Origin: a virus
Lineage: Duplodnaviria > Caudoviricetes
Reading direction: 5' to 3' (one strand)
IMG/VR virus record: IMGVR_UViG_3300016667_000302
Span: 1-37,867 of that record
DNA: 37,867 nt
In this document: positions 1 through 37,867 of the stretch, in pieces
Numbering within the stretch: position 1 is the first letter of the stretch
How the letters are laid out: each line of letters begins with the position of its first letter
The notes under the pieces: generated by a model
Told to the model about the DNA's origin: nothing
Databases searched by the model: none
Seen by the model: the letters and a program-made list of their open reading frames with translations, nothing else
Made by a program: the position numbers and the translations under genes

Positions 1-123
1 TCATTCCGCTGTCATGACCTTGCTTGATTCGTAGAATCGTTTTTAAGCCTATCCTCGTCGCTTTGATGGCTTGCTTGGCTCAACCACATCATCCAGATCT
101 TCAAGATCTTGGCTTCATCACCA

Positions 124-162
124 CAAAAGACAAGAGGCAGACCCGATTGGATCTGCCCCTTG
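124..162 (-). terminator. Intrinsic terminator at the end of the replication operon
   Basis: Minus strand CAAGGGGCAGATCC-AATC-GGGTCTGCCTCTTG: 14-bp stem with 2 G.U pairs that form only on the minus strand, followed by TCTTTTG. Confidence 0.7.
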
Positions 163-223
163 AACACACAACACAGAATGAACAACAACTCACTTCATCC
201 CACTCAACCCTTCGGGTTGCAAC
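124..223 (-). ncRNA. Candidate G/U-rich antisense sRNA or 3' UTR element
   Basis: 5' hairpin CAACCC-GAA-GGGTTG, unpaired GTTGTTGTTCATTCTGTGTTGTGTGTT, then the terminator. Complementary to C/A-rich leaders plus AUG of several genes in this genome. Confidence 0.4.
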
Positions 224-373
224 CTATTTCTTGCGCTTGTTTGCTGCTGCTTTCGCTTTCTTCTGAACTGAGTACGCAATGGCAACTGCCTGCTTCTGTG
301 GCTTCCCATGCTTCATCTCAGTACTGACATTCTTGCTGAATGTCTTCTGCGAATAACCTTTCTTCAATGGCAT
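224..373 (-). CDS. Small Lys-rich phage protein (49 aa, not in ORF track)
   Basis: Hand translation MPLKKGYSQKTFSKNVSTEMKHGKPQKQAVAIAYSVQKKAKAAANKRKK. Strong SD AAGGAGGTGA overlaps the helicase stop. The KPQKQAVAIA motif is common in small phage proteins. Confidence 0.85.
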   Translation of the reverse strand: MPLKKGYSQKTFSKNVSTEMKHGKPQKQAVAIAYSVQKKAKAAANKRKK

Positions 374-378
374 CTAAA

Positions 379-1599
379 TCACCTCCTTTCACTGAACGAT
401 GCAAACTTGCCCTCAAACAGCAGGTCACAACCCACACCTGACTCTGCATTCCGCTGGGCAGGTATCTGGACATTCTTGTACTCGTCACCATTCTCACTCG
501 GCTGGACTGACCACACTGCTGTTGCATCCTGACCGATTGCCCTACTCTCTCTCAACCTGCCATCGTCGTTCAACTGACTCAAGGCTACCACTACACACCC
601 AAGCTCAAGGGACAACAACCTGAGTGTTCTTGACACTTCTGCTACCTCTCTTTCCCGGTTGTCTCCCCTGCCAATCTTAGGGCCTCTGACTAACTGGAGG
701 TAATCCACCACAAGCATGGTGAGAGGCTTTCTGGCATGACTCATCCTCGCTGCTGCTGCAATCTGGTCAATGGTATAGACGTCATCTCTGATCTCCAGCT
801 TCCACACTCCCATCCTCATGCCAGCCTCAACCAAGCTTCTATTCTCATGCTCCTTGAAGTTCCTCGTATACATGGAGGAAAGCGGAACCCTGCTTTCTCT
901 CGACAGCATCTTCTCAACAACATCCCCCTGTGGCATCTCCAATGAACAGATCAGGACACTACCTCCAGCTTTACAAACCTCTGCTGCGTAGGAGATTGCG
1001 AGTGTGGACTTACCACCCTTGGCCTGGGCAGCAATGACAACGTAGTCACCCATCCTGACTGGGCTGATCCTGTCCAGAGAAGTCCATCCGGTTCTTACGT
1101 CTCGGTCAGTTCGCTTATCCTCAAATGAGCATATGGTTGTCTTGATCAACTCCCTGATGCTCGCCGGTCTGCTTACAGTAGGCCTAGAAACCTGCTGGAC
1201 CAACTCACCAATGTGGGTCAGCGCAACCTCCTTCCCTTCCTCACTGGCGATTCTTGCGGCTTCCTGACAGCCCCTAATCAGCTTCCTTCTGGCAGATGTG
1301 TCAACCACTTCACCAAGGTAGTGTTCCGCCGCTGAAGGGACAGCAGAGCAGGTCACAATCTGCATCATCCTGTGTGGGTCAACAACACCCTTGAGTTCAC
1401 CACCGATAAGGATGGCATCAACCGGCTTCCTTTGCCTCCATCGGTCCAAAGCGACAGCAACAACAGCTCCAGTGTCCACCTGGATGAACGTATCTCGCTC
1501 AACGTGATGTCCAATCAACAGGGGGGCTACCTTATCAGGGGCAGCAAGCAAACACGATGCTAGGGCATCTTCAGCGTCAGGGCAGGTTGGTACGTTCAT
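379..1599 (-). CDS. dnaB: DnaB-like replicative helicase
   Basis: DnaB N-terminal pattern (PDAEDALASCLL), Walker A AQAKGGKST, SLEM, VVDYLQL, LSQLN, LRESRAIGQDA, QRN. Confidence 0.95.
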   Translation of the reverse strand: MNVPTCPDAEDALASCLLAAPDKVAPLLIGHHVERDTFIQVDTGAVVAVALDRWRQRKPVDAILIGGELKGVVDPHRMMQIVTCSAVPSAAEHYLGEVVDTSARRKLIRGCQEAARIASEEGKEVALTHIGELVQQVSRPTVSRPASIRELIKTTICSFEDKRTDRDVRTGWTSLDRISPVRMGDYVVIAAQAKGGKSTLAISYAAEVCKAGGSVLICSLEMPQGDVVEKMLSRESRVPLSSMYTRNFKEHENRSLVEAGMRMGVWKLEIRDDVYTIDQIAAAARMSHARKPLTMLVVDYLQLVRGPKIGRGDNREREVAEVSRTLRLLSLELGCVVVALSQLNDDGRLRESRAIGQDATAVWSVQPSENGDEYKNVQIPAQRNAESGVGCDLLFEGKFASFSERR

Positions 1600-2042
1600 A
1601 CCCTAACCCCAACCATTTGAGCGACAGACCTAGCTGGCACCCACTTCCTAGCCCGGTCAACTTCACCCTGCCAGTTGTTAAGGAGGGTCACGACATCCCT
1701 TCGACGGTAGTCGTCCTTAGCCTGAATGGTAGCTGAGTAGTACCGATCAAGCGCAGCAATCTCATCGTCCATGGGTTGTAGGTCCAGAACGGCTTTCAAG
1801 GCTTTCATCTCCTTGGCAGACCACTTTGTAGTTGCTCGTCGGTTGAACCAACGTCCCACCATGGCCATGATCTCGTCTTTCCTTGGTTGCCCTTGGAGAC
1901 AGAACACCTCCTCAACCTGAATGGATTTCCTCACCCATTCGCACAGCAGTTCAACCCTTCTTACTGTGTCTCCATCCTCCCAGCATGGGATTCGTGAGAA
2001 TACTTTGTCGTACTTGTTTAGTATCTGTTCGATTTCGTTCAT
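1596..2042 (-). CDS. Putative replication initiator / helicase-loader-associated protein
   Basis: Immediately upstream of and coupled to DnaB. The C-terminus (RRRDVVTLLNNWQGEVDRA) resembles phage replisome-organiser C-terminal regions. Positional inference. Confidence 0.5.
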   Translation of the reverse strand: MNEIEQILNKYDKVFSRIPCWEDGDTVRRVELLCEWVRKSIQVEEVFCLQGQPRKDEIMAMVGRWFNRRATTKWSAKEMKALKAVLDLQPMDDEIAALDRYYSATIQAKDDYRRRDVVTLLNNWQGEVDRARKWVPARSVAQMVGVRV

Positions 2043-2971
2043 TGTGTGTTGTGTTGGAGTTTTTGAAGCAAAACCATAAATGCTTTCTCTGCTGTAGCTG
2101 GAACAACTCCGTTGCCTAGAAGTCTGAGTTCATCGGTCCGATTGTCACAGGACTCGCACAACTCGGCATAGTCCATCCCACCGGTAGTCCCATCAGGGTT
2201 TCCACCCAGCGAGGATTCAGCTTCCAATTCTGCGTCCGTTCCACCATCGGCGTCAGCTCCTTGTATTCCCGCCCCTCCTGACCACGTCCGCTCTTGTGAT
2301 CCCTGGCAGTTGGCGTTGCCCACGACTCTAGGCGGCTCCCATGCGTGCTGGGGTTCGCCAGGGCGGCTTGGCCATTGAGTTCTCCACGTCTCGCCATCGC
2401 CGATAGGCACTTGCTCTGTTGGCTCTCGCCACCAATCCGGTAGCTGTCCTCGTTCGCCGTGACGGTAGGCCAAGATAAACACCCGCTTTCGCTGGTGAGG
2501 CGCACCGACTTCAGCCGCGCTGAATATTCCCCACGCAACTCTATAACCCATTCCGACCAAATCTTGGATGACGTTGGACAACCCCATGCTGATATGTCCT
2601 TCGACGTTTTCAAAGAAGCAGAGTCTGGGGCGCATAGCGCGAATTCCATCTGCAATCCAAGGCCATAGGTGTCGTGGGTCGTCCTTCCCTCGCCTGAGTC
2701 CGGCTCCGCTGAATGGCTGGCAGGGGTAGCCTCCAGATAGGATGTCCACCAGTCCTCGAAACTTTGCCCAAGGGAATGACTTGAGATCACTCCAGATCGG
2801 AGCCGCATCAAGTTGCCCACCTTCCATTCTCGCAAGTAACACTTCGCAGGCGAAGGCTTCGATCTCCGCATAAGCGATTGTTCGCAGGCTTTTGATGCTT
2901 CGCTTGAGTCCAAGGTCAATGCCTCCGTACCCGGAGCAAAGGCTGATATGAGTTGCTTTGGTAGTATCCAC
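2039..2971 (-). CDS. C5-cytosine DNA methyltransferase, catalytic (alpha) chain
   Basis: Motif I SLCSGYGG, IV GGYPCQPFS, VI FFENVEG, VIII HQRKRVF, X LRLLGNGVVP. Motif IX is missing in this frame. Likely GTG start at 2971. Confidence 0.92.
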   Translation of the reverse strand: MDTTKATHISLCSGYGGIDLGLKRSIKSLRTIAYAEIEAFACEVLLARMEGGQLDAAPIWSDLKSFPWAKFRGLVDILSGGYPCQPFSGAGLRRGKDDPRHLWPWIADGIRAMRPRLCFFENVEGHISMGLSNVIQDLVGMGYRVAWGIFSAAEVGAPHQRKRVFILAYRHGERGQLPDWWREPTEQVPIGDGETWRTQWPSRPGEPQHAWEPPRVVGNANCQGSQERTWSGGAGIQGADADGGTDAELEAESSLGGNPDGTTGGMDYAELCESCDNRTDELRLLGNGVVPATAEKAFMVLLQKLQHNTQ

Positions 2972-2973
2972 AT
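2116..2973 (-). CDS. Methyltransferase beta chain in an overlapping alternative frame (supplies motif IX and TRD-like segment)
   Basis: LNPRWVETLMGLPVGWT is motif IX, with WPT/WATPTARD segments upstream. The ATG at 2973 overlaps the upstream gene's TGA (TGATG). Same arrangement as M.EcoHK31I alpha/beta. Confidence 0.8.
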   Translation of the reverse strand: MWILPKQLISAFAPGTEALTLDSSEASKACEQSLMRRSKPSPAKCYLREWKVGNLMRLRSGVISSHSLGQSFEDWWTSYLEATPASHSAEPDSGEGRTTHDTYGLGLQMEFALCAPDSASLKTSKDISAWGCPTSSKIWSEWVIELRGEYSARLKSVRLTSESGCLSWPTVTANEDSYRIGGESQQSKCLSAMARRGELNGQAALANPSTHGSRLESWATPTARDHKSGRGQEGREYKELTPMVERTQNWKLNPRWVETLMGLPVGWTMPSCASPVTIGPMNSDF

Positions 2974-3428
2974 CAAACAGGATCAACTTGCTTCTTCTCC
3001 TCAAACTTCATCTCAGTGTAGGCCACACCTGATGTCACCTTCACGATATGGTTCTCCATCTTGAAGTGTTCGTCAGCCCACTTCTTCTTTGCAATAGCCT
3101 CCCACAACTCACCAACAACTGCATTCGCCCAGAACTGCCCCTTGCTGAAGTAGCCGATTTGGTAACTGCTTGTGACAGTGCTTTTCCGATCTAAGACCTG
3201 CTCGTTGGTTAGGACTGAGTTGTCAACCCAAGGCCTTCCAGTGTTTCCGTGTGGCCTATAAAAGATGATTCTTCCACAAGAGAAGTGTTTCCATGCCTTC
3301 CATCCATCGGTTTCTGCTGTCTCAAGCTGAACCCTGTAATCCTCATAAGGCATTGTGTTGCAGCTCAACTCCATCCTGTCCCATCCAGGCTCCCCTGTGG
3401 CCGGGTGGCATACGTTTAAATGGATCAT
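2973..3428 (-). CDS. Hypothetical protein
   Basis: 151-aa ORF with overlaps at both ends. Confidence 0.7.
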   Translation of the reverse strand: MIHLNVCHPATGEPGWDRMELSCNTMPYEDYRVQLETAETDGWKAWKHFSCGRIIFYRPHGNTGRPWVDNSVLTNEQVLDRKSTVTSSYQIGYFSKGQFWANAVVGELWEAIAKKKWADEHFKMENHIVKVTSGVAYTEMKFEEKKQVDPV

Positions 3429-4066
3429 ACTTCTTGTAGTTGTGATTTGCCATTGAGAATGGCAACAACCCTCTTAACCGTAGCAGTGCTTTTGCCTGTT
3501 ATCTTTGATGTTTTCCTCAATGAGATGCCATGGTTTATGCACTCAACAATGTCAGAGTGCTTATTAAGCCTTTGCTCCTTAGACTCAGTTGTGCCCTTTG
3601 GTCTGCCTAATCGAACTCCTCTTTTTTGCGCTGATTCCATACCAGATTTCACCCGCTCTGCTATAAATCCAGACTCCATTTCAGCGTACAATAATGCTCT
3701 ATCAATTCTTGCCCGCTCAAACATATCAGGACTGTTTGCATCCAAGAACCGCAATCCATCAGACAGAATAACTACCTCTGCCTTCCCTGCGATTTGAGAA
3801 AGGAAATGTTCAGCTACATCAACCCTTCTGGCTATCCTGCTAGCTTCAATGCATAGCAGAGTGTTTGCAGCACCAAGCCTAATCATTGCTTCGACTCCTT
3901 TAAGGCAAGCCCTTTCATCATAAGGCAAGCAACCAGACCCAGTCTCTGTAACTACTGCGACAACATTGATCCCATTGTTTCTAGCAAATGCATGAAGTTC
4001 GGCTAACTGCCTTTCATGGTTCTGCTTTGGTGTGGAAACCCGTGAAAAGATGATGCCGTTCTTCAT
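3425..4066 (-). CDS. Small serine recombinase (resolvase/invertase family) with C-terminal HTH
   Basis: FSRVSTPKQ (catalytic Ser), ETGSG, EASRIAR, AEMESGFIAERVKSG, LGRPKG, then HTH GISLRKTSKITGKSTATVKRV. Confidence 0.93.
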   Translation of the reverse strand: MKNGIIFSRVSTPKQNHERQLAELHAFARNNGINVVAVVTETGSGCLPYDERACLKGVEAMIRLGAANTLLCIEASRIARRVDVAEHFLSQIAGKAEVVILSDGLRFLDANSPDMFERARIDRALLYAEMESGFIAERVKSGMESAQKRGVRLGRPKGTTESKEQRLNKHSDIVECINHGISLRKTSKITGKSTATVKRVVAILNGKSQLQEV

Positions 4067-4248
4067 ACCTCTTCAACCTCCGCGAGAATCTCCTCCATCT
4101 TCCTGAGCCTCTGGTCCCTTTGCTCTTGGTAGTCTGCCGCCAGCCCACGCTTCTTGAGCCAGTTGAGTAGTGCTCGATCAGTCTGCTGGCATTTGAATGT
4201 CTTTGGTGGAGTCCAGTCCACCCGGTCTAGTGCTTCGTTGGTTTTCAT
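4063..4248 (-). CDS. Hypothetical protein
   Basis: 61-aa ORF with C/A-rich leader and ATGA overlap with the recombinase. Confidence 0.7.
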   Translation of the reverse strand: MKTNEALDRVDWTPPKTFKCQQTDRALLNWLKKRGLAADYQEQRDQRLRKMEEILAEVEEV

Positions 4249-4270
4249 GTGTTGTGTGTGTTAAACAAGA

Positions 4271-4501
4271 TTAGCTTGCAGTATTTACTGGAACTTCTGT
4301 GCATTTAATTGCTGTTGTGATCCTTACAATCTTCCAGTCATAGTATGGTTGACTTTTCTTGAGTTGATTAAGGCGTTCAATCGCCTCATCGCGGTCAGTA
4401 TAATTATAACATCCGCACCAGAACTGTTGATTCTCAAATGTTCCAACCGAGAAGTCGTCTTGAATGCGAGATCTGGTATCTAGGTATTCTTTAAAGTTCA
4501 T
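4271..4501 (-). CDS. Hypothetical protein
   Basis: 76-aa ORF with C/A-rich leader. Confidence 0.7.
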   Translation of the reverse strand: MNFKEYLDTRSRIQDDFSVGTFENQQFWCGCYNYTDRDEAIERLNQLKKSQPYYDWKIVRITTAIKCTEVPVNTAS

Positions 4502-4518
4502 TATGTTGTGTGTGTTGG

Positions 4519-4779
4519 TTATGGCTTGAGGGAGGGTGCTTGGTTGTACGGGCCTGAGTGGATTAATGTTCCATTCTCCCAGACCTCAAAGAGAGATGGT
4601 TTGGTTGTGTGGTTCCAGCGAAAAGTGAGATTCTTCGCAGATTTTCTTTCGGCCAACAGGTGGATGGCAGCGTCAATGGCTTCTCCAACATCTTTTGGGT
4701 GTGGTTGCTCAACAGAATCATCACCCCTGCGCCATTGGTTGTAGTTCTTCAGAAATGCAACAACCTGATCAGCAGTCAT
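4519..4779 (-). CDS. Hypothetical protein; C-terminus paralogous to 14671..14823
   Basis: Start refined to ATG 4779 (SD AAGGAGGAG). Contains NQWRRGD and WNHTTKPSLFEVW motifs. Confidence 0.75.
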   Translation of the reverse strand: MTADQVVAFLKNYNQWRRGDDSVEQPHPKDVGEAIDAAIHLLAERKSAKNLTFRWNHTTKPSLFEVWENGTLIHSGPYNQAPSLKP

Positions 4780-4948
4780 CTTGCTCCTCCTTCTTGGTGA
4801 TTTCATCCAACACTTGGTACACTTCTTCCCCACACCAGATGCACCTACGCGCCCCACAGTCTCCATCCCGGCAACCGTGGAGGTCGTGATTAGTGCACCA
4901 GTCGTGGAGGTCGGAATCTGTCATAGAAACTAGGTCAGCGCGTGTCAT
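4769..4948 (-). CDS. Small Cys/His-rich protein (59 aa, not in ORF track)
   Basis: MTRADLVSMTDSDLHDWCTNHDLHGCRDGDCGARRCIWCGEEVYQVLDEITKKEEQDDC. SD AAGGAGG, and it fills the gap between neighbours. Confidence 0.65.
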   Translation of the reverse strand: MTRADLVSMTDSDLHDWCTNHDLHGCRDGDCGARRCIWCGEEVYQVLDEITKKEEQDDC

Positions 4949-5189
4949 GCTTCCTCCTTTGGTTGATATTTTCCAGCAGGTTGCTAATAGCGGCAGCTAT
5001 TTCCTGCTGGCCATGAACTTGGTGGTAATCAATGGCCTGCTCAATGCATGACATGATTTCATCTCTCTCCATCCTAGCCTCATCCCGCTCGCGTTCGAGG
5101 CTCTTTGCTATTTGAGCGAACACCCATGGCGTCCAAGGCATTTCTTCGGCTGAATGTGTGGCTAAGTCCGTCTCCGGTGTATCACTCAT
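4935..5189 (-). CDS. Hypothetical coiled-coil phage protein
   Basis: SDTPETD...LERERDEAR pattern, SD AAGGAGG. Confidence 0.75.
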   Translation of the reverse strand: MSDTPETDLATHSAEEMPWTPWVFAQIAKSLERERDEARMERDEIMSCIEQAIDYHQVHGQQEIAAAISNLLENINQRRKHDTR

Positions 5190-5425
5190 GCTTCCTCCTT
5201 CCGTGCTTTCATCATAGCGTCGGCAACTTCTCTTGCAGAAGCCACATACTGGTCAACCTGCTGCGGCCAAATGCGCTTCTCGTCCATCAGTTTGTGCAAG
5301 GCCACGGCGGCGAAAAGATCTTTCAGAGTCTCGTCAGACAACGTGACCTTCATTTCAACCGTTTTCAGAATATGCATTGGTTGTGCGATTGATGGGGATG
5401 CGATGCTGATTTCGTCGTCACTCAT
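5186..5425 (-). CDS. Hypothetical protein
   Basis: Start refined to ATG 5425 (ATGA overlap, SD). DLFAA...AREVADAMMKAR pattern is common in phage small ORFs. Confidence 0.75.
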   Translation of the reverse strand: MSDDEISIASPSIAQPMHILKTVEMKVTLSDETLKDLFAAVALHKLMDEKRIWPQQVDQYVASAREVADAMMKARKEEA

Positions 5426-5733
5426 ACTTCCTCCTTCACAAAGCACCCGTTAGGAAGCAGCGTTCCTTTGCGATGCTTGATCTGCTCCCACGCTTCATTG
5501 AGACACTCCCCAAGCGTCCACCTCTTTAGGGCGCACAGGTTGATCAAGCAGACGACAACGTCACCGATTGCGTCTTTCATTTCGTCATCACGGCCTTTGG
5601 CTGTAGCGTCCGCCAATTCACCCATCTCTGATACTGCTTTCAGTACCTGAGATTCAGGCTTCGCATTGGGGATGATTTTCCTGTCCTTTGCCCATCCAAT
5701 GATGAGCACTTCCAGAATGTTCAAGTCTTTCAT
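5422..5733 (-). CDS. MazG-like NTP pyrophosphohydrolase
   Basis: KAVSEMGELADA and DAIGDVVVCL acidic helices, C-terminal IKHRKG...GCFVKE. Confidence 0.88.
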   Translation of the reverse strand: MKDLNILEVLIIGWAKDRKIIPNAKPESQVLKAVSEMGELADATAKGRDDEMKDAIGDVVVCLINLCALKRWTLGECLNEAWEQIKHRKGTLLPNGCFVKEEV

Positions 5734-5900
5734 TCTTCGTGTGTTGGATTAAGGTGGCGTTTCAGCTCCCGGTTCTCTCTACAGAGTGCGTCGAGATTTG
5801 CAAGCAGGGATTCAAAGAACCAGATTGGCACTTTGATCATCTGATGCTGATGGTGACAGGTGGGCTGCTTTTCTTCTTCGTCTTGTGTTGCGTCAAACAT
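5730..5900 (-). CDS. Hypothetical protein (56 aa)
   Basis: Start refined to ATG 5900, overlapping both neighbours. Confidence 0.6.
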   Translation of the reverse strand: MFDATQDEEEKQPTCHHQHQMIKVPIWFFESLLANLDALCRENRELKRHLNPTHEE

Positions 5901-6657
5901 AGATCTCGATCTCCTTGGTTGAGTTGTCGTAGCCGGGCCAATCCTGGATGGTGATACATTCCTTGACCCTATCGAGATCCAGTCGGATCTGTTGGATAGC
6001 CGTTTGGATGCATCCTTTGGCGATGCGGAAAGCCTGACAGGCATATGGAGCCTCTTTCTCCACTGCCAAGAACGTGAAGTCCCAGCAGCCTGTCACCATG
6101 CCATAAAATGCAGCCTGACGAGCGTAGCCGAATGCTTGGCATGATTTGGCGAAGGATGCTGCGCTGGCATCCTCAGTCGTTTTGATGTCGATGATCTTGC
6201 AGCTCATGCAGTCAATGCGAGCCTTGAGAAGTAGGCCGGTTGATGGGTCTTTCCTGAACACTGACACCTCAGTGCTTCCAGCCATTATTTCCTTGCCCAA
6301 TGGATGCTCATGCACGGCTCCTGCAATGGAGGTGATCCTTTCAGCATCTTCAAGGTCAATAACTGGCAGAGTTTGAGCATCCCTCCATGCCTTGCCTTCC
6401 TTGGTGTTGAACTTCATCCCCTCTGGGCGAATGACGTAGCCTTTGGGCCTGTGCGTCTCAAGGATGGCTTGATGCACCAATCGCCCAAACAGAAGGGCTG
6501 GACTGTCCTTATGTTCAGGATTTTCCAAGGCATTCAAGTAATGCCTAGGGCTACGCCTCATCAACTTGAGGGTTGAGTTATTTATCCCAGGTGCAGACCT
6601 GTAGATCTCTTCAGGAAGACCGTAGTAAATGCCTTCCGTTGCTGGTTTCCATTCCAT
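5893..6657 (-). CDS. RecE/exodeoxyribonuclease VIII-like PD-(D/E)xK nuclease
   Basis: NSTLK..RSPRHY, ALLFGRLVH, EVSVF, LKARID, IDIKTT, YARQAAFY, AVEKEAPY. Confidence 0.9.
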   Translation of the reverse strand: MEWKPATEGIYYGLPEEIYRSAPGINNSTLKLMRRSPRHYLNALENPEHKDSPALLFGRLVHQAILETHRPKGYVIRPEGMKFNTKEGKAWRDAQTLPVIDLEDAERITSIAGAVHEHPLGKEIMAGSTEVSVFRKDPSTGLLLKARIDCMSCKIIDIKTTEDASAASFAKSCQAFGYARQAAFYGMVTGCWDFTFLAVEKEAPYACQAFRIAKGCIQTAIQQIRLDLDRVKECITIQDWPGYDNSTKEIEIYV

Positions 6658-6836
6658 GTTGTGTGTGTGTTGTGCGCCCCCGGACGACGCTGGGTTTGCC
6701 GGACTAATATTTTGTGTGTGTGTTGCGAGGCTCAGGCTGCCTCTGGTTTCCTGACTGCGAAAGTGGGATGGGCTTTTATGCGCTTACCCATCGGGCGATG
6801 TCTTAACCAGGGAACCCCGGCGCAATACCCAATTTG
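6658..6836 (-). promoter_or_regulatory. Structured non-coding leader upstream of the RecE-like gene
   Basis: About 180-nt gap in a dense genome, with several hairpins and two C/A-rich tracts. Confidence 0.4.
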
Positions 6837-7190
6837 TCACTTCGGATCGGTAAGGTAGACTTTCAGGCCTTGTTGTCCATCCGAAAGTAGAGAAAAAAAC
6901 GCATCTGCAGGAATCGTCACCAACCAAGGGCAATGGTTCTTCCTGTGGGCAACCACTGGAACCTTACCCCTCCCATCCCGGCGAGCCTGGTCCATTGCAT
7001 CCTCAAGGTTGAGCCGTTCTACCCTTTTAACCTCGAAGTGGATGATGCTTGCCAGCTCTTCACAGATAACATCAGGGCTGTCTGCCCCGCCAGAGAACTG
7101 CTGTCCCCTGCGGGCTGTGTAGCCCGCTGAACGGAGTTGGTCCCTCCATTCCCTTTCTCCTGTCGCGCCTTTTGCTCTACTGTTTTTCAT
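6837..7190 (-). CDS. Holliday junction resolvase-like PD-(D/E)xK nuclease
   Basis: SRAKGATGERE, SPDV, HFEVKRVE, PVVAHRKN..PWLV. Confidence 0.85.
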   Translation of the reverse strand: MKNSRAKGATGEREWRDQLRSAGYTARRGQQFSGGADSPDVICEELASIIHFEVKRVERLNLEDAMDQARRDGRGKVPVVAHRKNHCPWLVTIPADAFFSLLSDGQQGLKVYLTDPK

Positions 7191-7777
7191 CAGAAGGGAA
7201 TGTCGTCTGAAGCAAGCGACTCTTCAGTGCCGGAATCAAACTCAGGAGCCATTGCCAGCTTCTCCTGAAGCCAGCCCGGCATCGACTGGAACAAAGCGGT
7301 TGATCCTTGGGTGACGCTGTAAAGCACTACATTGTTCTCTGGTGCAGGAGCGTCGATTCCTTCCATCAAAGGGGCAACACCCTTGAACTTGGCACGAGTG
7401 ATACCATCAGTACCTTTCTCGTGTAGAACAGTGGCCAGCACGGCTTTCCCGAGCAGGGTCTCTACGTCGAGGTTGTCGGCCTCTTTGTCCTGCAATGCCC
7501 TGCCAAGAAGTGCTTCTGCAAACCCTCGAAGGTTTCCTTTGCTGTACATAGTAAAGCCCAACTCCTTGTGGATTGCCATGGGCTTACTGACTCCATCGAA
7601 GTCCGCCCGCTTCTTGGGAAGCTCAAACGACAGGCGCAACTTGCGTTGCCGTTTTTTCTCGCCGGCAAACTCAGTAACTTGAGTCCCCATGTCGATCATG
7701 GAGTAAAGGACTGCCAGATGGGTGCCAGCAGGGACGAGGACCTTTGGTGCGCTAGGGATTGGTTTTGGTGCTTTCAT
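7190..7777 (-). CDS. Putative single-stranded DNA-binding protein
   Basis: VPAGTHLA..YSMIDMGTQ N-terminus and acidic SSB-type tail DDIPF. Confidence 0.7.
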   Translation of the reverse strand: MKAPKPIPSAPKVLVPAGTHLAVLYSMIDMGTQVTEFAGEKKRQRKLRLSFELPKKRADFDGVSKPMAIHKELGFTMYSKGNLRGFAEALLGRALQDKEADNLDVETLLGKAVLATVLHEKGTDGITRAKFKGVAPLMEGIDAPAPENNVVLYSVTQGSTALFQSMPGWLQEKLAMAPEFDSGTEESLASDDIPF

Positions 7778-8235
7778 GTGTTTTTAGTGTTTTGTTCGTG
7801 TTCAATTTGTGTTTTTTTGTAGTGGCTTCTATTCCACGTTCCAGCTTTGTACTGATCCTTTGGCTGGATTTTCTTTCTTTCTTCCTCTGTCAACAAGGGA
7901 GTCTTTTTGATGACCCTTTTGCTTTCGCTCCGCCAATCATTCCGAATGGCATGATCAACGGGTAAAGTCATTGCAGCCCTCTTGAAGGCGTATGGGCTGT
8001 ACTCTAGTCCAGCAAGAGCAATCAAGCTCTTGAGCCTGCCATCGTCAAAGAAGTGAGCCACTTCTTTGACGTCCCGAATATCATTTGGCCATTGGCTGGC
8101 CCTCCACACGGTGGGAAGGTTTCCAGTGACCTGCAGCCTATCATCCAAGCTTCCAACCCGGCGTAGAAACAGGGCATCCCCAACAGCCTGTGCGAGCATT
8201 GCACAGACTAGATCTCGTAAGCCCTTCTCAAACAC
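7774..8235 (-). CDS. Hypothetical protein
   Basis: 153-aa ORF, GTG start, LVCAMLAQAVGD motif. Confidence 0.7.
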   Translation of the reverse strand: MFEKGLRDLVCAMLAQAVGDALFLRRVGSLDDRLQVTGNLPTVWRASQWPNDIRDVKEVAHFFDDGRLKSLIALAGLEYSPYAFKRAAMTLPVDHAIRNDWRSESKRVIKKTPLLTEEERKKIQPKDQYKAGTWNRSHYKKTQIEHEQNTKNT

Positions 8236-8308
8236 GCTTCAGGTACCAGGTTGCGATGGCGAGGAATGCTGCCGTCAAAATGAGTGCTGCTGAGGTTGAA
8301 GGCTTCAA
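8228..8308 (-). CDS. Putative 26-aa membrane peptide
   Basis: TTG start overlaps the upstream TGA. MKPSTSAALILTAAFLAIATWYLKRV is a single hydrophobic helix. Confidence 0.4.
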   Translation of the reverse strand: MKPSTSAALILTAAFLAIATWYLKRV

Positions 8309-8505
8309 AACCAACCCTCCTCTTTGTCCATGTTCATCAGTTGGTTCTTTCTTGCTTTCCAATGCTCTTGCCGTTCCTTCCACTCCTCCACTCGCTTGGC
8401 ATGGTGATACCACTCGAACATGAATGTGAGTGCTGCTGCTGTGAAGCCTGAGGCAATTGTGATTCCGATCAAGAGGTCGTATCCGGTGAAGATCGCTTGT
8501 GTCAT
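8305..8505 (-). CDS. Small membrane protein, first gene of the replication module
   Basis: One TM segment plus a charged tail, leader CAACCCACACATG. Confidence 0.65.
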   Translation of the reverse strand: MTQAIFTGYDLLIGITIASGFTAAALTFMFEWYHHAKRVEEWKERQEHWKARKNQLMNMDKEEGWF

Positions 8506-8514
8506 GTGTGGGTT

Positions 8515-8570
8515 GCATCAAAGCCGCTCCAAAAAGAAGCGCAATGCTTTTTTCGTGAAATCTTTTTTAT
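8515..8570 (-). promoter_or_regulatory. Candidate promoter of the replication module
   Basis: A-tracts (UP-like), then TTGCGC-16 nt-TTTGAT in the gap between late and replication modules. The -10 match is weak. Confidence 0.35.
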
Positions 8571-8788
8571 CCCTCGCAATTCTGCTCCTGATCAAGCTTT
8601 GGTTCCTTCACCTTTCGGATCTCAAACCAACTTAGAACCTCCATCTCATCCACCCATCTGACGTAGTACCCGATGTCTGCCTCGTAGAACACAATGGCAA
8701 CAACCTGACCTAACGCCTCTGGGTTGGTTCGTCGAACGACGATGTCACCGATTTTGAACTTGGGAGCGTCAAATGCCGGTTTTCGCAT
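8567..8788 (-). CDS. Small beta-barrel (SH3-like) protein
   Basis: KFKIGDIV...GQVVAI...YYVRW pattern. Start refined to ATG 8788. Confidence 0.65.
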   Translation of the reverse strand: MRKPAFDAPKFKIGDIVVRRTNPEALGQVVAIVFYEADIGYYVRWVDEMEVLSWFEIRKVKEPKLDQEQNCEG

Positions 8789-9044
8789 AGTGCCAAACAC
8801 TTTGAGACTTCCCTTGACCAACCTTGGCAACGAACTTCTTCCTCTGCATCAGTCCTGCAGACAGCAGTCTTGATAGGATCTTATTGCACTGCCGCTCACC
8901 TACTCCCCACTCAGCTTGCAAATGCTTGCTTGTAAACCACCCCGGTGGTGGAGCTGCACCATTCTTGTCGAGAAGTTGCTTGAGTAGTTCATTCAGACCG
9001 GGAGTCTCCACTCCTTCAGCCCCCTTGGTTGTTCGTGTAGCCAT
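8769..9044 (-). CDS. Winged-HTH-like protein
   Basis: FTSKHLQAEWGVGERQCNKILSRLLSAGLM. Start refined to ATG 9044. Confidence 0.65.
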   Translation of the reverse strand: MATRTTKGAEGVETPGLNELLKQLLDKNGAAPPPGWFTSKHLQAEWGVGERQCNKILSRLLSAGLMQRKKFVAKVGQGKSQSVWHYAKTGI

Positions 9045-9721
9045 AGGACCGTCTCTGTACCAGAGTACTCGCCCCAGACAAAGCCAGAACTCCAAGAAAG
9101 TGTGGATCTTCTAGTGGATGCGTAGTCCATGCAAGGGATGTCGGCCAATGTTCCAACACAGAAGCCTGTCGGGTTGTCGATCCTTCTACCCTTGGCCACA
9201 GCAGCACGGTGGGTGTGCGCGTGGACGATATTTCCGTAAGCCTCGGCATGATCACGAGTTGCGCTCTCGGAGTACATTGTCCCATGTGTGGCCAAGTAGT
9301 TCCCAAACTTGAGTCCCTGCCAGACACCCGTATACGGCACGAGGTTGGCCTTTAAACGCTTCGCAGTGTCGTTAATAGCTCCAACCACCTGAGATGCTGC
9401 AAACGAGCGTACAGCATTGCTGCTGTTGAGTTCTCGAAACACCCTAGCCTCATGGTTTCCACACAGAATGTGGGTAGCCTTGATCTTCTCCAAGAAAGAC
9501 AATCCAGCCTCACAGTCAGGCTGAACCCGGTCAGTCATCTCGCTGTCCTTGGCACCGCTTCTGAAGGCGCCTAGGTCAATGAAGTCACCCAAGTGAACCC
9601 GGTCGTGAGGGGCGAAGTTCTTGATGAACTTCAGGATAGCCGCCTCATTCTCAGGTGGAAGTTGTGCGCCATGGGAACATCCAACAAACAGGATTCGACG
9701 CCACTTCCGTACGGGGTTCAT
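8993..9721 (-). CDS. Calcineurin-like metallophosphoesterase
   Basis: GCSH (DxH position), LGDFID, GNHE, THG, AHTHR. Confidence 0.88.
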   Translation of the reverse strand: MNPVRKWRRILFVGCSHGAQLPPENEAAILKFIKNFAPHDRVHLGDFIDLGAFRSGAKDSEMTDRVQPDCEAGLSFLEKIKATHILCGNHEARVFRELNSSNAVRSFAASQVVGAINDTAKRLKANLVPYTGVWQGLKFGNYLATHGTMYSESATRDHAEAYGNIVHAHTHRAAVAKGRRIDNPTGFCVGTLADIPCMDYASTRRSTLSWSSGFVWGEYSGTETVLWLHEQPRGLKEWRLPV

Positions 9722-12700
9722 TTGCGTTGTAGTTCACGTTCGGTTGCTTTGGCAGCAGGGAAGAAGGTTCTGGAAAGATTCACCTGAATCACAGGCTTCC
9801 TGCGTGCGGCGATAACATTCCTGAACGCCTGATGTGTCGTCAAGGGTGGAGGAGTCTGTGCAGCAGCAGATTGAGCCTGTTGTTGCTTCCTAGCAGCAAA
9901 CGATTCGGAAGACCTCTGCTCAGTCTGAGCTTGGCGTTCTTGCGCGATCTGGTCAGTAACACTGGAGATTCCAATCCGTTCAATCGCAGCCTGTGCAGCG
10001 GAATTGATCTGTGCATCCAATTCATCAAGACCGGCAGCAATCCTTTCTGGATTGAGTGACTCAACAGGACGGTTTAGTACAGTCTCAAAGTCAGAAGCCA
10101 GCTTGGCTGAAATGGCAGCAAACCTTTCCCGACGAGCCTGAATGCCTTCAGGGCTATTGAAGTAGGCAAGGCGACTGGCTTCCGTAGTATCACCTGACAA
10201 AGACGAATGAAACACAGATGGGTCAACCTTCGATTCTGGGTCGTAGTATGGTTGGTAAGACACATTTCTGCCCTTGTCCATCGCAGTCTCCAGATCACCA
10301 TACACACCTTCAAGGCTTCCATCTGGCTTGTAGAGCCTGTAGCCGCGTGTTCCTTCAATCACCCTCGTCCCAACGCCATTGGTGAACACATCCTTGTCAC
10401 CAACCTTGGCTGGCATGAAGTTCTGCTTAAGCTTGTAGTAAGCATTCGTGTTGAATGCCGTAGACCCACCAGATGGGGCCATGCTCAAGATGTTGCGAAG
10501 CGAGTAATCACGGAACACTGACCTGTCACTGCGCTTGATGCTGTAGCCCTCGGATGGAGGGTTGATGAACGCATCAGGCATCGGCGGTTTCATCGCTTCG
10601 TAGAACAGGTTCCTGCGAGCATCACCCCACTTGCCATTGTCATCAGCAAGCATTGCAGCAGAAGGCTCAGTCCCTTTTGCCAGATTGGGAAGGTACTTCT
10701 GGATGAAAGCCTCCTTAGCATCCAGCCCACTGGCAAAAGCACCTTTGAACTTGGTCTGCAAAAGTTCGTTCATCCGGCGAGATACCAATCCGATATCAAG
10801 AACCCTGACACGAAGTTGACCACTTTTGTTCATCAGGATCTCGTATGGGATCACCTCACCATTGCTCACAGCAATGAACTGATCCTTCACACTGGCAGAT
10901 CCAGGCCCACGCTCGATGCCTTTTGGCTTCTTCGTCTCAGCCGCATGGGTTGTGAAGTAGATGCTGTTGATGCCCCTGTTGAAATCCTTGTTCAACTGAT
11001 AGAGGATTCGCCTCTGCCGAATTGGCATACTGGCTCCGACCTTCTCAAGCTGTGCTTCATTCAGGCCCAATGGGAACACAGTTCCATCCTTCTCAGTGTG
11101 AAATCCACCAATCCCAGAAGCCAATTCCTCCGGCTTGCTTGGTGTGGTTAGAACATCATTCACAAACTCTGCCTGTGGCTTCGTAGGATTGCCTGTAGGC
11201 TTTCCTTGGAGTGGCCGAGTGTCAGTGATGCCAGAAGGATCTGGAACACCTGTAGGAGCCATTGTTGGCTTCCCTGAGGGCTTTAGGTCTTCTCCAATCT
11301 TGCCTGTGTTTGGATCGAAGATCCTTGTGCCAAAGGTGGCATTGATCCGTTCCATCCCTTCTTTGCCAAGTTCCTTTGCGCTCAGGATGGTTGTAGGTTC
11401 AGCAAAATCAAGTGTTCCGTCACGAAGAGCAGTGAAGGCTTCCTTCACCACTTCACCCATGGGCTTGATCTTGACCTGCTTGCCATCCTTGAAGAATCCC
11501 TGCTCAAGCCCCTTGGAAAAGTCAAAAGCCCCATCACGTTGAAGCTTATTCACCGTGAGGTCACGGGCCAGATCGAACATCGAGGTCACGATGTTGGGTA
11601 GTTTGCCCTTCATGAAGACGTCCTTGTACTGGCCTCGCAATCCACCAACAGCATTGAAGCCAGCGTAGTAGGCAAGCATCTCGTCCGCGAGGTACTTCTG
11701 GCTCCTGATCCGCTCCTCAAGCGGGACATTTTGATCATAGGCAAGCTTAGCAGATGCCTTGAACTTCTCAGCGTTCTTTCCAGTCCCGGCATACTTCTCA
11801 GCAAAGTCCAAGATGGTCTGCATTGGAACTCCAGCTTCTTTGACCATTTGACCGGCCAAGTCTGGGCTGATTTCAGCACCATCAACTCCAAAGAGAAACT
11901 TGCGTGCGTTGTCTACAAACCTTTCGCCAATAATCGTGTCACGAAGGGCATGAATGATCTCATGCGGCACAGTGCTTTTGCCAGCTCGGTCCACGTTGAT
12001 GTAGATGACTGGATCAAGACCAGATTCAGCATCCCTGCTTACAGAAACACCTTGGAAATTGGTGTCCTTAAACAACGGTTTGCCATTGGCATCAACAGGC
12101 ATCTCGCCATCCCTGATGTACTCGATACGCCTTCCAAGGTTGCCAACAGCATCGTTGAGATCCGCAATCAGTGGGCGAGCATCGAAGTTCTTGTTTGCCA
12201 TGTTGGCAGCAAACGCAGCAGCACGTTCAGCCTGCTCAGGCGACATCTTTCTAAGCGTCCGCTCAAAGTCAGCAGTCACACGCTCATTGCGAATAGATCC
12301 CTGAAACGGCATCCCCTTGAACGCATTCAAAGGGTCAAGAGCGTACTGGAAGCCTCTGCCAACTGTCGCCCCCAATGCTCCGCCAGCAATACCTGCTCCA
12401 AGCCCTTGTGCTGCTCCTTCTTCGCCCTCAGAAAGCGCACCAAGCACAGAACCAATAGCACCACCCTCAATCAACCCTTGAATCGTTCTAGGGGCAACGT
12501 CGAGCACTAGGCCTCCACCAAGCGCATTAGCTGCTTTAGCCATGCTACGAGCAAGAGGTGAGATGGATTCATCAGCAGCAACAGCCATCAGTGGCGTGAT
12601 GCGGGAAGGGCCTTTGCCCATCGCTTCTCCTGTAGCCTGAAGGAACTCACCAACAGGAGCCAAAGACTTCGTCCCAAGCCATGTCCCTGCCGCTGAAAGA

Positions 12701-13521
12701 GGATCGAATGCGTAGGCAGCACCACCAAGCCCAACGTTGCGTGCAACCGAGGCAGCAGCCTCTGGAGCCATGCCGGTCATCTTCTCAACCCTAGAACCAA
12801 TCGCCTCACCAGCAGCCTCTGCTGCCCTTGCAAGACCTCTTGCAACCTTGCCTGTTCCTTTAAGACCTGCTGCTACTGCTCTTTCAGCAAGCACTGCCCC
12901 CTTGCCAGCGGAACCACCTGGAATCAACACAGTTGGATCGAGGAACAAAGATGCCGCTTCAGCCTGCTTTGGATTCACCAACTCACTTGGGACCAGTAGT
13001 GTTTCTTCACCACGCGCAATCCTTTCACGCCTAGCCTGAATCTCCAATGCCTGCTTCCACTGCTGCAACTGCTCAAACTCAGTGCCAGAGTTTGTGGCAA
13101 GGTTCTTCAATTGGAAAAGAACAGAGGTTGGATTTGTCGATTCAGTGAGTAGATTCACCAAGTCATACGTCCCACGGGCTGCGCCTTCAGCAGCAGATGG
13201 CAGTGCTTTGCCGGGTTCTTGGAATGCGGCACCAATACCTTCAGCCACAGTCGTCCCAAGCGAGCCAATTCCTTGCAGGATTGAACTAGCCCAACCTCCA
13301 ACACCTTTGGATGGCTGGCTTTCCTTGTAGGCTTTGTAGAGGCGAAGGTCGTCTACGGTGAGTGAGTTTCTAGCCTGTGGATCTCCAGTGCTGATGTCAT
13401 ACTCAACATCCTGACCATTGCGGGGGAAGTTATCCCTCAAGGCTTTCTCCATTACATCCTTTGGAGTGCCTTCGTCGAACTCTACGAACGTGTTCCTTGA
13501 TGGAATATCAACCCTAATCAT
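9718..13521 (-). CDS. Large internal virion / DNA ejection protein
   Basis: 1267 aa, Ala/Gly-rich amphipathic N-half, a HEIIH (HExxH) motif, last of the ejection-protein cluster. Confidence 0.7.
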   Translation of the reverse strand: MIRVDIPSRNTFVEFDEGTPKDVMEKALRDNFPRNGQDVEYDISTGDPQARNSLTVDDLRLYKAYKESQPSKGVGGWASSILQGIGSLGTTVAEGIGAAFQEPGKALPSAAEGAARGTYDLVNLLTESTNPTSVLFQLKNLATNSGTEFEQLQQWKQALEIQARRERIARGEETLLVPSELVNPKQAEAASLFLDPTVLIPGGSAGKGAVLAERAVAAGLKGTGKVARGLARAAEAAGEAIGSRVEKMTGMAPEAAASVARNVGLGGAAYAFDPLSAAGTWLGTKSLAPVGEFLQATGEAMGKGPSRITPLMAVAADESISPLARSMAKAANALGGGLVLDVAPRTIQGLIEGGAIGSVLGALSEGEEGAAQGLGAGIAGGALGATVGRGFQYALDPLNAFKGMPFQGSIRNERVTADFERTLRKMSPEQAERAAAFAANMANKNFDARPLIADLNDAVGNLGRRIEYIRDGEMPVDANGKPLFKDTNFQGVSVSRDAESGLDPVIYINVDRAGKSTVPHEIIHALRDTIIGERFVDNARKFLFGVDGAEISPDLAGQMVKEAGVPMQTILDFAEKYAGTGKNAEKFKASAKLAYDQNVPLEERIRSQKYLADEMLAYYAGFNAVGGLRGQYKDVFMKGKLPNIVTSMFDLARDLTVNKLQRDGAFDFSKGLEQGFFKDGKQVKIKPMGEVVKEAFTALRDGTLDFAEPTTILSAKELGKEGMERINATFGTRIFDPNTGKIGEDLKPSGKPTMAPTGVPDPSGITDTRPLQGKPTGNPTKPQAEFVNDVLTTPSKPEELASGIGGFHTEKDGTVFPLGLNEAQLEKVGASMPIRQRRILYQLNKDFNRGINSIYFTTHAAETKKPKGIERGPGSASVKDQFIAVSNGEVIPYEILMNKSGQLRVRVLDIGLVSRRMNELLQTKFKGAFASGLDAKEAFIQKYLPNLAKGTEPSAAMLADDNGKWGDARRNLFYEAMKPPMPDAFINPPSEGYSIKRSDRSVFRDYSLRNILSMAPSGGSTAFNTNAYYKLKQNFMPAKVGDKDVFTNGVGTRVIEGTRGYRLYKPDGSLEGVYGDLETAMDKGRNVSYQPYYDPESKVDPSVFHSSLSGDTTEASRLAYFNSPEGIQARRERFAAISAKLASDFETVLNRPVESLNPERIAAGLDELDAQINSAAQAAIERIGISSVTDQIAQERQAQTEQRSSESFAARKQQQAQSAAAQTPPPLTTHQAFRNVIAARRKPVIQVNLSRTFFPAAKATERELQRK

Positions 13522-14669
13522 CTAGGCTCCATCCTCCCAGTTTTTGTGTTGAAGTAAAAACCACCTCCAGCACCCGGAGCGGATTGCTGCTGTTGATTGG
13601 TTCCGTAAGATGGAATCTTATCTCTAGCATACTCAGGAACAAGATCATACATGGAGGCAACCATTTCTTTTCTTCTAGCTTCTTTTGCCTTTAGTACCTC
13701 TTCAGTATCTCCAGCTAGAGGAAAATACCTCCTTTCAGCAGCTTGAAATTCAGCAGGAGTAACTGACGCTCCTGATTGATCTCTGTTTATTGCATTTGTG
13801 AACTCATTGACTATTCCTTCATACAATTTCCTATTTTGAGTCTTAAGCATCTCAAACATTGGGAGCCTATTCAGCGGATTTGATGGATCGTAACCAGAAG
13901 CTCTTACAAGATTTTCATATTCCTTGTTAGCTCGATGCATCGCCCCGGCAAACTTAAGGTTTTTTTCTTGAGCTTCAGTCAGAGCTTTCTCCGCCGGAGG
14001 AGTTTTAAGCTCAACAATCCTTCCATCAGCAGTAAGTGCTTGATCCTTAAGAATCTCTCCTGTCGCTGGATGCTTAAGCGGCAGAAGCGTTGATTTCGGA
14101 AGACTTGGACCTGTGTTGTCCCACTCTTCCTTTACAAGCTTCAATGCCTCATCTTGGTATTGAATTGGAACTTGGGAGACATATTTAAATGCTATGCTGA
14201 AGAATTTCTTTCTAGTTTTCTCGTAATTATTAAACTCAGCAAAAGGATCGTACTTAGGCTTATCAGGAGCAGGAGCAGGAGCATTGGCAGAAGGCTGCGC
14301 CGGAGCTTCAGGTTGTGCGGTTGGTTGAGGTTGTTGTGATGAAGCCTGAACCTGTTGTGCGACTGGTTGCTCTTGAACGCTTGGGATAAGCCCTGCTGCT
14401 TGAACCCTCTTTTCAATCGAAGGCTGGAGCATCGCAGCCTGCTCTGCATACCACAACCTTTCTGCCGCTGGAACCGTAGATTTATCACCCCTGTATCTGT
14501 TCCTAACACCAGTCTTTGCAAGCTCTACATACTTTGAAAGCAACTTGGCATCTCTTTCGAGACCTGGAATTGTTTCTTTTCGCAAAGAACTAAGATCAGA
14601 CACCTGCCTGTCTGCTTGTGCCTGTTCTTGAAGTCTTTTAAATGTTTCCTCTGAAAGAATGCCATCCAT
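13518..14669 (-). CDS. Internal virion / DNA transfer protein
   Basis: Gln/Pro linker, RDQSGASVTPAEF...YFPLAGD motif, position in the cluster. Confidence 0.65.
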   Translation of the reverse strand: MDGILSEETFKRLQEQAQADRQVSDLSSLRKETIPGLERDAKLLSKYVELAKTGVRNRYRGDKSTVPAAERLWYAEQAAMLQPSIEKRVQAAGLIPSVQEQPVAQQVQASSQQPQPTAQPEAPAQPSANAPAPAPDKPKYDPFAEFNNYEKTRKKFFSIAFKYVSQVPIQYQDEALKLVKEEWDNTGPSLPKSTLLPLKHPATGEILKDQALTADGRIVELKTPPAEKALTEAQEKNLKFAGAMHRANKEYENLVRASGYDPSNPLNRLPMFEMLKTQNRKLYEGIVNEFTNAINRDQSGASVTPAEFQAAERRYFPLAGDTEEVLKAKEARRKEMVASMYDLVPEYARDKIPSYGTNQQQQSAPGAGGGFYFNTKTGRMEPR

Positions 14670-14670
14670 A

Positions 14671-14823
14671 TCACTTGCTCCTTGCTGCTTCGTACTTCTT
14701 CAGTTCTTCAGCCACCTTCTTAGCCTTCTTAGGCTCACCTGAAAAGTGAACCTTGTCACCACACCACACCTCCATTGTGGCTGGCTTTGTGGTCATATTC
14801 CACTTAAGGAAGATTGGTGTCAT
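14671..14823 (-). CDS. Small protein (50 aa, not in ORF track)
   Basis: MTPIFLKWNMTTKPATMEVWCGDKVHFSGEPKKAKKVAEELKKYEAARSK. ATGA overlap upstream, ends 1 nt before the next ATG. Confidence 0.75.
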   Translation of the reverse strand: MTPIFLKWNMTTKPATMEVWCGDKVHFSGEPKKAKKVAEELKKYEAARSK

Positions 14824-15332
14824 CTTGATGGTCGCTGTAAGTAGAACGGAATCAACGGGATTCCAGAACCATATCCTGATGAGTCATATCCTGATGGAAC
14901 AGGAGGCTCAGCTTGAGATTCTGTTGCAGGAACCATGTTTACATTCCTGAGAACGTCTGCGCCAATCGCACCTTGAGGCTGATTTGAGTCAGCCATTTGA
15001 CTTTCCCTGAACTCACGTCTAATTGCATCAAGTGCTGGAGAAAAAGAAAATGACTTCTGGTTAGCTTGAGTGGTGGCATTACCCTTAAGGTAATCGTAGT
15101 AATCCTTCCTTGCCTTTGCCTCTTCTTCTTGGATGGTGAGCTTTTTCTGCTCTGTGCCATAGTTCCTCTCAGCCTGCCTAGCAGCCTGATACCCACTTGC
15201 GAAAGCAGCAATCGAGTTGCCGATTCCAGCAATGCTAGCAGCCATTGGACTCTGGCTCATCCCTTGGACGTACCAAGAAGGAACCTGCCAGCCTGAGCCT
15301 ACGTTATCCTGACCGAATTGGAAGTTTGCCAT
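14820..15332 (-). CDS. Putative internal virion protein
   Basis: Gln/Ser/Gly-rich, located in the ejection cluster. Confidence 0.55.
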   Translation of the reverse strand: MANFQFGQDNVGSGWQVPSWYVQGMSQSPMAASIAGIGNSIAAFASGYQAARQAERNYGTEQKKLTIQEEEAKARKDYYDYLKGNATTQANQKSFSFSPALDAIRREFRESQMADSNQPQGAIGADVLRNVNMVPATESQAEPPVPSGYDSSGYGSGIPLIPFYLQRPSR

Positions 15333-15350
15333 AAGATTGGTTGGTTAAGA

Positions 15351-16316
15351 CTAAGATCCTCCGCCACCACCACCACCACCACCACCTCCTCCTCCACTTC
15401 CACCTCCTTTTCCGTACCTTGCTCCGTAGTAAGATCCAGCAGCCCCAGCGAGCGAGCTTCCAAGCTGACCATATGCGGCAGCAGTCTGGGCTGCAGCTTG
15501 GTTCTGAGCGGCGAGGTTAGCCATGGTCATCTGGCTATTCATGTTGTAAAGGTTTCCAGCGTAAGAGGACTCAGGATTGAACAACCTAGGCCCAGCTTGC
15601 ATTGCCTGCTGGACAGCACCCTGCGAAACACCATAGGCCAAAGGAGCCGTTTCAGCCCCAAGAACACGCTGGAGGGCAGGCTGGGACAAGGCAGCACTGG
15701 AAGCCATGGCAGATTGAGCAAACGCCCTTCTCTGCGCTTCACGCTGGTTTGCGAACTGGTAACGATTCAACACTTCAGCAAGTGCTGCTTGGTCACTGGT
15801 TCCAACTCCGCGAGCCGCATAAGCCTGACGCGCCATCTGGTCTAATCCACGGGCTTCTTCCTCTGAAATGGATTTACCAAGCGCAAGATCCTGCATTGCC
15901 ATTCCAACAATGGCTTCATTGATCTGGCCAACACCTGGCATCGCCTCAAGATACTGCTGAACGTAGGCCGGTGCTGCACCCTGTAGGGTTGCCATCTCCT
16001 GCGCCCTCTGGCGATCCATCAACGTGTTGTAGATGCCCTGCTGCTGACGAGCAATCGTGCCCTGCCTTCCAGCCTGTTGCTGCATCGTGGACAGATACAG
16101 GTTGGCGTACATCGGCTGATACTTAGCCTCAAGGTTATACAGAGCAGGCGCAGCCTTCTTCTGAGCCTTGAGCGTAGCCATCAACTCAGAGGCGTAGTCA
16201 CGCTTGCCTTGACCCATCTGACCAGCAATCTTGTCTTCTGCCTTGCTGGATTTGTAGACACCGTAGGCAGATGTTGCAAGCGATGCGACTGCTAGACCTG
16301 ATGCTATGTATGACAT
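15351..16316 (-). CDS. Putative DNA pilot/ejection protein with poly-Gly C-terminus
   Basis: Ala/Gln-rich, hydrophobic N-terminus, AARGV motif, tail GGGSGGGGGGGGGGGGGS. Confidence 0.65.
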   Translation of the reverse strand: MSYIASGLAVASLATSAYGVYKSSKAEDKIAGQMGQGKRDYASELMATLKAQKKAAPALYNLEAKYQPMYANLYLSTMQQQAGRQGTIARQQQGIYNTLMDRQRAQEMATLQGAAPAYVQQYLEAMPGVGQINEAIVGMAMQDLALGKSISEEEARGLDQMARQAYAARGVGTSDQAALAEVLNRYQFANQREAQRRAFAQSAMASSAALSQPALQRVLGAETAPLAYGVSQGAVQQAMQAGPRLFNPESSYAGNLYNMNSQMTMANLAAQNQAAAQTAAAYGQLGSSLAGAAGSYYGARYGKGGGSGGGGGGGGGGGGGS

Positions 16317-16831
16317 TCTAAAACCTCCTGCTTGATTCTGTCGTTTACGGTCATCCTGAACTGGTCGGTTGTCATCTTGCCCTTAAGGCGAAGCGTTTCT
16401 TCATCGAGTTCGATGGCTTCTTCTTCAAGCTGAACAACATCACGGCAGTCAGTTGGATTGGCATGGATGGTCATCCACCTCATATCCTCCTCAATCAGAA
16501 GCACCTTCTGGACGCCGGGCTTGCTTTCAATGACGGCAGGAGCCTCAACGTAGTGAACCTCGCCATCCATGAGCACTGCTGCTTTGCCAGACAGGATGAT
16601 GTTTAGATGCTGAGTCTTGTGCTTGTGGCCAATGATGAAGGTGCCAGCAGGCATGAAGATCTCACGGGCATAGATGCCTGGAGAAAAGTGGTGAACCAAA
16701 GGGCACTCAACCTGAATGCCTTCAGCGCACTGTTTCGCAGCAGCAGAGATCGTCCGGTCGTATTCCTCCTTGGAGTAACCCTCGGGGATGATCGGCCCAT
16801 CCAAAACTTCAGTTGGAGCAAGTGTCACCAT
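16304..16831 (-). CDS. Cupin-fold protein in the virion module
   Basis: HHFSPGIYAREIFMPAGTFIIGHKHKTQH double-stranded beta-helix pattern. Confidence 0.7.
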   Translation of the reverse strand: MVTLAPTEVLDGPIIPEGYSKEEYDRTISAAAKQCAEGIQVECPLVHHFSPGIYAREIFMPAGTFIIGHKHKTQHLNIILSGKAAVLMDGEVHYVEAPAVIESKPGVQKVLLIEEDMRWMTIHANPTDCRDVVQLEEEAIELDEETLRLKGKMTTDQFRMTVNDRIKQEVLECHT

Positions 16832-17097
16832 TTAGTTCTGTTCGCCCAATAGGCAGCAGACATTTTACCCTTCTTGATATTCTCAGCATGACGAGCCTTA
16901 AACGATTCCCGTCTTGCACGATAGGAAGCACTTTCGCCAGCCTTTTTTGGAGAGCCACTAACACCCTGCTGACCAAACCGGATCAGTTTCACCTGATCAC
17001 CAGACTTGGCCAACACAGCATGAGACTTCGTGGGATGTCCCGGAGTCCTTTTAGGCTTGTTATAGCCCTGAAACTTCTCTCCAGCTTTTTCGATCAT
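16825..17097 (-). CDS. Small basic conserved phage protein (DUF6321-like)
   Basis: HPTKSHAVLAK, LIRFGQQG, RRESFKARH, SAAYWA..KW. Confidence 0.75.
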   Translation of the reverse strand: MIEKAGEKFQGYNKPKRTPGHPTKSHAVLAKSGDQVKLIRFGQQGVSGSPKKAGESASYRARRESFKARHAENIKKGKMSAAYWANRTKW

Positions 17098-17492
17098 GCG
17101 AGGATGGCCGGTAAGGTGGCTTTAATCTCTTCCAAGGTATCTGGCAGCGGAATCTTGGTAACGTCACGCAGAGCCTGCTTCTTGGAGCTTATATCGGCAA
17201 GTTTCACAGAATCACCTGCTTCAAGGGCTTTGATTGACTCAATATCAAGCTGAGTGAACTTTTGCGCTCTGAGATGCCGAAAGAAATCAAGCCTGACCTG
17301 CTTTGCTTTTGGGATATCAACAGAAATAGAAGATCCAGAAAGCACAAACGCCTTTTGATACTCCATGTCCGGAAGAGCGTTTGGATCAATTTCAACACCT
17401 CCAGTTGATGCAATAACATCCTCAACAGAAGCATTCACCGGAATGGTGATCCTTACAACACCGTCATTCCCAGTATGTGCGATGATTTTCAT
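17094..17492 (-). CDS. Tail fibre assembly chaperone-like protein
   Basis: Follows the fibre gene. R..R...F..LD and KQALRDVT motifs. Confidence 0.65.
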   Translation of the reverse strand: MKIIAHTGNDGVVRITIPVNASVEDVIASTGGVEIDPNALPDMEYQKAFVLSGSSISVDIPKAKQVRLDFFRHLRAQKFTQLDIESIKALEAGDSVKLADISSKKQALRDVTKIPLPDTLEEIKATLPAILA

Positions 17493-18397
17493 TATCGTCC
17501 AAATGCAGCAACACTAACTACTCCTTGTGCGTTTGCGGCTCCAGCGGCAGACCTCACAAGCACTTGAACTTGGGTTGCAGTCTGAAGTGTTGGGTTTGCT
17601 CCGTTTGTATTTGTGGTTTTCACACCAACAGAATCATTACCTGTTAACTGATCCCTTTGATTGCACGATGCCAAAACAACGTAGTTTGCGTTTGGTAGTG
17701 CTCCTGAAGTGAAGTTTACAGTGTAGTCGCTTGCAGCATTATATGTTACAGAATCAACATTGTAAGATGATCTGATCACAGTAGGCTGGACAGTGGCAGA
17801 TGAAAGTGCGCCAGCAGGAGTTGAAAGAACTACAAATGTGAATGTTGCACTGGTTGGAACTGTGGCAACTGCCCATGTTCCATTGAGGACAGTATTATTA
17901 CCTGTTTGGCCTGATATGGTAATTGAGTCTCCAACGGAAAGTCCATGCGTTGCCTTTGTGGCTGTAATCGTAGTGCCTACAAATGTGAATGTAACAGTTG
18001 TAAGAGATGTAATTCCACCATTGAAGTTCACCCAAGCCTTTGCAATCGAAGGGGCAGTTCCTGTAATCGCACTCGCTCCAGTAAGGTTTGCAATGCTTGC
18101 GGTAGTGAATTGAGCCACTGGAGCACTCACTACAGCAAAGTCAGCAGTAACCTTGTTTGTCTGGCCAATCTGCATTGGTTCAGCCCACAGCTTTGCAAGC
18201 TGTAGCTTCGTGAGAGCAGGGATGCTTGCATCCAAGAACAGCATCGAGTCAGCACTGGCAAGCGATGCGCTCTGGGTTGGCTGTTCGGATACGGAGCCAG
18301 GCAGCAAAGACCCATTGTTGACCAACTGATGCAACTTCAGGTTGGTGACATTGTCATTCGCAAGGAATGTGATGCCCTGTGTGAATTGGGATGGCAT
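17492..18397 (-). CDS. Tail fibre / tail protein
   Basis: Thr/Ser/Ala-rich, AKAWVNFNG...SYNVDSV...YTVNF pattern with an inserted HGLSVGD module. Confidence 0.7.
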   Translation of the reverse strand: MPSQFTQGITFLANDNVTNLKLHQLVNNGSLLPGSVSEQPTQSASLASADSMLFLDASIPALTKLQLAKLWAEPMQIGQTNKVTADFAVVSAPVAQFTTASIANLTGASAITGTAPSIAKAWVNFNGGITSLTTVTFTFVGTTITATKATHGLSVGDSITISGQTGNNTVLNGTWAVATVPTSATFTFVVLSTPAGALSSATVQPTVIRSSYNVDSVTYNAASDYTVNFTSGALPNANYVVLASCNQRDQLTGNDSVGVKTTNTNGANPTLQTATQVQVLVRSAAGAANAQGVVSVAAFGR

Positions 18398-18400
18398 TGG

Positions 18401-20260
18401 TTAGGAAGACTTGGTTTGGAAGCTGTTTGGTAGTGCGGCAACTGCAATCGCCCTGATCTCAGGCTCTCCACCTGTGAGCGTCATGGTGAAGTCAATGCTC
18501 TGCCCTTTGGAGGCTACCCGAATCCGATTTGTATCGGTCTCAGATGAAAGCGTAAAGGAACCAAGCACTTCACTCACGTCAGGATCTTGCGTGTTGGCAG
18601 TAACAGTCATGGTTCCAGACCCGCCAGTCTTGATGGAAACCTTACTGAACCGCTTCGATTCAAGCGAACTCATTGAGTAAGAACGAGTTCTTGCTGTAGC
18701 CGTCACTGGAACTGTGGTAAGCGCAGCGGGAACAAGGTCAAATGGTAGGTTCACTGGCAGGATAGGAAGATCAACGCTTGAATAGATGTTGTCTCCAGCA
18801 GCCTCTTCCTCATGCACAAACAGACCACCTTCCTTGGTCATAAAGTGCAGCCTGCGCTGGGTGTCGTATGGGAGAACCAGCAGATGATCAACGTAAAGAC
18901 CGGTAGGGAACTTGTCAGCAGACTCCCATGCTTCGTTTAGGATGTTGTAAACCAGCAGAGTGTCATTCCTCGAATTCAACCCAGTTGGCACAGCTAGCCA
19001 GTACCGATTGTCATGGAATGCAGCTACTGCCTTCTCGGCATAATCGAAGTTGATCGTGTCGATGATATCAGCAATCGGCTCAGACATCGGAAGGGTGTTC
19101 CCAACCAATGTGAGGTCCAACTGAGGTGTCATCACATGGACTCCCCTCTGTGACAGGAAGAAGACCTGCTGCCCTGCAACAACGGCAGAATCTTTGGCCA
19201 AGCATCCAATCTGGTCCGACAACAGTCTGACGTAAGATCCAACCCCTGGAGCTGATCCCGGAGTCAGGACACTGTTGTCCATGTAGCCAAGGTAGATGCT
19301 GCGCTTCTGAAGCACCAAGAAGCCATCGTTGATCCACGGTAGGAACGAGATGATTTCATCATTCGCACCTGTGTTTACCCTGAAGTTGTTCAAGGTAAGG
19401 TCGTAGATCTCTTCGTCGTAAATGTCAGAGACAGCAATCCTGTCCTTGCGGTAGTCGATCAACAACCGGCCTTGGTGGTAGATCCCAAAGTCACCCGGAG
19501 GCATATTTGCGCTACCGCCCGAGATGGTTGTCTGAGGCATTACGGACACTCCAGCATTGGAGTACGTCACCCCATCCCACTTGATCGGAGGCTTGCTCTT
19601 TTGGGCTGTAATCGTTGAACCAGCACTTCCAGAAGGAGTTGCTTCTGGTGTGTAATAGAATGTTGTTGTTGTTACAACAGTAACCTTAAAGTTCCCATTG
19701 TAATTTGTTCCACCGGCTCCAGAAATTGTAACCTCATCTCCAGTTGCAAATCCATGCGTTGACGAAGATACGCAGTTAACCCTGTTGGTTGGATTATCGT
19801 GAACAGCCGACGTTACAAGAACAGTTGGGCTAGTGTCCCTTCCCCTGAACACATACATTTCACCACCGGCCTGAACCAGTGACACAGGTTCGTTAGTAAC
19901 CCTATTCTGACCACTTTGGGCTGGCCAATCGTATGGACCTTGAGTTGTTCCTGTGCCACCTCCAACTGCTGGTGTGTAGATCCAGAATGAAGTCTGAGTT
20001 CCTCCGGTTGTTGCCACCAGCACAACTCGCTCAACTCCATTGGCATCAATGAACTCGCCAGCCCCCCAAGTAATCCAAGAATTGAGGGTTGCATCAGTGA
20101 TCCTTTTAGCCCCAAGACGGCACCTCCCTGTTGTCGCAAACAGCCTCAGGTTCTCTGCGTACTGAAGGAAGCCCGGCTTGAGAGCAAGCGGGTTAATGCG
20201 GCTTGAGAAGCCAGTAAAGGCGATGTCTGAATCACCTTGGTATTGAGTGCTTAGGGCCAT
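18401..20260 (-). CDS. Tail nozzle / tubular protein B-like (beta-propeller type)
   Basis: 619 aa, beta-rich, IGCLAKDS, VFFLSQRGVH, RYWLAVP, LVYNILNEAW. Position after the lysis genes. Confidence 0.7.
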   Translation of the reverse strand: MALSTQYQGDSDIAFTGFSSRINPLALKPGFLQYAENLRLFATTGRCRLGAKRITDATLNSWITWGAGEFIDANGVERVVLVATTGGTQTSFWIYTPAVGGGTGTTQGPYDWPAQSGQNRVTNEPVSLVQAGGEMYVFRGRDTSPTVLVTSAVHDNPTNRVNCVSSSTHGFATGDEVTISGAGGTNYNGNFKVTVVTTTTFYYTPEATPSGSAGSTITAQKSKPPIKWDGVTYSNAGVSVMPQTTISGGSANMPPGDFGIYHQGRLLIDYRKDRIAVSDIYDEEIYDLTLNNFRVNTGANDEIISFLPWINDGFLVLQKRSIYLGYMDNSVLTPGSAPGVGSYVRLLSDQIGCLAKDSAVVAGQQVFFLSQRGVHVMTPQLDLTLVGNTLPMSEPIADIIDTINFDYAEKAVAAFHDNRYWLAVPTGLNSRNDTLLVYNILNEAWESADKFPTGLYVDHLLVLPYDTQRRLHFMTKEGGLFVHEEEAAGDNIYSSVDLPILPVNLPFDLVPAALTTVPVTATARTRSYSMSSLESKRFSKVSIKTGGSGTMTVTANTQDPDVSEVLGSFTLSSETDTNRIRVASKGQSIDFTMTLTGGEPEIRAIAVAALPNSFQTKSS

Positions 20261-20262
20261 TG

Positions 20263-20847
20263 CTAGATCACGCTCGTCCCAACTTCTTTTCTACGCCTCA
20301 ACTCAGCCAGCATTGCTCCACTTGCCATCCCAGTTGCCCAGCCTGGCCGCAACTCAAAGTGAGGCTCATCCTTGATTGACTGGAAGTCTCCACCCCAAGT
20401 GAGTCCAAGCTCTTTGCCAATCGCACCAGCAGCAGCGTACTGGGCCGACTCAGGCAGGTACTTGTTGTCCACAAAGATACCAATGTCGAAAGCCAACCCA
20501 AAGTTGTGCATGGACTGACCAGGGCCAGCTTTTGTCACAATCTTGCCCGGCAGTGTCCTTCCATTTGCATACAACTCAGCCTGCTCTGAGTAGGTTCTAA
20601 GCCCACAGATGATCCTCACACCAAATCCAGCCTTCTTGCACCTACCAAGGAACTCCCTTGCCACCTGCTGAACCTTTGGGTGTAGCCCAACCAAGTTCCT
20701 TGCACTGCGCTCGTCAATCTCAGGCTCAGCTTTCTCGTCGCCAATCAGCCTGTCGTAAATGGCGGCAATGGTGAAAGGGCCACAAACTCCATCAGCAGGC
20801 ACACCAAGCACCTTCTGAATCTCAATCACCATTTGTTGGGCAGTCAT
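20263..20847 (-). CDS. Endolysin, peptidase M15 family, with short N-terminal PG-binding segment
   Basis: IQKVLGVPADGVCGPFT, GLRTYSEQAELY, SMHNFGLAFD, WGGDF, DEPHFE. Confidence 0.92.
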   Translation of the reverse strand: MTAQQMVIEIQKVLGVPADGVCGPFTIAAIYDRLIGDEKAEPEIDERSARNLVGLHPKVQQVAREFLGRCKKAGFGVRIICGLRTYSEQAELYANGRTLPGKIVTKAGPGQSMHNFGLAFDIGIFVDNKYLPESAQYAAAGAIGKELGLTWGGDFQSIKDEPHFELRPGWATGMASGAMLAELRRRKEVGTSVI

Positions 20848-21053
20848 TTGGATTCGCAGTCGTTGAGTTGATGCAGAAGTTGCCCGACAAACTCCTTCTG
20901 CTCCTTGTTAAAGTTGAGGGTCTTTGCCTTTAACAGCAGTGCCGGAATCCTGCTGTGTGTCCGACTGGTCAAGCATCCACTGGTCGATGTCACGAGCATT
21001 GTTGCTGTGAACACGACGAACAGCTTCCTGCTCCATGTGCTTGCGGATCTCAT
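20844..21053 (-). CDS. Putative o-spanin (Rz1-like lipoprotein)
   Basis: Basic N-terminus, hydrophobic core and TSG-C lipobox. Overlaps the upstream gene in another frame. Confidence 0.6.
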   Translation of the reverse strand: MRSASTWSRKLFVVFTATMLVTSTSGCLTSRTHSRIPALLLKAKTLNFNKEQKEFVGQLLHQLNDCESK

Positions 21054-21117
21054 AGTACACCTTCACCAACTCCGGGAAGGAACCAATCAGCCTTGCGATA
21101 ATCGCAATCCAACTCAC
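20908..21117 (-). CDS. Putative i-spanin (Rz-like)
   Basis: Hydrophobic N-terminus followed by a helical region. Overlaps the lipoprotein gene within the lysis cassette. Confidence 0.5.
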   Translation of the reverse strand: MSWIAIIARLIGSFPELVKVYYEIRKHMEQEAVRRVHSNNARDIDQWMLDQSDTQQDSGTAVKGKDPQL

Positions 21118-21290
21118 TTGTCGATGTGAAGGCCAATGTGCTTCAGCACTCCCACAACCTTCTCAAGCGCACTGTCATCCTTTGGCGTAGGTGTCAGCTT
21201 AACAATCACACGGGCAGCGATAATCACTCCACCAAGGCACGCGAGGATGTCTTCTTTGTGATCCAGAATGAATGTAATCCAGTCTTTCAT
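21114..21290 (-). CDS. Holin-like membrane protein (58 aa, not in ORF track)
   Basis: MKDWITFILDHKEDILACLGGVIIAARVIVKLTPTPKDDSALEKVVGVLKHIGLHIDK. One TM segment plus TPTPKDD motif, overlaps at both ends. Confidence 0.7.
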   Translation of the reverse strand: MKDWITFILDHKEDILACLGGVIIAARVIVKLTPTPKDDSALEKVVGVLKHIGLHIDK

Positions 21291-21532
21291 TTCCTCATAT
21301 TCCTAATCAGCGACACGATTGATAGCACGGACACACAGATGCCCGATAGTAATGCCCCTACTCTCAACCACCATTCAAGTTCTGTTTGGAAGCTAGTCAC
21401 GATGGCAAGCATTGGGGCAATCACGCCCGTGAATCCCCTCACGATGGAACTCCCATCCACAAATCCAGACCCAGCACTGTAATGCCCGTCCGGCTGATAA
21501 CTTGTGCTTGGATGAATGAATGGGATATCCAC
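21287..21532 (-). CDS. Holin-like membrane protein (2 TM)
   Basis: Two hydrophobic segments and a basic C-terminus. Start uncertain. Confidence 0.55.
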   Translation of the reverse strand: MDIPFIHPSTSYQPDGHYSAGSGFVDGSSIVRGFTGVIAPMLAIVTSFQTELEWWLRVGALLSGICVSVLSIVSLIRNMRK

Positions 21533-21534
21533 AG

Positions 21535-21747
21535 CTAGAGGGAGACATCAAGGCCAAGTTTATCCTTGGCAACTGCGATCAGGTCATTGTTTTCCCACGA
21601 GTCTCTACCATCGGCATCAGCCTTTGCGTAGATGTCCTGCTCAAGAAGCTGGAACTCTACTGGGAAGTCTTTTCCTTGGATTTCAAGCATACAACGGCAT
21701 TTCACAACACCGCTCACAACGTCAATTTCAATGACCTTCAGTTTCAT
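21535..21747 (-). CDS. Hypothetical protein
   Basis: 70-aa ORF packed tightly after the tail gene. Confidence 0.65.
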   Translation of the reverse strand: MKLKVIEIDVVSGVVKCRCMLEIQGKDFPVEFQLLEQDIYAKADADGRDSWENNDLIAVAKDKLGLDVSL

Positions 21748-21750
21748 GGA

Positions 21751-23874
21751 TTAGGGAGCTGTATAGCCTTGGAAGTTGGCCCGGACAGTGCCAGCGGCAG
21801 AAAGGTTGGCGTTTAAGGCCGTGTTGGCAGTTGTAGTGATTTCCGTTGGGAACTCAAAAGCAACAGGGGCGTTGATTGGCAGCGTAAGCCGCCACCGCTC
21901 AGTGGTTCCATCAAGGATGATCAACTCAACAGCAGCAGCACCGGTGTTGATTGCCTGCAAAGCAGTACAGTGACGCTTCAAGCCAGCACCAGCGGCGGTC
22001 TGAATTGCGGCAGCAGTTGTGGTTGTAAGCGCAAGCGAGGCATTCCAGCCAGCTTCAGGGATTGCGTATGGCTTTGTAATCGGAACACCGATCAGAGTGC
22101 CAATAGCCTGCTGCTGACGAGCGGTTGTTCCTGCCGTCGGGTTTGCGGAAAGCCCAACAACTGATGTCAGTACAGGTTGAGGAACTGTGGTGGAGTTGTT
22201 TGCCTGTGTTCCCTGAATGTTTCCTGTAAGCGTTACAGACTGAGCGATCTGAACCGGAAGCGCAACGGTTGCATCAGATCCAGGACGAGGAGCAAACTCA
22301 ACACGTTCACGCTCGTAGTCAAACACACGGACAAAACTGATACGAAGATCAGTCCGCTTGATAACACCGCCACCACAGTTGGTAGAAACCAATGTAGCAG
22401 GAGGAACCGTGCCTGGCATCGCCTGAAGCTCAAGAGTGGTTGTCGATACGTTCCTTACCTCGTATGCGCCATCAACAAGCAGATCATTCCCAGTAAGATC
22501 TGCCCTGATGCCGATCAGTTCGACCGTGTCACCAATGCTCAGGCCAGACCAAGAAGCACTTCCAGTAAGTGTAACAATGCTATTTGTGATGGAAACAGCA
22601 GATCCAACCTGAGCAATCACACCTTGTGCAACCTGCCCGCCTTGCGCCCTAGCGACATAGCCACCATAGGTTGTTGCAGTGACTGCTCCACCCCAAACAA
22701 TCGTGATTGTAGTTGCATTAACAACACTGGCAACCTGAGTTGCTGATGTGAGGTTCGGGAAGTTGGTCGTGTCACGCGCACCGTAGATGGTGACGTAATC
22801 GTTCACAGTCAATCCATGAGCCGCAGCAAACGTCACCGTTGCGGTTGTAGTTCCAGTCTTAGCAGCAGATACGATCTTACCAATAGGAGCCGCGAGACCC
22901 TTGTTGTTTGTGGCCCGGATGCGAAGTTTGTAAGACTTGTCAAGACTCGGGCAGACAGACGTCCTGAGAACACGTTGCGTCGTTCCAGTAGCAACATCAA
23001 CAGCACTGTCATGCCACTGCACACGATCAGAAGCCAAATTCAGTCGATACTCAGTCGTCGGAGCGAATGCGTACTGGTTTGCAGCGTTTACCAACTGAAC
23101 AGATGCAGTCGTTCCAATGGTTGCAGAATGGTTGCCAGCAATCGTCCCAGAAGGGAATGCATCTCCAGACTCAGACCGAACGTAGAACGAAGCGTTGGTT
23201 GCACTAGCATTCTCAAAGATCATGCTAGTCCCATCATTGGCTCCTCCAAGCCGACGACGAACGTAGACGAATGGAGTTCCAAGAACGGCAGGGGAAGCAG
23301 TTAGGGATTGAATCGGACCAGCAGGACCGGCAGTGACTGTGAACTGAGTCGTGGAAGGAACGGTGGCTACAACAACAGATCCGTAGTTGAATCGACTGTC
23401 AGCGCATCCGTAGATGCCAATGCTCATACCAACAGACAACCCATGTGCTGTGGCAGTATTTACTGTCAGAGTAGTTGTAGATTGCGACATCGAAGAGACA
23501 GCCACTTCAGTGTACGAAGGAAGCGGAGTATCTGTATCTACAATCTCAATGGAAAACTCTTGACCAATAGCAGCCTGAGAGCGATGCGCTCCAATAGAAA
23601 CCTCAAGCGGAAGGTTGAAGTTTGCAATCGTCTCAAGGATTGATTCAGTTCCAACATTCCAAGGGCTTTTGGAGATAGTCAGGTAGCTTGCGCCAGCAGC
23701 ATTCCCATCAAGCGCAATGATGTCCCCAGAAGCCTTCGTCTCGTTGTAAAGACGTCCAGGAATGTAGTTCTCAAACGCATCACGAAACTTGGTGGTTACA
23801 TTACCAACAATCTGCGCTCCAGTACCTGAAAGTTTCCCAATGTTCCTTTTTGTCTGCGTAACGTGAGTGGTCAT
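21751..23874 (-). CDS. Tail spike/fibre-like structural protein with three repeated modules
   Basis: 707 aa, Thr/Ala/Ser-rich, with AHGLSVGM, AHGLTVND and SGLSIGDT repeats. Confidence 0.7.
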   Translation of the reverse strand: MTTHVTQTKRNIGKLSGTGAQIVGNVTTKFRDAFENYIPGRLYNETKASGDIIALDGNAAGASYLTISKSPWNVGTESILETIANFNLPLEVSIGAHRSQAAIGQEFSIEIVDTDTPLPSYTEVAVSSMSQSTTTLTVNTATAHGLSVGMSIGIYGCADSRFNYGSVVVATVPSTTQFTVTAGPAGPIQSLTASPAVLGTPFVYVRRRLGGANDGTSMIFENASATNASFYVRSESGDAFPSGTIAGNHSATIGTTASVQLVNAANQYAFAPTTEYRLNLASDRVQWHDSAVDVATGTTQRVLRTSVCPSLDKSYKLRIRATNNKGLAAPIGKIVSAAKTGTTTATVTFAAAHGLTVNDYVTIYGARDTTNFPNLTSATQVASVVNATTITIVWGGAVTATTYGGYVARAQGGQVAQGVIAQVGSAVSITNSIVTLTGSASWSGLSIGDTVELIGIRADLTGNDLLVDGAYEVRNVSTTTLELQAMPGTVPPATLVSTNCGGGVIKRTDLRISFVRVFDYERERVEFAPRPGSDATVALPVQIAQSVTLTGNIQGTQANNSTTVPQPVLTSVVGLSANPTAGTTARQQQAIGTLIGVPITKPYAIPEAGWNASLALTTTTAAAIQTAAGAGLKRHCTALQAINTGAAAVELIILDGTTERWRLTLPINAPVAFEFPTEITTTANTALNANLSAAGTVRANFQGYTAP

Positions 23875-23878
23875 AGGA

Positions 23879-24904
23879 CTAGTAAGTATACACCATGTTC
23901 AATTTGCCTGACTGCTGCTGCTGACGAAGGACGAAGTCTACTGCCCTGTCATAAGCCGCTTGAGTGTCAACCTCAGCCGCCGCAGCTTGATCGAACTGGG
24001 ATTCTGAGCGAAGATAGTCTGCTAGGATCGCCCTGACAAGGAACGCACGGAACAATTCTGGGATAGTTACGATTGTCCAGTTGGCAGTGTTGCCAGAAGC
24101 ACTTGGGGCAATTCCAGTTACTGATGAGCTGGCGGTGTAAAAACTACCGTTGTAATACACCTGATCTCCAGCCGAGTATGCTGTTGCAGCATTGTATGCA
24201 TCACCAGTAAGCCTTGGGCATGATGTGCGATACTGAAGGTAGCAGTTTAACTGTTGCTTCAATACTGCGTAGTCAAACCAGGTCGAAAAAAGATTGTTGT
24301 AAAGAGGCGAAGCCAGCGACTCAATGTAGTACCCAACAGGAACAGCCTTAGTGGTCGCCCTTGGGTCGTGCGTATAAACTCCAAGAAGGGCCTCGCAGTC
24401 GCTTGGAATCCTAATCCGATACTCGTCATCACTCTCTGACCAAAGTGCTGCTACAGGGCTTCCTGAGAGCGTGTAGGTTGCTGTTGACGATTGATTCTCG
24501 CCAACATTCAGAGTGATGCTTGTGATCGTTGGAGTTGAAGTGTATGGAAAAGAACCAGTAATCAGCGGCGCCCCAACCTGTTCATTTGCAATGGTAGTAT
24601 CGACATTGATCAATGCCGGTGCCCCATTGTAGTTCAAGGCCGAGTAGGGCCATAGGTTGTACGGTGTTGTGAAAGTAACCAATGGAGATCCAGCAATCGT
24701 CTCAATCTGAGTCACCTCACGACCTGAAAGCGTATTCAGGTATTGGACAAGGAAAGGCCATTGTTCCCTGTTCCAGATTTCATTCAGCCTGTTGCTCCCA
24801 AAGTCACGAAGTGCCTTGAACGTCTTAGTGGACAGGTTGTCGCGATCAAGACCACAAAGCTGGGCAGCTTCGTTCAGGATTGTGCTGAATTGAATTGTTC
24901 GCAT
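23879..24904 (-). CDS. Head-tail adaptor / tubular protein A-like with CBM5/12-like insert
   Basis: Position after the MCP, NRLNEIWNREQWPF, and AYNAATAYSAGDQVYYNGSFY. Confidence 0.65.
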   Translation of the reverse strand: MRTIQFSTILNEAAQLCGLDRDNLSTKTFKALRDFGSNRLNEIWNREQWPFLVQYLNTLSGREVTQIETIAGSPLVTFTTPYNLWPYSALNYNGAPALINVDTTIANEQVGAPLITGSFPYTSTPTITSITLNVGENQSSTATYTLSGSPVAALWSESDDEYRIRIPSDCEALLGVYTHDPRATTKAVPVGYYIESLASPLYNNLFSTWFDYAVLKQQLNCYLQYRTSCPRLTGDAYNAATAYSAGDQVYYNGSFYTASSSVTGIAPSASGNTANWTIVTIPELFRAFLVRAILADYLRSESQFDQAAAAEVDTQAAYDRAVDFVLRQQQQSGKLNMVYTY

Positions 24905-25251
24905 TACAAGACCCCGTAGGACTTGCTAAAGCGTTTTTCGGTCGGTGTATAGCCTACTGACAACTTGGTTCCAACAGACTTCACCTTAACTTGCGGGTTG
25001 TCCCGCTCGTATTCCCTAAGGAACTGCTCGTCTTGCCAGCACTCGTATCCAAGCCGTTGCCCCCAGTAGTGGAATGCATCAGCAGGAACCCTCATGCGAA
25101 GCCTGCCAACACCATCCATGCTCCTGTGGTCCATCGCATTCAATTTAGCGTTGGTCTTGGACTCAATCTCGGCGGCAATGGCGTTGCGTTGCCATCCACG
25201 ACGAAGTTCCTTCTCAAGAGCAGGGGCAATATTGGCTGGGATCTCAAACAT
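24904..25251 (-). CDS. Conserved phage protein downstream of MCP
   Basis: Start refined to ATG 25251. WQDEQFLREYERDNP motif. Confidence 0.7.
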   Translation of the reverse strand: MFEIPANIAPALEKELRRGWQRNAIAAEIESKTNAKLNAMDHRSMDGVGRLRMRVPADAFHYWGQRLGYECWQDEQFLREYERDNPQVKVKSVGTKLSVGYTPTEKRFSKSYGVL

Positions 25252-25273
25252 AGAGTGTGATGAAGACGAACAT

Positions 25274-25305
25274 CGGGGCGAGGGGGGATTGAACCCCCTC
25301 ACCCC
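25274..25305 (-). other. tRNA minihelix-like hairpin (12-bp stem plus 7-nt T-loop)
   Basis: GGGGTGA-GGGGG-TTCAATC-CCCCC-TCGCCCC-G, with no U-tract after it. Confidence 0.6.
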
Positions 25306-25329
25306 ACCGCATTTGCGGGATGTCAGCGA

Positions 25330-26391
25330 TTAAGCTGCGGTATAGTCGAACTTACCAAGGCCCAGCGGGTTTCCGCAGACCAAGCCAGCCACAGCCTGCA
25401 CGAGACGGGCAGGACCACCACCAGCGTCAGGAAGCTCAGTGACAGAAGCCACATTGCCACCGTAGCGCACTTCGATCAGCGAGCTGTCGACGATAAGCCC
25501 CTTGAAGTTGGTTGCAGTCACAGTCGATCCGGCGATGGTCGAGATAAACGTGGAAGGATGCAGACGGAGCGTTCCGAAGTCGCCCTGGAAGATGTCAATC
25601 GCCTGAATAAAGGTGCCATCACCAGCATCACGGCTGAAGGTCTGCACTTTGCTTGCACCGGCCCCGGTAACACCAACAGTGCTGGTGGTCGTCAGGGTGG
25701 TCGTTCCAACCAACTGAGTCGTGAACGCACGCTTGAGGGCCGTACCAACGATGCAGTCAAAGGTCTTCTGAGTCCCGGTCTGTTCATAGATCGAGGTCAG
25801 AGCAGCCTGAACAGCAGCATCAGTCAGCAAGCTGGCGTTAGCACCAGTCACGATGGACGCAGAGGGCGTGCGGAAGTTGGAAGGGATCGTAGCCCCGGTT
25901 CCAGTACCAGCAGTGCTGATCCAGGTCTGCAAGCCAGCAGTCGTATACGCCTGAGACGTGCCGTTGTCAGCATTAGCAGTCTGGTTGGAGCAGAAGGCAA
26001 CTTCCATGTCCCGCTTGATCATGGTGATCGCCTTGGACACTTCGTAAGCCAGTGCATCACGCACGCCAGCAATCACGGACACATCCTCGGTCAGAGGAGA
26101 CACGCGAACTGCACGCCGGAAGATCTGGGCGTAGTTGGACAACTCAGTACGGAAGGTGGAAGCACCATCCTTGGTGTAGTTGTCGTAGGCCGACACGTCC
26201 GTGCCGTCAATCGTTCCGCCAGCCTTCACAGCAGGCATGGAGTCAGCCTGCCAGCGGAAATACATATTCCCCGGCTTCTGACCTTTCTTTGCAAGCGAGA
26301 CGAGGGGCGTGTCCTTGGCATCCACCAAGGCAATCATGTCCATCAAGTCTTCGCGTTTTCCAACTACATTGGGTTCAGTGAGCAGTGCCAT
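25330..26391 (-). CDS. Major capsid protein (SU10/DUF5309-like)
   Basis: GKREDLMDMI...DTPLVS, FRWQAD, NYAQIFRRAVRVS, IKRDME, GDFGTLRL. Follows the scaffold. Confidence 0.9.
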   Translation of the reverse strand: MALLTEPNVVGKREDLMDMIALVDAKDTPLVSLAKKGQKPGNMYFRWQADSMPAVKAGGTIDGTDVSAYDNYTKDGASTFRTELSNYAQIFRRAVRVSPLTEDVSVIAGVRDALAYEVSKAITMIKRDMEVAFCSNQTANADNGTSQAYTTAGLQTWISTAGTGTGATIPSNFRTPSASIVTGANASLLTDAAVQAALTSIYEQTGTQKTFDCIVGTALKRAFTTQLVGTTTLTTTSTVGVTGAGASKVQTFSRDAGDGTFIQAIDIFQGDFGTLRLHPSTFISTIAGSTVTATNFKGLIVDSSLIEVRYGGNVASVTELPDAGGGPARLVQAVAGLVCGNPLGLGKFDYTAA

Positions 26392-26420
26392 ATCAGTTTC
26401 TTTCTATCAATTGTGAGAGT

Positions 26421-27461
26421 TTAGATGCCTATCGTTTTGAACAACTCTGCGAGGTTGTCCGTGCTGGGATTCCTTCTGAACTCTGATTTGGCTTTGTCTG
26501 CTGTAGAACGCTTGGGATCAACTGCAACAGGTGCAGAAGACCTAGGTACTGCTGGCGCTTTCTTGACCACAGGAGCGGCAGGCTTTTGGGCAGCCTTTTG
26601 ACGGGTCGCCTTGGTTGCCACACCTTCAACAAGAAGTGCTGCAATGTACTTCCATTCAGGCTTACGCTTGATCTCGGGGAAGTCCTTCAAGAACTGCTGC
26701 GCGATTGCATATTCAGGCGTGTCAGGCTTCTTCCACCATGGATATTCCTTAACAACGTCCTGCTCAACCGCACTCTCAGCCTCAAGATACCTCTTCCGCT
26801 CAGGAAGGTAGATGTCCTTCAACTCAATGGCTTTAAGGCGAGCAACCTTGATCTCCTCAGCGGAAATCTCACGCTCAGACCCATCATCCATCTTGAAGAC
26901 ACCACCTTCTGGGTTCTGCTCAGTCACAAGGATAACCCTAATGGCTTCCTTCATCTGCCGATCAACTTCATCAACAGACTTCAATGACTCAGCAAAACGA
27001 TCAGATCCCAGCGAAGACTGATGCTGCCTTGGCTCAGGTTTGTTTTCATTCCTTGTAGCTTCAAGTTCACTCTCAAGGGCTTTCACCTTCTCAAGAGCGG
27101 CTTTTGCTTCAGCCTCGGCAGCCTTACGCTTCTCAGACAGCTTGGAGATTCGCTTCTTTAGACCTTTGGGAAGTTCTTTGGAGTCCTCTTCATGGTCCTC
27201 CTCCTCCTTCTCTTCAGGCTCAGGTTGCGTTTCTTCAGCCTCTTCAGGTTCAGTAGTTTCCTCTGAAACAACCTCCGGTGCATCAGATTCATCCTGAGTG
27301 GATTCCTCCTCTTGCACCTCTGGCTCCTCGGTGGAAGCCTTCTGCTCCTCCCCTGAGAGGAACTTGTCAGCAATGATGCTTGCCAACTTGCTTTGGTCTA
27401 GATGACCCAGGGCGTTCGATACTGCTGTTTCAGCCGCAGCAGGCTGTTCATTGTTAGGCAT
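26421..27461 (-). CDS. Capsid scaffolding protein
   Basis: Glu-rich N-terminus, KRISKL coiled coil, Pro/Ala/Lys-rich C-terminus, directly before the MCP. Confidence 0.8.
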   Translation of the reverse strand: MPNNEQPAAAETAVSNALGHLDQSKLASIIADKFLSGEEQKASTEEPEVQEEESTQDESDAPEVVSEETTEPEEAEETQPEPEEKEEEDHEEDSKELPKGLKKRISKLSEKRKAAEAEAKAALEKVKALESELEATRNENKPEPRQHQSSLGSDRFAESLKSVDEVDRQMKEAIRVILVTEQNPEGGVFKMDDGSEREISAEEIKVARLKAIELKDIYLPERKRYLEAESAVEQDVVKEYPWWKKPDTPEYAIAQQFLKDFPEIKRKPEWKYIAALLVEGVATKATRQKAAQKPAAPVVKKAPAVPRSSAPVAVDPKRSTADKAKSEFRRNPSTDNLAELFKTIGI

Positions 27462-27471
27462 GGGTTTTTAT

Positions 27472-27514
27472 GGTGCCCAAGGCACCGATACACGGCTTAA
27501 ACTCGCCGGGAGTT
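27472..27514 (-). promoter_or_regulatory. Candidate pseudoknot plus hairpin in the scaffold 5' leader
   Basis: AACTC-C-CGGC-GAGTT-TAA-GCCG (stem order 1,2,1',2'), then GGTGCC-TTG-GGCACC 10 nt before the ATG. Confidence 0.4.
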
Positions 27515-27546
27515 GATCAAGGAAAGCCACATCAATTTAGCGGTGT

Positions 27547-27789
27547 CTAGGACAAAGCCGCCTTACACTCATCACGAAGCCTTAAAAACTCCTTGGTTAC
27601 ATCCCTAACACCAGCAGCCCTGCCAGCATAGTATCCCCTCTGGTCAGGTGTAATGTCAGGATCAAGAGTGTATTCAACCTCTCGTTCTTCCAGAAGTTTT
27701 ACGGTTTCTAGAATAATTTTCCATAAAGGGTTGGTGTCGCAAGCAGCCAACGCCTTCACATCTTCTACCGATAGGTTGCCTTCAATCAT
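27547..27789 (-). CDS. Small protein between portal and scaffold
   Basis: 80 aa, RGYYAGRAAGV motif, position typical of podovirus head modules. Confidence 0.75.
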   Translation of the reverse strand: MIEGNLSVEDVKALAACDTNPLWKIILETVKLLEEREVEYTLDPDITPDQRGYYAGRAAGVRDVTKEFLRLRDECKAALS

Positions 27790-29930
27790 GCCTGACCCTG
27801 TTCAAGCTGAGGTTGCTGGAGCTGAGGCGCAATAGGTGCAACACCCATCCTGCCAATGCTGGCATTCTGGTCCTGCATGATGCTCATCTGGAGGTTTTTA
27901 ACGTAGTTCTGGAACAATGCCTGGAACAATTGGTCCTGCTGCAACGCAGCCTGAGCCTTGGGATTCTTGCCCATAACGTCCTGAACCATCTGCATCTTCG
28001 CCTTAGCAGCAGGATCGTTCTCGGTGTAGAGTGCTTCACTACCAAGCATCATCAGGCCAATGTCGCTCTGAATCTGCCGGTACATCTGCTCAGAAGCCTG
28101 ACCTTGGTCGAGAATCAACTCAGAAGCAGACTCAGGCACGATGGCGTTGAGGAACATCTGGACCAACTTGTTTCGATCAATCACCCCACCTGCATCAAGC
28201 GGAACGACGAACTTCTGGATGCTTGCCAGCTTCTCGGCAACGTAGTTGGTGTCCAACTCACGCACATCAAACTTCACTGACACATCAAAAGACCCGGCAA
28301 CATCTGTAAGGTTCTGAGCCAGAGGCACTCCCGTAATCCTCTCAATCTCTTCAGGAGCCATGTACTGGAGGCACAAGGCCAACATCTGCTTGAACACCTG
28401 CTGCCAAGCACCAAGCCATGCATTAACACGCACCTGCTGGAGCATCTGTGACTTCACAGGAGGCACGTTGGGGTGGTTCAGGCCAAAGTATGAGGCAACA
28501 TTCGTCTCGATCCGCTCAAGCAGCGAGAAGGCTGTTTGCGGCGCCCTAGAGGGCGGGTCCATGAAGGTGTAATCGTCAGGACGAGTGACAGGCAGGGGCA
28601 CTCCAGGCCCAATCTTGGTGGGTTGCCCGATACGTTTGACAACCTTGATGGGTGGAAGCGTCTCGAATGCCGTCCGGTCACGAAGGGAGTCATGCTGCGC
28701 CTTCATTTCGTCCTGATCGGTCGTCACCAACTCAGGAACCCCACGGGAATCAGTTACAGCACGCTTGGTTCTCTCAAGTCGGAACTCAACGAATGGGTAA
28801 TCCCCGTGTGCATAGTCCAAAAGTTCATGCTTTGCGAACTTGGCAGCGTCTCTAGCCGTTGCAGCAGTGCTTGGGCAGAACACTGAGTAATAAATCGCAG
28901 GTTTACCCTCATCAATCGTGCGATAATAGGCGTAGACCACCTCAATCAAGTTCTTCCGGTCGATGGACTTGTATGCAACCAACGTGGAAGCCGTCTCGTA
29001 GTCAACCATGTTGGCAGACATCTGCCAGCCACCGGCTTTAACCACATTCTCAACCCAATCTTCGTCCCAATCGTCAGTGATAACCTTTTCACGAAGCTCA
29101 ACTTCAGTGTGCCAGCACCTACGGAAGATCACTCGGGCCGATTGCAGGTCAACTGTCTCAGGCGGAAGGGCAATTTCGTCGTATGGCTTGAGCGCAAGAA
29201 CCATTGGGAGGTTCTTTGAGACGTATTGCTGCTCCCAGTCGCCTCCCCCTTCTTTGCGAAGGTCACGAACAAGCTCTTTTGCCTCCACCTTGTCGATGGG
29301 AAGCAGCCCCATGAACAGTTCAGCCGCCTGATCCTCGGCTTCTGGGTTGGCTACAAGCTCAGGGAGCGCGGCAAGAGGGCTTGCTGGGTCCAACTGCTGG
29401 GCGTTTGCCAGCATTTCATCGAACTTGATGATCTGTTTACGGGTGGAAACCCTCTGCTCCCAGCCTGTGAAGAAGACTGTCCAGCCATACTGGGTGGCAT
29501 ACTGCGCTCCAAGTTCAGCTTCCCTCGCCAAATCGCTCGCCAGCTTGTTCTCCTTGACCCATTTCAGCAGGGTTGTGGTGGCCTGAGCCATCGGCAGGTC
29601 GTTAAACTCAGTTGCGTTGCCCCTGATGTCTGCCCGGTTGAATGCTGAAAGCAGTAGGGCTGAGATTTCGTTACAGACTGAGTCTGCCAGACGGCACCTT
29701 ACGTCACTTGCCCCCTCAAAAGGCCATGCAGGCTCACCATTTGAACGGTATTCACTGTGCTTTTTGCCGTCATCAGTCTGCCCCTGCCACCTAGCATAGC
29801 GGATGTCATCCAACCCATTGATCCTGGCCCCATCCAGACCCTGCCATGATGCCCTTTTCCATTCGTCCATGAGGACTTCTAGAGAAGGCTTGTCTGCTGC
29901 TTCCGCGATAGGGTCTTGAAAGTTGTCCAT
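27786..29930 (-). CDS. Portal protein
   Basis: 714 aa after TerL, WPFEGASD, SRGVPEL, Gln-rich C-terminal barrel region. Confidence 0.88.
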   Translation of the reverse strand: MDNFQDPIAEAADKPSLEVLMDEWKRASWQGLDGARINGLDDIRYARWQGQTDDGKKHSEYRSNGEPAWPFEGASDVRCRLADSVCNEISALLLSAFNRADIRGNATEFNDLPMAQATTTLLKWVKENKLASDLAREAELGAQYATQYGWTVFFTGWEQRVSTRKQIIKFDEMLANAQQLDPASPLAALPELVANPEAEDQAAELFMGLLPIDKVEAKELVRDLRKEGGGDWEQQYVSKNLPMVLALKPYDEIALPPETVDLQSARVIFRRCWHTEVELREKVITDDWDEDWVENVVKAGGWQMSANMVDYETASTLVAYKSIDRKNLIEVVYAYYRTIDEGKPAIYYSVFCPSTAATARDAAKFAKHELLDYAHGDYPFVEFRLERTKRAVTDSRGVPELVTTDQDEMKAQHDSLRDRTAFETLPPIKVVKRIGQPTKIGPGVPLPVTRPDDYTFMDPPSRAPQTAFSLLERIETNVASYFGLNHPNVPPVKSQMLQQVRVNAWLGAWQQVFKQMLALCLQYMAPEEIERITGVPLAQNLTDVAGSFDVSVKFDVRELDTNYVAEKLASIQKFVVPLDAGGVIDRNKLVQMFLNAIVPESASELILDQGQASEQMYRQIQSDIGLMMLGSEALYTENDPAAKAKMQMVQDVMGKNPKAQAALQQDQLFQALFQNYVKNLQMSIMQDQNASIGRMGVAPIAPQLQQPQLEQGQA

Positions 29931-29939
29931 AAAGTAGGG

Positions 29940-31649
29940 TCAGTAGGAGCCAATGACCCCGGAATCTCGCCAGACCATGTTCTTGGCCTCAACGAACTCA
30001 GGATTCATCACTGTCAGATAGCCCAAACAGTCGATAGGGTCTTTGCTTGCTCCCTTTTGACCATCAGCCCCAGTCCACTCTCTTAACGAGTAAATAAGGT
30101 TCTGGCAACGCTCAGAGACAAACAACCTAGGTGAATTGTCCTCAGAGATCTCCTCATCCTTATTGTAGGAAAGAAGGTCATTAATGAGCAGGACACGCTC
30201 ATCAACGGTCACTGTGGCTGCCGGAGTGAATGACAAGCCAGACTCCTCAAGCAGATCTAGAAGCGTTACACCGCCTTCCTTGGAGGCTGTAGGGGTGCCT
30301 GCTGCTTTAGGGTCAATGAACCTCTCTTGGATCTCCTCGTCACCCTCCAGATCCATGATCATCTGGCAGTACTCCTGAATCCCTTTGCCAGCTCCAGCCC
30401 TCTGTGCTGGTCCCGGCTTCCCATCTGGACGGTCACAAGGTAACGCCCATTCACCATAGGTTTCGTCAGGAAACTCACGGTAGATGTATAGCCTGCCTTG
30501 CGTGTCTACCCGACACCACAGCATGAACCAGTTTCTGGCCCCAGCAGGGTCGATGACCATGTAGTTTGTCCCTTGAGCCGGTATCTTGTCGTGAGGAACA
30601 ACTGAATGCTCTCCAAAGTTGGGAAACTGGCTTCCAGCAGTGCTTTCTGCCCAGCCATAGGCACGGATCTTTACATCGTAACTGGATCGACCCCTAAGGG
30701 TCTTTTGCATCTGGTCCCAGCTAGAGTAAGGATTCAACTGGGTGTGAAACCAGATCACTCCAGCCCTGCCCTGCCTTGCCTCAGCCTTAAATGGCATCGT
30801 CCCTTCTGGACATCCAGCTACGTTCTTCCCAAGCAGCAATGGACTAGGCTTTGTCTCTGTGATCTTCACCCCGGCCAGATATTCCTTCACCACAAGGGTG
30901 TACCCAAGAATGGGAGTGAACGTCAGGATCAGCTTGCCCTGTTTTGTAATCAGTCGGTAACGAATCGTCTCCAGCCAGTCGTGTGGAACCAACTCATCAC
31001 ACCAGATTAGATCAGGCTCTCCACCCTCAATGACCTGCTTGTCCTGAGCATAGTTCAGGAACCAAATCTGGTTTGTGTTGTATACAGCAGTGTTATCGGA
31101 AAACCCGTTCTTCTGGGTGTAAGACAGGTTGGTGAACTTGCTCTTCCTAGCGTTACGAAGCTCTTTGGGAAGGTACTTGTAGACCACCTGCTGCTGGAAT
31201 GCGATGGAGCTTTGGTTGGTCGTGTGCAGGCACCAGATCTTCAGCCCACGCTTCTGGCATCTGTCCTTCATCCACTGTGGCCAAGGGAACTCACCCCTCT
31301 CAACACCAACAAGCATCTGTGCAGCCCTTCTAGCAGCCCATTCAGTCTTCCCTGCCCGGTTGCCTCCAAGCACCAGAACCTCGTCAGTTTCGTTCAGGAT
31401 GGCATCTGCTGTCTTCCAGTGCTTAGGCTCGATGGCGTAGCGGAAGGGGTCGTCTTGCTCCATCCAGACCCGTGTGTCACGAGTAAGAAGCCACTTACCT
31501 ACAGCAGCAACACCAAGCTTCTCTACACAGTCACGAAGGTAAGCCTCGTCAGGATTAGGGATGACAGGGTGACGGATGTACTTGTAATCAAGAATCCGTT
31601 CCAGCGTCCAATCACCCCCATCGGGATGATGATCAAGGGAGGCAAACAT
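29940..31649 (-). CDS. terL: Terminase large subunit
   Basis: Walker A GGNRAGKT, Walker B LIWCDE, coupling motif TFTP, nuclease VIDPAG and KDPIDCLGY. Confidence 0.95.
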   Translation of the reverse strand: MFASLDHHPDGGDWTLERILDYKYIRHPVIPNPDEAYLRDCVEKLGVAAVGKWLLTRDTRVWMEQDDPFRYAIEPKHWKTADAILNETDEVLVLGGNRAGKTEWAARRAAQMLVGVERGEFPWPQWMKDRCQKRGLKIWCLHTTNQSSIAFQQQVVYKYLPKELRNARKSKFTNLSYTQKNGFSDNTAVYNTNQIWFLNYAQDKQVIEGGEPDLIWCDELVPHDWLETIRYRLITKQGKLILTFTPILGYTLVVKEYLAGVKITETKPSPLLLGKNVAGCPEGTMPFKAEARQGRAGVIWFHTQLNPYSSWDQMQKTLRGRSSYDVKIRAYGWAESTAGSQFPNFGEHSVVPHDKIPAQGTNYMVIDPAGARNWFMLWCRVDTQGRLYIYREFPDETYGEWALPCDRPDGKPGPAQRAGAGKGIQEYCQMIMDLEGDEEIQERFIDPKAAGTPTASKEGGVTLLDLLEESGLSFTPAATVTVDERVLLINDLLSYNKDEEISEDNSPRLFVSERCQNLIYSLREWTGADGQKGASKDPIDCLGYLTVMNPEFVEAKNMVWRDSGVIGSY

Positions 31650-31739
31650 TCAGCACTTAAACCATCCAGCCTTCCAGATCCATGCCACAAGGATCAGCCA
31701 AGCCACAAAGACAGCAAGCATGGTGTGTTCAGCACTCAT
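31650..31739 (-). CDS. Putative 29-aa membrane peptide
   Basis: MSAEHTMLAVFVAWLILVAWIWKAGWFKC. Its stop abuts the TerL ATG. Confidence 0.5.
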   Translation of the reverse strand: MSAEHTMLAVFVAWLILVAWIWKAGWFKC

Positions 31740-31797
31740 CAGGAAGAAACAGGCTGATGACCGAAAGGATGACAATGACAATGCAGAAAAGCTTCAT
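31729..31797 (-). CDS. Putative 22-aa membrane peptide
   Basis: MKLFCIVIVILSVISLFLPDEC, ATGA overlap with the upstream stop. Confidence 0.45.
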   Translation of the reverse strand: MKLFCIVIVILSVISLFLPDEC

Positions 31798-32330
31798 CGA
31801 AGCACCCTAACAATGATTCCATCCTTAACCAAGACCCTTTGACCATGGCGACAAGAATCAACCTTCCTGCGAACCAAGTCACATTCCCCACGATCATTCC
31901 TAACGTAGCAAAGCCTCTGGTTCTGCAATGCGATTGGAAGCACAACCCCCTCAAAGTAGACCGGCAGATCCATTGCAATTGCCTCGCCCAGCACCCCATG
32001 CGCCAGCCCCAGCTTGCTCTCAATGAAATGGAAGTCGTCGTCATCCATGTAATCCCCAAGTTGCGGGAAAATGGCTGAGAACGTGCCTTCACTCACTCCA
32101 AGGCCAGACAGCACAGAAGCCCTATCGTTGGCCATATGGGTCATTCTCGGTTCATCTACCCATGCTTCTGGAGGCGAATCCGGTAGGACAACCTCATCAT
32201 CCGGCAATGAAACCACAGGCTCAACCTTGACCTTCGGCCCACGCTTTTTGCCAGCGTCACTCCTCTTACGACGACGACGAACCTTAGCTTTGCCAGCTTG
32301 TTTCAATGCCGCTCCCAGTCGGTCGCTCAT
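31794..32330 (-). CDS. Hypothetical protein with a very basic nucleic-acid-binding N-terminus
   Basis: VRRRRKRSDAGKKRGPK, followed by acidic and beta-rich regions. Confidence 0.7.
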   Translation of the reverse strand: MSDRLGAALKQAGKAKVRRRRKRSDAGKKRGPKVKVEPVVSLPDDEVVLPDSPPEAWVDEPRMTHMANDRASVLSGLGVSEGTFSAIFPQLGDYMDDDDFHFIESKLGLAHGVLGEAIAMDLPVYFEGVVLPIALQNQRLCYVRNDRGECDLVRRKVDSCRHGQRVLVKDGIIVRVLR

Positions 32331-32376
32331 GACCCGCACCTACTACAAATTCCATGCCAGTGGCAAGGAGAAAATG

Positions 32377-32475
32377 CGCCCTAGGTGGGGATCGAACCCA
32401 CGGCATTCGCTTTCATCCCAGCTTTTCGGTCCTTAACCATGAGGGAGCGATGGTCTACCACTGAACTACTAGGGC
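32377..32475 (-). ncRNA. tRNA-like RNA with a 34-nt loop replacing the 7-nt anticodon loop
   Basis: Acceptor GCCCTAG/CTAGGGC, U8-A9, D arm GTTC-AGTGGTA-GACC (1 mismatch), stem TCGCT/AGCGA, 5-nt variable loop, T arm GTGGG-TTCGATC-CCCAC, discriminator G, no encoded CCA. Confidence 0.85.
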
Positions 32476-32482
32476 AATGTCT

Positions 32483-33463
32483 CTACTTCAACGAATCGTA
32501 CTTCAAGTTGATGACCTTGAACGACCCTTTGGAATGCTTGATCACAACACCCTCAAAGTGGTGGCCAGATGGTCCCTTGTCCATCTCTTCGTACTTCTTG
32601 ATGAGTTCAGGAGTCAGCTCAACATCCCTTTCAATCACCTCAACGGTGGAATCCTCATCAATAACCTTCAGAAAGTAAAATTCACTCCCCTTCCGCTGAA
32701 TCTCAAGAGTCTCCAGGCTCAGCACATCATAGACCGAGAACCTAAGGCGATCCACCTGTGAGTGTGGGTTGTGCTTCGATGATTGAATCCCTTTGCCATG
32801 AAGCTCCCCACGAAGCGCAAAGTCGAACCCAAGAAGGTCACGAAGCATCGGCAACTTCTCATCAAACCCATACCCATTGAAGCATTTGGTGTACTTATTA
32901 TCGCAGGTCGTTCTCAACTCCTGCGTCCTAGAACACAACCCAACAACAGGCTCCCCGTCCACCTTCTTGCAGTAAACCGTCATGGATGAGCCGTCCACTT
33001 TGAGTGTGACATCCACCTTCTCTCCCCAAGGCAAATCCTTGATGTTCTGGTAACGCTCCTCGTCAGTCTTGAACATCCCGAATGGAAGTCCACCAATGGC
33101 CTGAAGGTCGTTGCCAACAGGAGACTCGTACTTCCGCACACCAATCAAAGCAGAAATCTCCTGCCCAAGCTCCACAAGATCAACCCAACCTTCTCCAAGA
33201 ACAACATCAGGCTTCACCGCAATCCCAAACGACCACACTCCACGCAGACTGATAGCCTTTACCCTCTCACCCCTCTTGAATGGCTTCGCCCATTCATCAT
33301 CAGGCAAAACAGTGTCAGGATGGATCAAAACCACAGGATCGCCCACAGAGTAGGAATCCCTAGTGACAATGCATTGATAGCCAGAGATCTTGATGACATC
33401 CAGCCGGTCAGCATCAGGGTGACGTTCAACAGAATCAACCAGTTCAAGTGTTGCGAGTTTCAT
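32483..33463 (-). CDS. ATP-dependent RNA ligase, Rnl5/DRB0094 type
   Basis: N-terminal OB module HPDADRL, motif I KVDGSS, III RGELHG, IIIa FSVYDV, IV FEGVVI, V FKVIN. Start refined to ATG 33463. Confidence 0.92.
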   Translation of the reverse strand: MKLATLELVDSVERHPDADRLDVIKISGYQCIVTRDSYSVGDPVVLIHPDTVLPDDEWAKPFKRGERVKAISLRGVWSFGIAVKPDVVLGEGWVDLVELGQEISALIGVRKYESPVGNDLQAIGGLPFGMFKTDEERYQNIKDLPWGEKVDVTLKVDGSSMTVYCKKVDGEPVVGLCSRTQELRTTCDNKYTKCFNGYGFDEKLPMLRDLLGFDFALRGELHGKGIQSSKHNPHSQVDRLRFSVYDVLSLETLEIQRKGSEFYFLKVIDEDSTVEVIERDVELTPELIKKYEEMDKGPSGHHFEGVVIKHSKGSFKVINLKYDSLK

Positions 33464-33520
33464 GTGTGGCGAGACAACTGGCAGACCAATCACACCCAAT
33501 CAAGCAGAAAACAACGTACA

Positions 33521-33590
33521 GGGCATTCTAGGCGATTCTAGCGGGGTCTAGCGGAAAATGGGTAGAAATTGGTAGAAATGGGTAGAAATC
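33521..33590. repeat. Seven degenerate 10-nt tandem units
   Basis: gggcattcta ggcgattcta gcggggtcta gcggaaaatg ggtagaaatt ggtagaaatg ggtagaaatc. Confidence 0.7.
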
Positions 33591-34074
33591 AGAATGGTGG
33601 AAGCATCCAGTCCACAATCTTCTTGAACGACTTCTTGTCCCTCCTTGGAACAGCAAACTGGAGCAGTAGGCAAACCTCAGGCTCTTCTCCAATCGGCTCA
33701 AGCCAGTGCGTGCGCCTAGGATCAACGACAAAGCAACTGCCAAGCTCAACATTGCACTCGTCAACCAAGCCCCTCCTGCCAACCTGCCCAAAGGTGTGGA
33801 AGCCAGTCAGGCAGTAATTCAAGAAGAGGAAGCAATGCCAGTATTCACGCTCAACATGGGGCCATGCATACTTCGCCCAAACAACATTAACCCCCACATC
33901 AACCCCAATGTCCTCCAGTAAAGCAGCCGAAACAGCACCATCAAAGCAGATCCCATCAAATCTACCGGGCTGGACCTGCTTCTCAATCGAAGCAATGTCG
34001 CTCCAAGAAAGGAAGTCTTCAGCCTTTAGACCAAGCTGGGAGACACCAAGATAGACTGGAACGTAACGGCTCAT
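33589..34074 (-). CDS. Cupin / 2OG-Fe(II) oxygenase-like protein
   Basis: WPHVE (HxE), LFLNYCLTG, GSCFVVDPRRTHWL (distal His). Spacing fits a double-stranded beta-helix facial triad. Confidence 0.55.
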   Translation of the reverse strand: MSRYVPVYLGVSQLGLKAEDFLSWSDIASIEKQVQPGRFDGICFDGAVSAALLEDIGVDVGVNVVWAKYAWPHVEREYWHCFLFLNYCLTGFHTFGQVGRRGLVDECNVELGSCFVVDPRRTHWLEPIGEEPEVCLLLQFAVPRRDKKSFKKIVDWMLPPF

Positions 34075-34113
34075 GCCAGCCAGACAGCATCAAACAGCGC
34101 AGATTGTCACGAC

Positions 34114-34162
34114 AAAAAAAGAACCCCACTCACCGAGGTTTTATCCGCGACAAGTGAGGCCC
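34114..34162 (-). terminator. Intrinsic terminator, G.U-rich long stem
   Basis: GGGCCTCACTTGTCG...CGGTGAGTGGGGTTC: 15 bp including 6 G.U pairs valid only on the minus strand, followed by T7. Confidence 0.7.
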
Positions 34163-34606
34163 AAAGAGAAGCGTGGTTGCTCTCTCTGGTACCAGTGAGT
34201 CACTCTCAGTGCAAGAGGAAAACGACAAAAAACGATAGCCTGCTCCAAAAAACGACCAGTAGACCACAGCAGACGAAGGAAAGGACGACACACAGGGCAG
34301 CCTAGGGGCAAGCAGAAGGAAGCAGGAGGAAGCCGAGATGGGGCTTTTAGGCAAAAATTGTGAGGCAGAAGACGCCGCCGGAAGCCCTTTTAGAGAAAAA
34401 TTGTGAAGGGTGAGACGCGTCAGCATTTTCCCTCGCGCCAAAATGGGCAACCCCCGCCCCCCCTTGTGGGCGTTTTGGCTCCTTTTGCTAGGCTGGAACG
34501 GCCCTTTTGTGACCTGGAACAGCCCCTTTTTCCCTTGGATGCCTGATAATAATACACCGCATAACTTCACACAATACACGTCATATGAAATGCGTATCTC
34601 TCTCCG
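34163..34606. repeat. Repeat-rich non-coding region downstream of TerS (candidate packaging/terminus or origin region)
   Basis: AAAACGA at 34219, 34229, 34249. AAAAATTGTGA at 34353, 34396. CTGGAAC at 34493, 34514. C-tract at 34451-34463. Confidence 0.55.
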
Positions 34607-35056
34607 TTAAACATCTATAACCTTGCCAGCCCCTGAAATGCCTGCTGGGCCGCTTGCGTCAGTCAGAGATACCTGGTGCCTGACCTCATGAATTGAGCTG
34701 GCTTGCCCTGAGAGAGCCATATACTTGTCCAGTGCCACCCCCATTACAACGGGTAAAACCCCCGGTGGGAGGCTATCAATCTCCTCGCTCATCCTCTCCA
34801 TGGCTTGGTTGGCCAAATGGAGCAACCTCGCTGGCGTGCGGGTGCTGTAGTACTTGGTCGCAAAAGCGGGGTTGTCTTGCACCTCTTTGGTGCGGATTGC
34901 CATCAATGTCCGCTTATTGATCCCAACTTGCTCCGCAGTCTCGTTAATGCCTCCCCCTTTGGCCAGCAAATCAAGCGCGCGCTGCCTCACCTCCTCGGGG
35001 ATTAGCTCGCCAGTGTGTACCTTTGTCCCGTCCGTCCGCAGTAGGTCGCTTGCCAT
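34607..35056 (-). CDS. Terminase small subunit candidate (N-terminal HTH)
   Basis: LLAKGGGINETAEQVGINKRTL HTH, helical middle with GVALDK, C-terminal KVIDV. ATG 35056 with C/A leader (alternative GTG 35080). Confidence 0.65.
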   Translation of the reverse strand: MASDLLRTDGTKVHTGELIPEEVRQRALDLLAKGGGINETAEQVGINKRTLMAIRTKEVQDNPAFATKYYSTRTPARLLHLANQAMERMSEEIDSLPPGVLPVVMGVALDKYMALSGQASSIHEVRHQVSLTDASGPAGISGAGKVIDV

Positions 35057-35076
35057 TTGTGTTGCGTTCCCTCCTC

Positions 35077-35223
35077 TCACCGCTTCCTCTTCGGTCTTCC
35101 CCCTTGCGCCCCGTTCTCGCGGCTCGCGTTTGTCTTTTTTGCGCTGGTTGACTGCCCTCCATGCCTCCCAATCCCCTCGAGGTACGTCTTGACTACGGCA
35201 GGCAATCTCTTTTTTGGTTTCAT
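35077..35223 (-). CDS. Small basic protein (48 aa)
   Basis: IGRHGGQSTSAKKTNASRENGAQGGRP. ATG 35223 preceded by GAGGGAAGG. Confidence 0.7.
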   Translation of the reverse strand: MKPKKRLPAVVKTYLEGIGRHGGQSTSAKKTNASRENGAQGGRPKRKR

Positions 35224-35251
35224 CCTTCCCTCGGCGCTACCATAACCACCA

Positions 35252-35293
35252 CAAAATGACAAGCCCCAAAGGATTGCTCCATTGGGGCTGGTC
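35252..35293 (-). terminator. Probable terminator hairpin
   Basis: GACCAGCCCCAATGGA-GCAA-TCCTTTGGGGCTTGTC followed by ATTTT. GNRA loop on the minus strand. Confidence 0.6.
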
Positions 35294-35318
35294 TTGATTC
35301 GCTTGTGTTCTGGTTTGT

Positions 35319-35594
35319 TTAACTATCGTATGGAAACCAGTTCCGCCTCCACTCCTCTCTCAGTCTGCAAATCGCCGCCTCTATCCTCTCCCAAGTTTCC
35401 TGCGGGATTTCATCCGTAACCCCGTTTGCCAACTCTAGCTCATATCCCTCCATATAGCCGCACCAAACGAACGTATCGATATCCCCATCCTCTCCAACTA
35501 TCCAGAATTCCTCTCCGTCCCTTCTGGCTTCGATTCGCCATCCGTCGACCTGGATTGCCATGCATTCCCCGCTTGCATTTTCTACCCAATTCAT
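35319..35594 (-). CDS. Hypothetical acidic protein (91 aa)
   Basis: Start refined to ATG 35594 (ATGA overlap). Confidence 0.7.
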   Translation of the reverse strand: MNWVENASGECMAIQVDGWRIEARRDGEEFWIVGEDGDIDTFVWCGYMEGYELELANGVTDEIPQETWERIEAAICRLREEWRRNWFPYDS

Positions 35595-36517
35595 TCCAGC
35601 CCCCCTTCCAATTCTTTTTTGCTCGCAACCTTCCTCGCAATCGTGAGCGCCAGCAATTGAGCTGATGGGTTCCCGGTACGCATTAACTCGGGCAGTGTCG
35701 CGCTGTCTCCTATCCCATGCGTTGCCTGAAATTGAGCGATGCCCGGAGAGCAAAACCCGAGTGCTTTTGCGTCCTTTATCGTTGCAACAACGCCGTTACA
35801 CAGTCGCGCAACCAGTTTTGCCCTTCTGCTGATTTTTGCTGCGTTGCGTGTAAGCTTTTGCTGGCGCTCAATTGCATTCAGTTTTTTCCTCAGCCCCCTT
35901 TGGGCATCCTCTGGCGATTTAACGGAGTGGTAACAAACACCGTCCTTGTGCGCAATCCAGCCTGCCTCTGACAGGATTTTTTGTCCGCATTTGCGGACCC
36001 AAACGCACCTGCCATCCGGGAGCAGACTTATTAATGGCAACCCGTCCCTCGCGGATGCCTCCCTGATTTGCTGGTTGTCTGCCAGCCCGATTACCCCCTC
36101 AATGTTTAGGGCCACGCAATGGATGGCATCCGTTTTGCGATAGGATTTTTTCCCGGGATAGCTGGCGCCTAGACTGGTCCGTGTGTCTGCCATCGCCTCA
36201 CACTCTACCCAATCCACCCTAAACTCGGTTTCGCCCGAGTACATCCCTCCCATTTTTACTGCAGTCCTACCTAGCGTTTCCGCAGTTTTAACAATTCGCT
36301 CCGCATTCTCCCGCCTGTCCTTTGGGATTCTGGCTGTCGCTTCCCGCGCAATTCTGACCGCATCAACAGCTATTTTTAGCATCTCAACGGTTTCCTCCGG
36401 TATCCGTAAACATTTGATTTTCTCGGTCATTTCATCTTGCGCCGCCTGCAGTTTTGACTCCCACTTTTGCGCGTGGAGTGTGCGTTTAATATCGTTTACT
36501 ACTGTTTCCGGTTTCAT
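35591..36517 (-). CDS. Hypothetical protein
   Basis: 308-aa ORF with a long C/A-repeat leader and C-terminal LGFCSPGIAQF motif. Confidence 0.8.
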   Translation of the reverse strand: MKPETVVNDIKRTLHAQKWESKLQAAQDEMTEKIKCLRIPEETVEMLKIAVDAVRIAREATARIPKDRRENAERIVKTAETLGRTAVKMGGMYSGETEFRVDWVECEAMADTRTSLGASYPGKKSYRKTDAIHCVALNIEGVIGLADNQQIREASARDGLPLISLLPDGRCVWVRKCGQKILSEAGWIAHKDGVCYHSVKSPEDAQRGLRKKLNAIERQQKLTRNAAKISRRAKLVARLCNGVVATIKDAKALGFCSPGIAQFQATHGIGDSATLPELMRTGNPSAQLLALTIARKVASKKELEGGLE

Positions 36518-36524
36518 TCTGAGT

Positions 36525-36549
36525 GTGTTGTGTTGTGTTGTGTTGTGTT
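36525..36549 (-). repeat. (AACAC)5 tandem repeat in a translation leader
   Basis: Five perfect GTGTT units on the plus strand just upstream of ATG 36517. Confidence 0.85.
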
Positions 36550-36763
36550 ACCTAACAGTCCCGCATTTGCAGTCCATTGCCCCGCATAGGATGCGTTTGA
36601 CGCGCGCCAGTTGTCTTTTGGCTCTCGCGTCCCCGTGGGCCGCATTTAGCTCCAAAAAGTGCAGCGGGGTTGCGCTTGGCTCCGTGGCATAGATTTCCGG
36701 CAAAACCACTACGCACTCTGTGCGGTGGAATGAGTTTCTGAGCGTGATTTTTGCGTTTTTCAT
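36548..36763 (-). CDS. Hypothetical protein
   Basis: ITLRNSFHRTE...RILCGAMDCKCG, SD GGAGG. Confidence 0.7.
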   Translation of the reverse strand: MKNAKITLRNSFHRTECVVVLPEIYATEPSATPLHFLELNAAHGDARAKRQLARVKRILCGAMDCKCGTVR

Positions 36764-36915
36764 TTGTTTCCTCCTGCAATCATTTCATCCAACACTTCCC
36801 CAACCGTTCTGCCTTGTTTAAACGCCAGCGCTGCCAGCGTGCTTGCGGTTTTGATCAGCACCATGGGCATGATGCGCACCTTTTCTGGACCTTTTGGGCG
36901 TCCCCTCTTTTTCAT
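36760..36915 (-). CDS. Small DNA-binding protein (RGRP hook plus ribbon-helix-helix-like; 51 aa, not in ORF track)
   Basis: MKKRGRPKGPEKVRIMPMVLIKTASTLAALAFKQGRTVGEVLDEMIAGGNK, ATGA overlaps at both ends. Confidence 0.7.
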   Translation of the reverse strand: MKKRGRPKGPEKVRIMPMVLIKTASTLAALAFKQGRTVGEVLDEMIAGGNK

Positions 36916-37616
36916 TCTTCCCCCTCTCCACAGGCAATTGCGCTTGCCTTTTTCCTAGCGCTCCCATGCGCCAAAAATCCCACGATAACCGACCGATCCG
37001 CCCTAGCGCACAACTGGCATTTTGCACACGTCATGCCGGGGAGATCCTCGCGTTGTGCGGGGCAAACAATAATCTTCCGCCCTTTGGGGGTCTGGTTTGT
37101 AAGCGGTGCTCCCTCTGGTAGCAGACACACTACCGGACCCGCATCGGCATCCGCCAGAGCATCCGCATGGGCGGGATTGTTGCCTGATAGGTTAACCGTA
37201 AAACCCTCCCGATTCGCCCATCGGATGGATGCTCTGTTTGTGGTTTCCAGATTGCCAGCCCCCAACACTGGCTTGTGTGAGTATGTAAACCCACGCTTGC
37301 CTTTGTTGGCACGCACAAGGGTTTCCAGCCCATCCGTGTCAATCCGGTCACCCTCACCCGGCAGGTCACCAGCTTGGTTATGCCTCCAAACCTGATTTTC
37401 AGGGAGGGAGCGGATTTTGTCAGCAAAGGCAAGCAAAGCCTCGCCACGTTCTCCATTTGTCACCTTATCCCAATGCATCCCAAGGGGGCCACCTTCGGCA
37501 TAGCATCCCTTTTTCCTGAGAGGGCACGCAGGGGGGCAAGATTGCCTCCCCGTAGTGCTCACCGGGATGGGGCCGGTTTTGACGTTGTCGCTTTGGATTG
37601 TGAGATGGAAATTCAC
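36912..37616 (-). CDS. Cys-cluster phage protein (Gp88/DUF7227-like, possibly Fe-S)
   Basis: N.KTG, CPPACP..KGCYA, WRHNQAGD, FTYSH, VNLS, CPAQ...CAKCQLC, GFLAHG. Confidence 0.7.
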   Translation of the reverse strand: MNFHLTIQSDNVKTGPIPVSTTGRQSCPPACPLRKKGCYAEGGPLGMHWDKVTNGERGEALLAFADKIRSLPENQVWRHNQAGDLPGEGDRIDTDGLETLVRANKGKRGFTYSHKPVLGAGNLETTNRASIRWANREGFTVNLSGNNPAHADALADADAGPVVCLLPEGAPLTNQTPKGRKIIVCPAQREDLPGMTCAKCQLCARADRSVIVGFLAHGSARKKASAIACGEGEE

Positions 37617-37867
37617 TCAGCACCCCCTTCCGTGTCAAAGCGTACCAGATTGCGAACTAGTAACTCCTCAAAGCCGTAAACAGCTTTTTCCCCGCAGCAT
37701 TCGCACTCATACCGCCTAGCGTCAGGTTCAACGCCATAGGCTAGTTCCCCGCATGATAGACACCAGCCCTCTCCATTGTCGGAGTAGCTCATAAATTCCT
37801 GAGTGTCCACAAACACGGGGAGCCGTCCCGTTTTTCCGTTTTTTGCCCTGTAAGGTTGGCTTGTCAT
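37613..37867 (-). CDS. Small zinc-ribbon protein
   Basis: GWCLSCGE...VEPDARRYECECCGE..VYG, two CxxC pairs. Confidence 0.8.
   Translation of the reverse strand: MTSQPYRAKNGKTGRLPVFVDTQEFMSYSDNGEGWCLSCGELAYGVEPDARRYECECCGEKAVYGFEELLVRNLVRFDTEGGAE

What the first reader, a model, noticed from the sequence alone, without database searches (positions are those of the whole stretch)
124..223. G/U-rich 3' RNA antisense to the phage's own C/A-rich start regions (GcvB-like seed)
Seen: between the last gene and the terminator the minus strand reads GTTCATTCTGTGTTGTGT (183-166). This is complementary at 17/18 nt to the leader plus AUG of the initiator-like gene (plus strand 2037-2054 GTTCATTGTGTGTTGTGT). 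It also matches 12/12 at 4248-4259, and shorter or split matches occur at about 4497, 6657 and 36513. It is the only inverted copy of the leader motif I noticed outside coding regions, and it sits unpaired between a hairpin and a terminator, as sRNA seeds do. Established: GcvB uses a G/U-rich seed to silence C/A-rich translational enhancers. Inference: a 3'-derived sRNA or long-range cis pairing shuts off replication/early gene translation once the operon is fully transcribed, and might also hit host mRNAs. Caveat: low complexity inflates matches.
Basis: partly seen in the sequence, partly recalled or inferred. Interest (0 to 1): 0.72.

Follow-up and report, generated by a model that had tools for sequence, protein, structure and literature searches.

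The report
Phage RNA tail mirrors own leaders
A freshwater-type uncultured phage keeps, at the end of its replication genes, a conserved 100-base stretch that is the mirror image of the start signal on a set of its own genes, so it likely makes an RNA that would damp their translation, although no transcript has been seen and a small gene on the opposite strand remains possible.

Summary
The matches are real and not chance. The plus-strand reading at 163-182 scores like the phage's own ACA leaders (20.0 bits; 0 of 60 simulated strands reach it). Its minus-strand mirror is the best binder of those leaders among 7,568 sense-strand windows. In two related variants 121-223 is about 95% identical, against 60-70% for the spacer beyond the terminator. 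Changes fall in unpaired positions. The plus-strand ORF shows no synonymous change in its first 15 codons and has no homologue. This favours a minus-strand 3'-end RNA, with the exonuclease VIII start as best predicted target. Against: indels hit the seed while the initiator leader stays fixed; inverted real leaders pair about as well; a conserved plus-strand promoter-like site points at AUG 178; there are no distant relatives, covariation or transcript. Verdict: a plausible GcvB/OppZ-like brake on the phage's own genes (about 50%), not a member of any Rfam family.

The parts
124..223 (-). Whole candidate 3'-end RNA: hairpin 1, middle hairpin, free G/U tract, intrinsic terminator
   Evidence: Fold of 115-230 minus -38.7 kcal/mol, z -3.31. 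About 5 changed columns of 103 (121-223) against 31 of 78 and 23 of 78 in the spacer 43-120 (Fisher p 7e-9 and 3e-6)
205..219 (-). Hairpin 1 (6 bp, 3-nt loop), 4 nt after the small gene's stop; possible 5' protector of a processed RNA (inferred)
   Evidence: Invariant in 3 of 3 variants; folds about equally on both strands (-7.7 and -6.9)
175..201 (-). Middle hairpin (7-8 bp, two G-U pairs, 11-nt G/U loop) predicted to mask the anti-AUG segment
   Evidence: -6.2 on minus, -1.6 on plus; 7 pairs invariant in 3 of 3; 605 of 5000 shuffles fold as well
163..174 (-). Free G/U tract, predicted toehold for ACA leaders
   Evidence: Unpaired probability 0.7-1.0; alone -9.9 to -18.2 kcal/mol with the 8 ACA-led starts; carries strain indels at 163-175
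123..162 (-). Intrinsic terminator, 14-bp stem plus U-rich tail
   Evidence: also in the relative; -24.8 minus against -17.2 plus; variation only in the loop
224..373 (-).
   Evidence: phrog_2423, E 1.8e-19; Atlas clusters at 0.95, one with DUF6496 on 11% of members; changes between variants 5 syn/2 non and 5 syn/5 non
163..327 (+). Rival reading: ACA leader, ATG 178 and 49-codon ORF antisense to the small gene
   Evidence: Leader score 20.0 bits; no Pfam or PHROG hit; 2 repeat-protein hits only among 1.84 billion; no Atlas hit; changes mostly non-synonymous, stop moved in L085
9..37 (+). Sigma-70-like promoter match (9 of 12) pointing at ATG 178; also the edge of a long conserved non-coding region
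   Evidence: 0 changes in 34 nt in both relatives; no variant at 4-37 in 4 runs; promoter counts in the region are at chance level (5 found, 5.3 expected)
6638..6666 (-). Best predicted target: start region (-9 to +19) of the exonuclease VIII-like gene
   Evidence: -33.5 hybrid, -23.3 net; best of 3,783 sense windows by 8 kcal/mol; 0 of 300 shuffles; phrog_412
4229..4259 (-). Predicted target: start region of the 61-aa ORF at 4248
   Evidence: -21.8 net; 12/12 exact
2027..2054 (-). Predicted target: start region of the initiator-like gene at 2042
   Evidence: -17.5 net; 17/18; leader unchanged in relative L083
4496..4513 (-). Predicted target: start region of the 76-aa ORF at 4501
   Evidence: -15.0 net
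36510..36548 (-). Predicted target: start region of the 308-aa early gene at 36517
   Evidence: -15.9 net

Best explanation
The phage keeps a conserved hairpin-G/U tract-terminator unit at the 3' end of its replication operon, and this unit likely acts as an RNA that would pair with the ACA leader and start codon of several of the phage's own genes and lower their translation once the operon has been read to its end. Shown by sequence: the unit, its conservation, its complementarity and the ACA leaders. Predicted: the three-stem fold, a free 12-nt toehold (174-163), and opening of the middle hairpin so that the anti-AUG segment covers the start codon. Strongest predicted targets are the exonuclease VIII, 4248, initiator, 36517 and 4501 starts. 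Inferred: transcription through the unit, release by processing behind hairpin 1 (no internal promoter found) or action as a message tail, and delayed negative feedback on recombination and replication genes. SD-led and most structural genes would be spared, but the small-terminase start also has an ACA-type leader.
For: Not chance: 20.0 bits under the leader matrix, 0 of 60 simulated strands reach it, and it scores at or above the held-out real leader in 7 of 8 leave-one-out tests. Best of 7,568 sense 30-mers against the 8 ACA starts (-23.2; mean -9.0, sd 2.5); 8 of 300 dinucleotide shuffles as good. The 8 ACA starts rank 1-8 of 42 starts by net energy. Best of 142 pre-terminator stretches in 45 records. 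Constraint at nucleotide level ends at the minus-strand U tail. All four change events against the relatives (203, 175, 164-163, loop) fall outside the 27 consensus pairs, and population variants in 4 runs of one study fall at the same places. G-U pairs favour the minus strand for the terminator and middle stem. In the 15 codons where the plus ORF overlaps nothing there is no synonymous change (p about 0.007 at the dnaB rate) and one non-synonymous change. The unit stays with the small gene when an extra gene is inserted upstream (L085).
Against: No covariation: 0 of 27 pairs show a compensatory change. The seed carries indels at 163, 169, 171 and 175 while the initiator leader is unchanged in L083, so pairing weakens (mean -23.3 to -21.5 and -20.3). 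Seeds are usually the most conserved part (GcvB R1). Reverse complements of real leaders pair about as well: 2 of 8 beat the element on the other seven, and their best single values (-34.0, -35.6) match its -33.5, so the pairing does not separate 'regulator' from 'inverted leader'. The plus strand folds with z -4.28 against -3.31 for minus. A plus-strand promoter match is invariant. The 8 targets were chosen by their likeness to the motif, so their top rank is partly circular. Only three distinct close variants were found, and no homologue in 87 sources or 40 further records.
Confidence: 0.5

Rival explanations
1. The motif is a true plus-strand start. A promoter at 9-37 drives an RNA with a strong ACA leader and a 49-codon ORF that runs antisense into the small gene and the dnaB end. 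Translation would stabilise an OOP-like antisense RNA, or transcription would interfere with the operon's 3' end; the peptide itself need not matter.
For: Leader scores like real ones. All indels lie upstream of the ATG, none in 178-223. The frame stays open in 3 of 3 variants. Promoter match is invariant and its first population variant is at 38, just after the -10 box. Distant relatives carry real opposite-strand ACA-led genes downstream of dnaB.
Against: No protein-level selection: 6 of 7 and 6 of 8 changed codons are non-synonymous and the stop moves in L085. No homologue. The promoter block is the edge of a longer conserved region, not a discrete site, and such matches occur at chance level. 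It does not explain invariance of third positions at 178-223.
Confidence: 0.22
2. A relic: an inverted copy of a gene start, possibly the initiator's, caught in the 3' UTR and kept only because hairpins and terminator stabilise the small gene's message, or because the block moved recently between strains. The complementarity has no regulatory effect.
For: Indels collect in the repeat tract. One contig extends the likeness to the initiator leader by further letters (table 7). L195 keeps a gene-less ACA leader before a terminator. The small gene is also unusually alike between variants (6-9% against 9-15% for dnaB). 9 of 35 crude stop-to-terminator gaps were 60 nt or more.
Against: The loop 193-183 and the tract are kept without substitution while the neighbouring spacer is 30-40% diverged. 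An antisense copy of strong leaders in a transcribed 3' end would be expected to pair whether selected or not (inference).
Confidence: 0.2
3. A DNA-level site: 166-183 and 2037-2054 are inverted repeats around initiator, dnaB and the small gene, and recombination (the phage has a serine resolvase and an exonuclease VIII) flips the module under the plus-strand promoter; or the palindromes bind a protein.
For: The repeats share leader and ATGAAC, so a flip would give an intact initiator start (sequence); resolvase PF00239.
Against: The repeat is only 18 nt and is broken further by the common deletion at 175. It has none of the dyad form recalled for serine-recombinase sites (recalled, no call). 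L002, L083 and L085 share the window's order.
Confidence: 0.08

Closest known systems
GcvB sRNA, R1 region (enterobacteria; PMC3879156, abstract and Introduction read)
   Same: G/U-rich stretch complementary to C/A-rich, ACA-containing elements next to start codons of many mRNAs.
   Different: GcvB is a 200-nt, Hfq-dependent, separately transcribed host RNA with an unstructured, highly conserved seed aimed at amino-acid transport genes. Here the unit is phage-borne, about 100 nt, at an operon's 3' end, half masked, variable by indels, and aimed at the element's own genes. No Rfam match.
OppZ and CarZ, 3'-end-derived autoregulatory sRNAs of Vibrio cholerae (PMC9438474, section 14 and passages read)
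   Same: RNA from the 3' end of an operon that represses starts within the same operon, so feedback needs full transcription.
   Different: OppZ has one site in its operon and needs RNase E and Hfq. Here several starts in two phage operons are predicted targets, and processing and chaperone are unknown.
DapZ (Salmonella; passages in PMC4098024 and PMC9438474)
   Same: 3'-UTR sRNA sharing targets with GcvB; that its seed is G/U-rich is recalled, not seen in those passages.
   Different: Has its own promoter before the stop codon and represses host uptake genes; no such promoter was found here.
c4 antisense RNA of phages P1/P7 (passages in PMC8201110) and lambda OOP, aQ, P22 sar (PMC12197685, parts 1-2 of 6 read)
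   Same: Phage RNA that controls the phage's own genes by base pairing; OOP is the model for the plus-strand rival.
   Different: These act on one gene or operon. None seen in those texts mirrors a leader shared by many genes. No Rfam C4 match.
T4 RegB endonuclease (passages in PMC3014915)
   Same: Shuts a class of early messages by attacking a shared initiation-region motif.
   Different: A protein nuclease cutting GGAG, not an RNA.

Membership tests
GcvB (Rfam family) | Match to the covariance model | tested here: not met
   No GcvB match at E up to 10 in 1-600 or at gathering score in the window
GcvB-like mechanism | G/U-rich segment complementary to C/A-rich elements at start regions of several mRNAs | tested here: met
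   (prediction only)
GcvB-like mechanism | Seed free of structure and highly conserved | tested here: inconclusive
   174-163 free, 182-175 paired; no substitutions in 164-202 but indels at 169, 171, 175
GcvB-like mechanism | Hfq dependence; ACA motifs act as enhancers | not testable with these tools
   Host unknown; phage has no Hfq
3'-UTR-derived sRNA (OppZ type) | Shares the intrinsic terminator of an upstream operon and is more conserved than flanking non-coding DNA | tested here: met
3'-UTR-derived sRNA (OppZ type) | Discrete RNA made by processing or an internal promoter | not testable with these tools
   No RNA holder listed; no minus-strand promoter match near the unit
3'-UTR-derived sRNA (OppZ type) | Represses targets in its own operon | not testable with these tools
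   Pairing predicted only
c4 antisense RNA (P1/P7) | Rfam C4 match | tested here: not met
Protein-coding gene from plus ATG 178 | Purifying selection on the peptide or homologues | tested here: not met

The most novel reading that the evidence does not exclude
Phages mark their early, recombination and replication genes with an ACA start tag and end the replication operon with a self-masking 'anti-leader' RNA: a toehold switch that opens only on messages carrying the tag plus AUGAA, giving an RNA-only, delayed shut-off of a whole gene class and possibly of host genes with the same tag.
Probability: 0.35. Interest if true: 0.78.

Novelty: new variant of a known kind. Interest (0 to 1): 0.5.

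Why it matters
The known phage antisense RNAs seen in the papers read act on single genes, and class-wide shut-off of early messages is known from a protein (T4 RegB). An RNA that mirrors a leader shared by many of the phage's own genes would be a compact timer for the early-to-late change and a testable case of GcvB-type enhancer silencing in a virus. Searches for such a report found none, but the library lacks most subscription papers. Unchecked notes from this scan describe like layouts in other phage genomes, so this locus is probably one instance of a wider pattern, and a weaker one than those reported to show covariation.

Tried and rejected
Wider homologues: exact-pattern scans found only the same close phage and one further variant. 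None of 80 loci of the small gene shows the unit in the 150 nt after its stop (read by eye). DnaB, initiator and small-terminase relatives at 51% identity or less lack it at that place (the output of 31 was partly cut). A scan for the 57% DnaB cluster found nothing. BLASTN against 50,697 phage records hit only the small gene and chance 33-mers. A model from 3 near-identical sequences found only its own kind in 87 sources and 0 of 40 records, the latter without a positive control. Analogue screens: 11 discordant leaders in 30 other records, none before a terminator (window found as control); one search missed its positive control and was dropped; the repeat found no rival among 137 stretches of 43 other records. 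Expression: no RNA holder listed; the 4 runs are probably DNA and are contigs of one study, used only for strain variation. No joints were listed over 1-2100, which contigs cannot turn into proof against inversion. Rfam hits at E 6-8 to snoRNA and lncRNA models are chance. The two phmmer hits for the plus ORF are repeat-built sequences. Stop-to-terminator distance was uninformative. Host not identified, so host targeting is untested. No supplements were read.

Full report
Setting. The window is a linear, 93% complete virus record whose long ORFs lie on the minus strand: early genes, terminase, portal, SU10-type capsid, tail and lysis genes, then an exonuclease VIII-like gene, resolvase, methylase, an initiator-like gene and dnaB. 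Eight genes start with an ACA-rich leader and no SD: 2042, 4248, 4501, 5733, 6657, 7777, 8505 and 36517. The small terminase has a similar leader near 35056. The host was not identified.

Observation. The matches are as stated: 17 of 18 at 2037-2054, 12 of 12 at 4248-4259, 10-mers at 4504 and 6657, and a split match at 36513. Three matches at up to 3 mismatches occur against 0.04 expected. A matrix from the 8 leaders gives the plus-strand reading 20.0 bits; 0 of 60 simulated strands reach that, and it equals or beats the held-out leader in 7 of 8 tests. Low complexity therefore does not explain it: it is either a real start or the mirror of one. The claim 'unpaired' is half right. The fold has three stems, and the middle one pairs 182-175 with 201-194, leaving 174-163 and an 11-nt loop free. 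That middle stem is not beyond chance (605 of 5000).

Relatives. Three distinct variants were found: the window, one phage seen in three assemblies (L002, L083, L084) and L085. Over 121-223 about 5 of 103 columns differ, against 31 of 78 and 23 of 78 in the spacer beyond the terminator (Fisher tests, counts entered by hand). Identity falls right after the U tail. Every change lies outside the 27 consensus pairs, but none is compensatory. Contigs from 4 runs of one study vary at the same places: terminator loop 145-147, 163, indels at 169, 171 and 175, and 203. In L085 an extra gene sits between dnaB and the small gene, and the unit stays with the small gene. Nothing like it was seen after 80 other copies of the small gene, in DnaB relatives at 51% identity or less, in 87 sources searched with a model or in 40 further records. 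A second invariant block at 4-37 holds a plus-strand sigma-70-like match, but it continues into a longer conserved region beyond the window's end.

Which strand. The terminator (-24.8 against -17.2) and middle stem (-6.2 against -1.6) use G-U pairs that favour the minus strand, though the shuffle z-score is larger on plus (-4.28; -3.31). The plus ORF from ATG 178 is open in all three variants but is not under protein selection: 6 of 7 and 6 of 8 changed codons are non-synonymous, the stop moves in L085, and its 15 non-overlapped codons show no synonymous change although 109 of 367 conserved dnaB codons do. It has no homologue. The constraint on 178-223 is thus at nucleotide level. In the rival's favour, all indels lie upstream of the ATG, as a tolerant leader would allow.

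Targets. With opening costs, the 8 ACA-led starts rank first to eighth of 42: 6657 (-23.3), 4248 (-21.8), 2042 (-17.5), 36517 (-15.9), 4501 (-15.0), then 5733, 8505 and 7777; the capsid start follows at -9.0 and dnaB and the small gene are positive. The element is the best of 7,568 sense 30-mers and of 142 pre-terminator stretches in 45 records. The exonuclease VIII start pairs from -9 to +19 and is the best of 3,783 windows by 8 kcal/mol. The key control is less kind: the reverse complement of a real leader pairs with the other seven better than the element in 2 of 8 cases and reaches -34 to -36 at best. Pairing alone cannot tell a regulator from an inverted start. The common deletion at 175 weakens pairing while the initiator leader stays the same in L083.

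Mechanism. Best reading (0.5): the operon's 3' end, as a tail or a processed piece of about 100 nt, binds ACA leaders through the free tract, opens the middle hairpin and covers the AUG, giving delayed feedback on recombination, replication and some early genes. Sequence, conservation and complementarity are shown; fold and pairing are predicted; transcription, processing and repression are inferred. Rivals: a translated plus-strand antisense unit (0.22), a relic inverted start (0.2), a DNA inversion or binding site (0.08).

Known systems. It works like GcvB, whose G/U-rich R1 region silences ACA enhancers (PMC3879156, abstract and Introduction), and like OppZ, a 3'-end RNA that represses its own operon (PMC9438474, section 14 and passages). 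It is a member of neither; Rfam gave no match. Phage precedents seen are single-target: c4 (PMC8201110, passages), sar, OOP and aQ (PMC12197685, parts 1-2 of 6). T4 RegB is the protein analogue (PMC3014915, passages). DapZ was seen in passages only. Other papers were seen as search listings only. Four searches for a multi-target phage anti-leader RNA found none. Earlier notes of this scan describe similar layouts in other phage genomes; they give no sequences, I could not test them, and I did not count them as support. Look-ups by place and sequence returned nothing.

Verdict. Real, conserved, non-random; a new variant of a known kind of regulation if it works, with even odds. Interest 0.5.

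Noticed in passing
window 32377-32475 (-); L194 7893-7991: tRNA model match (51 bits) 99 nt long, about 28 nt more than the model, with a CAT triplet near the anticodon position; ARAGORN misses it. It lies right after the RNA ligase gene. Possibly an interrupted tRNA-Met/Ile joined by the phage ligase.
   Followed up: partly
window 2056 (table 7, run X3): One contig leaves the window just upstream of the initiator leader with letters that extend its likeness to the element's plus reading, hinting that the element arose by inverted duplication of this start region.
   Followed up: no
window 135-120 and 35263-35248 (-): The terminator tail and the stretch upstream of the small terminase share 15 of 16 letters, and in L002 both continue with the same changed letters.
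   Followed up: no
window 1-3 and 37865-37867; L002 1740-3130: The record ends exactly at an ATG and its first three bases differ from relatives, which carry about 1.3 kb of non-coding DNA with repeats before the first early gene: the likely origin or terminus region is missing here.
   Followed up: partly
window 2039-3004 and 2116-2976 (-): Two long overlapping frames over the methylase: a C5 methylase hit in one and a 286-aa frame without Pfam hit in the other.
   Followed up: no
L085 reverse strand 1079-1327: Extra 82-aa gene inserted between dnaB and the small gene.
   Followed up: no
L195 1680-1760: An ACA leader without a start codon sits in sense orientation before the early-operon terminator; L196 has such leaders with and without a gene.
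   Followed up: partly
L087 5606-5800: A different structured-looking non-coding stretch between dnaB and the small terminase in a more distant relative; no Rfam match at gathering score.
   Followed up: partly
window 200-190 (-): An invariant three-codon frame (ATG AAG TGA) forms the 5' arm of the middle hairpin; the arm also resembles the AUGAA of the targets.
   Followed up: no

Follow-up and report, generated by a model that had tools for sequence, protein, structure and literature searches.

In engineered tRNA scaffolds, a passenger RNA is placed in the anticodon stem, and the host processes and protects the recombinant RNA. Among natural RNAs, YrlA (RF02553) is described, in the available parts of two reports (PMC4201824; 10.1101/312249), as a tRNA mimic that does not decode, whose D and T elements are conserved and in which an extended interrupted helix replaces the anticodon loop. 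It is a precedent for the combination of an elbow module with a protein-binding arm. Phage tRNA genes that are oversized and carry conserved inserts are known from Lak megaphages, whose tRNA 'introns' are the nearest reported case (PMC6784885, in the part available). For RNA ligases of the Rnl5 type, the accessible sections of PMC5397189 name an OB domain as the signature, report that DraRnl (DR_B0094) seals 3'-OH/5'-phosphate nicks in duplexes and functions without an RNA such as the one described below, and call the physiology of these enzymes uncharted.

The window analysed here is the whole 37,867-base virus record IMGVR_UViG_3300016667_000302. An earlier sequence-only reading of it had proposed a cassette of three co-oriented elements between the terminase genes, namely a cupin enzyme, an Rnl5-type ligase and an anticodon-less tRNA mimic. 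The three elements are real and their coordinates hold. The features of this region, in the order of transcription, are as follows:

35080-34607, minus strand: HTH protein, putative small terminase subunit TerS, assigned by position and sub-threshold Pfam HTH hits
34114..34162, minus strand: terminator-like hairpin (34140-34122) with a T run, located 5' of the cupin gene
34074-33589, minus strand: ORF of a predicted cupin-fold protein, 161 aa
33463 (ATG) to 32483 (stop), minus strand: ORF of an Rnl5-type ligase, 326 aa, with an alternative TTG start at 33499
32377..32475, minus strand: tRNA-shaped non-coding RNA of subtype A, 99 nt
32412..32444, minus strand: arm in place of the anticodon loop of this RNA, 33 nt
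32330-31794, minus strand: ORF of 178 aa without known family, between the RNA and TerL, conserved in relatives
29940..31649, minus strand: terminase large subunit TerL, phrog_2 match

The gap of 7 nt between the ligase stop codon and the start of the RNA was borne out, and a terminator-like hairpin does precede the cupin gene; it is also present, with changes, in the relatives L001 and L046. Of the two flanks, TerL stands by its PHROG match, while TerS is a putative assignment from position and weak HTH similarity; the 178-aa ORF had gone unmentioned. A promoter-like motif conserved in the same two relatives lies directly 3' of the RNA (32340-32365, minus strand). The promoter scan did not call it; it may drive the 178-aa ORF and TerL.

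Fold and conservation of the RNA

The Rfam tRNA model matched the RNA with 51.3 bits (gathering threshold 29, E-value 2.7e-8) and placed a 33-nt insert in the anticodon loop. ARAGORN called no tRNA in the window and, when relaxed, reported the RNA as a distorted Leu tRNA. The RNA has a 7-bp acceptor stem, a D arm with a mismatch at position 11:24, a 5-bp anticodon stem, a 5-nt variable loop and a T arm; CCA is not encoded. In the arm, a 3' bulge and a short stem are followed by a conserved internal loop (UCAN / RAAANGCU), an apical GGU/RCC stem and a 5-nt loop. Since single-sequence folding gave a stability no better than that of shuffled sequences (z-score -0.22), the support for this fold is comparative. 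A hammerhead-like reading of the arm was rejected by eye, as the arm lacks one of the stems and has no conserved core.

Contigs from viruses and metagenomes were searched with sequence patterns, one of the scans covering 42 of 64 parts. A strict motif count gave 51 distinct family members, of which 37 belong to subtype B and 14 to subtype A, the subtype of the window RNA. The D-arm motif alone occurs at 90 loci, about 50 of which are members. The family is nearly all viral, is found in small and in very large phages, and has three or more tRNAs in the locus compared for 40 of the 51 members. The RNA occurs without tRNAs or an adjacent ligase in four records (L305, L188, L299 and L233). A first scan of 185,579 cellular genomes found no member, and a looser scan gave 36 matches including a single member on a 2.9-kb MAG contig; both used exact patterns, by which variants can be missed. 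A blastn search with both subtypes found no match in GenBank phages. Among the sequencing runs listed, no carrier of the RNA turned up, which says nothing about its expression.

The alignment shows which parts of the RNA are free to change. The 5' strand of the acceptor stem has 28 different sequences across the 51 members, and all pairs of the stem are formed in 49 of 50. All four bases occur at the discriminator position, CCA is encoded in 5 of 50 members, and none of the 50 carries G3:U70. With this many acceptor strands and discriminators, no conserved aminoacylation identity is apparent. Position 11:24 of the D stem is unpaired in all 25 aligned rows, and the elbow bases of the D-loop and T-loop are invariant in the aligned rows. 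The anticodon stem is fully paired in 30 of the 51 members by a simple count. The arm, 33-40 nt long across the family, consists of a stem with double changes, an internal loop conserved in sequence and an apical stem. In subtype B (15 rows), the arm stems are 93% paired with 17 double changes, compared to 31-63% when slid, and both arm stems of subtype A are 100% paired in 10 rows; these covariation counts come from related sequences, with the structure drawn from the same sequences. RNAalifold missed the arm on a mixed-subtype alignment because the two subtypes were misaligned.

Regarding decoding, the acceptor, D and T arms with the elbow nucleotides of a decoding tRNA are present. A 7-nt anticodon loop with U33 is absent, both directly and after splicing, and in 43 of the 51 members, including the window, no excision of the insert yields a loop with Y32, U33 and R37. 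The lack of a canonical loop by excision and of an acceptor identity supports the earlier claim that the RNA cannot decode, and by its sequence the RNA is a non-decoding tRNA mimic. The 51 members with covarying stems also bear out the view that it is selected rather than decayed. A one-off decayed pseudogene, with a normal tRNA in its place in relatives, had been named as one outcome that would speak against the proposed system; a family was found instead. Compared to the tRNAs of phage arrays (RF00005), the family shares the acceptor, D, variable and T elements and the array context, but has the 33-40-nt arm instead of a 7-nt loop, the constant 11:24 mismatch and no acceptor identity. It resembles the Lak tRNA inserts (PMC6784885, as described in the part available) in being an oversized phage tRNA gene, and differs in that no consistent excision gives a tRNA.

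No description of this RNA family was found in the literature searched. The RNA is not described in the examined text of PMC8421152, PMC10690425 and PMC7609411, and six motif strings were absent from the part of the PMC10690425 supplements that was covered, so that an earlier listing in the remaining files is possible. Judged by sequence comparison, the RNA is an uncatalogued phage family and a new form of tRNA mimic. It is a natural, conserved counterpart of the engineered tRNA scaffold, with a fixed passenger.

Several related elements were observed beside the family. Four loci (L132 290-396, L179 1625-1730, L193 787-890 and L138 290-393) may form a third subtype with a longer arm and a related hairpin; they score 46-52 bits with model R2 and, except for L138, have the same D arm. 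Shorter relatives that share the mismatched D arm (L282 4994-5077 and L287 4070-4153, with copies in L283, L286, L320 and L341) have a 7-bp arm with the Y RNA motif GNCGAA in its loop; TROVE was not found in their records. Three tRNA-like genes share the D-arm mismatch, of which one (L325 4994-5073) has a 7-bp anticodon stem and lies 3.6 kb from an Rnl5 gene, one (L278 2489-2563) has C33 and one (L300 4950-5026) has a CUA anticodon. The arm of subtype A (window 32439-32444) starts with CUCA, and the next base is U, C or A and never G in the 14 members; read as anticodons, these starts match AUG, GUG and UUG, probably by chance.

The variable slot, the cupin and the ligase

Close relatives of the window phage argue against a fixed cassette. 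In L233, a 5-kb contig with a TerL 93% identical to that of the window, the slot has no ligase and holds a cupin gene, a tRNA-Tyr-like gene (at about 930-1020, missed by ARAGORN), two further ORFs and the same RNA, whose acceptor stem differs. In three runs from three studies (X4, X5 and X14), contigs join the 5' end of the RNA to the far side of the ligase (joint 32475-33511), with 30 letters on the flanking side. Other DNA lies upstream of the RNA in X2, X11 and X12, and a contig of X11 skips the cupin. In X5 and X16 other DNA follows the ligase, and the RNA may lie further on. Contigs bridging ligase and RNA also exist (X14, X20 and L001). Outside the window phage's own clade, no cupin homologue was found in the RNA loci compared. 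The RNA sits at the distal end of the slot, whatever lies upstream. The proposed cassette is thus not supported, as relatives keep the RNA and exchange the ligase or the cupin; from these gene contents, the latter two are read as independent, optional cargo of a variable slot that precedes the terminase gene.

The 161-aa protein had no match in Pfam, NCBIfam or PHROG. Its structure model is a double-stranded beta-helix with a pLDDT of 90, obtained with distant kin from a profile search; a model from near kin only reached a pLDDT of 54 and was discarded. Structural matches were cupins and 2OG oxygenases with TM-scores of about 0.4-0.55. This fold agrees with the predicted cupin identity. The motif in the window is H73-x-E75...H123, distant kin have HxD...H, and H73 is kept in just 8 of 20 near kin, which makes an activity of this clade doubtful. 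The protein is therefore read, from its model, as a partly degenerate oxygenase-fold protein. The suggestion that it modifies RNA found no backing, since nothing connects it to RNA modification.

The ligase was confirmed as Rnl5-type, with an N-terminal OB domain (PF21189, 40.8 bits, cut-off 27), an adenylyltransferase domain (PF09414, 50 bits, over the cut-off), a match to phrog_968 (E-value 4e-44) and a full-length match of its family profile to NgrRnl (PDB 5cot, E-value 8.5e-44). Residues K155, D157, G158, R179, E220, E304 and K316 are invariant in 40 aligned ligase rows. The score against TIGR02306 (105.4 bits) is below the cut-off of 151.15, which weakens the case for a 'DRB0094 equivalog' and does not affect the family fold. 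The PheT-like motif noticed earlier corresponds to a weak PheT match (E-value 0.018), which is due to the OB domain typical of Rnl5 and is thus the normal signature of the family. Based on its sequence, the best reading of the protein is an ordinary, active Rnl5. With DraRnl and NgrRnl it shares the OB and adenylyltransferase domains and intact motifs; it differs from them as a phage clade below the TIGR02306 cut-off. To our knowledge, no RNA substrate of Rnl5 is known in vivo. The accessible sections on DraRnl and NgrRnl (PMC5397189) do not describe an RNA partner.

Rnl5 ligases and the RNA across phage genomes

The sequence-only reading had expected Rnl5 homologues to be linked to such RNAs. 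This did not hold: the RNA is absent from all 33 other Rnl5 records, 7 of which reach 90% completeness or more, and from 5 cultured Rnl5 phages. In the opposite direction a linkage is possible: Rnl5-type genes are present in 17 of 50 RNA-bearing records, which are mostly fragments. The 17 include G086, where the contig end truncates the gene. PF09414 is present in 19 of these 50 (5/5, 1/8 and 13/37), most of which are less than 25% complete, compared to 1 of 20 unmatched control records. Grouped by eye, the RNA-bearing records form seven lineages, five with Rnl5, one with another PF09414 ligase and one with none. For records of at least 70 kb, the OB domain is present in 5 of 12 RNA-bearing records, which are less complete than the controls, and in 4 of 13 controls (Fisher p 0.69). 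No Rnl5 was found in G091 (87% complete) and G099 (66%), and RtcB was absent from five ligase-less records. All three large tRNA-array records without the RNA have a PF09414 ligase, and ATP-grasp ligases are reported to be common beside tRNAs in jumbo phages (PMC7824862, in the part available).

Away from the window, ligase and RNA are 3 to 31 kb apart; where an Rnl5-type gene and the RNA could both be placed, they share the strand and are separated by 3-13 kb. In a quick tree that left out L029 and L032, the window ligase groups with ligases of RNA-less records, apart from those of the phages with the closest RNA, and the ligases fall into three separate clades. The ligase is rare among 50,697 GenBank phage records, with 331 matches compared to 3,253 for PhoH. 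The window and G002, which carries the same RNA subtype, share only the ligase and a weak helicase hit. When the RNA was compared with 186 anticodon loops, its longest complementary stretch did not exceed that of shuffled sequences, which leaves a role as splint without sequence support. On these genome comparisons, a link between ligase and RNA is possible but not obligate.

Possible roles of the RNA

We favor the reading that the RNA is a stable, non-decoding tRNA scaffold with a protein-docking arm and probably a host factor as partner, and give it a probability of about 0.5. Host tRNA-processing enzymes would release the RNA from the transcript, it would lack a charging identity and not be charged with one amino acid, and its arm and elbow would bind a protein. 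The free but strictly paired acceptor sequence, the fixed elbow and the conserved arm fit these steps. The partner would be a host factor that acts in translation or RNA surveillance rather than a phage protein, since no window protein is common to all five RNA-bearing records compared; this comparison depends on records that are 21-100% complete and on the sensitivity of BLAST. The RNA may thereby play a role in a conflict over translation.

In the main rival reading, Rnl5 could use the RNA as a cofactor, as a tether or as its preferred substrate, with the OB domain binding the elbow or arm and the complex repairing cut RNAs. The presence of Rnl5 in five of seven lineages, the ligase directly upstream of the RNA in the window, its rarity among phages and its status as the sole non-replication protein common to the window and G002 speak for this. 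Relatives that keep the RNA at its site without the ligase, Rnl5 phages that lack the RNA, the similar frequency of the OB domain in controls, the three ligase clades, the absence of excess complementarity to anticodon loops and the activity of DraRnl on its own (PMC5397189, in the accessible sections) speak against it, so that we regard this pairing as possible but rather doubtful. The RNA could also be a partner of host Ro60/Rsr, as a Y RNA whose modules stand in tRNA order. Its module order is that of YrlA opened at the acceptor, by eye the 3' arm strand of subtype A looks like the beginning of the YrlA consensus in Rfam, and the anticodon stem of YrlA is likewise kinked (10.1101/312249, in the part available). 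Yet YrlA is permuted, with T before D and a closed acceptor, whereas the elements of the family follow the usual tRNA order, the acceptor end being open and the arm closed. The YrlA motif GNCGAAN0-1G occurs in 0 of 51 arms, with GNCGAA alone in one. The YrlA model reached at best 26.6 of 69 bits, in a match spanning two genes, and had no match for the 3' half of the RNA. YrlA is linked to Ro60, while the family usually lies in tRNA arrays; no Ro60/TROVE gene was found in two sets of RNA-bearing records (0/5 and 0/50), which exclude the window's own record and for which positive controls matched. In order, motif and Ro60 linkage the family falls outside YrlA, and binding to Ro60 is unlikely, yet by analogy it may work alike.

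A mere processing or stabilizing signal, in which the tRNA shape marks transcript cuts for RNase P and 3' trimming enzymes, would agree with the free acceptor sequence and with the location at the distal end of the slot irrespective of upstream content. It would make a sequence-conserved arm needless, though, and most members already lie among real tRNAs that supply such signals, which renders this explanation improbable as well. An intron-containing tRNA gene, spliced to a decoding tRNA perhaps by the ligase, would be comparable to the 'enigmatic' introns of Lak phages. The five pairs of the window's anticodon stem are compatible with this, as are the tRNA-like gene of L278, which has ordinary length, shares the D arm and carries a loop identical to the start of the subtype A insert, and the reported phage tRNA introns (PMC6784885, in the part available). 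However, most members including the window have no excision that gives a suitable loop, there is no shared acceptor identity and relaxed ARAGORN yields a distorted Leu, so that splicing is very improbable. The missing ARAGORN call and the unremarkable single-sequence fold could suggest a one-off decayed pseudogene, but this reading is refuted by the existence of a family whose stems covary and which spans small as well as very large phages.

Returning to the docking scaffold, a more tentative extension by analogy is a new ribonucleoprotein principle, in which the arm on the tRNA body would recruit Rnl5 or a host factor to damaged tRNA, as a Y RNA tethers Ro60 to an effector. The family could then be an un-permuted, ancestor-like Y RNA, with the 38-kb phage as its minimal RNA-plus-ligase version. 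Because the RNA is missed by ARAGORN and filed as a plain tRNA by Rfam, tRNA arrays hold separately selected non-decoding members, which a short signature of the D arm with the 11:24 mismatch and the arm core can find. Identifying what binds the arm would reveal a factor, from host or phage, that takes part in the conflict over translation. Were this Rnl5, it would be the first RNA partner for a ligase family of uncharted physiology (PMC5397189, in the accessible sections).

Other genes and elements were noted along the way. The Pfam scan of about 19 ORFs of the window detected a calcineurin-like phosphoesterase (8993-9721, minus strand; PF00149, over the cut-off), for which a role in RNA-end healing could be conceived from its family. 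A DUF7227 protein is encoded at 36912-37616 on the minus strand, and the RNA-bearing record G003 has a homologue 2 kb away from its Rnl5 gene. A further tRNA-like element, often in two to three copies, occurs in many prophage records (L047-L169) and in L239, L243, L250, L252 and L253; it combines constant acceptor, D and T arms with a highly variable middle and is also present in Lactiplantibacillus genomes.
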